Assembly: GCF_963853765.1 (NCBI RefSeq)
Contig: NC_088857.1
Location: forward strand, 48,670,001-48,734,000
Source of the DNA: Magallana gigas
Taxonomy: Eukaryota
Length of the DNA stretch: 64,000 bases
Direction: 5' to 3'
The position numbers and the translations under genes were made by a program. The notes under the pieces are model-generated. The model made no database searches and had not been told where the DNA came from. It was given only the letters and a program-made list of their open reading frames with translations. Below, piece after piece: positions 1 to 64,000 of this stretch (within the stretch, counting starts at the first letter, position 1; each line of letters starts with the position of its first letter).

Positions 1-834
1 CCATTGACAAAATCAAGAAGGAAATAAAACAGTCTATCCACGCTAGCTCTTTTCCCGGAAATCAGACACGGAAATTTTTACTTTATTTCAAAAACAACTT
101 GAGTGACATCAAGGCATTCAGCCTCAGCAGGCGTTAATTACATGTATATATGTCATTGTGGTCACCCTTATTCTTTAACCTCCCTTAAAAACAAATTGTG
201 TATTATTATATTTGTCCATCGACATCCTTATATACGCTTTTAAACATAATTATCATCTGTTTTCCCTTTAGTTTTATTATTCTTATTTAGTTTTGCCTCA
301 CTTTCATTTCTTGAAATTCTCTTATGTATTTTCTATTCTTTTTGTCACAAGTGCATACTTAATTAAAACAAAATTGACACTCCAAGTTTTATTCGATATT
401 TTTTTTACTTTCATTTTCTTGTTTGTCAGTGTATAAACAGTCGTTTAAAGTAGGCGATACTCGGAAATTTGCTGTTATAGATTTAGACTTTGACTTTCCT
501 GAACTAAGGATTACTCAATTAATGTCGGGTTGCTTCGTCCAGAATATATAGTGAACATTTCCGGATCAAAAGCTTTTCACCCACGTAGAGAATAATATAT
601 ATACTTAAATAGTATTGTAATATTAGGGGCTAATTTTAAATGATAAAAACGATAAAAAGATCTTAAGTTTTTAAAAAGTGAGAAAAACACATTTCAACAA
701 AGTTTTTCAAAAGTCAACCGATTTTCATTTTTTTCCCTTTAAGGTAGAAGAATTCGCGTCCATAGTTTAAAATATAATTCGAAACAGCATTTTAATACTA
801 AAACAATAAAATGCTTCCTCTACTGTAGTGTTTC

Positions 835-3464
835 ATGCCGTTGTTATATAGTGCCTTTTCCCCCTAGCCATCTTTCCCCCCGGAAAAATGGCTATATAGC
901 AGTTCTTCCCCCCGGAAAAATGGCTATATAGCAGTTTTTCCCCCACGGAAAGCTGACTATATAGTGGGCTTTCCCCCTTTTTATAGCCAGATTACCCCCT
1001 CGGAAAACCTACTATATAGTGGATTTCCCCCTAGTTTTACTTTCCGGCCATGTTTATTGCGGACCATTCGTGACAATTATTTGCAATTCCTGATATGATA
1101 TTAATTTCTCAAAAAAAGGATACTTATGGCATTTATTAATACATAGAATAAAATATATGGTTTTTTCAACCCCAAATATGAACTAAGGCATGCGCATTCA
1201 TAACATTCATGTGTCATCATCGTTTATTTCACCTATTCTCACACCTTTTTGGTACACCTTTTACACGGATTTTGAATACCTCGAATCTTTTTCATCTAAT
1301 CGATACTTATCTACAGTTTTCACTTCAACGTTATGAACAAGTGAGAACACATTTGAGTGAAAATACGCCGGTTTGGAACTTTAATTTTCCAATGTAATAC
1401 CATCAATGTATAAGCTTCTCCCAGGGAACTAACTGACCAATCTTGACTTAATTTTGTAGAGGAATGGAATAAAAAGTGGAAATGTATTACTCCCTTCGTC
1501 CAAAAGGCTATCAATTTTAAATTAATACCGTTAGAATTGACGATCTTAAAAACAATTATATATTTCTTTTTCTGAATTTCAAACGGGAGACAGGATGCAA
1601 TGATATGATGAAAAACTGAAATGATTTAGTTTTACTTTGATTGATGGGGTTCTTAATCATAGGTAAGGGGTATTTTAATTATGAATTAAAAGCATGTGTA
1701 AAGTTGGTGTTTACCATTTCGTTTTAAAGTTACGCATATCCATATTTTTAAGCACATTTCTACGAAACGCGAGATATTATGATGTAAACATTTTAAAAAA
1801 CAATGAAAACTCTTCACAACCAGAACAATGTCGGTATCTTTGCTGGTTACTTTGGAAAATGTGAAATGGAGCCTGAACTAACTTTATGTTTATATCGTCA
1901 CTCACTATTTGCTAATTGTTCCACTATTAAGTTTGCAACGTGATTTATAAACATACAATTTTGAAAACGATGCCATATAAATCAAGATATACGATTCAAT
2001 TACCTAAAAAATTTATACTATTTGTTTCATATGTTTGCAATATAGATTTACTTGTGAACCATATTATTTCCTCGAACAATTAAACAACGGTAATTAAAAA
2101 AACAAAACAAAAACAAACAAACAAAAAACAACAAACACATATATTGTGATGAGCTGACTTTTTTCAAAGATAAGCTTGTTCTTCTTATCAACTTACGAGT
2201 AAAAAAGTCGTATATGCGCTTAGGTTGGTTATTGATTTTGGTTTTCGGTTTCTTCTTTTATGAATAAAAGTTCATTGATTTATTTATCTAATTATTTATT
2301 ATATCATTGGTCATCTTATGAATTGATTGAATGTTTTGACGAATAATGAATTTTACCTGCGTACCTTTTTGAAAAATTTTGTTCGTAAATTTAAAAAAAG
2401 CAGCAGAATGAAACATAATTTTCAATCATTTTGATAAAGAAATATATGAGTGATTGTGTATTTTTAAATGCTATTTTTACTTTTAATTTTAAAATTTGTA
2501 AAAATATGTTCATATGGTCATTTATAGTTTTTAAGATATGGGGCCCTAAAAATACATATTCTTTATAATTGGATTTCAAACATCGGGCTCGAAAACAACA
2601 AAGGCTCCTACCCTGCGTGGGGGCTTAAATTTTCGGTGTCATCTACTAGTGGTATATCACTATCACTGTGAAAATATGGTTAATTGGTCATCTCTAGAAT
2701 TTGAGATTCGGGTCCCCACTAAGAGAACACTATTCAATTATTATAATGGGGTCTTAAACATCGGGCCCTGAAAGATCAAGGGCCCCTACCCTGAGGGCTG
2801 AAATTTTCAGAGTCATCTTCAAGTGGTAAACCACTGCCACTATAGAAATATGGTGATATGGCCATCTCTAGTTTATGAGACATTGGACCCTAAAGAATAT
2901 GCATTATAATTAATATAATAGGATTTTAAAAATCGGGCTCTGAAACATCGGAAACAATATTTCTCTAAAACAGAGGTTTAGCCTTGATGAAATTTTCACA
3001 AACAGACAAACAGTCTGATAGATTTATCAAAAAATTCTTAAAACATTCTCGCTTTTAATACAATTTCAGAACACAAAATTATGCATATAAGTGTATAACT
3101 TGTAAAACTTTTTTCAATAAATTACCTAAATTAAGTTCTATGTGTAATTCCATTACACAAATGTTCAACTTTCAGCATTGTCTATAAAAATAATAAATTG
3201 GCAAAACAAAACTTAACCTGTACAGATGAATGCAGATATACATGTATGCAACATGGGAGTGTAGAAACATTGATTTTAATCCTTACTGGATTTCCATAAA
3301 TATTTTTTATAAAATCTGAACAAAAAACGTGAGGGAGAAACCCTACTATGGGGGAAAAGCTACTATATAGTAGCTTTTCCCCCCGGGGGGAAAGGCTACT
3401 ATATAGTAGGTTTTCCGGGGGGAAAAACTACTATGGGGGAAAAACTGCTATACAACACCGTCAT
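835..3464. mobile_element. Putative non-autonomous foldback-type DNA element with repetitive subterminal inverted arrays
   Basis: Left end ATGCCGTTGTTATATAG (835-851) versus reverse complement of right end ATGACGGTGTTGTATAG (3448-3464): 14/17 identical. Both ends carry tandem copies of a GGGGAAAA-n-CTA(C/T)TATATAG-like motif in opposite orientation (about 840-1035 and 3334-3460). No TSD identified. Confidence 0.5.
2530..2950. repeat. Degenerate tandem repeat, ~175-180 bp unit, about 2.5 copies
   Basis: AAACATCGGGC-like anchor recurs near 2578, 2757 and 2931, with similar following sequence (CCCTACCCTG...AAATTTTC...GTCATCT...AGTGGTA). Confidence 0.6.
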
Positions 3465-6400
3465 AAATGTACATGTATTTTGGCTTTTCAGCAAAAAATA
3501 TACGAGCCGCGTTTTAAGGTTATGAAATGATTGATATTTTAATAGTCTAGCTCGTATGACACACACGTGTCTCTGCAACATTTTTTTTTAAATATGGAGT
3601 TAGTATTACACGTATTCATGCAGGTTCTTATTTTACTGATTTAATAGTATACTACTTAGAATAATGATTAGAATTACACCTTTCTTATGGATTTTGACTT
3701 ATTTGTTTTTTTGTTTTTTTTTTTTTTGTGAAAAAGAAAGTGAGCACACAAGATTGTAAGTTTGCAGGAATCCTCGACACGAATCAATTGGGATTTAAAT
3801 GTCTATAACCTCGAAAGGCTATATACAGGTTTCAACAAAAATATATTATGTTGAGAGTCGAAGTACATGGCTATTCCGGTTATTAAAAAACTCACAAGCT
3901 TTCAAAAAATGGCAATGAGAGGTAAACCGATAACTAGTTGGAAATGTTAATGCAAACATATTTTAATGAATTTATATTGTGTATATCCTAAAAAAAACTA
4001 ATAATAAGAAAAGAAATTAGTGTTCTTACAGCAGATCTAGAAATCAATAACAACAAATTAAAATATACCGGTATATTATAATTCAACATCATGTTATAAT
4101 ATGCCGGTATATTTTAATTATTATTATATATATTTTATATAATAACAAACATTTAAAACAAAAAAGTTTATTTTTTTTTAAAAAGACCCCCAGTTGGATT
4201 TGAACCCAAAACACTGAATGTTTGTTTTCACTAATCCAGGACGAATTCGAAACCACTGAGCCATGCGAGACTTGTCCATATGCTCTATAAAGTACTGTTT
4301 GAAACAACATTGTCATATCAATGGACTTTGCTTTTTATCCTTCAAAAAATAATTTGAAAAAGTACATATTAGTCATCTCTCCATTTTTTTTAAAAATCTA
4401 CATTTTTAATGTTGAAATATGTTACCTTTACACGTTTCAAATTTGTAGAGAGAAGACCCAGAGACAACAAAATCATTTAAAAACAGTTGTAAATAAGTAG
4501 GATTTTGCACGAATTGCATCGTGTTGCTACATTTAGACCCATATTATGATAAAACCTTTTGCATTTCAATTATTTTTCCACTCATTCCACAAGAAACCAA
4601 ATAACGGTTATAATTCGAAAAATATTCAAAATTAATTGATGAAATTTTTACCCTCATTGTGCGCCCAGATTCCTGCCGAATGTACATCTTAAGCGCCGAC
4701 TTTCTTTCTCGCAACGCATGCCTTACGAAATTAAATTTGGTGTCGCATAATCCTCACATCAGTATTGAAATATCGTCTATTATGTATTATTTATCTCAAA
4801 TATAAATGAGAGCGGACCCATTTCAGCTTCACATAAGCAAATATTTTTCCAAAGAAACATTGAGGTGATGTTAAACGTATTACACGTGGCTTCTATTCCT
4901 TATCCTATCACCTAAAATTCAACTGAAATATTATCATGAAACGTATTAATTAAAGAACCAACCTAGGCGCGGTAAATTACCATCAATCTTTTTTCTATAA
5001 TTCAATTTAACAAAACAAAACGGTTTAGTGATATACATGTATAATTATACAATCATTTAAAACAAAAACGTCCCGTGATAATTATGCAATCGATCAATGT
5101 GCAGATATTTACAAATATAAATAGACCGGTTTTGAAAACTTGAGGTGTATTAATGAAAATGCTGCACCACGAACTGCAGTCATTGCTTGCTGTTAACAAA
5201 ACAACAACCTTTGATCCGCTCCTTTCTTTACTGCTGTTGAGGATAAAACAAAGATGTGGATCAAAGATCTGATTAGAGAAGGAACAGAGATATTAATGCT
5301 ACATATATATATCAGGCTCCAGAGTTTGTGAGTCCATTCATTTGGGAAACCTTATGTATTTTTAAAAACTCTTCCGCTTGTCAGAATGTTAAAGTTATTC
5401 TTGTTGGTAAAATGAGGATTTTGAATTTACTAGGTGGGTTTAAATATAAAAGTTACGTTTTATTAATTCTGTATTTACAATCTCTGAGTAAATTCAAAAA
5501 CAACATGACAACTGAATTCAGATTTGTAAATATGAAGAAGAAATATGTGGGGTTTTTTTTTCACAAACAATAACATGATTTTCTGAATACATTCTAATTT
5601 ATTGTTAAAGTGGAATGTTATATCAAAAATATTGGACTGTAAATTCTAATATACAATTCCATTAATAAAAAAAATATACAGTATTGATATATAATAACAA
5701 AATACTACAAAACTTGATTTCCTTGAGGGAGAATGCACACAACCTGCAGTAAACTGGGAAAAATTGATTATTTACAAATAAAAACACTGGAATGTTTGGA
5801 GTTCTGGTGGACTGAGCAATTTTTTCAGCAACATTATTACACAGTTGTACAAACCAGTTGAAATATTAATTATGTCAATATCATAAACTTGATTGTGCTG
5901 CAATATGATATATACGAACATAACACACATCAAACAAGACTTTATAAAAAATATTATCACTTTCAGGTGTTGGAATTGAGCAGAAAGACAGAGTTGTTAA
6001 CATATCATATATGTCACGCACCAAGTTTTTAATTTAGATAACCAAGTATGAAAACAATGGATGGGAGATATGGCTTGTGGGAAACACTGCACAAGTGACA
6101 TCACAAGATCTGTTCTTCATTTCAAAATCATAGGTTACGTAGGTGGTGTCAGTGCAAGTCAAACAGATGAAAAGATAAACTAGCATTAAACTACACATAT
6201 CGGATACATTTTGTAACAAATTAAGTGTTAACAGCTCTACGAAGTTAAGTAGGAATGTAACCATGGTAACAGAAAATAACACTAAAACTACAAAAGATAA
6301 AGTCAGCTATACACACACAATAATACTAGAAATGTAGAAATCTTCTAGGTGCATAGATAAAATTGGAATGCATCGACTAAAAATATAAGTGTTTTCAGCC

Positions 6401-7033
6401 TCTGGATAAAAAAATGTATATATGACTAAAAAAGCAAGTACTGGACAATGTTATCAAGCTCAAAATATACTTTGTTCAACCTCTGGAATACTACCAGGCC
6501 ATCACAACTGTTACATATAAACTTGTTGATATGTTTGTTCATTGGAAATGAAACTGAGAGGAAAAAACAACTTGTTCATAAAAAAAACAGTCTTAAACTT
6601 ATAATCACACTATATACAGGGGATGGATCTGAATTGTCAGTATCAATACAGTATTTTCTCAACAAATCATTCAAAGCACTTAAAATGCACATCTTCCTGC
6701 TCATCATCTTTTAATTTGTTCTAGATGATAAATATGTAAACTTCAAACTTACCACACTATCTTCATTACTAACTTTTAAAACAGTGTAAATTTTTTATCA
6801 TGTGATTTTTATTTCACTTTTTTCTATAAATCTTTAAAGATTCCTTGAATTTGGACCAATTCTTTTGATTATTTTGCTTAATTTGTGTCACAAATAATCT
6901 AGAATGAACACTTTTTCCTAAAGATGGAGAGAGAGGAATGTCTCATTTCCCTATTCAAAATATTTCGTTTTGACACATTTAGGTACATGAGATCATGACC
7001 GTAGCTATATGAAATCTATGCTGTTTTCAAATT

Positions 7034-10000
7034 TTAACTGATTTCTTGGGGTTCTGACTTGACATCATGCTCTGGGTTGGTCTTAAAGTGCTGCTGCAAG
7101 TCAGTATACTGGGAGAAAGCATGGCCGCAAACACTGCATTCAAATGGAGTGCGGGTATTTATCTTATGCTTCTTCATGTGGACTCTCAGATCATACTGCT
7201 GGCCAAATGCATCGCCACAAATATTACATTCAAAAGCCTTCGTTGTGTCCTGGTGATTTTTCATGTGGAGAAAAAGATCGGATTGATGTGAGTAGGCGTT
7301 GCCACACACATTACACCCAAACGGTTTAACTTCTTCTAAAACCTTAGGGTGAGTCTTTAGATGTTCATTGAAGGGTTCTCTCTCGTCAAATACCATGTCA
7401 CAAACCATGCATTGAAATGTTTGTTTTTCTTTTGAATGTGTAAGCATATGATTGACGAGTTCGCAATTCTGTATGAAGACTTTTCCACACTGGTCGCATT
7501 TGAATGGCCGTTCACCGGTGTGTCGCTTCATGTGAAGGCGAAGGTGGCATCGCTGATTAAACATGTTCCCGCAGACTTCACACCTGAATGGTTTATGCCC
7601 AGTGTGTGTCCTGATATGTAGGTTTAGATGGCCGCTTTGGTTGAATGCTTTGTCACACATGGTGCACTTGTATGGCCTATCTCCCGAGTGTGTTCGCTTG
7701 TGAATCTTAAGTGTGCTTGCTTGACCGAAACCTTTACCACATACATCACAAGTGTAGGGCTTTTCACCTGTATAAACACAATAGAAATAAATCAAAATAA
7801 CATATATTTCTTACTAAAATAAATAACAAAGAATAGGGACCTGACAAGGGGGTTATATATATATATATATAACTATGATATATTTATGTTTATATGTTTA
7901 TAAAGCAATTATGCTCTCCACTAAAAACATATACATGTATATCATACACAGTCAATAGTAATACGCTTTACATTTGCTGGTAAATATTTCATATATTTAA
8001 CAATTTTGAAAATCAACTACAAATGATTGTACTGGAAAACTATTACCCTGGCATCAGAATTGCAGGGGTAGGGGATAAACATATAGTATTACCTTTATTT
8101 TTGCAACAGCACATTGTTCACTTATATTTAGTTACCATGCTGACAGCATACAATTAGTTGGCAAATTACAAGTAACTATGTCAAATACATGCTCAACTTA
8201 GCACAAAACTGCAAGCCTATAGTTATCCTCATTGGCTGTATTTGGGTTGCATATCATATCCATAAAACACAAGAAAACATCAAGGACATTGAGAGTTCAA
8301 TAGACCATAATTATTTTACAAGGTTTTTATTGCATGCATTTCTTAACATTTCATCTATAGAAAGTTTTAGAGTGTTCACTTATATACAAGTAATTTTATC
8401 ATCAAGTGTATTGTATTTTGTCTACTTGTAAATGTTGTTTTGTTAAATTTATTTCAAAAATAATCTGAATTCAATTGATTTTGTTAAAAATGACAATAAC
8501 ATATAAAATTTTCAATCATTATCTCCTTATATCAATAAAGTGTTAATAAAGTCTCCCTTATAAACTTGGCCTAGGTTTATTCCTGAAAGTTATTACCATG
8601 CAGATGACAAAATACTAAAATACTTTGTTATCAAGCAAGATAAGGAGGAACTTGTCGGTTCTAGTGAGAACTTGTATCCAATCCTTTTGATTTAAATAAG
8701 GATTGGAAATATGTTCAAAACAAGCAAGATGAATTTAATTATCAAAAAAATATCAGAAATTTCAGAATACGATAAGCTTTTTATAAGCTTTTTATTTTCT
8801 CAATTGTATTTCAGTAACATTCAATTCTGAATCTCTAAATTGTGCCATTAATTTCTCATAAAGAAAGATAACTCTTTGATATTACTCAAATAATGCCAGA
8901 AAAAAACATGCTGCGGTCATGCATGGGGCATGAATAATCTTACAGCTTACAATAAAGGCAAATACAACACTTCCAAGAGTAACAACAGTGCATATTACCT
9001 TATCATGAAAACCTTGACAAATTATCCAGGATTCCTTGTGAGTGCAAAAGCAAATTTGGTGTGAACATGATATCATAAATTAATTTTAAATTTGTCGATG
9101 AGCATGTCTGATAATACATATTAGTCAAAAGTTCTTACCTGTGTGTGTTCTCATATGAGTTGTCAGTATACAGCTCTGAGCAAAAGCTCTTCCACAAACT
9201 CCACACTTGTATGGCTTTTCTCCAGTGTGTGTTCTCATGTGGACTTTCACGTGGCTCTTGAAACGAATCTTCAGGCCGCACTCTTCGCACTCCGTCCCTT
9301 TATCTTCAGAGTTATGCTGATTCATGTGCTTTCTATACAAATGCAGATAATTGAACTTGTCGCCACATTCAGAGCAAGAGTACGGCTCCTGTCCATCATG
9401 GGTCCGCATGTGAGCATTGAGATCAAACTGTCTTTTAAATCTCTTATCACATCGATTGCACTCAAACTTACAGTGTTTTTTTACCATATTCTTGATCTTT
9501 TTCGAGCCGTCTTTCTCGCTTTCATCACCATCTTCCACTGATTCGTCATCCTTGCACACACCTGAGAGAGCAGCTGCAATGTCAGCGTGGAGTTTGCCTT
9601 GATTGTCAAAATACTCGGGATTTACTCTTATTAAGGTATCATCATCATTATCTATGTGAACATCTAGTTTTCCTGTATTCTCAGCACCCAGGCCATTAAA
9701 GGGAACTTTGTTTAAAGGATCAGATTTGGTCACCACAAATCCGTTTAAACCAGATACTGGCTGTACTACATAAGGTTTGGGATCAACCGACAGTCCTCGA
9801 TCATACCTGTCAAAACAAAGAGTGGATTTCTTGATAAACTCTTCCTTAGCACTGTCCGGAACAAAAACCAAGTGCATGCCAGGAGGAAGATTTCCATTGG
9901 TCGGAACAATATATCCGCTGTTGGAGATGGGGAAGGCTTCTTGTGAGATTACTTTAAAGGTTTCCACGTTGTTGTTTTCAGTGTGAATTAGGTCGTCCCC

Positions 10001-10249
10001 TGGATCCGATGAACCGTTGGTATATCCGTCTGAGGAATGATCCGTGATATCATCCATGGAATTCTGGAGCTGTGCCAGAGGGGCCACCTCTTCTTCTTCC
10101 TCATCATCAAGGATGTAGGTGTACGATTCCACCTCTTCATCATCTGAGTCGGATATCACAGTACATGGTTCCACTCTTCTTGTTGGAGTGCAAAATTTTC
10201 TTTTCCTCCTGGACTTGGAATTTTGTATATCTTCCACTTGAACAGACAT
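7034..10249 (-). CDS. C2H2 zinc-finger transcription factor, 12 fingers, ~614 aa, 2 coding exons
   Basis: Exons 10249-9139 and 7767-7034 (1845 nt, in frame; G|GT junction rebuilds the TGEKPY linker; GT-AG sites). Four CxxC...HxxxH fingers in the first exon and eight in the second, with TGEKPY/SGDRPY/TGHKPF linkers. Acidic low-complexity N-terminal region. Acceptor at 10273-10274 just upstream of the ATG implies a non-coding upstream exon. Confidence 0.92.
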
Positions 10250-11203
10250 CTTTCTGGTCCATCTAGAGAGGTCTAAAAAAAACACAATTTTTTTTTATTT
10301 GGTTAAACTAAAATCATTGTTATCAATAAGAAAATTAAGTGAAATAATTCGGGCAATGTATGCATCAATTTGTAACAGGTTTTAATTTTAACAAAGTTTC
10401 AATAATTACTTTTTCATAATTACAGAATGAATCCCTTAAACATCGGATATCTGCAACTAATAATTTGCTAAAGAATAAAACTAAAGATTTGTTAAAGATT
10501 GTTATTGCCTCAACATTTCCTTTAAGCTTTCAAGTTTTTTGATTTCAATTTCACATTTTACTTCCATATAATTACATTGTAATTATTTGTATGCATTGCC
10601 TTGATTAATATAACAGAGGTATGTTGTTTTGATTTGTCATAGATTTTAGGCCACACCCTAATTCTGAGAGCCTGTTCTCTATATGAGCGCATTTATGATT
10701 CAAGTTGTTGTAAATATGGTAAATTGACACAGTCATATTAATCACTCACAAATCATTCAAAAAGTGCAAATTGTGTGTGCTTGTCTTTATAGTAAAGGTA
10801 CATTGCTAAAGCCTAACAAATTTCAACCCATCTTTGACCTCATGAATTTCAAATCCAGCTGAACACGTGACTCAACTTTCTTTACATTCACCCTTGAGTG
10901 AACCTTTGTGATATTATAACATTAAATCTTTGTCTATCGGGTAAAATTCTGGTAGATAAAGTGCATCGGAGTCCAATTTTGCCTTTTAGAGTTCTGGATT
11001 GGCCAAAAGACACTGACACCGATGTTTCCAGTTGCGATAATATTTATATTAAATTACAATCTTTAAAAAGATTTATTCCTAATGTACAAAGAGCGTAGTT
11101 CAATTCAACTGCATATAAGTCAAATTTTTCAAAATAATAAAATACTTAATTAATTTAATTCTAGATATACACAGAAATGTGATAACATCGAATGAATATC
11201 TTA

Positions 11204-12162
11204 GGCAAAAAAAAAAAAAATATGTGTGTTTCCGGTTTCCTGACCGACCCTATTTTTTATGCACCGACCCTAACACTTTTTATTCTAAATCCAGATTTCC
11301 AACCGTAATTGGTTTAAACAATAGAGTCTTTACAAATCAGAGTTTGAAAAACGCTTGTAACAATCCAATAGAAAACACCACTTATCAATGCGTTTTAAAG
11401 ATTTCTAAGTGCAGATACAGCATGGATGAAATTTATCAAATATAAAAATTATCAATTATCAATTCAATAAATAGTTTCTTAGAGCAGTGATGTGTTATAA
11501 ATTAATATAAAGATGTACATGAAAAAAGCAGAGGCAATTTTTTTTTTTAATTTCTGGGTGTGGAGACTGCAGACATCGTAAGTCTTTAAATAGGCCTAAC
11601 AATCATTCACATTATAAATATGATTTTAAAATGCGGCAATTCAATTGCAAATGGAATTTTTAAAATTAGTCTTAAACCATTAACGATGTAATCATTTTAA
11701 AAAAATTATTGAAAAGATTTTATTCTAAGGCTCTCGTCTGATCAACCAGAATTTCCTCGGTTTCTGAATTCAACGCCTAAAGTTACGATATTAATGTCAA
11801 CTGTTATGTCAGTTGACCATGAAAATAGAACTCATAACTACTATATAAAATATTTGTGGTAATGCGTATTATACTCTGTTAATCTATAGTGGGTGTCATA
11901 TTTATATTTTCTATTTACATGAAAATAAAATCTTCGTAATCATTACAAATTTATCTTAGATTTAAGAAAGCTGAAATTCTGTAACAGTTGTCAGTATCCA
12001 CAATTGCTTCACCTGTAAAATACATTTTCTTAATGTATAGAAAAATCATATGCTAGGAAAGGGGAAAACTTTAAAGCTCAAAAAAAAAAAAAAAAGCCGA
12101 CCTACCTACCCTATTTTAAAATATGATGAAATAGGAAACACACATATTATTTTTTTTTGGCC
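11204..12162. mobile_element. MITE with TTA target duplication (PIF/Harbinger-like)
   Basis: TTA|GGCAAAAAAAAA..TATGTGTGTTTCC at left and GGAAACACACATATTATTTTTTTTTGGCC|TTA at right form inverted termini. TTA flanks both sides (11201-03, 12163-65). Superfamily inferred from the TSD only. Confidence 0.7.
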
Positions 12163-12412
12163 TTATCTCCTTAGAAAAAGAGTTCTGTTAAAAATGAAAA
12201 GTACTCTAGTTAAAGCGTTTATTCAGTTAATTCAACAATTTTTTTTTCCAATGAATAATTACAAAGATATCTTGTAATTTAAGCAGCATAAAACAAAACC
12301 TAAACTTGCCAAATCTAAATTTTTTTGTATATTTATTGTTGGTCCCAAGCTTGAAAAAAAAGTAAGAGTTTTTTTATAGACTGCTTTCTTTGATATCACT
12401 AAACGCACTTAA

Positions 12413-13126
12413 CGAGGCTGGGGGGTGGCTGCCATTTTAAAGCGTTTTTATCTCTATACAAAAAAGATTTTCACTTTAATGTTCTGTAACTCAAACAATG
12501 TACTGAAATTGTCTTTTGAAAGAAATTGATATGATGGTATTGAAGCATTATTTAAGGAGTCAATTGATGGTAAACCAAGGTTTACAAGATGCAAAAAAAT
12601 TATTTCAGCTGTTTTTCAACATTTTCTAAATTTTTCAAAGGGAGGTAACTTGTAAAACTTCAAATATTTTGTTCTAGTATTTTCCTTTTTTTTTTAATTT
12701 CACCATCAAAATTCTTTTTTAAATGCTCAATCTTTATTACACATGTATTGATTATCATTATGTTTAAATTTGGAAATAATCTTGTGGCTACTTCTTTTTT
12801 GTTTTACATATTTGCATTTGTATGACATACATATTTTTGGTAAAATTGTGATATTTTTCTTTATAACAAATAATGTTAAGTTTTTCTTATTGTGTTAATT
12901 TTTTGTGATGTTATTGGTATGCTTTCTGCCTTTATTTATATTTCAAATATTTTTCATATATTTTTTTTTTTTTACATAACGTGCAATTTCTTCAGATGCA
13001 ATAAATGATAAAATTAACGATGATTGTGATGTGGTCTTCCATATTAAAATGTAAATTAAGATTATATGAAACATTTCTGCAAATTAGGTGAATTTTGGAG
13101 AAATTTTTTTTGGGCCCCCAGCCTCC
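12413..13126. mobile_element. MITE with TTAA target duplication (Kolobok-like)
   Basis: TTAA|CGAGGCTGGGGG ... CCCCCAGCCTCC|TTAA; 11/12 TIR match; TTAA on both sides. Confidence 0.7.
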
Positions 13127-14133
13127 TTAAGCAAAGGAAATCCATTTAAATGCATACCGGTAGATATACACAGACTGTCCTTGGACCTTTCTGCTAAATT
13201 ATCGCAATATTCTTGTTTGAAAAGGTAAATTTCAGGTTTTTAAAAAAGGAAAAGATCATAGTGTTTAGGGGATTCATATTTTGTATTTACTTCAAGACAT
13301 GTGTAAAGCTATAAATTTCTTGCTTTTAATTATATTTTTGAAGTTAATTTCTGTCAAGTTTATGTACTTCAGACTCTTAAAAAATACAATTGCTGAATAA
13401 CTCCACCTCAAAAAGGTCACATGGTTCTATTTCTAGAATATCATTAATAACGGGGACAACTGGTCAAAAGAAAAGTATAATGCAAAATTTTTTATTGCAG
13501 CAGATCAAATTTACTACCATGACAGCAAGAAAGACAGACTTCTGCTGAAAGCAAAAAAAAAAAAAGGGGGGGGGGGGGGTTAAAGGAATAATGACTTTTA
13601 GAACCTGAAGCATGGTCACATAATTTATTTATTATCTACATTTAAAAAATCATTACAAACTTATATTTTAAAAAAAAAAACTCAATGAAATTTTGACATT
13701 GCTGACTATATATGACATGGTTTTCAAAGAAATGAAAAACACCTTATCGATATTGAATTATGCAACACAATGGAATCGATGTTGTGCATGTGCACACATG
13801 TGCACTTTAACGAACACATCTCACCTGGGAGTAATGAAAGTTAAATCCACATCGTTAAAAAAAATATAATGCAATATGTTTAAATACAGCATGCCTGCCA
13901 CTTTTTGTACTGTCGGACATGATATAACTAGCCAGTTCACGGTCCGGATCACACGAAGGTATCGTACCCTCGAGCAAGTTTCGGTCTCGAAGTGAGTTGT
14001 AAATGTGAGTTATTGTAAAAAGTTTATCGTCTTTCAAAAACAACTGCTTTCGTGCCAGAAGTTGATATTTAAGTAAACAGAGAGTGATCGAAAATCAAAA
14101 AGTAAATTCAAGCACATTAAAAACTTTTCTCAC

Positions 14134-14200
14134 CTGTAAATTCGCTGCATTGTTGTTAATCTTGAGCAGCGCGACCTATTGAATTTCACCGGATGTTAAA
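14134..14200 (-). promoter_or_regulatory. Candidate non-coding first exon / promoter of the zinc-finger gene
   Basis: Strong minus-strand donor CAG|GTGAGA at 14134/14133. ETS-like CCGGATGT at 14189-14196. Locally raised CpG content. The orphan acceptor at 10273 needs an upstream donor. No transcript evidence. Confidence 0.35.
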
Positions 14201-15808
14201 CATTAATTTTAGTCAGAGAGCTAAACGTAGCAATATTGTGTCCGGAATACGACACAGGTATCAAAACGAAACATACCCCATCGTAATATTGGGTCATTAT
14301 GATTATCCTTACGTGTTGTAATAATTTCCTGTATTAAATAATAAGAGGGAAAATTGATTTGTCATTTTTATATTGTTCAATATTGATAATACAACTCAGA
14401 CTGTAGTAAAGAAAAAAAAAATTAAAAAAAAATACCGGTGTGAAAAGAAAATATAAGACTAAACAATTTTATCAAAAGATATTTACAAAAAGAGTATCAT
14501 TGCAGCAATAAAAGAATCTACTGCACGAAATATTTGAACATTTATATTAAGTTCATGATTAGTATTACCATATAACATTAATTTTAGTATTACCATGTAA
14601 CATTAATTCAAGAAAAAAATATGTTTATGGCTTGAAAAAATGTCATTCTACATTATTTATATATTTGGGACATTTGAAAAAAATAATGATAATCATATTC
14701 AACCGAATCTACACAATTATCACACATTGCGGTTTCCGCTAAATATCTGCCGATAAAATGTTTGCATTGTTCCATATAATATATCCATGGTCCCAAAATT
14801 AGTTCATTACTTTTCCGACAAAATAGGAATTCAGTATACTCTTAAAAGAAGCTAGACTAGAAGCATTTCTAATGTGATCTAGTAAATTGAGCCATTGTTT
14901 GACAGTAGAAGGGAAAAACTGGCCATATTAGATGTAGCTCTAAGGATCCTTTGTGGAATTTTTAATTGTCACTGGTTCTTAGATTATAAGTGTGAACTGG
15001 TGAACGATATGGTTCTAATTGTTCATAAAAATATATGCATAGGAGAAAACTTCATAAGTTAATCTTATTAATTGTTATTTATGTAAATTATTTGTCAAAT
15101 TATTTACATACTCCCAAAAAAGTGGGGGGGGCAACTCCATGATAATTCAATTTTTTATATGTACATTTTAAAAAATTTGTTGCTGCGAGAAAAAGTGAGG
15201 GGGGGGGGATGGCAGCATTTCCTTAAGTTTTAATTATACCATGGACAATAATAAAAATAAATTGACACTGACCCCCACACCGTAAGGCTACATAATGAAC
15301 ATGAAGGAATTCATTGACCAGTATTTTTTTTCTTCACAAATTGATATATCTACTCTACCTCTTTTAACTGTTTTGTCATGTGCTCTTAATCGGAATAACC
15401 CATAAAATTATATCGTATATATGTCCCTCTTTCCGTTTTTCCGACGAGCACACACAAAAAATTGGCTTTGAAAATTGTGGTTTAATTTTCTTGATATATA
15501 ACTGTTTTGCAGTGGGGTTTTTAAATTTTATTTTATAAACTTAATTGTATAAAACGTAATGACGAAAATCCATGGGGATTTCGCACCGTTATTCGACCCG
15601 TTCAAATGAATCTAAGCCATATGTTTACATATATACAGGGTGAAATTTGATAAATTTGTTTTTTCCGATAGAAGAGCTGGCCAGAGGAGAATGCAATTTT
15701 AATTCTACTTTCTTGTGGGTTTTTTTTTTTAGAAAACTTTTTATTTCTATTAAAAGTTAATTTAAATCACAATTTTCCCATTAAATGGATGGAATAAGTG
15801 GTAAACCC

Positions 15809-15869
15809 CATCTTCACAACGTCAAGGTTTTGTGATCCGTAATCACAAAACCTTGACGTTGTGAAGATG
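15809..15869. mobile_element. 61-bp palindromic micro-MITE with 9-bp TSD
   Basis: CATCTTCACAACGTCAAGGTTTTGTGAT-CCGTA-ATCACAAAACCTTGACGTTGTGAAGATG (28-bp perfect arms) flanked by the exact direct repeat GGTAAACCC (15800-08, 15870-78). Confidence 0.8.
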
Positions 15870-15967
15870 GGTAAACCCCTGGTGGAGCGTATTTATATAA
15901 AATTGTTATCTGTATCAAAATAATAGAGTCTGACTCAAAATTTTTAGCTTAATCACAGGGGCATCGT

Positions 15968-16037
15968 ATCCGCTCTACACTGTATGACATATATATAAAT
16001 AATTATTTATATATATGTCATACAGTGTAGAGCGGAT
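15968..16037. repeat. Perfect 70-bp spacerless palindrome
   Basis: 35-bp arms ATCCGCTCTACACTGTATGACATATATATAAATAA / exact reverse complement, centre at 16002/16003. Confidence 0.95.
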
Positions 16038-16433
16038 GCCTCGCAGCTTCATTAATTTTCTCCAAAATCGTTTCGGAGCGATTCTGCAATTTTTTTGCTA
16101 CATTACGGGTACATGAGATGCATTGTAACTGTGATGAAGGACTGTCCCGAGGCACAGTTTGATTATTCTAACTAAGTAGAGTGTAGTGAAATTGATAGCA
16201 TTAGTGTAGGCTTAAATTAAGCTTGGCTATGTAAATGTCAACGATACGGTTTGTGGATGTATCTATTCCGATATCATATGCAATGTCAACACGTGTACGC
16301 ACAGGTCAAAGTCTAGTTTAATTTAAAAATTGACTCTTGTGTTCTAATAAAGCACATGGATTTCTCTGATAATCAGTAGCCAATCATGATACAACAGGTT
16401 AAATCGCATGTACATTGATTTACGCGCCGTTAG

Positions 16434-19400
16434 GGATACCAAAGAGAGCAACCGAGCGGGAATGTAAACAACGAAAACGAAACCACCGAATGTAACTCTC
16501 TCACATCTTCAGACACTTCCTATGCGAGGATTGTTTCTATCAATGTTTGCGGTCTAGCTTCTAAGCTCCGAAATCCTGAGTTTGTTGATGTTATTAGCAA
16601 ATATGATATAATCTGCCTCACAGAGACAAAAACAGATAAAGCTGACAATATTGATATCCCAAATTTCAGTGTATTCAGCAAACATAGATCAAATCTGTCA
16701 TTTCGAAAGTCTGGTGGTATTGTAGTCTATATTAGAGATTCTTTATCCAAATTCTGTAGCATAATTAATAACGCAAGTGACAATATATTATGGATTAGAA
16801 TAGAAGGTAAAACATTTAGTATTAAGAAACATATTTTGATGGGAACTGTTTATATACCGCCATCAAACTCCAGATTTTCATCAGTTGAAATTTTTGACGA
16901 TATTGAGAATGAGATTTTTAACTTGTCCAAAGAAAATGATTGTATATGTTTATTAGGTGACTTTAATAGTAGAGTATCCACATTGAAAGATTTTATTGAT
17001 GTTGATGATTCTCTATCACATTTTTGTAACAGTGTTGACAATAACAGTAATTTTGATTGGGCTGTTGATCAAATAGACCTAGAAGCAATTGAAAAATATG
17101 GTTTTTCCATAGAAAGGAAATCTAAAGATAACACTGTTAACTGCTATGGAAAAAAACTTATTGATATCTGTAAACATTGTAACATTATAATACTTAATGG
17201 TAGATCCATGGGTGACCAAAATGGTGAGTTTACATGTAAACAATCAAGTGTCGTAGATTATTGTATTTCAAACACTGAGTTTTTAAGAAATGTACACAAT
17301 GTGAGAATATTACCTTTTTCCTCATTTTTATCTGATGTTCATAACCCTATAGAGATAGTATTGGCACTTGAAAGACAGCACAGCACTGAATCCATATATC
17401 AACAAAAGCCAACACAAGAAATTGCTAAACAATGGAATCCCGAAAAAGTTGAAGTATATCATAACTATATAGAAGATAAAGTAGATATTGTAAAATCATT
17501 AGAAAATGAACTAAGTAACACTATGCTTGAAAACATATCACTAGAATTTATTGATAATATTGTTGAAAAGATTAGTGATGTACTGGTCGAAAGTGCCAAA
17601 AATGTATTCGGTAGAAAGCCAGTTCTTACAAATACAAGTGAAACATTCAATGTCAAATATAAGAAACCATGGTTTACTCGGGACTGTAAGAATGCTCGAC
17701 AGAATTATAGAAAAGCGAAAAGGTTGTACAAAAAATTTGGTGGAGATATTTTTAAAAGTGACTTGTATGAAAAAGAAAAATTGTATAAAAAAAGGTTGAA
17801 AAATGCAAATGTAACGCATAGAGTAGAAATGAAAAAAAAACTTTTTAGTTTAAGAACAAATAATCCTAGAGAATATTGGAAAATTTTGAATACAAACACA
17901 GATAAGAAAAGATGTAATGCAAATTTATATGATCTTTTTACTTTTTATCAGGATTGTTGTAACAAGAACTATAATGAACAAGAAGATTCAAATAACAATG
18001 TATTTTCTCTTGATGAACTTAATATGTTATCTGATATTAATCTTAATAATGACATTAACCAACCAATAACTTGTGAAGAAATATTTAAGGGTATCAATAT
18101 GTTGAAAAATAACAAAGCTTGTGGTGATGATAGAATTTTTAATGAATATATCAAAAGTACCCAAGATTGTATGTTGAATTTATATACTGTATTGTTTAAC
18201 AAAATATTTGATTCTGGTGTTATACCCACACAGTGGGTTAGTGGTAACATTATACCTGTTTATAAGAATAAAGGGGATAGTACAGAACCCCAAAATTATA
18301 GACCAATTACACTCTTGAGCTGTCTTGGAAAATTATTCACTGCTATCATTAATGAAAGGTTAAACAAATATGCTGACAATGTTCAACTCATTTTAGAGAA
18401 CCAAGCAGGTTTTCGTAGAGGTCATAGTACAATAGATCATATTTTTTCATTGTATTCTCTTATCGAACTCTTCAAATTGCATAAGATGAAATTATATTGT
18501 GCGTTTATAGATTCTGAGAAAGCATTTGACTCTGTTTGGCACATTGGTTTATGGAACAAGGTATTATCAAACAATATTGATGGAAAATGTTTTAGAATTA
18601 TTACTAATATGTACAAAGGTATTAAGTCAAAAGTTCTGGTTAATGGATTAAGTTCAGAATTTTTTGAATGTACAGTTGGAGTACGACAAGGGGAAAATTT
18701 ATCGCCTTTTTTATTTTCACTATATTTAAATGATCTTGAGGAGTATCTTTATACAAACAATGTCAGAGGTTTGTCACGCTTGTCTGATAACATTAAGAAA
18801 GATCTTAATATTTATTTAAACCTTTTTGTCTTATTGTATGCAGATGATACCATCTTATTGTCAGAAAATCCAGAAGATTTTCAACACTTACTCAATGTTT
18901 TTTCTAGATATTGTAAAGAGTGGCGTCTTAAGGTTAACAGTAAAAAAACTAAAGTTGTAATGTTTGGTAGAGGTAAACAAACCAACTGTTTTACTTTTGA
19001 AGGTTCCCAATTAGAAATTGTTAACAACTTTAAATACCTGGGTGTTACTTTTTGTAAAAGCAACTCTTTTAATCTTAATGTTAAAGAACTGTTTGATAAA
19101 GCTACTAAAGCAATGTATGGTGTTATTGGGAAGTGCAGAACACATAATCTAACAATTGATTGTAAAGTAGACATGTTCGATAAAATTATCAAACCAATAT
19201 TATTATATGGATGCGAAGTTTGGGGTTTTCATAACACTAATCTCCTTGAAAAATTACATTTAAAATTTTGTAAACATATATTGAACTTGAGAACCTCAAC
19301 TCCAAACTTTATGGTATATGGGGAACTTGGAAGATACCCCTTAACAATTAATGTTAAAGTTAGAATGATTTCCTTCTGGGGTAAATTAGTCAATTTCCAG

Positions 19401-20003
19401 AACTCAAAATTGTCAGCAAAACTTTTTAATGTATTGAAGAATTTTAATAACCCATGGTGCGAAGCCATTAAGAAAACTTTAAATCAATGTGGATTGACAT
19501 ATATATGGTATCAAAACACAATAAACATACCCTGGTTAAAATCTAAAGTATACAATATTTTATTAGACCAATTTAAGCAATCATGGTATAGTGAGGTACA
19601 TAATTCTCCAAAAGGTTTAAATTATAGGATTTTTAAAAACTCACTGGATTTTGAAAAGTATTTATTGATTTTGCCAACACAATTATGTAAGAAATATTGT
19701 AACTTTAGAACTGGTAATGCTAAATTACCTATTGAGATAGGTAGATGGTTTAATATTCCTAGAGAAAACAGAATTTGTAAACTATGTACCTGCAATGAAA
19801 TTGGGGATGAATTTCACTACCTTTTCAAATGTACTGATGTATATATATCCAATTCAAGGGTTAGATGTTTACCAAAATATTTCATAACAAATCCAAATGT
19901 TGTAAAATTTGAAAAACTGTTTAATATCACAAACATAAACCAACTTACCAATATTTGTAAACTATTAGATACTATATTTGAGAGAGTTAACTCTCTTGGT
20001 TAA
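16434..20003 (+). CDS. Endonuclease-reverse transcriptase polyprotein; open stop-to-stop for 1190 codons
   Basis: The frame extends upstream of the tracked ORF without stops to 16434. APE motifs SINVCG, CLTET, GTVYIPP, GDFNSR, VVDY, SDVH. RT motifs YRPITLL, QAGFR, KAFDSV, GVRQG, LFSLYLNDL, YADD, YLG. C-terminal CxxC-x9-H-x4-C. Confidence 0.92.
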   Translation, partial: GYQREQPSGNVNNENETTECNSLTSSDTSYARIVSINVCGLASKLRNPEFVDVISKYDIICLTETKTDKADNIDIPNFSVFSKHRSNLSFRKSGGIVVYIRDSLSKFCSIINNASDNILWIRIEGKTFSIKKHILMGTVYIPPSNSRFSSVEIFDDIENEIFNLSKENDCICLLGDFNSRVSTLKDFIDVDDSLSHFCNSVDNNSNFDWAVDQIDLEAIEKYGFSIERKSKDNTVNCYGKKLIDICKHCNIIILNGRSMGDQNGEFTCKQSSVVDYCISNTEFLRNVHNVRILPFSSFLSDVHNPIEIVLALERQHSTESIYQQKPTQEIAKQWNPEKVEVYHNYIEDKVDIVKSLENELSNTMLENISLEFIDNIVEKISDVLVESAKNVFGRKPVLTNTSETFNVKYKKPWFTRDCKNARQNYRKAKRLYKKFGGDIFKSDLYEKEKLYKKRLKNANVTHRVEMKKKLFSLRTNNPREYWKILNTNTDKKRCNANLYDLFTFYQDCCNKNYNEQEDSNNNVFSLDELNMLSDINLNNDINQPITCEEIFKGINMLKNNKACGDDRIFNEYIKSTQDCMLNLYTVLFNKIFDSGVIPTQWVSGNIIPVYKNKGDSTEPQNYRPITLLSCLGKLFTAIINERLNKYADNVQLILENQAGFRRGHSTIDHIFSLYSLIELFKLHKMKLYCAFIDSEKAFDSVWHIGLWNKVLSNNIDGKCFRIITNMYKGIKSKVLVNGLSSEFFECTVGVRQGENLSPFLFSLYLNDLEEYLYTNNVRGLSRLSDNIKKDLNIYLNLFVLLYADDTILLSENPEDFQHLLNVFSRYCKEWRLKVNSKKTKVVMFGRGKQTNCFTFEGSQLEIVNNFKYLGVTFCKSNSFNLNVKELFDKATKAMYGVIGKCRTHNLTIDCKVDMFDKIIKPILLYGCEVWGFHNTNLLEKLHLKFCKHILNLRTSTPNFMVYGELGRYPLTINVKVRMISFWGKLVNFQNSKLSAKLFNVLKNFNNPWCEAIKKTLNQCGLTYIWYQNTINIPWLKSKVYNILLDQFKQSWYSEVHNSPKGLNYRIFKNSLDFEKYLLILPTQLCKKYCNFRTGNAKLPIEIGRWFNIPRENRICKLCTCNEIGDEFHYLFKCTDVYISNSRVRCLPKYFITNPNVVKFEKLFNITNINQLTNICKLLDTIFERVNSLG

Positions 20004-20157
20004 ATTATATCTGTTATCCCTTCATCATGCATGTACCATTGATTTTCATTTATTATATATATTGTAGTTTGTACATACTGTACATATGTTTTTTCTCTAC
20101 ACTGTAAATTCAGTTATGAGAATAAAGTTCATTGTCATTGTCATTGTCATTGTCATT
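16434..20157 (+). mobile_element. Non-LTR retrotransposon (APE endonuclease + RT; probably RTE/RTE-X-like), 5' boundary undetermined
   Basis: Single long ORF followed by AATAAA (20121-26) and a (CATTGT)4-CATT tail (20130-20157). No ORF1 seen. Clade assignment is from motif recall and is tentative. Confidence 0.9.
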
Positions 20158-20825
20158 AATACCTCCAAATATAACCAATGTAATTAGATACACATATCTA
20201 TTGTGACAGGCCGCGATTCCTTTAATAAGGAACTACTTAAATTATTTAGTGACCGAAATGTCCGTACGATTCAAGTTCTAAAGTAAACACAAATAATCCT
20301 TTTGAGGCATTACACATAGATCCAGGCGTTCTTGATGAATCAAACGATAGCGATGAAAGAATTTTGACTTCCGTTATATAGCATAATGAAATGCTCTTGT
20401 AGAAAATTCTGTATTCCTGAAGAGAGACAAGTATTAAGAAGGTGAGACTGATTATTTGTAAAATATACGTACAGTGGTGTTTATTGTATATACTGTCAAT
20501 AATTTAGATTTGGATATGCATTTCACGCTGTCAGACTTTTTAATGCATATTTGTTGGATATCGGTAATCAATATGACGAATATTTATTTCAAATAATTTT
20601 TTGTCATTGAATATTCATTTGTTTATTTTGAATATGACATCGATGTTTTTTTATCACTCCATCTTTTGTATACTAGTGTATATATAATTAATTAATTATA
20701 TAACTTTGGATGCGAGGTAAATACTCAACTTTACGGTATACAATATACATGTAACTTGAATTATTTCTGATTTTTGCTTAGAGAAACTACACGTTCTGTA
20801 CTAACAATATACAGAAAATAGGGAC

Positions 20826-23800
20826 ATGTCTGCAAGGATCTTATTTTACTGCCATCTATTTGTCGTCTCGAACGGAATCAAAGATACTCAGTCGCAACAG
20901 GTAAATGACGTCATTGACACCCCCGCGTTTTTGACCGGAGATGTCATCATTGGAGGTCTTTTCCACATCTTTAACACCAAACAGCCCGATCGATGTGACC
21001 TGGATTTGGACATGTACTCTTTGATGGAGATGGAAGCAGTTAAATGGTCTCTGATGCGACTGAATGAGGTTAACTTCATCCCTGGGGTTCGATTAGGTAA
21101 CACCGGGGCTTACGATTCTTTTGAAACTAAACTTAAAAATTCTTGCGTTTTCATTATAGGAATACATGTACAGAATACATTTTACATGTATATAAGATAG
21201 TCCACGTTTTCATTTGTGTATCTGATAAGAATTTATATTGGTTTAAGGCAGTAGACTTCAATATCAAATTTTAAAAGCATGGACTTGTAACCAATTTGTT
21301 GGAATGCATGGCGTCATAGTACATTATTATTAAAGCTTGTTGTTATTCTAAGGCCTTTAAATATATGCATTCTGTCAGTGATATATTAAAACCTAGTTAC
21401 CACTCACCTTATATATAGACTATATAACTGGTTTAATGCACTAGGTCCGTTTCCTCTCACGGCATTCTTTGCTCAACATACTTTTTTTGTAATGCAGGAC
21501 TTCTGGCTTACCCGACATGCGGAATACCTAGCATTGCTGCTCTGCAAAGCAACAAGTTTCTCCAGCTTTTACGAGAACATAGAGCGTCAAATAAAACCAA
21601 CAAACCGGTCTATATTAAAGGTACACATGCTTCCTCCATCAAAAAAGTATATACCTACATGTATATATTGATAAAAATATAGATTAAATTGTAAATCGAT
21701 AATGCTTTGCCAATTCTTCTGATCGGTAAAAGATTGTCGTTTGGTTTCTTCAGCTGTACTAGGTCCAACCTTTAGCTCCGAGTCTGCAGTTGTATCCCGG
21801 ATACTGAGCAGTGTCCCTGACGACTACAAGCTCCTACAAGTCTCCTACTCCTCCACGGCCGCGTTCCTGACCAATGAAACGAATGCCGAAACATTCCTCA
21901 ACTTCTTCCGGACGATACCATCCGACAAAATCCAAACGCAGGTCCATGTCCTTTCTTGTTCATCATACACGAGACTTATGATTTTAAGTTTGCTATAAAC
22001 GGAATGTGTGCAAAATTATCATATTTAACGTATCTTTATAGGACTGCGTCATAAATTATCATTCATGTAATTCGTAAAGAATGTTCGTTTGACAATGAAT
22101 CTCTACATAGAGAAAATGGTTGATTTAAGTCGTAAAGCCTATAATTATGATACTTTGTGATAATTTTTTTTGTGATTTTCAGACTATGTTGGATTTGCTG
22201 GTTGACCTGGGTTGGACGTATATTGGATTAATTCACTCGGGTGACGCGTACGGTAATGACGCAGCCCGTGAACTGAGTGACGCCCTGGCAGAGAGACGCA
22301 TTTGTATCGCAGCTGTTTATCAATGTGACAGTGACATTTCAAGGGCCCGTTTCCATGAAATTCTGTACAATATAACTGCACTGAGAATCAAGGGCATCGT
22401 TTTTATCGGAGCTGTTTCAATGGTTCGCTCTTTCATTGATAGCATTGAACGTATTTCATTTTCTCAATACTCTGTTCCCTCTATCATTTTTTCGGAGAGC
22501 CTAGGCTTGCAGTCTGAGATTTTCTTTAATTCCGAATCGAAGGAAATCTACCCGGCGGCAAAAGGATCATTTGCCATGTCGCCCCCTCACAAAGAAATGT
22601 CCGAATTTTCGGAGTACTGGAATACAATGTTTGCTAATATGAGCAAGAACCAAGATGATACGCAAATAAACCCTTGGTTGCAACAATTCATGAAATTACA
22701 ATTGGGATACAACAAATTGAATGTTGACAATCTGTTAACGAAATACCCATCGTCGACGTTTGTTAAATATGCCATAATGGCGACTTACAGTGTTGCCAAA
22801 ACAATCAAGGACGTACATCAGAAGGTTTGCCGTGGGATCAGTGGATTATGCTCAGAAATGAAGGAAAATAGATTATCTGAGTATATAGAGCAAGCCAGAC
22901 GAACTACTGTGGATTTTGAGAAAGATTTTCCACAGAAAGCTAAGCTTAGAAATCTTACCGAAAGGGTTTCTTTCACTAAAGAAGGTGATATTCAATTTCA
23001 AAACTCCGGGTTGATGTACGAAGTTTACAACTACCAGAGCCCATCAAACGACACAAACTTTGAGTTTGTTAATGTAGGTACTAATTTATGTAAAATGACT
23101 TGATATTACTCCCATTAGGGTAAAACGCGTTCATTAAAATGTTTGATTCAAGCTCGAAATACTAGAACATAGGGCATAATTATATATGTCTGAATTGATT
23201 AAAAAAACATGAATTTGCAACTGATTTCCTTCCAATATTTAGGTAGGTTCTCTGAAAAAGCCAGAAACACCGGCAGAAGGCGGGAAACCAAAATTTACTT
23301 TACTGAAACCAAGGGTAAAATTCTACGACAACATGGGTAGGATCACCAATACAGTCAAATCAATTTGTCAACCGAACACGACTTGCACGATATGTCTTCA
23401 AAACCACGAGTCCGAGACATATCTGTATGACCCCGGTGACGTCATTGTGGTCGTCACGTTCCCCATTCACAATCGAGGAAGTGAGCCCTTACACTGTGGT
23501 CCAGTTAGGCGAAGGATTGGTCTCGATGTCGCACTAGGGGCAAAGTTTGCAATCGACAAGATAAACGAAAACAGTGATATTTTTCCAAACAAAAAAGTTG
23601 GTCTTCTGCTCCTGGACACCTGTGATGATCCATTGATAACTTCCGATATTATTCTAGAGCTCCAGCTACACGGGCAGATTAACAATCGCATACCTAATAT
23701 TTCCGACAAGATTTTAGGGTATGCTGGTGGATTTTCTAGTAGTCCAACTTTACAGGTGGCGGACATCACAACAGAATTGAAAACTGTTCAGGTTTGTGTT

Positions 23801-26592
23801 TACGATTTGATTGAAAGAAAAAAATAATTACAAAGCTCATTTTCTTCATTTTTGTATCTTATAGAAATAAGTTTTCCCGAATAATCACAGTACAATGGAA
23901 AAAGTGAAAATACTAAAGTTTAATTAAAATATTTTTTTCCTTTTCTTTTCTTTTTTCTTTTTTTTTTGGGGGGGGGGGGGATTCACATACGTATAAAAAT
24001 TAAACGCGTCATTCTTTAAATTTGACACAGGTTAGCTGTTGTGCTACGTCTGACTTGCTCAGCGACCGTTTGAACTACCCGTATTATCTAGGCTTGGCGA
24101 CTCCATTGAACTACACAACTCGAGTCATGCTCCAAATGGTGAACAAACTGGGCTCCAACAACATCCAAGTACTGTTTAGTGATGGGAAGTATGGCGAATC
24201 TGCGGTGAAACTGATTTTGAGCTTGGCTCCTAGTTTCAATATCTGTGTTGCGCAGACTGTTCGAGTTTATGGGAGTGATGTTAGTAATGATATAAGCAGT
24301 GTAGTGGCAAGTCTACACAGATTCCCTGGCGCCCGGCAAGTACTCGTTTACATTGCTTCACCACTGATGCCAAAAGTCGCAAGAGCGATCAACAGTATAA
24401 ATGAACATCGTCGATTTCTATTCATCGGGGAAAATTGTTTTTACCACAGAGACTATATGTTGAAATATCCGAATCTGCACGGATCCCTTATCGTCGCAGA
24501 ACAACCTATTCCCCAAAGTGACGAGTATAAAACATATCTTAGAAAGTTCGATCCGGCGTCTGTAGAATTGCCTACAAGTCTGCTTTATTTCATGCAAGAA
24601 AACTTGAACTGTTACTACGAATTTAGCTTTAGAAAAGAATTCCCCCAAAAATGTAACCGTGAATTACTACGTAAATTTCCTGAACATTTAGACAAGTGGA
24701 CACCATATTTGATAAAGTCAATAACAGCGTTGATTAAGGGTGCTTACCAAGCCTTAAAGAGTATGTGCAAAGATGAAACTATTTGTTCGGAGTATAGGAA
24801 TTCTCCTGAACACGTGGTAGAATTCGTGAGAAATGTGACTTTGGACATCGATGGCGATGACCGGGATGATCAGTTGTTTGACTCGAACGGAAATGGCGTC
24901 CTTGGGCTCAAAATATACATCATAGAAGAAAAAGACTTTGTTGAGGCATGTTGCTTGAAAAATATAATAAATGATAAAGGAGGATCACATGATACCATCA
25001 GACAAAGTCCTTATTGTAAAAATCGCAATGCATTTAGCGATTTTCCTCTCAAAACTTTTTTCAAATTGTTTACTTGTTCTAGCAAAAGGATATTTACGTT
25101 ACTCTTAAAAATAAAATAATTATAAAACAATGCAACTGTAGCGCCGTTCGAATCACTGAAGTTGTTCAACTTTTCAGATTGGACATTGGCATCATGGCGA
25201 TGCTGAGCCATATTTCGAAAGAAAAAGAATCCAAGTATATCCTTCTAACTCTTCTTGTGGCGATGTATCAGTGACGTCATCGACGCACAGGTATAATCAT
25301 TCATATCGGTTCGTTACGCTAACATCCTGCAACGTTTTGGTTTTCTTTACTTAATATATATTTTCTCAGTGTAAAGATTCTACATGTTCGAGCATACACT
25401 ATGTGGACAGCAATTTCACGATCAAAATAGTATGACCCTAACGCATTATATAACCCATGACATAACATAATTAATTGTGTATGATGTCGAATTTTTTTTA
25501 TTATTATTCAAAGTGCCCTAAATTCTGGTGTTTGATATAAACCATAGATGTTTACCTGGTTCATTCCATTTTTCTAATTTTAAGTGAGACTGAGGCGGAC
25601 ACATCAGGAATAGTTAAACTCGTCAAAACAGTTCTCTTGTCCGTCTTTGCTGGAGCAATCGTTATCCTTTTGTTGGCGTTCCTCTGCATATGGCGGAGTA
25701 AGTTACTAGTACATCAATACAAGCAACAATATTAAAGTAGCCATAGCGTAGTATCTGATATTGTGATTTAATAAATGGTTGGCATTCAATCATTGAATGT
25801 TACTTTTTTTTTTATTTAGGACAAACATACATAATGTCTTCTATGTCTTCGGATACATCGACGAAATCAGAATACAACTCCATTGACGATTTCAGCATCA
25901 TCAACATGAAGCGAATTAATTCGGAAATTTCACTAAGACTTGGCGATTTCTTTCGTAGCGACTCGCCTTGCGGAACACCCAAGTCCACACGGTCTACTGG
26001 AGATATCAGGGAGAACAGCAACCAAGTGAGGAATGAAAGAGTAAAGAATTCGCCGTCAGTCCCCCCGCGGAGGAATATGCCGGGCCTGCCCACGCACTTG
26101 TCAACTCACATACCTCGACACCCCAGGCTAAGAAGCGAACCTGTGATAAAACTGTCCTTTTCACCGAATACTGCACGACGTCTAAACTCGGAACCATTTC
26201 CCAAAATGCATAGAGGACGCGCCGATTCCATAGGAATGCCATACATCCTAGCGCCAAAATCCAGACGTTTACAATCAGAGCCTAACTTACCTTCGCCAAA
26301 TTTCAACAGACTGTTGTTCAATAATGCAATCAGAAGGGAGAGTGTACAGGACAACGGTTACATCTTCCCAATACACGAACCTCGGGACCAGCAACAGACA
26401 GAAACTATGGAAATAGCTGATAGCGTACAAGAGACAGAAGTAGGTATATTCACACAACAGACAGATATAGCTGATAGAGCACGCCAGATAGAAGAAGATG
26501 ATGCCACACAACAGGGGGGAGAAGCCTGTGGAGGGCCAGTCCATTTTGTGTTGGGGAATCCCAGAGACAAATTGCATGGTTACTCCTGCTAG
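20826..26592 (+). CDS. Class C GPCR (mGluR-like)-derived protein: signal peptide, two Venus-flytrap (ANF-receptor-like) domains, one TM helix, ~257-aa cytoplasmic tail; ~1311 aa, 9 exons
   Basis: Exons 20826-21096, 21498-21620, 21754-21941, 22183-23073, 23243-23791, 24031-24945 (GC donor), 25178-25290, 25585-25697, 25820-26592; total 3936 nt, all phases compatible. VFT1 motifs GDVIIGGLF, GPTFSSES, QVSYSST, FFRTIPSD, LGWTYIG, AYG. VFT2 motifs GDVIVVVTFPIH, LLLDTC, GGFSSSPT, QVSCCATSDLLSD, KYG. TM segment VLLSVFAGAIVILLLAFLCIW. Confidence 0.82.
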
Positions 26593-27883
26593 AACTATCA
26601 CCGTTAGAAAAATATACCATAGTACATGTACTTACATGTATCAGTAAAATATTAATAAGAACATTTGTGTTAGTTAAGAACGTACACGGGTGGTAAAATT
26701 CAAGAAAAAGTTTAGGGAATGTAGTATCCGAGAACTAGAGACCAACCAGAAAGACTTACAGGGTATTGTACATGTACTACTATTTCTTTCGACATGGTTT
26801 GAACTTCCGTTTCTGTGCCTGCATTCTTTCTTTATTAGAAAACTATGAGTATAGCAATAAATGCAGAAAAAATTTACATCTCCTGATTCTCCTTCGCCGC
26901 ATTTGAATTTTTTCTGCAATGCCCGCAACAGATATTTATACCCGTAGGAATCACCCCAAAAAACATTTTATCATTGAAATGAATCACTCTTAACCTTTGA
27001 AAAGAGCATAGGACTTCACAGATTTGAAGACGTGACCATGCAAGTTAAAACCCTGTGATTGCTATTTATTGTACTGTGTAGATGTGACCTATGCAGTTAA
27101 TCAGTACTGTTTTTCTTGATTAATAGGGATAGCCTACTGGTACTTAGTTACTAGTATCAGTCATTTATATATAGTGTAAAATAATATGTTTGTAAAACTA
27201 ATTTAAAATTAAAGTTTCAATAAAGCAATCGAGAAATTCTAGATGCCTTTTTTTTTTGTAAAGGATGAAATGATCTCAGTGAACATTAATACATGTACAA
27301 CATAAACATGATACAAAATTGTACATAGCATTGAACACTTGATTTTTATGTAAATTTATGTGAAAAAATCAAATAATTTTGATGCATTTATAAAATTTTG
27401 GAACATGGCGTTACTGATAATATTTTGTGTGAAAATCCACAGAATTACATGTTGATGGTTCATGTAATGCCCTATACATTGATTCACATTGACAATACTC
27501 AAATAAACAAAGTAAAAAATAAATAGATGTAAATGGTCAACTCTTGCTGTCATGATAGTCACAAATGAGCCATCACACTGAGCAACTTTATCTATGACCA
27601 ATATGGTTGCATAGACTATCATGGTCTTACATGTACAAGAAATATTTCATTTGCTGTAATATTTGAAACAATTTTTTATTCATTATTAAACAATCTTAAA
27701 CAGTTTCCCAAAACAAACAAACAAACAGGTATAATAAAATACAGATATGTGAAAAACAGCCCCTGTCATAAAACCAGTATGTCAATAAATTTCTAAAAAT
27801 CACACCAGCTGCATACGACAGTTGTTCCTTCTTGTAGCATAATCTATAACAGTACCTGAGTATTCATAAGTTTTAACAAGTTT

Positions 27884-30112
27884 TCATTTAAAAGGGTATT
27901 TAGAGTGCCACCATGGAAACACTTTTAGATTAACAACACGGTCTAAGAAAATCACAGTATCACCAACAACGTCCCTGTTTTGATTGGTCGACTCTTTCAT
28001 TGATGTGTCAAAATGAAGGCGGAGACAGTAGAAACGACTTTCCTGGCTGACCTTCAAATAAACATTGCACAATACTAATCCCATCACTGATAAAAAGCTC
28101 TGATAATTTTGACAAGTCACTTGTAATACATAGCAGTCGATTTCATCGTGTCCATACACATCACAGTAACCGTCATACAGATTCACTCGACCCGGTAGAG
28201 CCATCAGCGTTGTCAGTTTGTTAATATGAGAAAGTCGCTCTTTCTTCAACTTAAAGCTAAAGTTCCAGACATTTTTAAAGGGTTCAGTCCATGTAAACAG
28301 ACACCTGTTTCCTTTTAAATGGTAGGGCTCATTTTCAAATGGCAAATTGGTTGTTGTTCTTGAAATAAATAGAGGGTAAGACCAGAAGAGAGCCCGGACC
28401 ACTCTGTATCTAAGTCCTTGGGCTCGCTCCAGGCATTCTATCTGCAGCTCAACAGGCAGGTGCGTATTATTAGCACAAAACCTTTAAAAATATATGTTTA
28501 TCATTTATTAAATAACTTTCCATATTATATATTCAAAAGATTACAAGTTAATCAAACTAACTTATTAAAGGCCAATGCTATAGATCTATAGAATAGTTTT
28601 TTGTTTTTTTAAATACATGTAGGTCCAGTCACATTGACAATTTATCAATCCTATCTCCCTGAATAAACAGGTAGATAAGTAAACAATACTTTTCCTATTA
28701 CCATCTGATATCTACATTTATATATACAGAATACCAAATTAGCGGGTAAACAAACAATGGAAGATAACTTAATTGCTCAAATTTTGTAAGAAAGGAAAAA
28801 AAACAATAAAATATTTCTACCAAATTTTGAATTCCAACCTTTTTTAAGCAGATGAAATTAAAGTGATTGGCTCAACTATATTCCCCATAAATTAATCACT
28901 TTCTGATAGAATATACAAATAAATTATTTTAATTCTGAATACCTTGTATAAAGGTTTTTCCAAAACTGCCTCGTCCTGGTCACTAGATACGAATCTTTAC
29001 ACAAGGTTGCGAAGTTCCTCACAGCCTCAGGGTCAATGTAGGCAGCCAGAGTGAACCAGATGTCAACAGGGTAAACATGTCTCCCTACGTTCTCCTCTTT
29101 TTCTTTGCATTTCTTTCGGGGTCTTAAAGCTTTTGTTTCAGTTTCTATAGAAAAATAAATAACAAGTATGTACAGCATGTTTCACTAAGAGACTTTTATC
29201 CATACAACATTATAATTATCAGCTATACACACTACATTAGGCCCACTCTACATTCATCAATTTTTTATCATATTTGCAAAATACATTTTCTCATTCAACC
29301 AAAATGATAATTTAACCATAAAATTTCCAAAGCATTATTCTTTTGTACAAACATCATGCTTAAATCATATTAAAATCTTACTGGTTGTATCATCTTCATC
29401 CGAGTTCCCCTCACCCACATCATCTAACACATCAAAATCCTCCAAATCTTTCTCAAACCAGCTGAGATCACTATTGTCTGTGTTCATGTCTTTTCTTTGA
29501 TCTGATAAAAGAGAGCATGGTAGGGAATTTTTTGAAAATTCTTCTTTAAATCTGCATGTATTTCAACATCTGTTGTCTTGTCACAAATGATACATGATAA
29601 AAAATATAACTTGATATTTGAAACAATATATCACAAGTATGCCATGATTTAAAAAATAACATTTGAATCTTACATTTAATGTTTGTAGCTATTGATGAAA
29701 TGGCTTTCTTCACTCTAACAGAGCCAGAGGTTTGTGTCTTAGATGAGTCTGCATAATCACACAAAGTCACATCTGAAATAATTAAACAACAAACTCTATT
29801 TTTGTTTTATGCTAAAAGGTGATGGCTTTAAAAATGTATTGCTTAATTTATAATTCTAGATTTCCTTAGTTAATATCGTTATTTCATAAAACATCATCTG
29901 ATGATAAAATCATCAAGGCCTTGATCGAGATCAGTACAGTGTTGTTATTGAATGTTTGCAGTCATGTAGCACTATAACATTTAGTTACATCTACAGACTT
30001 AGCAATATTATAAAAAGTTCAAACCATTCTGTATCCCTGGATCCTTTGATATAACACATTGGTTATTCCTTACTTTGTTTTTTCTGTGTTTATTTCGAAA
30101 TTTTTTTCTCAT
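27884..30112 (-). CDS. TMEM183: Transmembrane protein 183 homologue, ~368 aa, 5 exons
   Basis: Exons 30112-30025, 29772-29674, 29501-29382, 29144-28943, 28481-27884 (1107 nt, in frame). Recognised family motifs VTLCDYADS...RVKKA, YPVDIWFTLAAYIDPE, FWKNLY, LQVTCQNY, WWHSKYPF. Confidence 0.9.
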
Positions 30113-30406
30113 GTTGTGAAACAAATATAAACAGGAAGTGGAAGGGTTATCTGACTTGAATCGAAAAAGATAATATAATATAAATCGGACAAATTTGGAA
30201 ATCTTACTAACTTTGGTTTCGTCGATTTTCATCAATCTATACACTTGTGATATTCTTAGATTTAGTTTTGTCATTTTATATTAATGTTTATTTAGGTTTG
30301 ATTGAAAATTGTGAGATTAATTGTAAAAACGTCGAAATGTGACGTTTTCTGTGTGACGTCATTTGTTAATTTTATGACGTAAACTAGACATATAGATGTA
30401 GTAAAT
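30113..30406. promoter_or_regulatory. Candidate bidirectional promoter with CRE/ATF and ETS-like sites
   Basis: 294 bp between divergent ATGs. Perfect TGACGTCA at 30354-61, TGACGT at 30340-45, TGACGTAA at 30375-82, CAGGAAGT at 30132-39. Confidence 0.5.
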
Positions 30407-33400
30407 ATGGCACATCAAACAATCTTTGAAGATCCTAGCGAAGAATTTGTGGACTGTACTGATGAATTTCTCGATAAAGTCATCGAAGAATGCTTAGCAG
30501 TTCCATCTGATGATCATTTTTCCGACGCAGGTGAGAATATTAGTTCTACGGACGTCAAAGGAAACGATAATGTTAATCTTAATCAAAATGACCAAGCAGA
30601 CAGCCAGTCGTCATTTGTTGGTCCTGCTCTTATTCCGAGAGAAAAGTCGGGACATTACATTCCCCTTTGCTCACACATAGATGACGACAGCTTTGATTTC
30701 GATGAAAATATTTCAGTTATTCGGCGATCGCAAAGTGACGACTTTCTTTCAACAAGCAGATCAGCCAGTAAAGATGACCATCGTGAATTGCAAAGGCCAA
30801 CCCTTAGCGAGAAAAACATCAACGAATTAATTCGTCCTCCTAATAAATCTTTAAACGACACTATGCAGTCAACCTTTTCAAACCCTTCAAGTGGAATGAC
30901 CAATGGTACGGGCAGTTCTGCTAGAAGTAGTTCATGCAATATAGACTTCTTGGCAGAGTTTGAGCGAAGGGTCGATCTTTTGGAATACACTGATTATGCT
31001 TTGGAAGAAGTATTTGTCATGTTAAGAAGTTGCGTGGAAAAACTTTGTGTGAATAACGGTATCGTTTTCGAAAATCAAACAGAAAGCCTTAAAACGTGTG
31101 AAACAGATGGCTCTGCATGTGAAGAAAGCACGACGGAAATCACTGAACACGACAAGGAAGCGGAAGTTTCAGCAAACACGGAAGCAAGCGTTTCTGCAGA
31201 CAAGGAAGCCGACGTTTCTGATACAGAAGGAACCGAGAAAAATCATGGGGGAGATAAAGATAAACTTATGGAAAATGAAACCAAATTAGCAGAAGAAAGT
31301 GATACCCAAGACAATAGGGGATATCTTCAAGATCTTTTGGGGTTGCTAGTGGAACTAGAAAAACGGTTCGAACATTTCACAGCTGAAATTGGAGGTAAAG
31401 TGCAAATAAAAGTTCCATGAAATATATGAAATACAACATGTCGTACTTGAATTTTAAATGTTATTGTGTTATTTTTATTGATAGACCTTGTTCAGCTTGG
31501 AGCTTTGTCTGCCAAACATGCTGCGAGGATTGAACAATACGCCAGGTGTGTTCAAAATACGTATTTGAGTATGAAGGCCGACAATGAGAAAATGCAGGTA
31601 GGATCAAGCGAAAATGTACAAAAGTGTTCAATATGCCGTACAAACCAAATAGTAAATAATAAACAGTCACTATACGCTACATGGTAGATTTACTGTGTGA
31701 ATATTTATAATTGTTCGTTTTAAAATAAAGGTGGTTCCTATTGATCTCTAAGAAATAAAATATACTGAATCCATATTTCAGGACTACCTACAAATCAAGG
31801 AGACCGATTGGGTGCAGACACAAGCTCAACTACATAATGAAATAGTACGTCAAACAGAAGAAATCCAGGCGCTGATGACTGAACTGTCTAAGAGTAACAT
31901 GAAAAACCGGATCCGTAACAACAGTATGTTCTGAAATGTGTTATTAAATTCATATTGGACGCATAAACTAATTTTAAGAATTATTATGGAATTTAATGCA
32001 TATCAAATTATGGAAAAGGTTTCATTGTTGAATAAGCCATTATTTCATCTAAATCTTAGTTTATCAGATCTAAACACTTCACCTCCATATAAGTATGCTG
32101 TAAGAGTATATGACGCAGTTTAGCCAATTATTGTTGAGGAAAATAATACATGTATGTAGAAATCGGTGCACATAACAGAAACACCACACGCCTGGTAACT
32201 GAAAAAGTTTTTGCTTTGGTGATGAGTATCATTATGATCGTCAGTGAAAGAATAAAATGCTTTGCCTCAATTGACAGCTGCTGCTTGATCATCTAATTTT
32301 ATAGTTTCAGTTACGGACATGTTGGTTGGGACCATGGTTCTATATATCCTCCGTGTAAATTGATAGCCGTTCACTGCAAAATGCAAGAACTATGTTTGTT
32401 CAATTTTGGCGAATTCCAGGAATTCATCTACTTATTCGTTTCAGTGCAAGATCGACATCTCAATCTGGTCAGGAAAGACTCGCACTCCACAGAGGATATC
32501 GTCACCCTCATGCTTCATCAGAGATGTTCCATTGAAAAAGCAATGGCGCTCGATTTCAGTCGCCAGTCCAAAGTAAAAATATCTGTCTCTCTTTCGCTTT
32601 CTCTCTCTCTCTCTTACTTAATTTGAAGGATTTATAGATATCTATATACATTTCAGATCAACGAATTGAAATTGCTGGTCCTTCAACAACAGAGCTACAT
32701 TCAAAAGCTGGAACTACAGAATAAAGAGATGGACATGGTTTTACAGGGTCTGCTGTTTCCGGCGGATGAGGTTAGATGTATTCTTGTGAATAATCAGATG
32801 AAAATAAGATTTATTTGGCATTTGGGCATTATCACACATCACAATTGTACAGAGTATTATGAATAATTCTCCTAGAGGGATAAGTAGTATACTGTGTGGA
32901 TTAACAGATTGCAATTTTTTTTTTATTTTGGAATAAAAAAAAAATAAAGACGCCATTTTGAGACTGTTAACTATGAGAGAGCTTGCGACAGATTAATGTA
33001 AACTGTGTAAAGTGTGAGATTTATATCATTTAAGCATTCGTTTAAGTTACAGTATATTTAAGGGATGTCATAACCAAGCTATAATGAATGAAGTAGCAGT
33101 ACTAGTAGTATTCATAAAAGATTACAATAATGCAACAAACGTGCGTGTTACATGTTTATATATTAAAAAATATATGTATCAAACAAAATCAATTCAAATA
33201 TCTGAATATTGATTTATTATTAAGTTCAAAATGAACATTTTTAGCCTAAAGAGCCGCCAAAGGAGTACGAGAACATATGTCCGTTGAGTGATCCCATCAG
33301 TATGGTGTCTGACGTCCTGTGTTGTGACCAAGCCCTCTACGTCATCGATAAATCCACCGACTGCTCTCTGGTGTCCGAGCAAATATTCCAGATAGGTATT

Positions 33401-34581
33401 TGCAAAAAAATCTTAATCAGTGAACGTAAATATATAACCCCAGAAAGTATAAGATTTTAGAAATTAAGCAAAGACTATTGATGGGTTTTTTTTTTCCTGG
33501 AAAGATACACTAATTCTTTGAATGTTCCTCCAAAATGTTTGTATGACTCTTTTGGTTTAAAGTACTATCTTAGGAAACGTATATTAGAAATTATTGTTCA
33601 CTATCTGACAAAATATAGATTATCTGCACATAGACTAGACTAGACTAGCAATTTAATAAGGTCGTTATAACCAAACTGTACGTTCACGTCGCATTTGTTG
33701 ATTTTGTGCTCTTAATAGGATTGGAGACGAATTTCACTTCATCCTAGAATGTCCAAAATACAGTCAATTACGGTGTATTGATAACAAAAAGTATTACTTC
33801 TCAAATTTAAGCCTTCTTGTTTCAAGCTTGGTCAGTTGCTTACAGTTTGAGAAATAAGAAGCAATTAAATAAACTATGTATTTTTCTCAAGAAAGCCACA
33901 GAGTAAAGAAATAATGTTTTAATTAATATGTATATCTTCGACCTAATGTGATTACAAATGTATTATGTATTATTGTATGCATGTTATCTGGGTTATAACA
34001 TTATATACATTTGTGGTAATAAATTATCATGGCAGATGTGTCTGTGTAGTGGCAAATTTGTTTACACAAATTATGCATTTTGTAATACGTGGATTTATAC
34101 AATATTTATAAATGTGGTTTTGAGTGAAAAAAATATAAAAACTATAATATAATATACTATACCATAAAAGTATTTATATTCTTACATACTAAATAAAGTC
34201 TTGTTATTCTAAATGTGTGTCTTCATCCACATAATCTAATTGTTTAGTCTATCTTATACTAACTCCGTAACTACTGCATTTTTTGGTTTAGGAGAATCGT
34301 CTAGGCCAGTGTCCCACTCAGAGGGGGTGTTCGACCCTCAGCGTCTGTCCTACGTACGGAGGGAAATGCGTGAACACGAGGTTCCCGACACACAATCTCC
34401 CATCGCTCGAGATCTCGGCAGCGGCGAGAGTGGAGTAGTTGACAGCATAGCGCAGGAGCAAGAGTGTGCAGTGGAAGATAGTAAGAGGAAAGTCCAAGAG
34501 CCCGACGAGCCGTCTTCGTTTGAGGAAATAAAGAATAGTGTGAAAATTCAGGAGGCCAAGATTACTCCCCTTCAAATTTAG
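30407..34581 (+). CDS. Uncharacterised acidic / coiled-coil protein, ~641 aa, 7 exons
   Basis: Exons 30407-31394, 31485-31597, 31782-31923, 32445-32572, 32657-32770, 33245-33395, 34292-34581 (1926 nt); all GT-AG and phase-compatible. Heptad-like E/Q/L-rich middle section. Family not recognised. Confidence 0.72.
33510..34205 (+). mobile_element. Decayed 3' fragment of a non-LTR retrotransposon; surrounds no exon, lies in intron 6 of the unrecognised gene
   Basis: Broken frames encode LKYYL, LTKYRLSAHRL and IGDEFHFILECP, homologous to the C-terminus of the intact element at 19600-19900 (IGDEFHYLFKC). Followed by an AT-rich 3' UTR-like stretch and AATAAA near 34192. Confidence 0.7.
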
Positions 34582-35398
34582 AGATTCTGTGATCAGTAAC
34601 TAGTTTACATTTCTGATAACTATATCTGTGATAATCAGTACAGTTTCTATTTCATTTCCATATTTTATTATTAAATTTGTTGTATTTATTGTTTATTTAT
34701 TGAACTTTTTATGTCAGTTTTGTTGACAATAAATTGTTATACATCTAAAACATTTAAAACTGTGTTTGTTTGCTTTTTTTATATTTAATTGTGGGATCTC
34801 TGCGAGGAGCTTGTATGAGTGCGAATGGGAAACCCACGAGGTATTGATATTGTGGGTTTTTTTTATTGTAGGGTAATTTTTACTTTTTAAATTAGTTTTA
34901 TATAAAGCCTTTTTTAAGTAAAGTTTGACGAATTTTTTTTCACCGCATTTTGATTTGTTATACTTATTATACTTAATGATTGTTATGGTCAAAATGATAA
35001 AAATTAGGAACAATGTAATACAAACACTTGCTTGAAGCGTTAGAAATTTTAACCAGTATGTTCAAATTACTATAGTATACGCATATATATATTCAGATAT
35101 ATTATATGTTATATATTATTAACAGATGAACTTGTTTGAGTTATCTATAGGGGTATATACTGTTAATCCTGGGTAATTGTATTTGAGTTTTTGTTAATTA
35201 CACGTACTTATATTCAACACCATATTGAAAGTGGAGTATCAATTTGGGATCAACCAAACCTACATTTACTACCAAGCAATTTGACTCTTTGAATTCAGTT
35301 CAAAGAAGCTCCTTCTGGAAAAGATTTGCCAGACACCCTCGAGAAAGCCAAATTTTCCAGCATGGCATGGTCTCATGACCACAAAGGTTTATTTTATA

Positions 35399-35754
35399 TT
35401 ATTATACTTTCATGTTAAATACTAAACTCTGATTGGTTGAGACGCAGTTGATAATCCGTTCTATTACCCTCAGCGTTAGCAACACACTTAGCAACGGGTA
35501 ACATAACGAATTATTACATGCGCGTAAATGATGCGCGTACGGTTCGCAGTAGAATTCAAGTCATTCCTATAGAAAAGCATTTAATTTTTTTTTAAAATTG
35601 ACATTCATTATAATAAAATAAATAGTGCCTGTTTGGGAGGATAACAGTTGAAATTGACACCCCTCGAAAACCATTGTCAACCTCGCTTCGCGTCGGTTGA
35701 CAATGGTTTTCTTGGGGTGTCAATTTCAACTGTTACCCTCCCAAACAGGCACTA
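35399..35754 (+). mobile_element. Non-autonomous element ending in a 132-bp imperfect hairpin (family uncertain, possibly Crypton-related)
   Basis: Inserted at TA in the PREP pseudo-exon. Hairpin 35623-35754 with GCTTCGC apex. A second copy in reverse orientation lies at about 50706-50976. Confidence 0.7.
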
Positions 35755-36324
35755 ATGTGAGTACAATTATGGTTACATCAAGATGTTTCAAATTCTACTA
35801 CAGTTATTGCCGAGATCAGAGATGCCGCGGACATTATACTCCAATATACCACGAACGTCATCAGTAAATTATCAGATCAGAAATACCCATTTGTCTCGCA
35901 CTGAACATGAAAGTACAACTTCAAACCGTAAAAAGTTTTAAAACCATGTCAATTTCACGTATTAGTTCCAGTCAAAACGATGTGTATTGCCTCAAAAGTT
36001 TATTTTTAAGAGATCAATGCAGCTGTTCCTAGGACCTCCCCAGCACATTTTCACTGCGTGTTTTTACATAAATATATAACGTGTAGTAGTAATAATCGTA
36101 TTAAATTGGTCTTAAAATATAAAGAATATAACTCAAAGATATTTTATAAATAAGTGAAGCCTATTAAAAATCCAAAGAAAAATTCTGTCGTCTGCATGTG
36201 ATTCCTTTGATCGATACACATGTAAACATTACTAACAAAACCGTTGGGGTTACACGGAACAGCCGTCAAAATGACCTAGATCGTCTCTCTATAGGAGAAA
36301 CGAACTGTAGAAATACTGGGCTGT

Positions 36325-36510
36325 TAGTAGAATAGAAATAAAGTTCTTGTTTTCGTGAATGTTGCAGGATAACCTCCTCGATCTCCAAATGTTGTTTGAA
36401 ATATAAAAGCCTCGGCTTACGCCTCGGCTTTTATATTTCAAAACAACATTTCCAAACCTCGGAGGTTATTCTGCAACATTCACGATAACTCGTACTTTAT
36501 TTCTTAATTA
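36325..36510. repeat. Long imperfect hairpin element
   Basis: GTGAATGTTGCAGGATAACCTCC...TATAAAAGCC arm mirrored by GGCTTTTATA...GGAGGTTATTCTGCAACATTCAC; apex GGCTTACGCC. Confidence 0.7.
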
Positions 36511-36843
36511 TACCTGGTCAAAGAATGCTGTTTTTATTTGAGGGATTTCATTTTATATCATTTTATCAGTTGCAAAAAAGTGGTGTTCCCACAGAGAATA
36601 TAAACAGGCAATGCCTTGTATTCTACTTGTATATACATATATTTACATCTTTATGTGAACCTATAGAAAAGCGAAAACATTCAATTCTGTTTGAACGTTT
36701 TTGTGACGCCCAATGAAAACCACACGCGCTTATCGCTTGACGGTTGTAATATTGTAAACGTAAAAACACCGTTATATTAATGATTCTGAACAGTTTGACA
36801 TTCTCAAACGTAAATATAAGTAATAAAGAGCACTGTTAAAAAG

Positions 36844-36949
36844 TTCATAGGGATATTAACTTGGTTGGTACGTGATTAAATCTTCTGAGAAGCCCTTCGG
36901 GCTTTACAGGATTTCATCACGAGACCAACCAAGTTCATATCCCGATGAA
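36844..36949. repeat. Imperfect hairpin element at a deletion junction of the PREP relic
   Basis: TTCATAGGGATATTAACTTGGTTGGT ... ACCAACCAAGTTCATATCCCGATGAA; apex GCCCTTCGGGC. Confidence 0.7.
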
Positions 36950-37989
36950 AGCTCCAAATTATAAGCTGATTCAGATTTACCTTTCCAAACCAGATATGGT
37001 GAGTCAGAAAAGAAAGTCTTCCAACTTTTATTACAGAGCTAAAAAAAATTCATCAGAAATTTGAAGAAATGTATGTACGTGTAAATCTTGCAGGAAACCT
37101 GGACAACTCTGGTCGGGGAGGCAAGTTCTGTGTTGGAATGGACTGCCTGTGTCAACAACAACAAGCTGGAGGATGTCAAGGTATGGTAAAGGTCATGTGA
37201 TGATTTTAACAGTATGGTGGTATAGCCATTACTGATCCTTGTATGTATGCACACAACTATGGATATATTTAATAACTTGATGAGTATTTTGGGAGATTGT
37301 GAATTGCCATGTCCTAATACGATTCACGATTAAACATTTGTTGGTATTATCTTCTTGATTACTCAACTATGAATTCTTCAGTGGCTTAGTGAGGTTTTTA
37401 ACAGAGGTTGTATTTGTGATTATAGAACAAGCTTTATGTCCACAACTTGAGTGATGGTAAGAGGATGGCAGAATTCCCGCTTGAGATTGGGACAACAGTG
37501 GAAAAAAGGAACAGACCAAGGTGAGTGATTTTTTTTCTGAATTAATTTTCTAATGATGGAGGTTTCAATTCATGCAGGCATACATTCCATTGCAGAAATT
37601 ATGTCGTGATCTTTAAGCTTTCAGTTCAGTTTCTATAAAAGATAAATAAACAGTATGTAAAGCATGTCTCACTCAAAGACTATCAATTATCCATACTTAA
37701 AATTATTAGCTATAAATTCTAATTCAACAAAAAAGACAATTTTATCATATGTTTGCAGTTCTATTATGCAAACAGCATGCTAAAATCATAAAATCTTACC
37801 GGTTGTATCATCTTCATCCGAGTTCTCCTCACCCACATCATCTAACACATCAAAATCCTCCAAATCTTTTTCAAACCAGTTGAGATCACTATTGTCTGTG
37901 TCTATATTTTTTCTTTGACCTGATAACAAGAAAAACTCAAGGTTGATGATTTAGTGAATTTTCTTCTTTAAAGGGAGATGGTCATTTTT

Positions 37990-39240
37990 TAACCGGGTTT
38001 TCCGAAGGAAAAATCCGGTTATTAAAATGGTGAAAATGGCGGGCGGGCGGGCGGCTGCCAAAAGGGTACCCTCATTGTACGGATAACTCCTCCTACAGTT
38101 TTCAAGATAGGAAGTTGTTGTTTTGCAGATCAATTGTATATATATCAGAGGTGTGCATATTGCTAGGATTTTGATTTCTGATAATTTATGAAAAAATTAC
38201 CAGCTTTTGAACTTAGTCATTTTTATGCAAAATATTGCATATAGGGTACCCTCATTGTACGGATAACTCCTCCTACAGTTTTCAAGATAGGATGTTGTTG
38301 TTTTGCAGATCAATTGTACATATATCAGAGGTGTGCATATTGCTAGGATTTTGATTTCCGATAATTTATGAAAAAAATACTAGCTTTTGAACTTAGTCAT
38401 TTTTTGGCAAAATATTGCATATAGGGTACCCTCATTGTACGGATAACTCCTCCTACAGTTTTCAAGATAGGATGTTGTTGTTTTGCAGATCAATTATACC
38501 TATATCAGAGGTGTGCATATTGCTAGGATTTTGATTTCTGATAATTTATGAAAAAAATACTAGCTTTTGAACTTAGTCATTTTTTTGCAAAATATTGCAT
38601 ATAGGGTACCCTCATTGTACGGATAACTACTCCTACAGTTTTCAAGATAGGAAGTTGTTCTTTTGCAGATTAATTGTACCTATATCAGAGGTGTGCATAT
38701 TGCTAGGATTTTGATTTCTGATAATTTATGAAAAAAATACCAGCTTTTGAATTTAGTCACTTTTTGGCAAAATATTGCATATAGGGTACCCTCATTGTAC
38801 GGATAACTCCTCCTAAAGTTTTCAAGATAAGAAGAAATTGTTTTGCAGATCAATTGTACATATATCAGAGGTGTGCATATTGCTAGGATTTTGATTTCCG
38901 ATAATTTATGAAAAAAATACTAGCATCTGAACTTAGTCACTTTTGGCAAAATATTGCATATAGGGTACCCTCATTGTATGTATAACTCCTCCTACAGATT
39001 TCAAGATAGGAAGTTGTTCTGTTGCAGATCAACTGTACATAGGGTATATCAGAGGTGTGCATATTGCTAGGATTTTGATTTCTGATAATTTATGAAAAAA
39101 ATATCAGCTTTTGAACTTAGTCACTTTTTGGCAAAATATTGCATATAGGGGTACACCATTTCACTGGATATGGGTTGACATGGATTATGGATAAAGTTCA
39201 CATAAAAGAAAACCCGGTTTGCTGTCACATTGACAGCTTT
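37990..39240 (+). mobile_element. Helentron-type non-autonomous element (HINE-like) carrying six 180-bp satellite units
   Basis: T-run, subTIR AACCGGGTTT (37991-38000), (GGGC)n microsatellite, units starting 38063, 38243, 38423, 38603, 38783, 38962, subTIR AAACCCGGTT (39210-19), terminal hairpin GCTGTCA-CAT-TGACAGC (39221-37), then TTT. Confidence 0.85.
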
Positions 39241-40410
39241 TCACTTGTTTGTTATTTACAACTTAAATTTGAGAGTAAGTCGATGAGATACAAGCAATAT
39301 ACCTACATACACTTCTTATGTAAACAAGGCTCGTGCCGTGTTTTTGTTTACGTTGGTTCAATATACTGGAAAATTATTTTTCAAGGTGGTTATTTCTGTC
39401 TAATAATTAGTTTTAAACAAAAATGAACAATTCCTAGTGTTTGTGACTTTCATTTTAGGTCTAAACAGGAGGCCCATGGGCCACATTACTCATCGGAACA
39501 ACAGTTCCATGTAACATTCTATTTCGTAGCATATACTATTTTTATTTTAAACTTTGAACCCCTTTCTGGGGCCCCAGTATTGTTTCGGGGTTCATGGTTG
39601 GCTGTACTAATTTAGAATCTACACAATCTGATGGTCCTATCACAGCAATATTACAAACAGTAGCACTGTGGTTCTCGAAAAGAAGATTTTAAAACATTTT
39701 CCCTGTATATTTCTGTTAATTAAACTTTGAACCCTTCTTGGGGCCATAATATTAGCCCGGTGGTCACTCTTTATTAATCTATAATCTACATTATTTAAGG
39801 ATTCTTGCATAGTAATCTCACAAATTGAAGCATTGTTGTTCTCGAGAAGAAGATTTTTATTTATTTTCCCTCTATATTTCTGGGATTTCTAGGGGCCCCA
39901 GTATTAGTCCGAGGTCATGGTTTTTTAATTATTGAATCTACATTCTCTAAGAATGCATGCATAGTAATATCACGAATTGTAACATTGTGGTTTTCGAAAA
40001 GAATATTTTTAAACAGTTTCCTTATATACTTATATGTAGCACCATGAACCCTTCTTGAGGCCCAAGTACTAGTTTTGTTTTGTTTTTGTTTTTGTTTTCG
40101 TTTTTTTTTTTTTTTTTTGGGGGGGGGGGGGAGGGGGGGGGTTCAAGACTTAAATAATTTAGAATCTATTTAAAGACCCTTGCATAGATATCTGGCTAAT
40201 TGTAAAATTGCAGTACTTGAGAAGAATATTTTTAAACATTTCTTTTATATATTTCTATGTTAAACTTTAAACCTGGCATGGGGTCCCAGTTTGGATCCAG
40301 GGGTCATGATTTTCACAATTTAGAATCTTCACTATACTGTATATACAAACTTGTGTATAAATATTGGTATTTCTGGTGCAGTGGTTCTTGAGAAGAACAG
40401 TTTTTAACAT

Positions 40411-40492
40411 TTTTAGATCACCTGAGATGAAAATTCAAGTGAGCTTTTCTGATCACATTCTGTCTTTCATCCTTCTGTCCGTCTGTCTGTTA

Positions 40493-40526
<34 letters not shown>

Positions 40527-41428
40527 ATGGGTCAATTTAGCAAAACTTGGCACAAAGCACTTTTTAAGACCCATAAGGCCAAGAAAGCTGACACTCATGT
40601 GAAAGCATCCTCAGGTAGTGTATATTCAAAGTTGTGAAAACCATGACACACGGGATTATGGTGGGGCACATTGGGGGGGGGGTCAAATTTTTACATAGGA
40701 ATATACATGTAAATCTTTAAAAAATCTTATCAGAAACAAACCAGCCAGGAAAGCTGAAACTTGTGTGGAAGCATTGTCAGGTAGTGTAGATGCAAGTTTG
40801 TTCAAATCATGATCCTCCGGGGTAGGATGGGGTCACAGGATCACAGTGGTGGAAGGACAAATTTTTACATACAAATATATAGAGAAAAATCTTTAAAATC
40901 TTCTTCATCAGATAATGTAGATTCAAATTTGATGAATCAAAATATTTAGGAGTAGGGTGGGTCATCGTCGGATACTACGAGAGATACCGTCTTTTACTTA
41001 TCACGCAATAACCCGTGGGTATCCGACGATGAGGGTGGGGCCACACGTGGGATCCAGTGGTACAAAGGAAAAAAATTAATTATTCACAAAAACTGAAACG
41101 TTACATGTATGGTTTTACTTATATGCAAGCATTTTGATATTTTGCTGATTCTTTAAAATAGTTTGATGTAGGTTTATATCCGTATATAAACAATTGTTTA
41201 GGGTCTTTATGAGAACTGCAAAGTTCAAAATGTGTTATGACTATAAAATCATCCTGTTAGAAAAGGAACTTGATTATAAGAATATCAAGGGGGATGGATT
41301 TTTCTTTATACAATATCTACATGTATTATGCCACAATGTCCAGATATTTTGTATTATGACTCCATTAAGCTGAATGTATTATGCATATTGTTACTCAGAT
41401 GAGCAATTTGACCCATGGGCCTCATGTT
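40411..41428 (+). mobile_element. Second HINE-like element nested in opposite orientation inside the previous one
   Basis: Head TTTTAGATCACCTGAG...GTGAGCTTTTCTGATCAC with GTCC/GTCT microsatellite; tail CAGATGAGC...GACCCATGGGCC...GTT. Interrupts a host satellite unit at its T-run (ACATTT|...|CCTATATATTTC). Confidence 0.75.
40963..41031. mobile_element. 69-bp micro-MITE with CATC...GATG termini
   Basis: 13-bp perfect TIR CATCGTCGGATAC / GTATCCGACGATG; flanks AGGGTGGGT and AGGGTGGGG (8/9 direct repeat). Confidence 0.7.
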
Positions 41429-42492
41429 CCTATATATTTCTATGTTAAACTTTATACCCCGCCTTGGGTCCCAGTTTTTGTCCGGGGTCACGAATTTTAC
41501 AATCTAGAATCTTCACTATATATACAAACTTTTGTAATAATAATTGGCAATTCTGGTGCAGTGGTTCTTAAAAAAAAAAAAATTAAAGACTCACACCATT
41601 CTCTCACCATTTCGCAATTATCTCCATTTTAAAAAGGGTTTAATTCTTTATTCTAACAATATAAAATCCCTTACCCATAAAGATGCTTTATAACAAGTTT
41701 GGTTAAATTTGGCCCAGTGGTTTCAGAGAAGAAGTCAAAATGTGAAAAGTTTACAGACGGACGGACGGACAGATTGGCGGACGACGGACAACGGGTGATC
41801 AGAAAAGCTCACTTGAACCTTCAGTTCAGGTTAGCTAAATACGAAATAATAAATTCTGACTAAAATCATGACAATGCCCTATAGATCTGCATATATTTCA
41901 CCATCTGGTGTCTTTTCACAAATGAAAGGACGATATACATGATATACAACATAGTTACATGAAACAATATATCACAAGTACGTCATGTCACGTATCTTAC
42001 ATTTAATGTTTGTAGTTAATGATGAAATTGCCTTCTTTACTCTCATAGAGCCAGAGCATTGTGTTTTAGACGAGTCAGCATAATCAGACAAAGTCACATC
42101 TGAAATATAAATATTGGACGAAAATTAAACAACAGACACTATTTTTTGTTGCATGCACAGGGACCATTTCGACATTAATGTCATTGAAGTAAAGGTATAA
42201 ACGGGCTTGGCCCCTGTAACTTCGTGCTAAAAGGTGAGCGCTTCAATAATGGATTGCCTGAATCATAGTTGTAGACCTCCTCATCGGGAAAAAAAGAATA
42301 AATAAAAAATTACAAAATATGAGATTCAACAATCCTTCAAATGTAATATACAATTAAAATTAGACGGTCACTTTTTAATCCTAACTATACACTCTACGAT
42401 CGATTCTATATCAGAAAAAAATATATCGTTATTCTACAAACTTGATATAATCGACAGGGCCTTGATCAGTTGATCTGACTGACGAACTATGA

Positions 42493-42706
42493 GGGGTACC
42501 TTTAGAGTACGAAACGAAACAAAATGAAGCCGAACGAAACGAAAAGATTTTTCGATGTTGTTTCGTTTGGTTTCGTTTCATTTCGACTGGAAACGAAACG
42601 AAACCGAACGAAACTAACCGAATTTTTGGTTTCGTTTCGATTGGCTTCGTTTTGTTTTGATTCGTTTCGTTTCGTTCGGTTTCGTTTCGAACTTTACATG
42701 TACCCT
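42493..42706. mobile_element. Foldback MITE built from (GAAAC)n/(GTTTC)n with GGGTAC...GTACCC termini
   Basis: Inverted pentamer arrays; flanking direct repeat ACTATGAG (42486-93, 42707-14). Lies in intron 1 of the TMEM183 duplicate. Confidence 0.75.
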
Positions 42707-43358
42707 ACTATGAGTACATAAAGATGCTAGCTGTCATGTAGCACTATTATGACAGATGGTTACGTTTATACAGACCAAAGAAAAATTTCAAACCATTCTG
42801 TATCCATGTGTCCTTTGATGCAACAGATTGACTCTTCCTAACTTTGCTCTTTCTGTGTTTATTTCGAAACTTCTTTCTCATGTTGTGAAACCAAATATAA
42901 ACCCAGAAGGATAAAACGTACAATCAACTAGGACCCTTGGTCACCTGCTTATTCACATCTACCAAATCTATGCACTCCGCTACAAAATGTAGTGCATGGC
43001 AACCGCAAAGTGAAAGTAAAATAACTCGTACTGCTGCCTAGCTTTTAGAAATGTGAATGTTTTTATCTAAAGGTTAACTTATATTCTAAGGTTAGGAAAG
43101 ATACTATAGAAGATAAAGAATCCAACATTGTCTGTTATTTTTAAGACTGATATATATATAATATAAGTTATATAGACATTGTGTGACCTGTGGTCTCCCC
43201 AATGATATGCTAAGATTAAAGTTATAGGTGACGTAACACAAAAGGCTAAGCATTCTAATTAAAATATCAAAGTAGGTGACCTCCTTACTCTGCATACATA
43301 GGTTTAGCCTGTAGGAAGATGTAGTCTTGTACCCCTAGATTTTTTACTGATACTTTAT

Positions 43359-43780
43359 AGGGCATGGTCACGATTTTGGTCAAAAATTATTTTTCCGAAT
43401 TTAATGCTTACAATGCTTCAGTAAGGCATTTTTAATAGTAATAAAAAATGTCATTTGTGTCATTTGTTGAGTTATAAGGGTGTTACAGCGCGTACAATTC
43501 TTTGCTATGTAAACAAAGCCTTTGTGTACATTTTGAATGTTGAAGTGAAAATTCCAGTTTTAGACCTGAAATGAATGTGTTATATATAAGGAACTGTTTA
43601 TTCATGCTGAAAATAAATAAGAAGATCGACAAATTGGCTAGAAAAAGATTTTTTGTATCTTGCTTATAACTCTACGACTGACTCTTTAATTTCATTTGAT
43701 CACTAGAAATGCATTCTTAAAGCATTGTAAATGATAAAAACAGAAAAATAGAATTTGACCAAAATCGTGACCATGCCCCT
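43359..43780. mobile_element. Kolobok-like MITE
   Basis: TIR AGGGCATGGTCACGATTTTGGTCAAA / TTTGACCAAAATCGTGACCATGCCCCT; flanks TTAT and TTAA. Confidence 0.75.
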
Positions 43781-44459
43781 TTAAGATAATGGTATAGGCC
43801 TACTGATTTGGTAATAAATTACATTAAGTGACCTGTAGTCTCCCTAAAGAAACATCATAACTTAACACTCTAGCCAACATTTGGTCCCTTTAATTATTGT
43901 TTTACAGAAAAGGTGTTCCCCTGTTTACGTGGTGAGGGTTGAAGTTCACCACTCCCCCTCCCCCCTCCCCGAACCACCCACCACTTCCCTATATTTTCAC
44001 TCATCAAAAATTAACTGCTTTACAATATTGTTTAAGTCTTTTTTCGAAAAAAAAGCGATCATAAATCCTACAGTATCTGCTCATTGTGTATTTATCTTTG
44101 CATAAACAAAATTGTGTACATTCAATCAATTTCTTTTAAGTGATATAAATAAGGAAAATGAAAACTTATTATATTTTTTTTAGATGTTTTCTGACTGTTT
44201 TCCTGAAAACTAACAAGACAATCATTCTATCATTAGCTTTTCTAATGTATTGTGCAATTACAATAGAAAATAACCCCTAATCATTGCATTTATTTGGGTT
44301 TTTCTTTCCTCGGGAACACTATTTATTAATATCTTTTTAGACGGAGGCTCTATATGAGCCTCCTCTATTGCCACCGGTCAGCTTGCATGTGACGTCGATA
44401 ATGAATTTGGTGGATTCGACGGACACCACCTAGCGGCAAAATTTGCAATATTTGTTAAG

Positions 44460-45245
44460 GATTCATATACCTTATTGTTTTCGTACTGTTTCTTATTATT
44501 TTTTTCCACAAATTTTGTGCACGCGATTTCTCAGAAACTATTTGGCCGATTTTGACCATTTTTTCACAGATGATTGCCAGAGGTCATAATTCTGGACGTT
44601 TTTTGAAATTTTGAAATCGTCACTTCCGGTACCGAGTTACGGTGGATTTTCTATTTTGTTACGACCTATTTTGTGCAGAGCTGATCTCAGAAACTATTTG
44701 AGATATGAATACGAAATTTTCAGGATATGTAGTCTATAGTTTGAAGTTGTGCACTATTATATTGTTTTAAGCCAGTGGCGCCATTTCTTTGAGCTCGCCT
44801 ATGCACGAAAATTGGGTACGAATTTTCATTCAAAATTTTCATCCGTTTTGATCTGTATCTTTTTATCAGTTGATTATTTGTTAAATAATATATAACAAAA
44901 GTGGTAGAGAATCAAAAGTTCTTTCCAATAAAATCAAGAAAAAGGGGCTCCCTTTCATTAGGGACCAAGAGACTCGTAAAGTCTATTACAAATAACTTGA
45001 AAACGATAAATATTTTGTTATGCAATATAGAATCAAATTTGTTGAACACTACATTATCGGTTTGAAAAAGTCATCGTCAGGCCCATGTTAGATCTAATTA
45101 GGAATTTTTATTCATTGCCTTAAAATTGGGGGGGGGGGGTGTTAATTTTGAAATTGTATCAATATGTCATGGTATCATTTAAAATAAAATAAAAAATCGG
45201 ACGGAAGACCTACTCGTTACTCGTAACGAGGTCGTATCTAGTTTA
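44460..45245 (+). mobile_element. Probable Helentron-type non-autonomous element (degenerate)
   Basis: 3' end GGAAGACC followed by hairpin CTCGTTAC-TC-GTAACGAG and a T-rich flank. 5' boundary approximate. Confidence 0.45.
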
Positions 45246-45702
45246 TTATCATTGAAATAAATATGGACCGCTCTGTGAAAAAAGGGGTCTTAATGACATT
45301 TTTATCAAAAATTGGTTTTTTATTCGAAAATAAAGAACTGGGTCTACAGAATAATATTTGCAAATTTGAAACTTGTACTCCCACTAGTTTTTTAGTTACA
45401 TGCTTTTGAAAAACGTTGTTTTTATATCCTAACTTTTTCATAACTGGTACAACGTCATAACGTCACTTAAACTACCCTGACGTTGCGCACATTACATACA
45501 TTTGTTTTCCATTCAAATATGTGCTAAGTTAATTTTTTTTAAAGTTGTACAATTTGTAGAACTAGATAATATATTTTAAAAGCTTTAGTTAATTAGTTAA
45601 TCATATTTGATCATTTTTTTTTCTCCAAGTAGAAATAAACAAATATACACAAACAATCATAGAATAAAATAGGAAATTGATTTTAATTACCCTTCACTTC
45701 AA

Positions 45703-46101
45703 GGTATCACACCGGTAATTGTTTTCACTATATAGCACTACAGAGGGGATAAAATTCTTAAAAATCAGTTTGTATTCCTCATGACAAAATATTCGGAGGA
45801 AATGTTATTTGTTACCTATCTCATCAGCCAACACCATAAAAAGGGCAAGCGATACTGCATTTTCTCAAAATATCTAGCTCCAAACAGGTCTACCCTCAAC
45901 ACCACGTGTTTTCCACGTGTATGTAAACAGACTGCACACTCCACAGGAAGCTGCTGCATGTGCCCTGAAAGAAGTAGTCCCTGTGAAAAAAGATCATCAC
46001 CTAACAAAATACATGAAATATCCTACTCAGTGGTACAACAATTTTGAAAACTGAGTAAAGGAAAAAGTTCATTTTGATTGGCCGATTACCGGTGTGATAC
46101 C
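45703..46101. mobile_element. Kolobok-like MITE
   Basis: Perfect 17-bp TIR GGTATCACACCGGTAAT / ATTACCGGTGTGATACC; flanks TCAA and TTAA. Confidence 0.75.
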
Positions 46102-48511
46102 TTAAATCATTCTTCAATTTCATATTTGTTTATTTCTATATTCAAATCGTATTCAATGGTGTAATTAATATATGAATTCTATTATTAAAATTAGATGTAT
46201 TCAATGAAAACTCCACCATCTCCTGAGAAAAAAAAATGTTTACATCAAAATGTGTCAAAGTAAAGGAAGGGCACGTCTCCTCTTGGAAAGCAGGTCTCAC
46301 AAATGGTCTCACATGCGGGTAGAGATTACACACCTAGATTCCGACAGTCCACCAGCGGGAAGTACATCCGGTCTTCTTATTTTTCTGAACTGAAATCCCT
46401 GATTTTTTAAAATCTCATTCTTCTCCTCGGTTCCATTACAAGTCTTCTTCGCCGTTACAATGCCTGAACCCTTAATGGATACGAATTTGTATCAGTACTA
46501 TTACAATTTAACTTAGTTGTATTTTTTCGCTTAAGTATCACGTTGTCAATACTTATCTTAATTATGTTACAGACGGGTTGAACTTGAAGGTGTCTGTTGG
46601 ACTTCGCAGATTATCGGGTTCATGGAAATTGAACAATGGGGAGCCCCTGTCAATCAACAATTATGACATGTCAGTGATTCCGTGCACTTTTGACTACTGT
46701 GGTATATTCCATGCAAATTCTTTTGTAGATTTGAGAGTGTCTGATAATTGTTGTAACAACCTTTTTTCATACTTTATTTGTTCTACTGTGTTTTAAATTT
46801 AATTCCATATATCTGATACTAGTTCAAGGAGTAACGGACCCCCCCCCCCCCTCTGGAAAAATTCAAACTCATTAAATTTAAGTAATAAAACTACTAGAGT
46901 AGACCTCACTCCCCTTCACTTCAGGCAACCTCAACATTCCCTCGGACCCCTCTATAATGTTCGCATGAACAGAAGTAGTAATACTAAACGCATTTACTTA
47001 ATTTATTCAGCAGTATTGCAAAATTGATTTTATTTATAGAATTATGTACGAAATGTTTTAAACTTTTTTTCAACCTTCATTCAAGGATACAGTTCAGCTC
47101 GGACTCATCATTTTGAAATAGGAAACAACAGTGTTTTCATATCATGCAATAGTATTAACAAGTTCAACCCTAAGTAAAAGCAGCAAGTTAATTCTTGATT
47201 ACTGTCCAGAAGTTAACGTTGCTATAACGTTTAAGTTTTAGTTGATAAGGCAGTTTCACTTTTACGTCAAGCATACGGGATAGTCTCTAATTGCATATAC
47301 CTCAGTTATTTGAATCCATTTAAAAAATCGTTAATAAATAAATTTGATACATATATGTGCATTTTTTATTACGTTTTATTCTTTGGATAAAAAGCAATCA
47401 ATACCAGTTGTGTTACGTGCGCTATTAATGCGTTGGACAAAATGATAACTGTTTTCAGTATCATTTACACTACTAATGATATATCTAGCTACTTCCTCAG
47501 GAACAATGTATCTAATGATTTTGCTATATGTTCTAACGTAAAAAAAATCTTTTGCATAAAAATGTTTGGGGGATTGATACCAATCCCAGTTTAAAAGTAA
47601 ATGATAGAAACATACTTCAAATTGCATTTTATAAATTTGTTCACCGTGAATATTAGGTTCACAAATGCTTGATTTGCTTTGTACATTCAAATATACCTGA
47701 TCTGCATTATTTATCTTACTTTTTTACAATGTATAATACTATGTCATTTTAAATCAATCGTTATAATCAGTTTGTATATTAAAATAAGTTCTCTCTCATA
47801 TATTATACGTTTGAGCTTATAGTAAAAATATTAAACAATATTAGCAAAAAGGGAAGCAACCTCATTCCATCTAAGGGATATGGAAGTTGTCATTTATCGG
47901 TACATAATAAAAAAGAAATGATCTCATTTATTCCACACTGATCATTATTTTCTAGTTTTAACCTTTGATAACAGTATACTCTTACAATTAAAAAAAGATT
48001 GCAATCCATCCTAATCAAAGATATGACGTTTACATATATAAATTCAATAAGTTAGGGCGCATTTTGGTACCATTTTAAAAAAAATGTCTACTAAGCAATG
48101 CAATTAAATTTAATATACCTTTAAAATTCGATTTGTTCATAGGTAAGATAGTACATTTTTTATTCTTGGTTTTTGTTTTGTACTTGAGGAGCGATCTAAT
48201 ATTTGAAATTAAATCTCGATACTCTTTTTGTGATGAATACTGGTGAAGAAATATTAATTTGACAAGCGTGAGAATTTTGAATTTTGTGAGGCAAACATCG
48301 GCTAACGTAAGATCTAGATATAAGTTGGTTATATTACCTCAAAAATATCGATTTGTGTAGTGTTTCAGGTGCTGAATATTAAATTATAATATGATACACT
48401 GCTAAATATCGCAACATGCAAACTTATTTTATAAATGTGAGTTAAAAATTTGTGTTGATGCATTGCAATCAGTGTAAGCGTTAACTAAGGTAAGCTACTT
48501 GAAAGCCAGCC

Positions 48512-49362
48512 ATGAACATTTTTTTTGTACTCCTCCTTCTCTGTCTGCATACTGCCTTTTGCGATGAGTCATGTGACCGGAAGGAAATGGAAGATACGAT
48601 ATGCAGTCTTTGTGCTCAGCGAAAAGGAAATCAAGCGGGTATTTATTTGTCAGTAGCTCAATTTTAGTTCTTGTCAAAATTTATATAATGTGTACATATT
48701 TAATACATTGAATAAATTGCAATATCATTCATAATTCAACAGAAATAGGCATCCAGTTTCGTAGATACATTTAAGGACAGTAGATCTTCCATTGTAAATT
48801 GTTGACAATTTTTATTTGATAAAAAAAAATCAGCTTCTTAACAACATTCACATAAATTGGTGTTCCATGAATATCCATAGCTCACAAGACCGTATATAGC
48901 TAAATGTTATTAGTGTCATTGAATTTAGTGTATCTATTATACTTCATAGGTCAGCAGATTGCCTTTTTTGCATACATGTCGAAAAACGTTGCGATAAAAA
49001 CCCTTTCTAAGTACAAGACATTTGTCTATGATCGACTTGAGACCAACACTGGAAATGGGTATGATATTAAATCTGGCAAATTCACAGCTCCAGAAAGCGG
49101 ACATTACGTTTTTCATACAAGCACGACTGCGTATGATAAATCTTACAGCATAATAGAAATTGTTAAAAATAACAAACTTGTGGACGTAGCTCTCGCCGAT
49201 GCTAATGATCATAATGACAGAGCAGCTGCCTCTACGATGACCATCCTAAGTTTGGCAAAAGGAGATACTGTTCTCGTACGGGCTGGTGCGTATTACTCGG
49301 GGCACTACTTGGAGACTAGTCAATATACAAGAATGAGTTTCTCCGGATTCAAACTGGCCTAG
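48512..49362 (+). CDS. Secreted globular-head C1q-domain-containing protein, 179 aa, 2 exons
   Basis: Exon 48512-48638 (signal peptide MNIFFVLLLLCLHTAFC plus short Cys-containing linker; phase-1 donor G|GTATTT) and exon 48950-49362. gC1q motifs IAFFAY, VYDRLETNTGNGYD..SGKFTAPESGHYVFH, L.KGDTVLV, FSGFKL. AATAAA at 49433. Confidence 0.88.
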
Positions 49363-49974
49363 GAAAAGAGATGCAGCATTCCTGTTAATATACATACTTT
49401 GTTGTACATGTTCTTCTTACTTGAAGATATGAAATAAAACAAAGCTACATCTGCAGGATTGCTTTTTATATGTTTTCGTCGAAGGAAATTTATATTTACA
49501 TTATAAGATACCATAAAAAAGAAAATTTTGCGAAAGAATTGTAGAAACAGAGAAAGAATCAAAATGAGTTGAATTTTTTGTGAAACATGTACTTAACATC
49601 TTGATAAACTTTCCCCTCGCCATGTGATTTGTTCCTTCGCTTCGCTCGACACCAGATCTGATGTTACTCGGAATAAAGTCTAACAACATAAACATAATCA
49701 TCTACATATGAAATGTGCCAAAATAATTCCCCAGAATTCTGGTAACCGTTTTAATTTTAATAGCATTTTTAGAGTGATTCTTTCTCCAAACTTCAATAAA
49801 TCATTTAAAGGGATTGCAAGTACAATTAAAATATTTATTACTGATTCATTTGCAAAAGGGGCACGATTGATATTCATTATTACAAATGTGTATATAGTTA
49901 CCTTGATCCTTTACAGTGTCAAGATTCAAGACAGAAGTTCAAAGTAAACAAATGCAACAGTAAACACATTAAAG

Positions 49975-50700
49975 TATTGTGAATTTACATCATACGATAT
50001 ATTATATTAATTGCATTTTCAAAGAACTACATGTAGGTTTCGATTCTACTAATGGTAATTCTATTTACACCCATAGCAGTCTTTCCAAGCAGGAAATACT
50101 TCAAAATCATAAATCTGTTAAGGGTATCTCTAATATCCCCAATAAAAAAATGAATTTGATTTACTTTATTTGTACTGGATTCCAAAACTTCACAAAAGTC
50201 CCTACAAACAGAAATATATAGCAGGTTCCAGTAAATGTTCCACCAATACTCTCTCTTAACTCCTTACTAAAATTCTTACAGTAGTGAAGGAGAAAATTCA
50301 AGAGTACTGTACAACAATATATTATCTAGAAGTGGTGTGAATCAGATGTGGATTATAAAAAATTAAAAACTTTGAGGTCACAAAATCTTACCAAAATCAA
50401 TAGCATCAAAACGTACGATTTTTCAACGCTTTATACAACTATTCCATGTGACAAATAAAAATCTAGGCTTTTTGATATCATCGACAGTTGTTTCTTCAAT
50501 TTAAATGGAAGTCGAAAAAATGCTTACCTTGTCATTGGAAATTAAAAAAATTATTTTTTAAAAACCGTTCTGATTGCACACACAAGTTCTCTGAAGTTGA
50601 CATTAAAAAGATGCTTGAGTTTCTGATCGACAACATCTATGTAGTTTTTTGGAAATCAAGTCTTCCAACAATCTGTTGGAATTAGCATTGGTACCAATGC
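49975..50700 (+). mobile_element. Decayed Penelope-like retroelement RT fragment
   Basis: Frameshifted motifs LYWIPKLHKSPYKQKYIAGSSKCST (from 50170), KTYDFSTLYTTIP (50408-46), EFLIDNIYV, VFQQSVGISIGTN. Truncated by the hairpin element at about 50706. Confidence 0.8.
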
Positions 50701-50705
50701 TTTTC

Positions 50706-51056
50706 GAGGGGACGTGTCAATTTTAACTGCTACCCTCCCAAACAGGCACTATTTATTTTGTTATACTGAATGTCTTAATTATTAAGAAAATTTTACTGCT
50801 TTTATATAGGAATAACGTGAATTCTACAGCGAACCGTACGCGCATAATTTTCGTGCATGTAACAATTTGTAATGTTACCCGTTGCTAAGTGCGTTGCTAA
50901 CGCTGAGGGTAATAGAACGGATTATGAACTGCGTCTTAACCAATCAGATTTCAGTATTTAACATGAAAGTATAACAATTTCAACTGTTATCCTCCCAAAC
51001 AGGCACTATTTATATATTGACACCCCGAGGAAACTGTTGTCAACCGACGCGAAGAA
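50706..51056 (-). mobile_element. Second, rearranged copy of the hairpin-ended element seen at 35399-35754
   Basis: Reverse-complement match over the body (GTTACCCGTTGCTAAGTG.GTTGCTAACGCTGAGGGTAATAGAACGGATTAT) plus repeated hairpin-arm fragments. Confidence 0.75.
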
Positions 51057-51057
51057 A

Positions 51058-51880
51058 CAGCCAAATCGTCTCTTGTAAAACTTTGAATCTGACATCATCA
51101 TGGTTATTTCGTGCAGTCCGTGATTTTTCTTAGGTAGTTGTAGGTTTCGATGAATCGATAAACTGGGCGTGTCAATTTCTGTCCTGTCACTTTCTTGTCA
51201 GTTCAGCCGCTGTAGATTTCGACCAATCGATAAACGGGGCGTGTAGATTTCAGGTATGAATTAACTATAAGTTTCCATAAGAAATAGAGGGAGTAATACT
51301 TGGTAGATGTAAATATATATGTTTTAGTACATGTATTTTATTTACCTGAGAGTCTTCAAAACTTGACACTTGAAACTTGATTTAGTTAAAAAAAAGTCAC
51401 GAACATCGCTCAATTTATAACAGAAATTGTGTAGCTCTGCCAACTTCTTCTATAAGACTGTAGAAGATACATGTAACATGATCATCGCTATGTCTACCCA
51501 CTGTTAACAGCTAAATTGTATAATCCATGAAGCAGTGTGCAGTAATAAATTTAAGTCTTGAGTGGTCACATGACCTGCAAGTTGTTTTTTTTTTGCATGT
51601 GACACACTATTGCTCCACGGTATATCATAATATCTATCCGAGTTTTGCATTCGAGCTATATATGTACATCTACCGAGTATGATTGCCTCTATTTCTTACG
51701 GAAACTTAAAAATTATAGTTGATTAATAGCTCAACAGAAACAGACAGACTAAAAACTACACGCGCCGTTTATCGATTGATCAAACTTACAGCGACCTCAA
51801 AAAATCACGAACGGTATAACGGCACGAAATAATCACGATAAAGTCAGACTCAAATTCCGCAGGTGGCTGGCATACAAAAA
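51058..51880. mobile_element. Degenerate element with long imperfect terminal inverted repeats
   Basis: 51060-51250 (GAATCTGAC..TTATTTCGTGC..CGTGATTTTTT..AATCGATAAAC.GG.CGTGT) is mirrored at 51750-51880. Confidence 0.45.
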
Positions 51881-51897
51881 CTTATCGAAATAATCCG

Positions 51898-51900
<3 letters not shown>

Positions 51901-51948
<48 letters not shown>

Positions 51949-52062
51949 TTATTTCCAAATTCTGTGCCCTTTTGGGCATACAAAGGTACATGTTTTTAAA
52001 AGAAAAACAAAGAAAAGAAAAAAAAATAATTATTATAAGAAATTCAACAACACCTACACACT

Positions 52063-52103
<41 letters not shown>
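51901..52103. repeat. Two (GA)n microsatellites
   Basis: Pure AG repeats at 51901-51945 and 52066-52103. Confidence 0.95.
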
Positions 52104-52106
<3 letters not shown>

Positions 52107-52465
52107 TTTATATTAACATAAAAGATGAGTCTTATGTCTCCCAAGACTTTTATTTCACCACCACTGTCCAGTAAGCATCCTTATTCAATTTTTTCAACTT
52201 CGAATCATTACGCTACTGTGTTTGTTCGTCAAAAGTCGACTCAAACTTGATCGAGTTTCATATATGAAAAAACTGAAAACAGAATGGTGATAGCTTATAA
52301 ATACACAACACAAGTTATCGACCTTTTTATGCATGTCACTACGTCGCCATTCCGGCGATTAGTCCTCACCATACCTTCGGAACTTCTCGGATGACTTCTA
52401 TCGAATAACGATAATCAGCCGGTGTCTATTGCAAATACTTTGAAAGAAAAGAATAGTACTGCAAA

Positions 52466-55400
52466 ATGTTGAAAGTAGTTGAAGCTAGACGTGATGATGG
52501 GCAGGTTGACGATTACCACGGTACAAAGGTATGTGTAAATTTCAGTTTCAAAAATTATGACATAACTGTACCATCAGAGACATAAATATTTATGTCTCTG
52601 GTACCATACAGTACAGTTCGAATCCGGGATGATTCGCACCTATTCTGTTTCGCGCTGAGATGATTCGCACCTCGATGTTTCGCACCTCCCTCGGAGCGAA
52701 ACATCTCACTGTATAAAGATATTTTTCTCGTGTTATTATTGCTCTGAAATTAATTATAACCAATATAAGAATTGAAATAAGTTATAAAAAACATTGAAAC
52801 GATGTTTGCATTTATGTATGCGCCGCTATAGTGTAATGATTTTTTTCGTTTTCGTCGTCTTTTTTATGAGGGCTTTGAAGCCATGGCGTTATTATATTAC
52901 CTTACTTTACATTGTTGCCTCTGCATCCATTCAACTACCATTTTTTTACTACTCTTGAATAAAAGTAATGTGTGATATTGTTTGATAATTTCCATTCCCA
53001 TATTTTTATGAATTAATTCTTACGTCATTGTGGAGAATGACATACAAATTAATGAAAAATACATACAAAAACAACACATATATAGTTATGTATGCAGAAA
53101 CACTTATTGTGGATCTTGTACATAGTGGTACATGTATTTTTACAAAAATTCATAAATTATTCTTTAAACAAATTGCAAACGATTGTTTGTATACTTACGT
53201 AGGCTATATGAAAAATAATACTATTTTTTTATAGTTGCGCCTCTACTAGAGGTCTAGTATTCTTCACTAGAGAACGTTAGTCATTTAAGATTAAATTGCC
53301 GATATAAATACTAACCTTGGTCTCATAACTATCACTTGTCTTATCATTAGCTGTTCACGGTGTTGTCCAAGCTATTGGTAATTGATAATTCAAAATTACT
53401 TAATTGGTTGTGCAATTAATTATATGAACTAGTTATGGTGTTATTTAAAGAATAATTAGCATGGTCTTCGAATAATCACCGGTATTACTGTGTTTTTAAT
53501 CATAACATTATAGTCTGTTAACAGATTAATTGAATATATTGTGTCATGTGCAGGCACTTCAATAATGCTTTAAATTGGAGAAAAACCCTTAAGTATTTTT
53601 ATTTCACAAATATTTTGGAATATTAACTTAATATTTACATGTATATATTTAATAAATCATTCATTATTGAGAATGTATTTGATGCGAAACATCGCGGTGC
53701 GAACCATCTCAGCGCGAAACAGAATAGGTGCGAACCATCTCAGCGCGAAACATGTTTAGGTGCGAAACATCCCGTACCCTACAGTTCCATACAATAAATT
53801 CTGGAACAGACTTCATGCTCTCTTTGACTTGTAAACACTGAAAGTCACCGACCAGGATACGGTCGGTTAATGGATTACATTAGTTGACAGGTGATGCCTG
53901 TGTAAACAACCAGACTTTTGAGATTCCGCTTTATTCCAAAATATAATGTATAAATGTGTCGTTAAATTCCCACAAATACATGATATAAATAATTACTCAA
54001 CTGTAATTATACATGTCGTAATATAACATTTCATTCATAAGCACGTAAATTTAGGTAAGTATAAAATTATCTGTTAAGATATATTCGTATTAAACTAGAA
54101 TTAAATAGATGCAAACATTTAAATATAACTCTTTCTCTCTACTTATTAATAATAAATAATAATTGCAATTTTTTATGTAGCGCTTTTATAATGCTGATGC
54201 ATTTCTCAAAGCGCTTTTACAATTATTACCCTAGCAGACCTTATAGCATTCCAGAGCCTTCTCATTATGTACCATACTACTGAAATTATCAAATAAATAT
54301 GGACATAGTTTACAGTAGTTATCAAATATAATATGTTAGTACAAATGATAATATATACATACCCTAAGTAAGGGTGGAATAGAGCGTACAGTAACTCCTT
54401 ATAGGTAGCTATACAATGTAGGTAGGCTACATACACCTGTTAAATAATATCGTATTGTACTAACACCATAAACATTTCTAAAATTCAAAAATAAATTGCA
54501 ATATCCAAGTGCATACTCTTAAGTATCATCAAAATAATCAGCTATATAAAGTGTATGGTTTATATTTATCCTATATAATCCTTTTTATGTTATTCTATAA
54601 ATCTGACAAACTGACCAAACCGGTTTATGTTCTGTAAAAATAACTATTTCTTCTAAATTCATTCCTAAATAATTCATATATAAAGGTATAAGCCATTCTA
54701 ACAACTAATCATGTTATATATACATATAGACATAAAATTTCAACTTGTATTCTTACTTACATTCAAATTATGCGTCCCGGTCGAGAGCAATTTTCAAATG
54801 GCTGCATGGATAAGTTAGCGACCTGAAGTTTTAGAACAAAAGAAAATCTTATATTACCAAAAAATCTAAAAATGATTTATACATATCAAAGAAAAATATA
54901 TAAAAGTAATCGGAGTTTTATCCAATAAAACAACAATCTAAATTTATTTAGCGTGAAAAATATCGAAATAATATTTATTTGAAAACATCGATTGACTAAA
55001 GGACAGGTCCCCGGTTCGACACCCCGTCACGGCTGTGACTTTTTATCTTAATCTAATACTTTCTACATTAAAAATGATACAAAAATAGATATTTTTTAAA
55101 CACATCTGTTACACCTGACTGGGGAGATTTCCAAAATCCAAAATGTTACAAAGTTGAACAGACAGATTATAAAGCAGTTGTCTATAAGTGACTTGAAATT
55201 TTAAAAATAATAGATTGAAGCATATATGATGTCTTTTTTTTCTTTTTACCAACTAGGCATGGTAAATCTTTAAGTTCCTTAAAATTTGATCTGGTGACCC
55301 TTTTTGTTTCCAGCTTTTAATTCAAAACATGAAATAAGAATTGTGCTGTGTCTCTTTCCAAGTCAAAACGTAACAACAAAGTAATAAGTGCACATTATCT

Positions 55401-57610
55401 TTTTGAATGAATTAATACTTTGCTGATGTTTTAAAGATAATACTTTTGTTGTTAACTTTCTGTCATGGCAGATATCGGACGCTTATCATTGGATGGAAGA
55501 CCCAGACAGTGAAGAAACCAAGGCTTTTGTTGAGGCTCAAAACAATATTTCAAGACCATTTCTAGATTCCTGTCCTGTTAGAGATAAGCTAAACAAAAGG
55601 TACATAAATATGCAACAGTTAACAACATGATTAACCAAATCTCTTAACTCTCCTCCATTGATAGTTGAATACTATTCCCAATATTCATAATTCTGTTGTC
55701 CCAATTGTCCGGAGTCGTTATGACCTATGTGTAACAACTATGATCAGGTCACAACATGCAACAGGTACAGATATCTCCAGTAGCAAGAATTCATATCCAG
55801 GTGCCTCAACAATGCAGCACTTTAGTATCGAATATTAATTGAAATTGACACTTTGTTAATTGACACAAATATTCAAACATTGTTTGTATTTATATGGTTC
55901 TTTTGCAACCATAAAAGTTTCATTTGGTATTGAACTGTTGGCAAGTTTAATTAAAGTTTAAAAAAACGAGCAAAATGTTAATATCCATGCATCCACTGTA
56001 TATGTTCAAGCAAGTCTCACTGTTTAAAAATGTAACATAGACACTTATTGCCTCTGCTGGGGATTGAACCCAGGTTCTTTGGTATGCCAGTCCAGTCCTC
56101 GACCAATTGAGCTAATTATAAAGGGTTAACTTGCTAGCCAGAGCTAGTAGGAATGCTATATGCCTGACTCTACCAACATTGTCCCAATTCATGAAAAGTC
56201 TCAGAAAAGAGGCATCCTTAATTCTTCCACAGTGCCAACACCTATGGGGCAAAGTACTAGAGACAATCTCTCTCACCCACCAGAGAATACCCAAGTCCCA
56301 ACATGAGCACCAAATGTAACAGAGACACTTATTGCCTCTGCTTGGGTTTGAACCTGGGTCCTCTGGCGTGCCAGTCCAGTACTCTACCAATCGAGCTTAA
56401 GGGTGAATCCTATAGCCATAGGTAGTAGAATTGCCACATACCTGACTCTATCACAAAAATACAACAATATTTTAAAATTTAGTTGAGTTCAAGAGTCCTG
56501 ATCTGTATGCTTTTATAGTGATCTTGTGTGTCACAGACTCATGGCGGTTTTTTTTTTAAACCAGACATGATTTTTTTAAGGCTGACCGAGCTGTGGGACT
56601 TCCCTAAGTATGGCTGCCCATACAAGAGAGGAGACCATTACTACTATTCCTATAACTCAGGACTTCAAAACCAGAGGTAATGCGTTTCATATGATCATTA
56701 AAGTGTTTGTTTAACTGAATTGACAAGAGTGTGAACAGCTGCTCAGATTAATTAAACACTTTATTCAAGGGATGAAAGAAATATTAATACAGTTATTGAA
56801 TGTGTATGAGGGAAACATATTTGTTGGGCCTAAAGATGGCAAATGTTGCAGAGGGCAACTTTTTTGTCCGGAGGTCCAACAAATCATATGTTGCCCAATT
56901 TTCTGTCAACAACTGTTTTGTTATCCCCTTTACTATAGATGAAAGTATAATTTCAAGTAGCAACCAGCCATTCATGTCACACATCCATCGGCTGTTTTCA
57001 TCCCACCAAGACCAGGCAAAGATTCATTACATGTATTAATTAGCTGTGACATAGCAGACTGGTCAACAAGTTCATTAAGTCAGTTTGAAATTTTGTTTTT
57101 ATAGCATTTAAGTTCATTATCTTTTAGGATAAGTATGTACCTTTTACCTCATTAAATTATAAAAAAACCTTACAAACAGATTAACCATCGAAAGTCCTGT
57201 AGAGCAATATCACATTTTAATGGTAATTAACATTTGTTTTGTTAGACTTTTTGTTGTTAAAAACCATATAGATTAATGTTTATTATAAGGGTATAACAAT
57301 TCTTTGTGTTGATAGATCCAGGAATACAATTTTCATTTTTCTAGTGGTTTTCGAATTTTGATACTGTCCTTCTTCATTTTATAGTAACACATCTTTTTTT
57401 CAAACTTTTAGTGTTCTTTATGTACAAGACTCTTTGGAATCTGAGGCGAGGGTTTTCTTAGACCCCAACCTCTTATCTGATGATGGAACAGTCTCTCTGA
57501 ATGGAAAAGCTTTCTCAGAAAATGGGAAGTATCTAGCTTATGGTATCAGCAAGAGTGGGTCTGATTGGATCACCATCAAGGTACTGCTAGTGTAAGATTC
57601 TAAATCTATG

Positions 57611-57676
<66 letters not shown>

Positions 57677-60600
57677 ACTTGTTTGGATGATCCAGGGGGT
57701 ATATATTATTATTCCTTATTATTTGTTAATTACTGATTTTCAATACCACCTTTAAAGTGGAGTATTAATTTGAAATCAACCAAACCTACATTTACTACCA
57801 AGCAATTTGACTCTTTGAATTCAGTTCAAAGAAGCTCCTTCTGGAAAAGATTTGGCAGACACCCTCGAGAAAGTCAAATTTTCCAGCATGGCATGGACTC
57901 ACGACCACAAAGGCTTATTTTATAATGTGAGTACAATTATGGTTACATTAAGATGTTTCAAATTAAATCTGGTTTAAGAATGCTGTTTTTATTTAGGGGA
58001 TATCGTATTATATTATTATATCAGTTGCAAAAAATTGGTGTTTCCACAGTGAATATAAACAGGCAATGCCTTGTATTCTACTTTCATATACATGTAATTG
58101 CAATTGACTTAATGGCAACTTTATTCTAACTAGCACATATCTTTAATTATAATTATGATAATAGACAAAACTAATGGTTTCAATCCATTATGTTTTGTCA
58201 TTGCTACATGTACATCACATTAAGTTCAGTTTTTATTTGTTAATTAATTTTGGTTATTTTCATAGAAATATTTAGATGAAAACATCAAAGCAGAAGGCAC
58301 AGAGACTGCATCAAATCAAAATCAAAAGTTGTTCTATCATCGGATTGGAACTGACCAATCTAAAGATGTCCTAGTGGCAGAGTTTCCAGATAATCCAAAA
58401 TGGATGATGTAAAGTATTTTCTATGACATAATATTGTTTATATGATTAACATAATATTGTCTTTTTCACCAGTACATAAGAAAGAAAGAGGAAATGGTCA
58501 TAAAAAAATTCTTTAAGAGTCTTCAAGGGCTGTATGGTTGTGGCCATACATTTTTAGGCTCTATTAATCTTCTTTAGAAGCTTTGTAGAAAGAAAAATAT
58601 ACATATTCTAAATCCAAATTAGGAATTTTTCTTTCCCAAATAATAGTTTGTTGCTAAAGAAATCATGTCTACAGTTTTAAGGTATCTGAAGGTTGATTTG
58701 TTGACAAGTCATTCACCTTGAGGCGCAAAACTTTGTCTCTAACATTTCAGAGATATCTTATCTTGTCTTATCTTATCCCATATACCTTTACCTGTGATGG
58801 AGATGTATTTACCTTTCTTTAAAAAAATGAGCCCAAGTTTAAAGTTTGGAAGAACAAACAAAGGAAGTACAAAGGACTAGGTGCAGGATTCAGTGAATGT
58901 ATATATGCTGCAAAATTCAAAGTTACACTGTATGAACAAAGCTTTAGAAATTTAAGCTAAAAATTAAAAAATTTAAAGCTTTAGAAATTTAAGCTAAAAA
59001 TTAAAAAATTTAAAATTTAAGCTGAATAAAACATATGTGATTTGTAAAGATAAATTGTCTGATCGATGTCATAATAGAGATATGACAAATTCTTGATCAT
59101 CTAATTTCACAAAATTTACACATTTTAGCAAAAATTAAAAAAATTGGGATTTCCAGTTAGTTTTTGGAAAAGGAAACATTGAGCGCATGCTCGCTGTAAA
59201 CACTATATTTTACTATGATCTGCAAAATCATATAAAAAAATAATTATATATACATTATGTGAAAATGGCTTTGGAGCAAGATTGCATTCTATTCCTTAAA
59301 ATTTTTTGTAAAAAAAAGGGGGGGGGGGGGTTCACAGAAATTAGACCATATTGTGAATATAGTCCTTTCTCTGAAAACTTGACGTATCAAAGGGAGATAA
59401 ATACAATGCTACCTGTGTACAAAAGAGATAGGTTTGTACTGTAGTTCATGTATCTCATTCTGTACGGTAATGTTACCTTGTTAGTGGTGCATCTCATTGT
59501 ATCTCATTCTGTACGGTAATGTTACCTTGTTAGTGGTGCATCTCATTGTATCTCATTCTGCACTGTAATGTTACCTTGTTAGTGGTGCATCTCATTGTAT
59601 CTCATTCTGCACTGTAATGTTACCTTGTTAGTGGTGCATCTCATTCTGTACTGTAATGTTACATTGTTAGTGGTGCATCTCCTTGTATCTCATTCTGTAC
59701 CGTAATGTTACCTTGTTAGTGGTGCATCTCCTTGTATCTCATTCTGTACCGTAATGTTACCTTGTTAGTGGTGCATCTCATTGTATCTCATTCTGTACCG
59801 TAATGTTACCTTGTCAGTGGTGCATCTCATTGTATCTCATTCTGTACCGTAATGTTACCTTGTTAGTGGTGCAGAGGTCAGTGATTGTGGTCGTTATGTC
59901 GTCCTGACCCCCACAGAAGGCTGTGACCCCACTAACAGGCTCTTCTATGTTGACCTTCAAACCCTGCCAGATGGAATCAGTGGAATTCTTCCTTGCGTCA
60001 AAGTCGTGGATAACTTTGATGCACAATATGAGGTAGGCATGGCTTTATTTATGACAATATCATCAGTATTTATATGTTTGAGTTACCTGAGATTTTTTAT
60101 AATGTATCTCTTGGTATTAGATTGACTTCATTAACTAATTTTTGATTTATAGAAATGGACATAAATAAGTTCATGCGATATTGCAACAACATTTTATTGT
60201 TTGGAAGGCTATCGTGAAGAGAGACATTGTGTATCATGATTTTTTTTATTTTATTTCAGATCATTAAGACAGGTTTAACCTTATGCTGGTAGTTACATGT
60301 ATTAAAAGAGAAGTTTACTTTTGCAGTATCTCACAAATGAAGGAACGCTGTTTACATTCAAGACCAATCTGAAAGCTCCCAATTACAAGCTGATTCAGAT
60401 TGACTTTTCTAAACCAGAAATGGTGAGTCAGAAAAGAAAGTCTTCCAACATTTATTACAGACGTTAAAAAAAAAATCATTGAAAATTTGAAAATGATTAT
60501 AAAAAATAATTTATATGTACATGTAAATCTTGCAGGAGACCTGGACAACTCTGGTGGAGGAGACAAGTTCTGTTTTGGAATGGACCGCCTGTGTCAACAA

Positions 60601-63600
60601 CAACAAGCTGGTCATGTGTTACCTGGAGGATGTCAAGGTATGGTAAATGTCATGTGATGATTTTAACAGTATGGTGGTATAGCCATTACTGATCCTTGCA
60701 TGTATGCACACAACTATAGATATATTTATTGAATAACTTGATGAATATTTTGAGAGTTTGTGAATTTTCGTGGCTTATACGATTTATGGTTTAATATTTG
60801 TTGGTCTTATTTTCTTGATTATTTAACTATGAATTCTTCAGTGGCTTTATGAGGTTTTTGACAGAGGTTGTGTTTGTGATTGTAGAACAAGCTTTATGTC
60901 CACAACTTGAGTGATGGTAAGAGGAAGGCAGAATTCCCGCTTGAGATTGGGACAATCGCGGGGTACAGTGGGAAAAAGGAACAGACCGAGGTGAGTGATA
61001 TTTTTTTCTGTAAAGTTTCTAATGATGGAGGCTGCAGTTTATTCATACAGGCATACATTCCATACATAATGTTGTACTGTGATATGTACATTTTGGTTTA
61101 ACTTTTAAAAAATGTGTATGTGTTTTGAATAACACTTGTTAACACTATTTTCAAGATGCTTTGCATTAATTATCATAAATATAGTTAGACAGGATTGATC
61201 GTCTTGGATAGATGTCTTGGTTCAATGAAATTGGGGAGCAAGTGTTCTCATCACCTAATACTTGTTTTGTTCTTATATTTATATCAAACACCAGTCAATA
61301 TTATATTGTGCAAAGTTTGGTACATATAGGTCTATAACTCACATGTATACCGGTATGTTTAAAAAAAAGATGCCAAAAAATCCTTAAAGATGGATACAAG
61401 TTAACATCTCTATCATTTTATCACACAAATATCCGTATGTACATATATTAATGACTTTTTTTAATCTATTGAAATGTACTTTTTTTCAGATATTTTTCCA
61501 ATTCATATCCTTCCTGACCCCCGGGGTCATTTACAGGTGTGACATGACCAAGGATACCTACACACCCACGGTAAGTAGCACTGGATCATTTACCCAGTTC
61601 CCATCAATGTTCCGTTTATTTCATTGACTTTTGATGGACCACTTTCATTGTTTTTTATATTACTGATATACCGGTATTTGAATCGAGCACAAATTTTAAT
61701 TTGCTGTGCAAATAGAAAATTATACAAAAAATACTATAATTTTACCTGCATAGGATACAAAAGATGTATTTGAATTTGATATCAAATATATATTATTACA
61801 TGTACAACCCAATCTTTTGTCAGACATGCTGCTATTTCCAACTTTTGTCATTGAACATATTTGTGTTTATTTTAGGTATTTAGGGAAACAAAGCTGAAGA
61901 ACTTTGATTTTGACCAATATGAAACAAAGCAAATCTTTTATCCCAGTAAAGATGGAACCAAAGTACCTATGTTTATTGTGAAGAAAAAGGTAATCATTAT
62001 GTCAAAGCAATAAAAATTTAATTTCCCCAAATGTGACCAATACTGAATAGAAGTTTAAATTTATTACTGTACTATTGCACTTATCTGCTTGTGTACACTA
62101 ATCATTTATTATGCATTTGTACTAATCTGTTACTGTACAGACTGATGTACTAATCTATTACTGTGGAATCAGTAATTTTTGTAAGGGCGAATTTTCTTGG
62201 ATTGCCTAAATTTTACAGGTTCGTGGGGACGTAATTTCGTGTATTATCCTAAACCTATAAAAGAAATATGACATTATTACCCTTATTTATTAATTCGTGG
62301 AGGATGTTAATTCGTGGGTGAGAGGTACCCACGAATTCCACGAAAATTGAGCCACCACGAAATCTAATGATTCCACAGTATTGTTTAATTGTACTGATCT
62401 GTTACTTTACACTTGTACTAATCTGTTACTGTACACTTGTACTAATCTGTTACTGTAACTTGTACTAATCTGATACTGTACACTTGTACTAATCTGTTAT
62501 TGTACACTTGTACTAATCTGTTATTGTACACTTGTACTAATCTGTTATTGTACTCTTGTACTAATCTATTATTGGTTAATTGTACTGATCTGTTACTGCA
62601 TGTACACTTGTACTAATCTGTTACTGTACACTTGTACTAATCTGTTACTGTACACTGCTGTACACTTGTACTAATCTGTCATTGTACACTTGTACTAATC
62701 TGATATTGTACATCCTAAACCTATAAAAGAAATATGACATTATTACCCTTATTTATTAATTCGTGGAGGATGTTAATTCGTGGATGAGAGGTACCCACGA
62801 ATTCCACGAAAATTGAGCCACCACGAAATCTAATGATTCCACAGTATTGTTTAATTGTACTGATCTTTTACTGTACACTTGTACTAATCTGTTACTGTAC
62901 ACTTGTACTAATCTGTTACTGTAACTTGTACTAATCTGATACTGTACACTTGTACTAATCTGTTATTGTACACTTGTACTAATCTGTTATTGTACACTTG
63001 TACTAATCTGATACTGTACACTTGTACTAATCTGTTACTGTACACTTGTACTAATCTGATACTGTACACTTGTACTAATCTGATACTGTACACTTGTACT
63101 AATCTGATACTGTACACTTGTACTAATCTGATATTGTACACTTGTACTAATCTATTATTGGTTAATTGTACTAATCTGTTACTGTACACTTGTACTAATC
63201 TCTTATTGTACAACATATTACAGGATATGCCCTTGGATGGGGACAATCCCTGCCTTCTGTATGGATATGGTGGCTTCAACATCTCCATTAGCCCCCACTT
63301 CTCTGTGTCGCGGATGGTCTTCATGCAGCACCTTGGGGGTGTGTTTGCTGTGGCCAACATAAGAGGAGGAGGGTAAGGTCTTCAGCCGTTTTACTGTCAG
63401 ATAGAATGGATGATCAAATTGGTATAATTTTAACCCCCACTTAGGAATATACATGTACCACATGTCCCAATAAAAATTGTGGAAGGTTTTTCTTTTTACA
63501 ACTGAAATTGATATGTACTGTAATAATTTTATAATATGAGAATTACTTACATCACAGAGAATATGGAGATGATTGGCACAAAGGCGGGAGATTTGGGAAT

Positions 63601-63674
63601 AAACAGAACGTATTCGATGATTTCCAGGCCGCTGCACAGTACTTGATCGACAACAAATACACATCTGCAAAAAA
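52466..63674 (+). CDS. PREP: Prolyl endopeptidase (prolyl oligopeptidase, S9A); first 14 coding exons, continues beyond the window
   Basis: Exons 52466-52528, 55472-55599, 56581-56676, 57412-57580, 57825-57926, 58266-58408, 59867-60032, 60327-60422, 60536-60637, 60886-60990, 61490-61570, 61876-61989, 63224-63372, 63558-63674; all phases compatible. Motifs [90 protein letters not shown]. The catalytic triad lies downstream of the window. Confidence 0.95.
52575..52600. mobile_element. 26-bp perfect palindrome with 7-bp direct-repeat flanks
   Basis: GTACCAT|CAGAGACATAAATATTTATGTCTCTG|GTACCAT in PREP intron 1. Confidence 0.7.
52620..53779. mobile_element. Foldback MITE with repetitive subterminal TIRs and 8-bp TSD
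   Basis: TACAGTTC at 52612-19 and 53780-87. Arrays of GATG(A/G/T)TTCGCACC / GTTTCGCGCTGAG mirrored at both ends. Right terminus GTACCC. Confidence 0.8.
56031..56455 (-). mobile_element. TRIM (miniature LTR retrotransposon) with tRNA-like sequence in both LTRs (Helenus-type architecture)
   Basis: LTRs 56455-56315 and 56178-56031, both TG...CA on the minus strand. PBS-like TGGTGCTCATGTTGGGAC two nt after the 5' LTR (56312-56295). 136-bp non-coding interior. AAAA flanks. Each LTR has A-box TAGCTCAATTGG / AAGCTCGATTGG and B-box GGTTCAATCC / GGTTCAAACC. Confidence 0.8.
57615..57672. repeat. (GA)n microsatellite
   Basis: Pure AG repeat in PREP intron 4. Confidence 0.95.
59449..59873 (+). repeat. 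49-bp minisatellite spanning the PREP intron 6 / exon 7 boundary
   Basis: Unit TGTATCTCATTCTGTACSGTAATGTTACCTTGTTAGTGGTGCATCTCAT; nine copies of TTGT(T/C)AG|TGGTGCA with spacings 49,49,49,39,49,49,49,49. Confidence 0.95.
62110..63210 (+). repeat. 24-bp minisatellite (TGTACACTTGTACTAATCTGTTAC) in PREP intron 12
   Basis: About 27 exact TACTAAT cores counted by eye. Interrupted by a MITE and by a 466-bp-offset local duplication (62246 to 62712). Confidence 0.95.
62161..62378. mobile_element. Tc1/mariner-like MITE (TA TSD); 3' half duplicated at 62712-62844
   Basis: TA|CTGTGGAATCA ... TGATTCCACAG|TA. Confidence 0.85.
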
Positions 63675-64000
63675 GTGAGAACATTTTAAAAGGGCATGGT
63701 CAACACTTTCGATTTTACTTTTCCAGTTTTAACACATGTGTATTTATAATGCTTGATAAAAGTATTTCCAATAATTAGCCAAAATTTTACCTTCATTTGT
63801 CAAGTTACAGGTGAGAAACAGAGCTCACAATTCTTTGTTAAAGACTAGATTTACTTTTGCATTAAAATTATAGTGGAGGTTTCAACAATAAGCTTTCATT
63901 GTTTCCACTGAGGATGAAATGTGGCTTACAATGTAAATGTACCTTCATTTGAATCAAGAATTATCATATCCTGTTATGCTCTATGGTATCCTGGCCATGT

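What the first reader, a model, noticed from the sequence alone, without database searches (positions are those of the whole stretch)
20826..26592. Double Venus-flytrap, single-pass receptor: a class C GPCR ectodomain pair without the GPCR
Seen: a phase-consistent 9-exon model gives signal peptide, VFT1, short SxC..CxxC linker, VFT2, ~45-aa stalk, one 21-aa hydrophobic helix followed by WRR, and a long polar tail ending at a stop. There is no nine-Cys domain (only SSC survives after VFT2) and no 7TM exons in the ~1.3 kb before the convergent TMEM183. Both VFTs keep residues matching the amino-acid-binding signature of mGluR/CaSR/T1R (S in GPTFSS / GGFSSS, T in YSST / CCAT, Y in AYG / KYG, acidic residue in SES / GEN). 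Established: class C GPCRs signal through VFT-CRD-7TM, and single-pass VFT receptors such as natriuretic-peptide receptors have one VFT and usually kinase-like/cyclase domains. Inference: exon replacement converted a tandem-VFT class C receptor into a G-protein-independent amino-acid sensor, co-receptor or decoy. I do not know of a described family with this architecture.
Basis: partly seen in the sequence, partly recalled or inferred. Interest (0 to 1): 0.85.

Follow-up and report, generated by a model that had tools for sequence, protein, structure and literature searches.

The report
Single-pass receptor with two flytrap domains
This oyster gene is real, spliced and expressed, and it encodes a membrane protein with two glutamate-receptor-type ligand-binding "flytrap" domains, one membrane helix and a docking-motif tail; it belongs to a conserved mollusc and brachiopod family that nobody seems to have studied.

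Summary
Nine coding exons (20826-26592) plus an upstream 5'UTR exon give a 1311-aa protein. It has a signal-like N-terminus, VFT1, a tri-Cys linker, VFT2, a ~40-aa stalk, one TM helix followed by WRR, and a 257-aa polar tail.

- **Transcript:** spliced RNA contigs from three studies carry all eight coding junctions, including a GC-AG intron. Other contigs run across the stop codon.
- **Domains:** Pfam finds ANF_receptor twice and no NCD3G or 7tm_3. The nearest 7tm_3 match on the chromosome is 29 Mb away.
- **Selection:** pN/pS among transcript variants is about 0.15. Ostrea and Saccostrea orthologues keep the TM helix and the tail motifs.

This is not a local oddity. Dozens of 50%-identity clusters from bivalves, gastropods and the brachiopod Lingula share the architecture, and every one I looked up is labelled "uncharacterized" or "hypothetical". 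Their VFT1 and VFT2 are sister to units of five-VFT class C GPCRs of bivalves.

The whole clade uses a short tri-Cys linker, so a nine-Cys domain was never lost at this locus. VFT2 of this gene has lost two of the five amino-acid-contact residues.

The likely function is G-protein-independent sensing of an amino-acid-like ligand. Output would go through a family-wide Y-[IL]-x-P tail motif and three RxxSxP sites. This function is inferred, not shown. The scan also noted a tandem-VFT class C GPCR elsewhere in this genome (s1-382481).

The parts
20256..20441 (+). 5'UTR exon (start approximate), spliced to 20782
   Evidence: A 184-nt loose end in the X14 contig lies before 20780. Its last 24 nt match the window uniquely at 20416-20439. 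The donor is AG|GTGAGA at 20441/20442.
20782..21096 (+). First coding exon. CDS starts at ATG 20826. Encodes a signal-peptide-like N-terminus and the start of VFT1.
   Evidence: Contigs start at 20780-20782 and the junction 21096/21498 is present in X1 and X2. In-frame TAA at 20802-20804 lies upstream of the ATG.
21498..21620 (+). Coding exon 2 (VFT1)
   Evidence: Both junctions are present in X1 and X2 contigs; phase is consistent.
21754..21941 (+). Coding exon 3 (VFT1). Carries S139, T166 and D189 of the amino-acid signature.
   Evidence: Pfam ANF_receptor E 3.4e-5 for this exon alone. Junctions. Column analysis.
22183..23077 (+). Coding exon 4 (rest of VFT1). Carries Y217, C235 and E299.
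   Evidence: Pfam ANF_receptor E 1.6e-13, profile positions 110-351. The junction to 23247 is present in three runs.
23247..23791 (+). Coding exon 5. Contains the inter-VFT linker with tri-Cys motif C533-x5-C539-x2-C542 (23366-23395) and the N-terminal part of VFT2 (S657).
   Evidence: Pfam ANF_receptor profile positions 4-75. The three Cys are present in 38-41 of 41 family members.
24031..24945 (+). Coding exon 6 (rest of VFT2: T680, L700, Y728, C746, E808-N809). Ends at a GC donor.
   Evidence: Pfam ANF_receptor E 8.3e-12. The GC-AG intron 24946-25177 is spliced out in X1, X2 and X14 contigs.
25178..25290 (+). Coding exon 7. End of VFT2 (IGHW) and stalk with the single remaining Cys (C1006).
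   Evidence: Junctions. C1006 is the first Cys of the second tri-Cys motif, present in 40 of 41 relatives.
25585..25697 (+). Coding exon 8. Holds the transmembrane helix (about 25625-25693, aa 1031-1053) followed by WRR.
   Evidence: The only strong hydropathy peak lies here. The exon is present in X2 and X14 contigs, joined on both sides. The helix is conserved in orthologues.
25820..26592 (+). Coding exon 9. Cytoplasmic tail of 257 aa with RxxSEP at 26125-26142, 26179-26196 and 26266-26283, Y-I-F-P at 26359-26370, C-terminal YSC and stop at 26590-26592. The 3'UTR continues beyond.
   Evidence: Contigs cover the exon and cross the stop. Motifs are conserved in Ostrea and Saccostrea.

Best explanation
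What it is. An expressed, conserved gene for a type I membrane glycoprotein. The ectodomain is two class-C-GPCR-type Venus-flytrap modules in one chain, each followed by a short Cys-containing linker. Then come one TM helix and a disordered tail of short docking motifs. It belongs to an unstudied family found at least in molluscs and brachiopods.

How it most likely works (inferred):
- The membrane-distal VFT1 keeps all five alpha-amino-acid contact residues but lacks the glutamate-specific arginine. It would close on a free amino acid or a similar small molecule.
- The membrane-proximal VFT2 is the most conserved part of the protein, but its pocket is altered at two of the five positions. It would act mainly as a rigid transducer or second, different site, as in heterodimeric class C receptors or BvgS.
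- The resulting change in conformation or oligomeric state would pass through the single helix.
- It would be read out by phosphorylation-dependent docking on the tail, without a G protein. The candidate sites are the family-wide Y-[IL]-x-P site (an SH2-type ligand), three RxxSxP sites (14-3-3-type) and the conserved C-terminus.

Confidence. About 0.95 for the gene and architecture, and about 0.4 for the signalling mechanism. The overall figure is a blend of the two.
For: Shown:
- Exon model and single ORF. All junctions appear in spliced RNA contigs of three studies, and contigs run through the stop.
- ANF_receptor twice and nothing else. All 41 aligned family members scanned have ANF_receptor only, with no NCD3G, 7tm_3, kinase or cyclase.
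- No 7tm_3 match on this chromosome closer than 29 Mb.
- pN/pS 0.148 from 25 synonymous and 13 nonsynonymous transcript variants, none disabling.
- Ostrea edulis and Saccostrea orthologues are 58-60% identical in VFT1, 72-78% in VFT2 and 51-52% in the tail. The TM helix and tail motifs are conserved.
- Both VFTs match mGluR ectodomains best: PDB sequence E 1e-22 to 1e-27 and Foldseek E 1e-30 with TM-score up to 0.86 by target.
- The AlphaFold model of the Ostrea ectodomain has mean pLDDT 84 and pTM 0.77, with one long helix at the TM position.
- Signature columns: VFT1 has S139, T166, D189, Y217 and E299. VFT2 has S657, T680 and Y728 but L700 and N809.
- Y-[ILVM]-x-P occurs in 28 of 47 family tails against 2.9 expected from shuffled tails.
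- Three R..S.P motifs in the tail were reached in 6 of 5000 shuffles. There are 11 glycosylation sequons outside and none inside.

From the literature:
- A single-pass VFT receptor, VKR, can be activated by L-arginine (PMC2680970).
- BvgS has a mobile distal VFT1 and a closed proximal VFT2 (PMC4352136).
Against: - No ligand, partner, phosphorylation or tissue of expression was tested.
- The equivalence of pocket residues rests on sequence alignment and on my knowledge of mGluR1 and CaSR numbering, not on a solved structure.
- The short tail motifs are degenerate and could serve trafficking rather than signalling.
- VFT2's altered pocket could mean it binds nothing, or binds something else.
- I could not obtain the model's coordinates, so the relative arrangement of the two VFTs and the proposed VFT-to-linker disulfides (C235-C533, C746-C1006) are unverified.
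- The signal peptide is judged by eye only.
- The raw stranded reads were too few (18) to fix the strand independently.
Confidence: 0.6

Rival explanations
1. Ligand sink, clearance receptor or accessory subunit. The protein binds a small ligand or another receptor but does not signal itself. It would act like the natriuretic-peptide clearance receptor NPR-C, or as a partner of class C GPCRs.
For: It has no catalytic or G-protein-coupling domain. Class C VFTs normally work in pairs, from established knowledge. The weak GC donor of intron 6, together with a few raw reads inside that intron, could give a TM-less soluble form.
Against: A 257-aa tail is conserved between oyster genera at 51-52% identity, with several invariant motifs. 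The Y-[IL]-x-P motif is shared across the family. That is more than a pure sink needs. The three assembled transcripts all include the TM exon.
Confidence: 0.2
2. Adhesion or synaptic-organiser protein. The VFTs bind protein partners, as iGluR amino-terminal domains do, and the tail anchors scaffolds through its C-terminus.
For: Several family members end in PDZ-ligand-like C-termini such as ...ISRV. This orthologue group has an invariant ...YSC end. The VFT2 pocket is altered.
Against: VFT1, and both VFTs in most family members, keep the small-molecule alpha-amino-acid contact residues. That conservation is hard to explain without a small ligand.
Confidence: 0.13
3. Artefact or decay: a truncated or decaying class C GPCR copy, or a gene model whose real 3' exons (CRD and 7TM) lie elsewhere.
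For: Class C-type VFTs are usually attached to 7TM domains. A retrotransposon ORF lies just upstream.
Against: Spliced contigs run from exon 6 through 7, 8 and 9 and across the stop. There is no 7tm_3 within 29 Mb. pN/pS is 0.15 and no disabling variants were listed. Orthologues and dozens of relatives share the architecture.
Confidence: 0.02
4. One reading: recent exon replacement turned a tandem-VFT class C GPCR into this gene.
For: Tandem-VFT proteins with a 7tm_3 domain exist: five VFTs in bivalves, two and three in amphioxus. In the tree their first unit groups with the family's VFT1 (SH-aLRT 99), and units 2-4 are sister to the family's VFT2.
Against: The single-pass form is shared by bivalves, gastropods and Lingula, so any conversion is ancient. 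The tree is unrooted with respect to architecture. Unit 5 of the GPCRs groups apart, which fits equally well with an ectodomain array having been fused onto a GPCR. The GPCR relatives have no NCD3G either.
Confidence: 0.05

Closest known systems
Class C GPCRs (mGluR, CaSR, GPRC6A, T1R)
   Same: Both VFTs belong to the same sequence and fold family: ANF_receptor, with best PDB matches to mGluR8/7/4 and TM-score up to 0.86 by target. The alpha-amino-acid contact residues are kept in VFT1. The lobe-2 'IC' cysteine and a following linker cysteine are conserved.
   Different: There are two VFTs in one chain. There is no nine-Cys NCD3G domain and no 7tm_3. It has one TM helix and a motif-rich tail. 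There is no cysteine in the loop that forms the intermolecular disulfide in mGluR and CaSR (read from the sequence, compared from my knowledge).
Multi-VFT class C GPCRs in databases: five VFTs plus 7TM in bivalves (e.g. Argopecten XP_069135753.1), two or three VFTs plus 7TM in Branchiostoma (XP_035696128.1, XP_035691717.1)
   Same: These are the closest relatives by tree. They show the same order, a VFT1-type unit followed by VFT2-type units, the same short tri-Cys linkers, and no NCD3G.
   Different: They end in a 7tm_3 domain and have three to five units. They too appear uncharacterised.
Natriuretic peptide clearance receptor NPR-C and receptor guanylyl cyclases
   Same: ANF_receptor ectodomain, single TM and, in NPR-C, a non-catalytic tail (established knowledge).
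   Different: They have one VFT, a peptide ligand bound across a dimer, and no amino-acid signature. Sequence matches here go to mGluRs, not NPRs. There is no kinase-homology or cyclase domain.
Venus kinase receptors (VKR) of invertebrates
   Same: Single-pass receptor with a VFT that keeps alpha-amino-acid binding residues. One member is activated by L-arginine (PMC2680970).
   Different: VKR has one GABA-B-like VFT and an intracellular tyrosine kinase. This protein has two VFTs and no kinase.
Tandem-VFT sensors outside animals: BvgS/EvgS histidine kinases and Trypanosoma receptor adenylate cyclases
   Same: Two VFTs in tandem, one TM, and signal passed to the cytoplasm. In BvgS the distal VFT1 is mobile and the proximal VFT2 is closed (PMC4352136). 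The T. brucei cyclases have two VFTs and a single TM (PMC6027212).
   Different: These are an analogy of architecture, not family membership, because no sequence relationship was found here. They carry enzymatic output domains.

Membership tests
Class C (family 3) GPCR | Extracellular ANF_receptor-type Venus-flytrap domain | tested here: met
   Pfam PF01094 in exons 3-4 and 5-6. mGluR ectodomains are the best PDB matches by sequence and by fold.
Class C (family 3) GPCR | Nine-cysteine domain (NCD3G, PF07562) between VFT and membrane | tested here: not met
   No hit at E<=1 in any exon, at E<=10 in the linker segments, or in 41 relatives. Only C1006 remains after VFT2.
Class C (family 3) GPCR | Seven-transmembrane domain 7tm_3 (PF00003) | tested here: not met
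   There is one hydropathy peak only and no Pfam hit. Transcripts end in the tail exon. The nearest genomic 7tm_3 match on this chromosome is at 19.69 Mb, against 48.67-48.73 Mb for the window.
Receptor guanylyl cyclase / natriuretic peptide receptor family | ANF_receptor ectodomain and a single TM helix | tested here: met
Receptor guanylyl cyclase / natriuretic peptide receptor family | Intracellular kinase-homology and guanylate cyclase domains (or NPR-C type short tail), and closest sequence kinship to NPR ectodomains | tested here: not met
   There is no Pfam domain in the 256-aa tail exon. The 60 best PDB sequence matches shown for each VFT are all class C receptors (mGluR, T1R, CaSR), none an NPR.
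Venus kinase receptor (VKR) | Intracellular tyrosine kinase domain | tested here: not met
   No kinase domain in the window protein or in 41 relatives.
Unnamed two-VFT single-pass family (e.g. Ostrea edulis LOC125647262, Lingula anatina LOC106158345) | Two ANF_receptor units in VFT1-type then VFT2-type order | tested here: met
   Unit-specific HMMs score 444 bits (v1) on aa 35-493 and 421 bits (v2) on aa 557-989. In the tree, VFT1 and VFT2 fall inside the respective family clades.
Unnamed two-VFT single-pass family | Tri-Cys linker C-x(4-7)-C-x-x-C after each VFT | tested here: inconclusive
   Present after VFT1 (C533, C539, C542). After VFT2 only the first Cys (C1006) remains, in this gene and in its oyster orthologues.
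Unnamed two-VFT single-pass family | Single C-terminal TM helix followed by basic residues, and a cytoplasmic Y-[ILVM]-x-P motif | tested here: met
   TM at about aa 1031-1053 followed by WRR. Y1235-I-F-P is present here, and the motif occurs in 28 of 47 family tails against 2.9 expected.

The most novel reading that the evidence does not exclude
A previously undescribed lophotrochozoan receptor class. Two class-C-type flytraps in one chain would replace the obligatory receptor dimer of class C GPCRs and transmit amino-acid binding across a single helix. The output would be phosphotyrosine (Y-[IL]-x-P) and phosphoserine (RxxSxP) docking sites. This would be a G-protein-independent way of sensing amino acids in animals, and the sister or source of multi-flytrap GPCRs.
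Probability: 0.3. Interest if true: 0.8.

Novelty: new variant of a known kind. Interest (0 to 1): 0.62.

Why it matters
Class C flytrap domains are the best understood small-molecule sensors of animal cell surfaces. They are thought to work as pairs that twist a pair of 7TM domains. A conserved family with both flytraps in one chain, and a single helix with docking motifs in place of the 7TM domain, would show that the same sensor can drive a different output.

It would also offer a natural "single-chain dimer" for studying flytrap coupling. And it would give bivalves, gastropods and brachiopods a candidate receptor class for dissolved amino acids, which are known feeding and settlement cues (my background knowledge, not tested here).

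The related five-flytrap GPCRs are an unexplored extension of class C architecture.

Tried and rejected
- **Complex prediction.** VFT1 against VFT2 of the Ostrea orthologue, as two chains, scored 0.01 and gave no verdict. This is neither support nor evidence against.
- **Model coordinates.** They were not available to scripts. The inter-VFT geometry and Cys-Cys distances could not be measured. Only pTM 0.77 hints at a fixed arrangement.
- **Vestigial NCD3G.** Relaxed Pfam scans (E up to 10) of the linker and stalk segments found nothing meaningful.
- **Tail exon against the own genome.** It matched only itself, so there is no paralogous tail.
- **Word-indexed protein searches.** These returned few family members because only 8000 candidates were scored. 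The exhaustive representative search was the informative one.
- **Literature.** Six searches, including the orthologues' gene identifiers, found no description of the family. The library lacks most subscription journals, so this is not proof of absence.
- **Raw stranded reads.** Only 18 were laid, too few to settle strand or transcript ends.
- **dN/dS against orthologues.** Not attempted, because protein divergence of 28-42% suggests saturated synonymous sites. Within-species pN/pS was used instead.
- **Pseudogene, mis-annotation or recent exon swap.** Rejected for the reasons given under the rival explanations.

Full report
**1. The observation**

The window is AT-rich animal DNA (GC 0.29-0.38). 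From the sequence I rebuilt the gene model in a script. It has nine coding exons: 20826-21096, 21498-21620, 21754-21941, 22183-23077, 23247-23791, 24031-24945, 25178-25290, 25585-25697 and 25820-26592.

These give one open frame of 1311 codons ending at TAG 26590-26592. Seven introns are GT-AG. Intron 6 (24946-25177) has a GC donor.

**2. Transcription**

Twenty public runs hold part of the stretch. About ten hold roughly half of its sampled words, as expected for spliced RNA of a locus that is 68% exon. I laid four runs on 20760-26759.

- Contigs of three different studies (X1, X2, X14) skip every one of the eight introns.
- The joint 24943/25176 carries a two-base ambiguity. That places it at 24945/25178, which is the GC-AG intron.
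- One X2 contig of 3825 nt runs from 20782 to 26440 through all junctions.
- An X1 contig covers 26353-26759, crosses the stop and runs beyond the laid stretch.
- No contig leaves exon 6, 7 or 8 for anything else.

A loose end of 184 nt before 20780 is a 5'UTR exon. Its last letters match uniquely at 20416-20439, and the donor is AG|GTGAGA at 20441/20442. An in-frame TAA at 20802-20804 makes 20826 the first in-frame ATG.

The raw poly-A reads were too few (18) to add more than weak strand information.

**3. Domains**

Pfam finds ANF_receptor in exon 3 (E 3.4e-5) and exon 4 (1.6e-13, profile 110-351). It finds it again in exon 5 (1.1e-5, profile 4-75) and exon 6 (8.3e-12). It finds nothing in exons 7-9, even at E<=1.

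A search of the whole 564-Mb assembly with the 7tm_3 profile gives 22 matches. The nearest on this chromosome is at 19.69 Mb, whereas the window lies at 48.67-48.73 Mb.

The ectodomain has 11 N-x-S/T sequons and the tail has none, which fits a type I topology. The signal peptide is judged by eye: a hydrophobic N-terminus here and in the orthologues.

**4. Selection**

Of the variants listed between the transcripts and the assembly, 38 fall in the CDS: 25 synonymous and 13 nonsynonymous, giving pN/pS 0.148. None is a stop or a frameshift, and one allele has an in-frame 3-nt deletion.

Orthologues are annotated as "uncharacterized protein" in Ostrea edulis (LOC125647262, 1274 aa), Saccostrea echinata (LOC133194835) and S. 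cucullata (LOC134242999). The Saccostrea models lack part of VFT2.

| Region | Identity to the window protein |
|---|---|
| VFT1 | 58-60% |
| VFT2 | 72-78% |
| Stalk and TM | 40-51% |
| Tail | 51-52% |

Invariant blocks in the tail include the three R-x-x-S-E-P/T sites, a DSPCGTPK block, NFN-x-LL, G-Y-I-x-P-I and the C-terminal Y-S-C. This is a working gene, not a decaying copy.

**5. It is a family**

An exhaustive HMMER search of 1.84 billion cluster representatives with exon 6 gave 137 hits at E<=1e-10. Dozens are 950-1470 aa long, match twice, and have the best match at about residues 640-970.

A hydropathy scan shows that these have one strong hydrophobic segment near the C-terminus. Forty-one of them, aligned (A1), have ANF_receptor (and the overlapping Peripla_BP_6) and no NCD3G, 7tm_3, kinase or cyclase.

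| Group | Genera |
|---|---|
| Bivalves | Solemya, Saccostrea, Ostrea, Dreissena, Potamilus, Sinanodonta, Pecten, Mercenaria, Mya |
| Gastropods | Haliotis, Nucella, Batillaria, Bulinus |
| Brachiopod | Lingula anatina LOC106158345 |

Nearly all names are "uncharacterized" or "hypothetical". The window's genome has at least three further loci that match the linker-plus-VFT2 exon and have no 7tm_3 match within megabases: C5:16.25 Mb, C7:34.69 Mb and C7:40.88 Mb.

The family consensus shows a C-x(4-7)-C-x-x-C motif after each VFT, then the TM helix, basic residues and a tail.

**6. Relatives with 7TM domains**

The same search found bivalve proteins of about 2800 aa with five ANF_receptor units and a 7tm_3 domain. 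It also found amphioxus proteins with two (1307 aa) or three (1846 aa) units and 7tm_3. None has NCD3G at E<=0.001, and they carry the same short Cys linkers.

I built a maximum-likelihood tree of 73 VFT units. It groups all family VFT1 units with the first unit of the five-VFT GPCRs (SH-aLRT 99). It places the family VFT2 units (support 91, with one long-branch intruder) as sister (82) to units 2-4 of those GPCRs (98). Unit 5 and the amphioxus units fall elsewhere.

So the VFT1-VFT2 tandem is older than the split between the single-pass and the multi-VFT GPCR forms. The tree cannot tell which output module came first.

That agrees with the hits at C3:26.53-26.55 Mb.

**7. Pockets**

Both VFTs match mGluR ectodomains best, by sequence (mGluR8/7/4, E 1e-22 to 1e-27) and by fold (Foldseek E about 1e-30, TM-score by target up to 0.86).

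I used the HMMER alignments and the known motif equivalences of mGluR1 (S165, T188, D208, Y236, D318) and CaSR (S147, S170, D190, Y218, E297). These equivalences come from my knowledge of those structures. The family columns read as follows.

| Position (mGluR1 numbering) | VFT1 here | VFT1 in family (of 41) | VFT2 here | VFT2 in family (of 41) |
|---|---|---|---|---|
| S165 | S139 | S 30 | S657 | S 38 |
| T188 | T166 | T 34 | T680 | T 26, S 10 |
| D208 | D189 | D 34 | L700 | D 26, E 3 |
| Y236 | Y217 | Y 33 | Y728 | Y 41 |
| D318 | E299 | E 26, D 9 | N809 (E808 next to it) | E 32, D 3 |

VFT2 of this orthologue group has a derived pocket, although it is the most conserved domain.

The arginine that holds glutamate's side-chain carboxylate (Arg78 of mGluR1) aligns with E in VFT1 and V in VFT2. 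[quoted passage not shown]

The lobe-2 "IC" cysteine (C235, C746) and the first linker cysteine (C533, C1006) are present in 40 or 41 of 41 members. In class C GPCRs the corresponding pair forms the VFT-to-CRD disulfide (my knowledge). I infer the same here but could not measure it.

**8. Structure**

AlphaFold2, run on alignment A1 with the Ostrea ectodomain plus TM (1075 aa), gave mean pLDDT 84 and pTM 0.77. It shows two complete alpha/beta flytraps, a beta-rich linker, and one long helix at 1023-1052.

A pTM this high for two equal-sized domains suggests a defined mutual arrangement. The two-chain complex test returned no verdict.

**9. Tail**

Y-[ILVM]-x-P occurs in 28 of 47 family tails, against 2.9 expected from shuffled tails. 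It is usually preceded by acidic residues (D-P-Y-I-T-P, D-D-Y-I-T-P and the like), and here it reads N-G-Y1235-I-F-P.

The window tail has three R-x-x-S-E-P sites; three or more R..S.P matches arose in 6 of 5000 shuffles. All three are conserved in the orthologues.

From general knowledge, pY-[IL]-x-P resembles ligands of PLC-gamma, Crk, Nck or Abl type SH2 domains, and R-x-x-pS-x-P resembles the mode-1 14-3-3 motif. I confirm the motifs but read the tyrosine as the family-wide Y-[IL]-x-P site.

**10. Mechanism and rivals**

The best-supported reading is a G-protein-independent sensor of an amino-acid-like ligand with motif-based output. The shown and inferred steps are marked in the explanation sections.

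Known analogies in architecture:
- VKR: a single-pass VFT receptor, one member activated by L-arginine (PMC2680970).
- NPR-C.
- BvgS: tandem VFTs, distal mobile and proximal closed (PMC4352136).
- Trypanosome adenylate cyclases: two VFTs and one TM (PMC6027212).

Rivals are a non-signalling sink or accessory subunit, and an adhesion or scaffold role. A pseudogene or mis-annotated GPCR is excluded for practical purposes.

**11. Novelty**

The proteins sit in public databases, but the family has no name. Six full-text searches, including the orthologues' gene identifiers, found no description. The library is incomplete, so this is provisional.

I file it as a new variant of a known kind: VFT receptors. 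The gene itself is an ordinary, if derived, member of a family-level novelty.

Noticed in passing
window 16836-20003 (+): An intact 1055-aa ORF with a reverse-transcriptase domain (RVT_1, E 4.5e-42) lies about 250 bases upstream of the gene's 5'UTR exon. It is likely a non-LTR retrotransposon.
   Followed up: partly
window 24946-25177 (intron 6): The intron has a GC-AG donor. Read-through of the donor stays in frame for 58 codons and would give a TM-less, possibly secreted two-VFT protein. A public gene model (P0001) reads it that way, and a few raw RNA reads lie inside the intron, but the three assembled transcripts splice it out.
   Followed up: partly
G000 C3:26.526-26.548 Mb (loci L007-L009); proteins P0003, P0011, P0013, P0043: There are class C GPCRs with five tandem flytrap domains and no NCD3G (about 2800 aa) in bivalves, apparently including this genome. 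Amphioxus has versions with two and three flytraps (P0090, P0049). All seem undescribed.
   Followed up: partly
window 25846 and 25444: One run carries an in-frame 3-nt deletion allele in the Ser-rich start of the tail. Another run carries a 10-nt insertion in a low-depth contig that lies inside intron 7 (unspliced RNA or DNA).
   Followed up: no
window 20256-20441 plus 20782-20825: The 5'UTR of about 230 nt holds several upstream ATGs with short ORFs, so translation may be regulated.
   Followed up: no
window 30407-31420 (+) and 27884-29178 (-): There is a 337-aa acidic, Ser-rich ORF on the + strand, and two minus-strand ORFs downstream of the gene.
   Followed up: partly
proteins P0092, P0121, P0122, P0136, P0140: A subgroup of the family (about 1320 aa) ends in E-[KR]-I-S-R-V, which looks like a class I PDZ ligand. 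The oyster group ends in an invariant Y-S-C.
   Followed up: no
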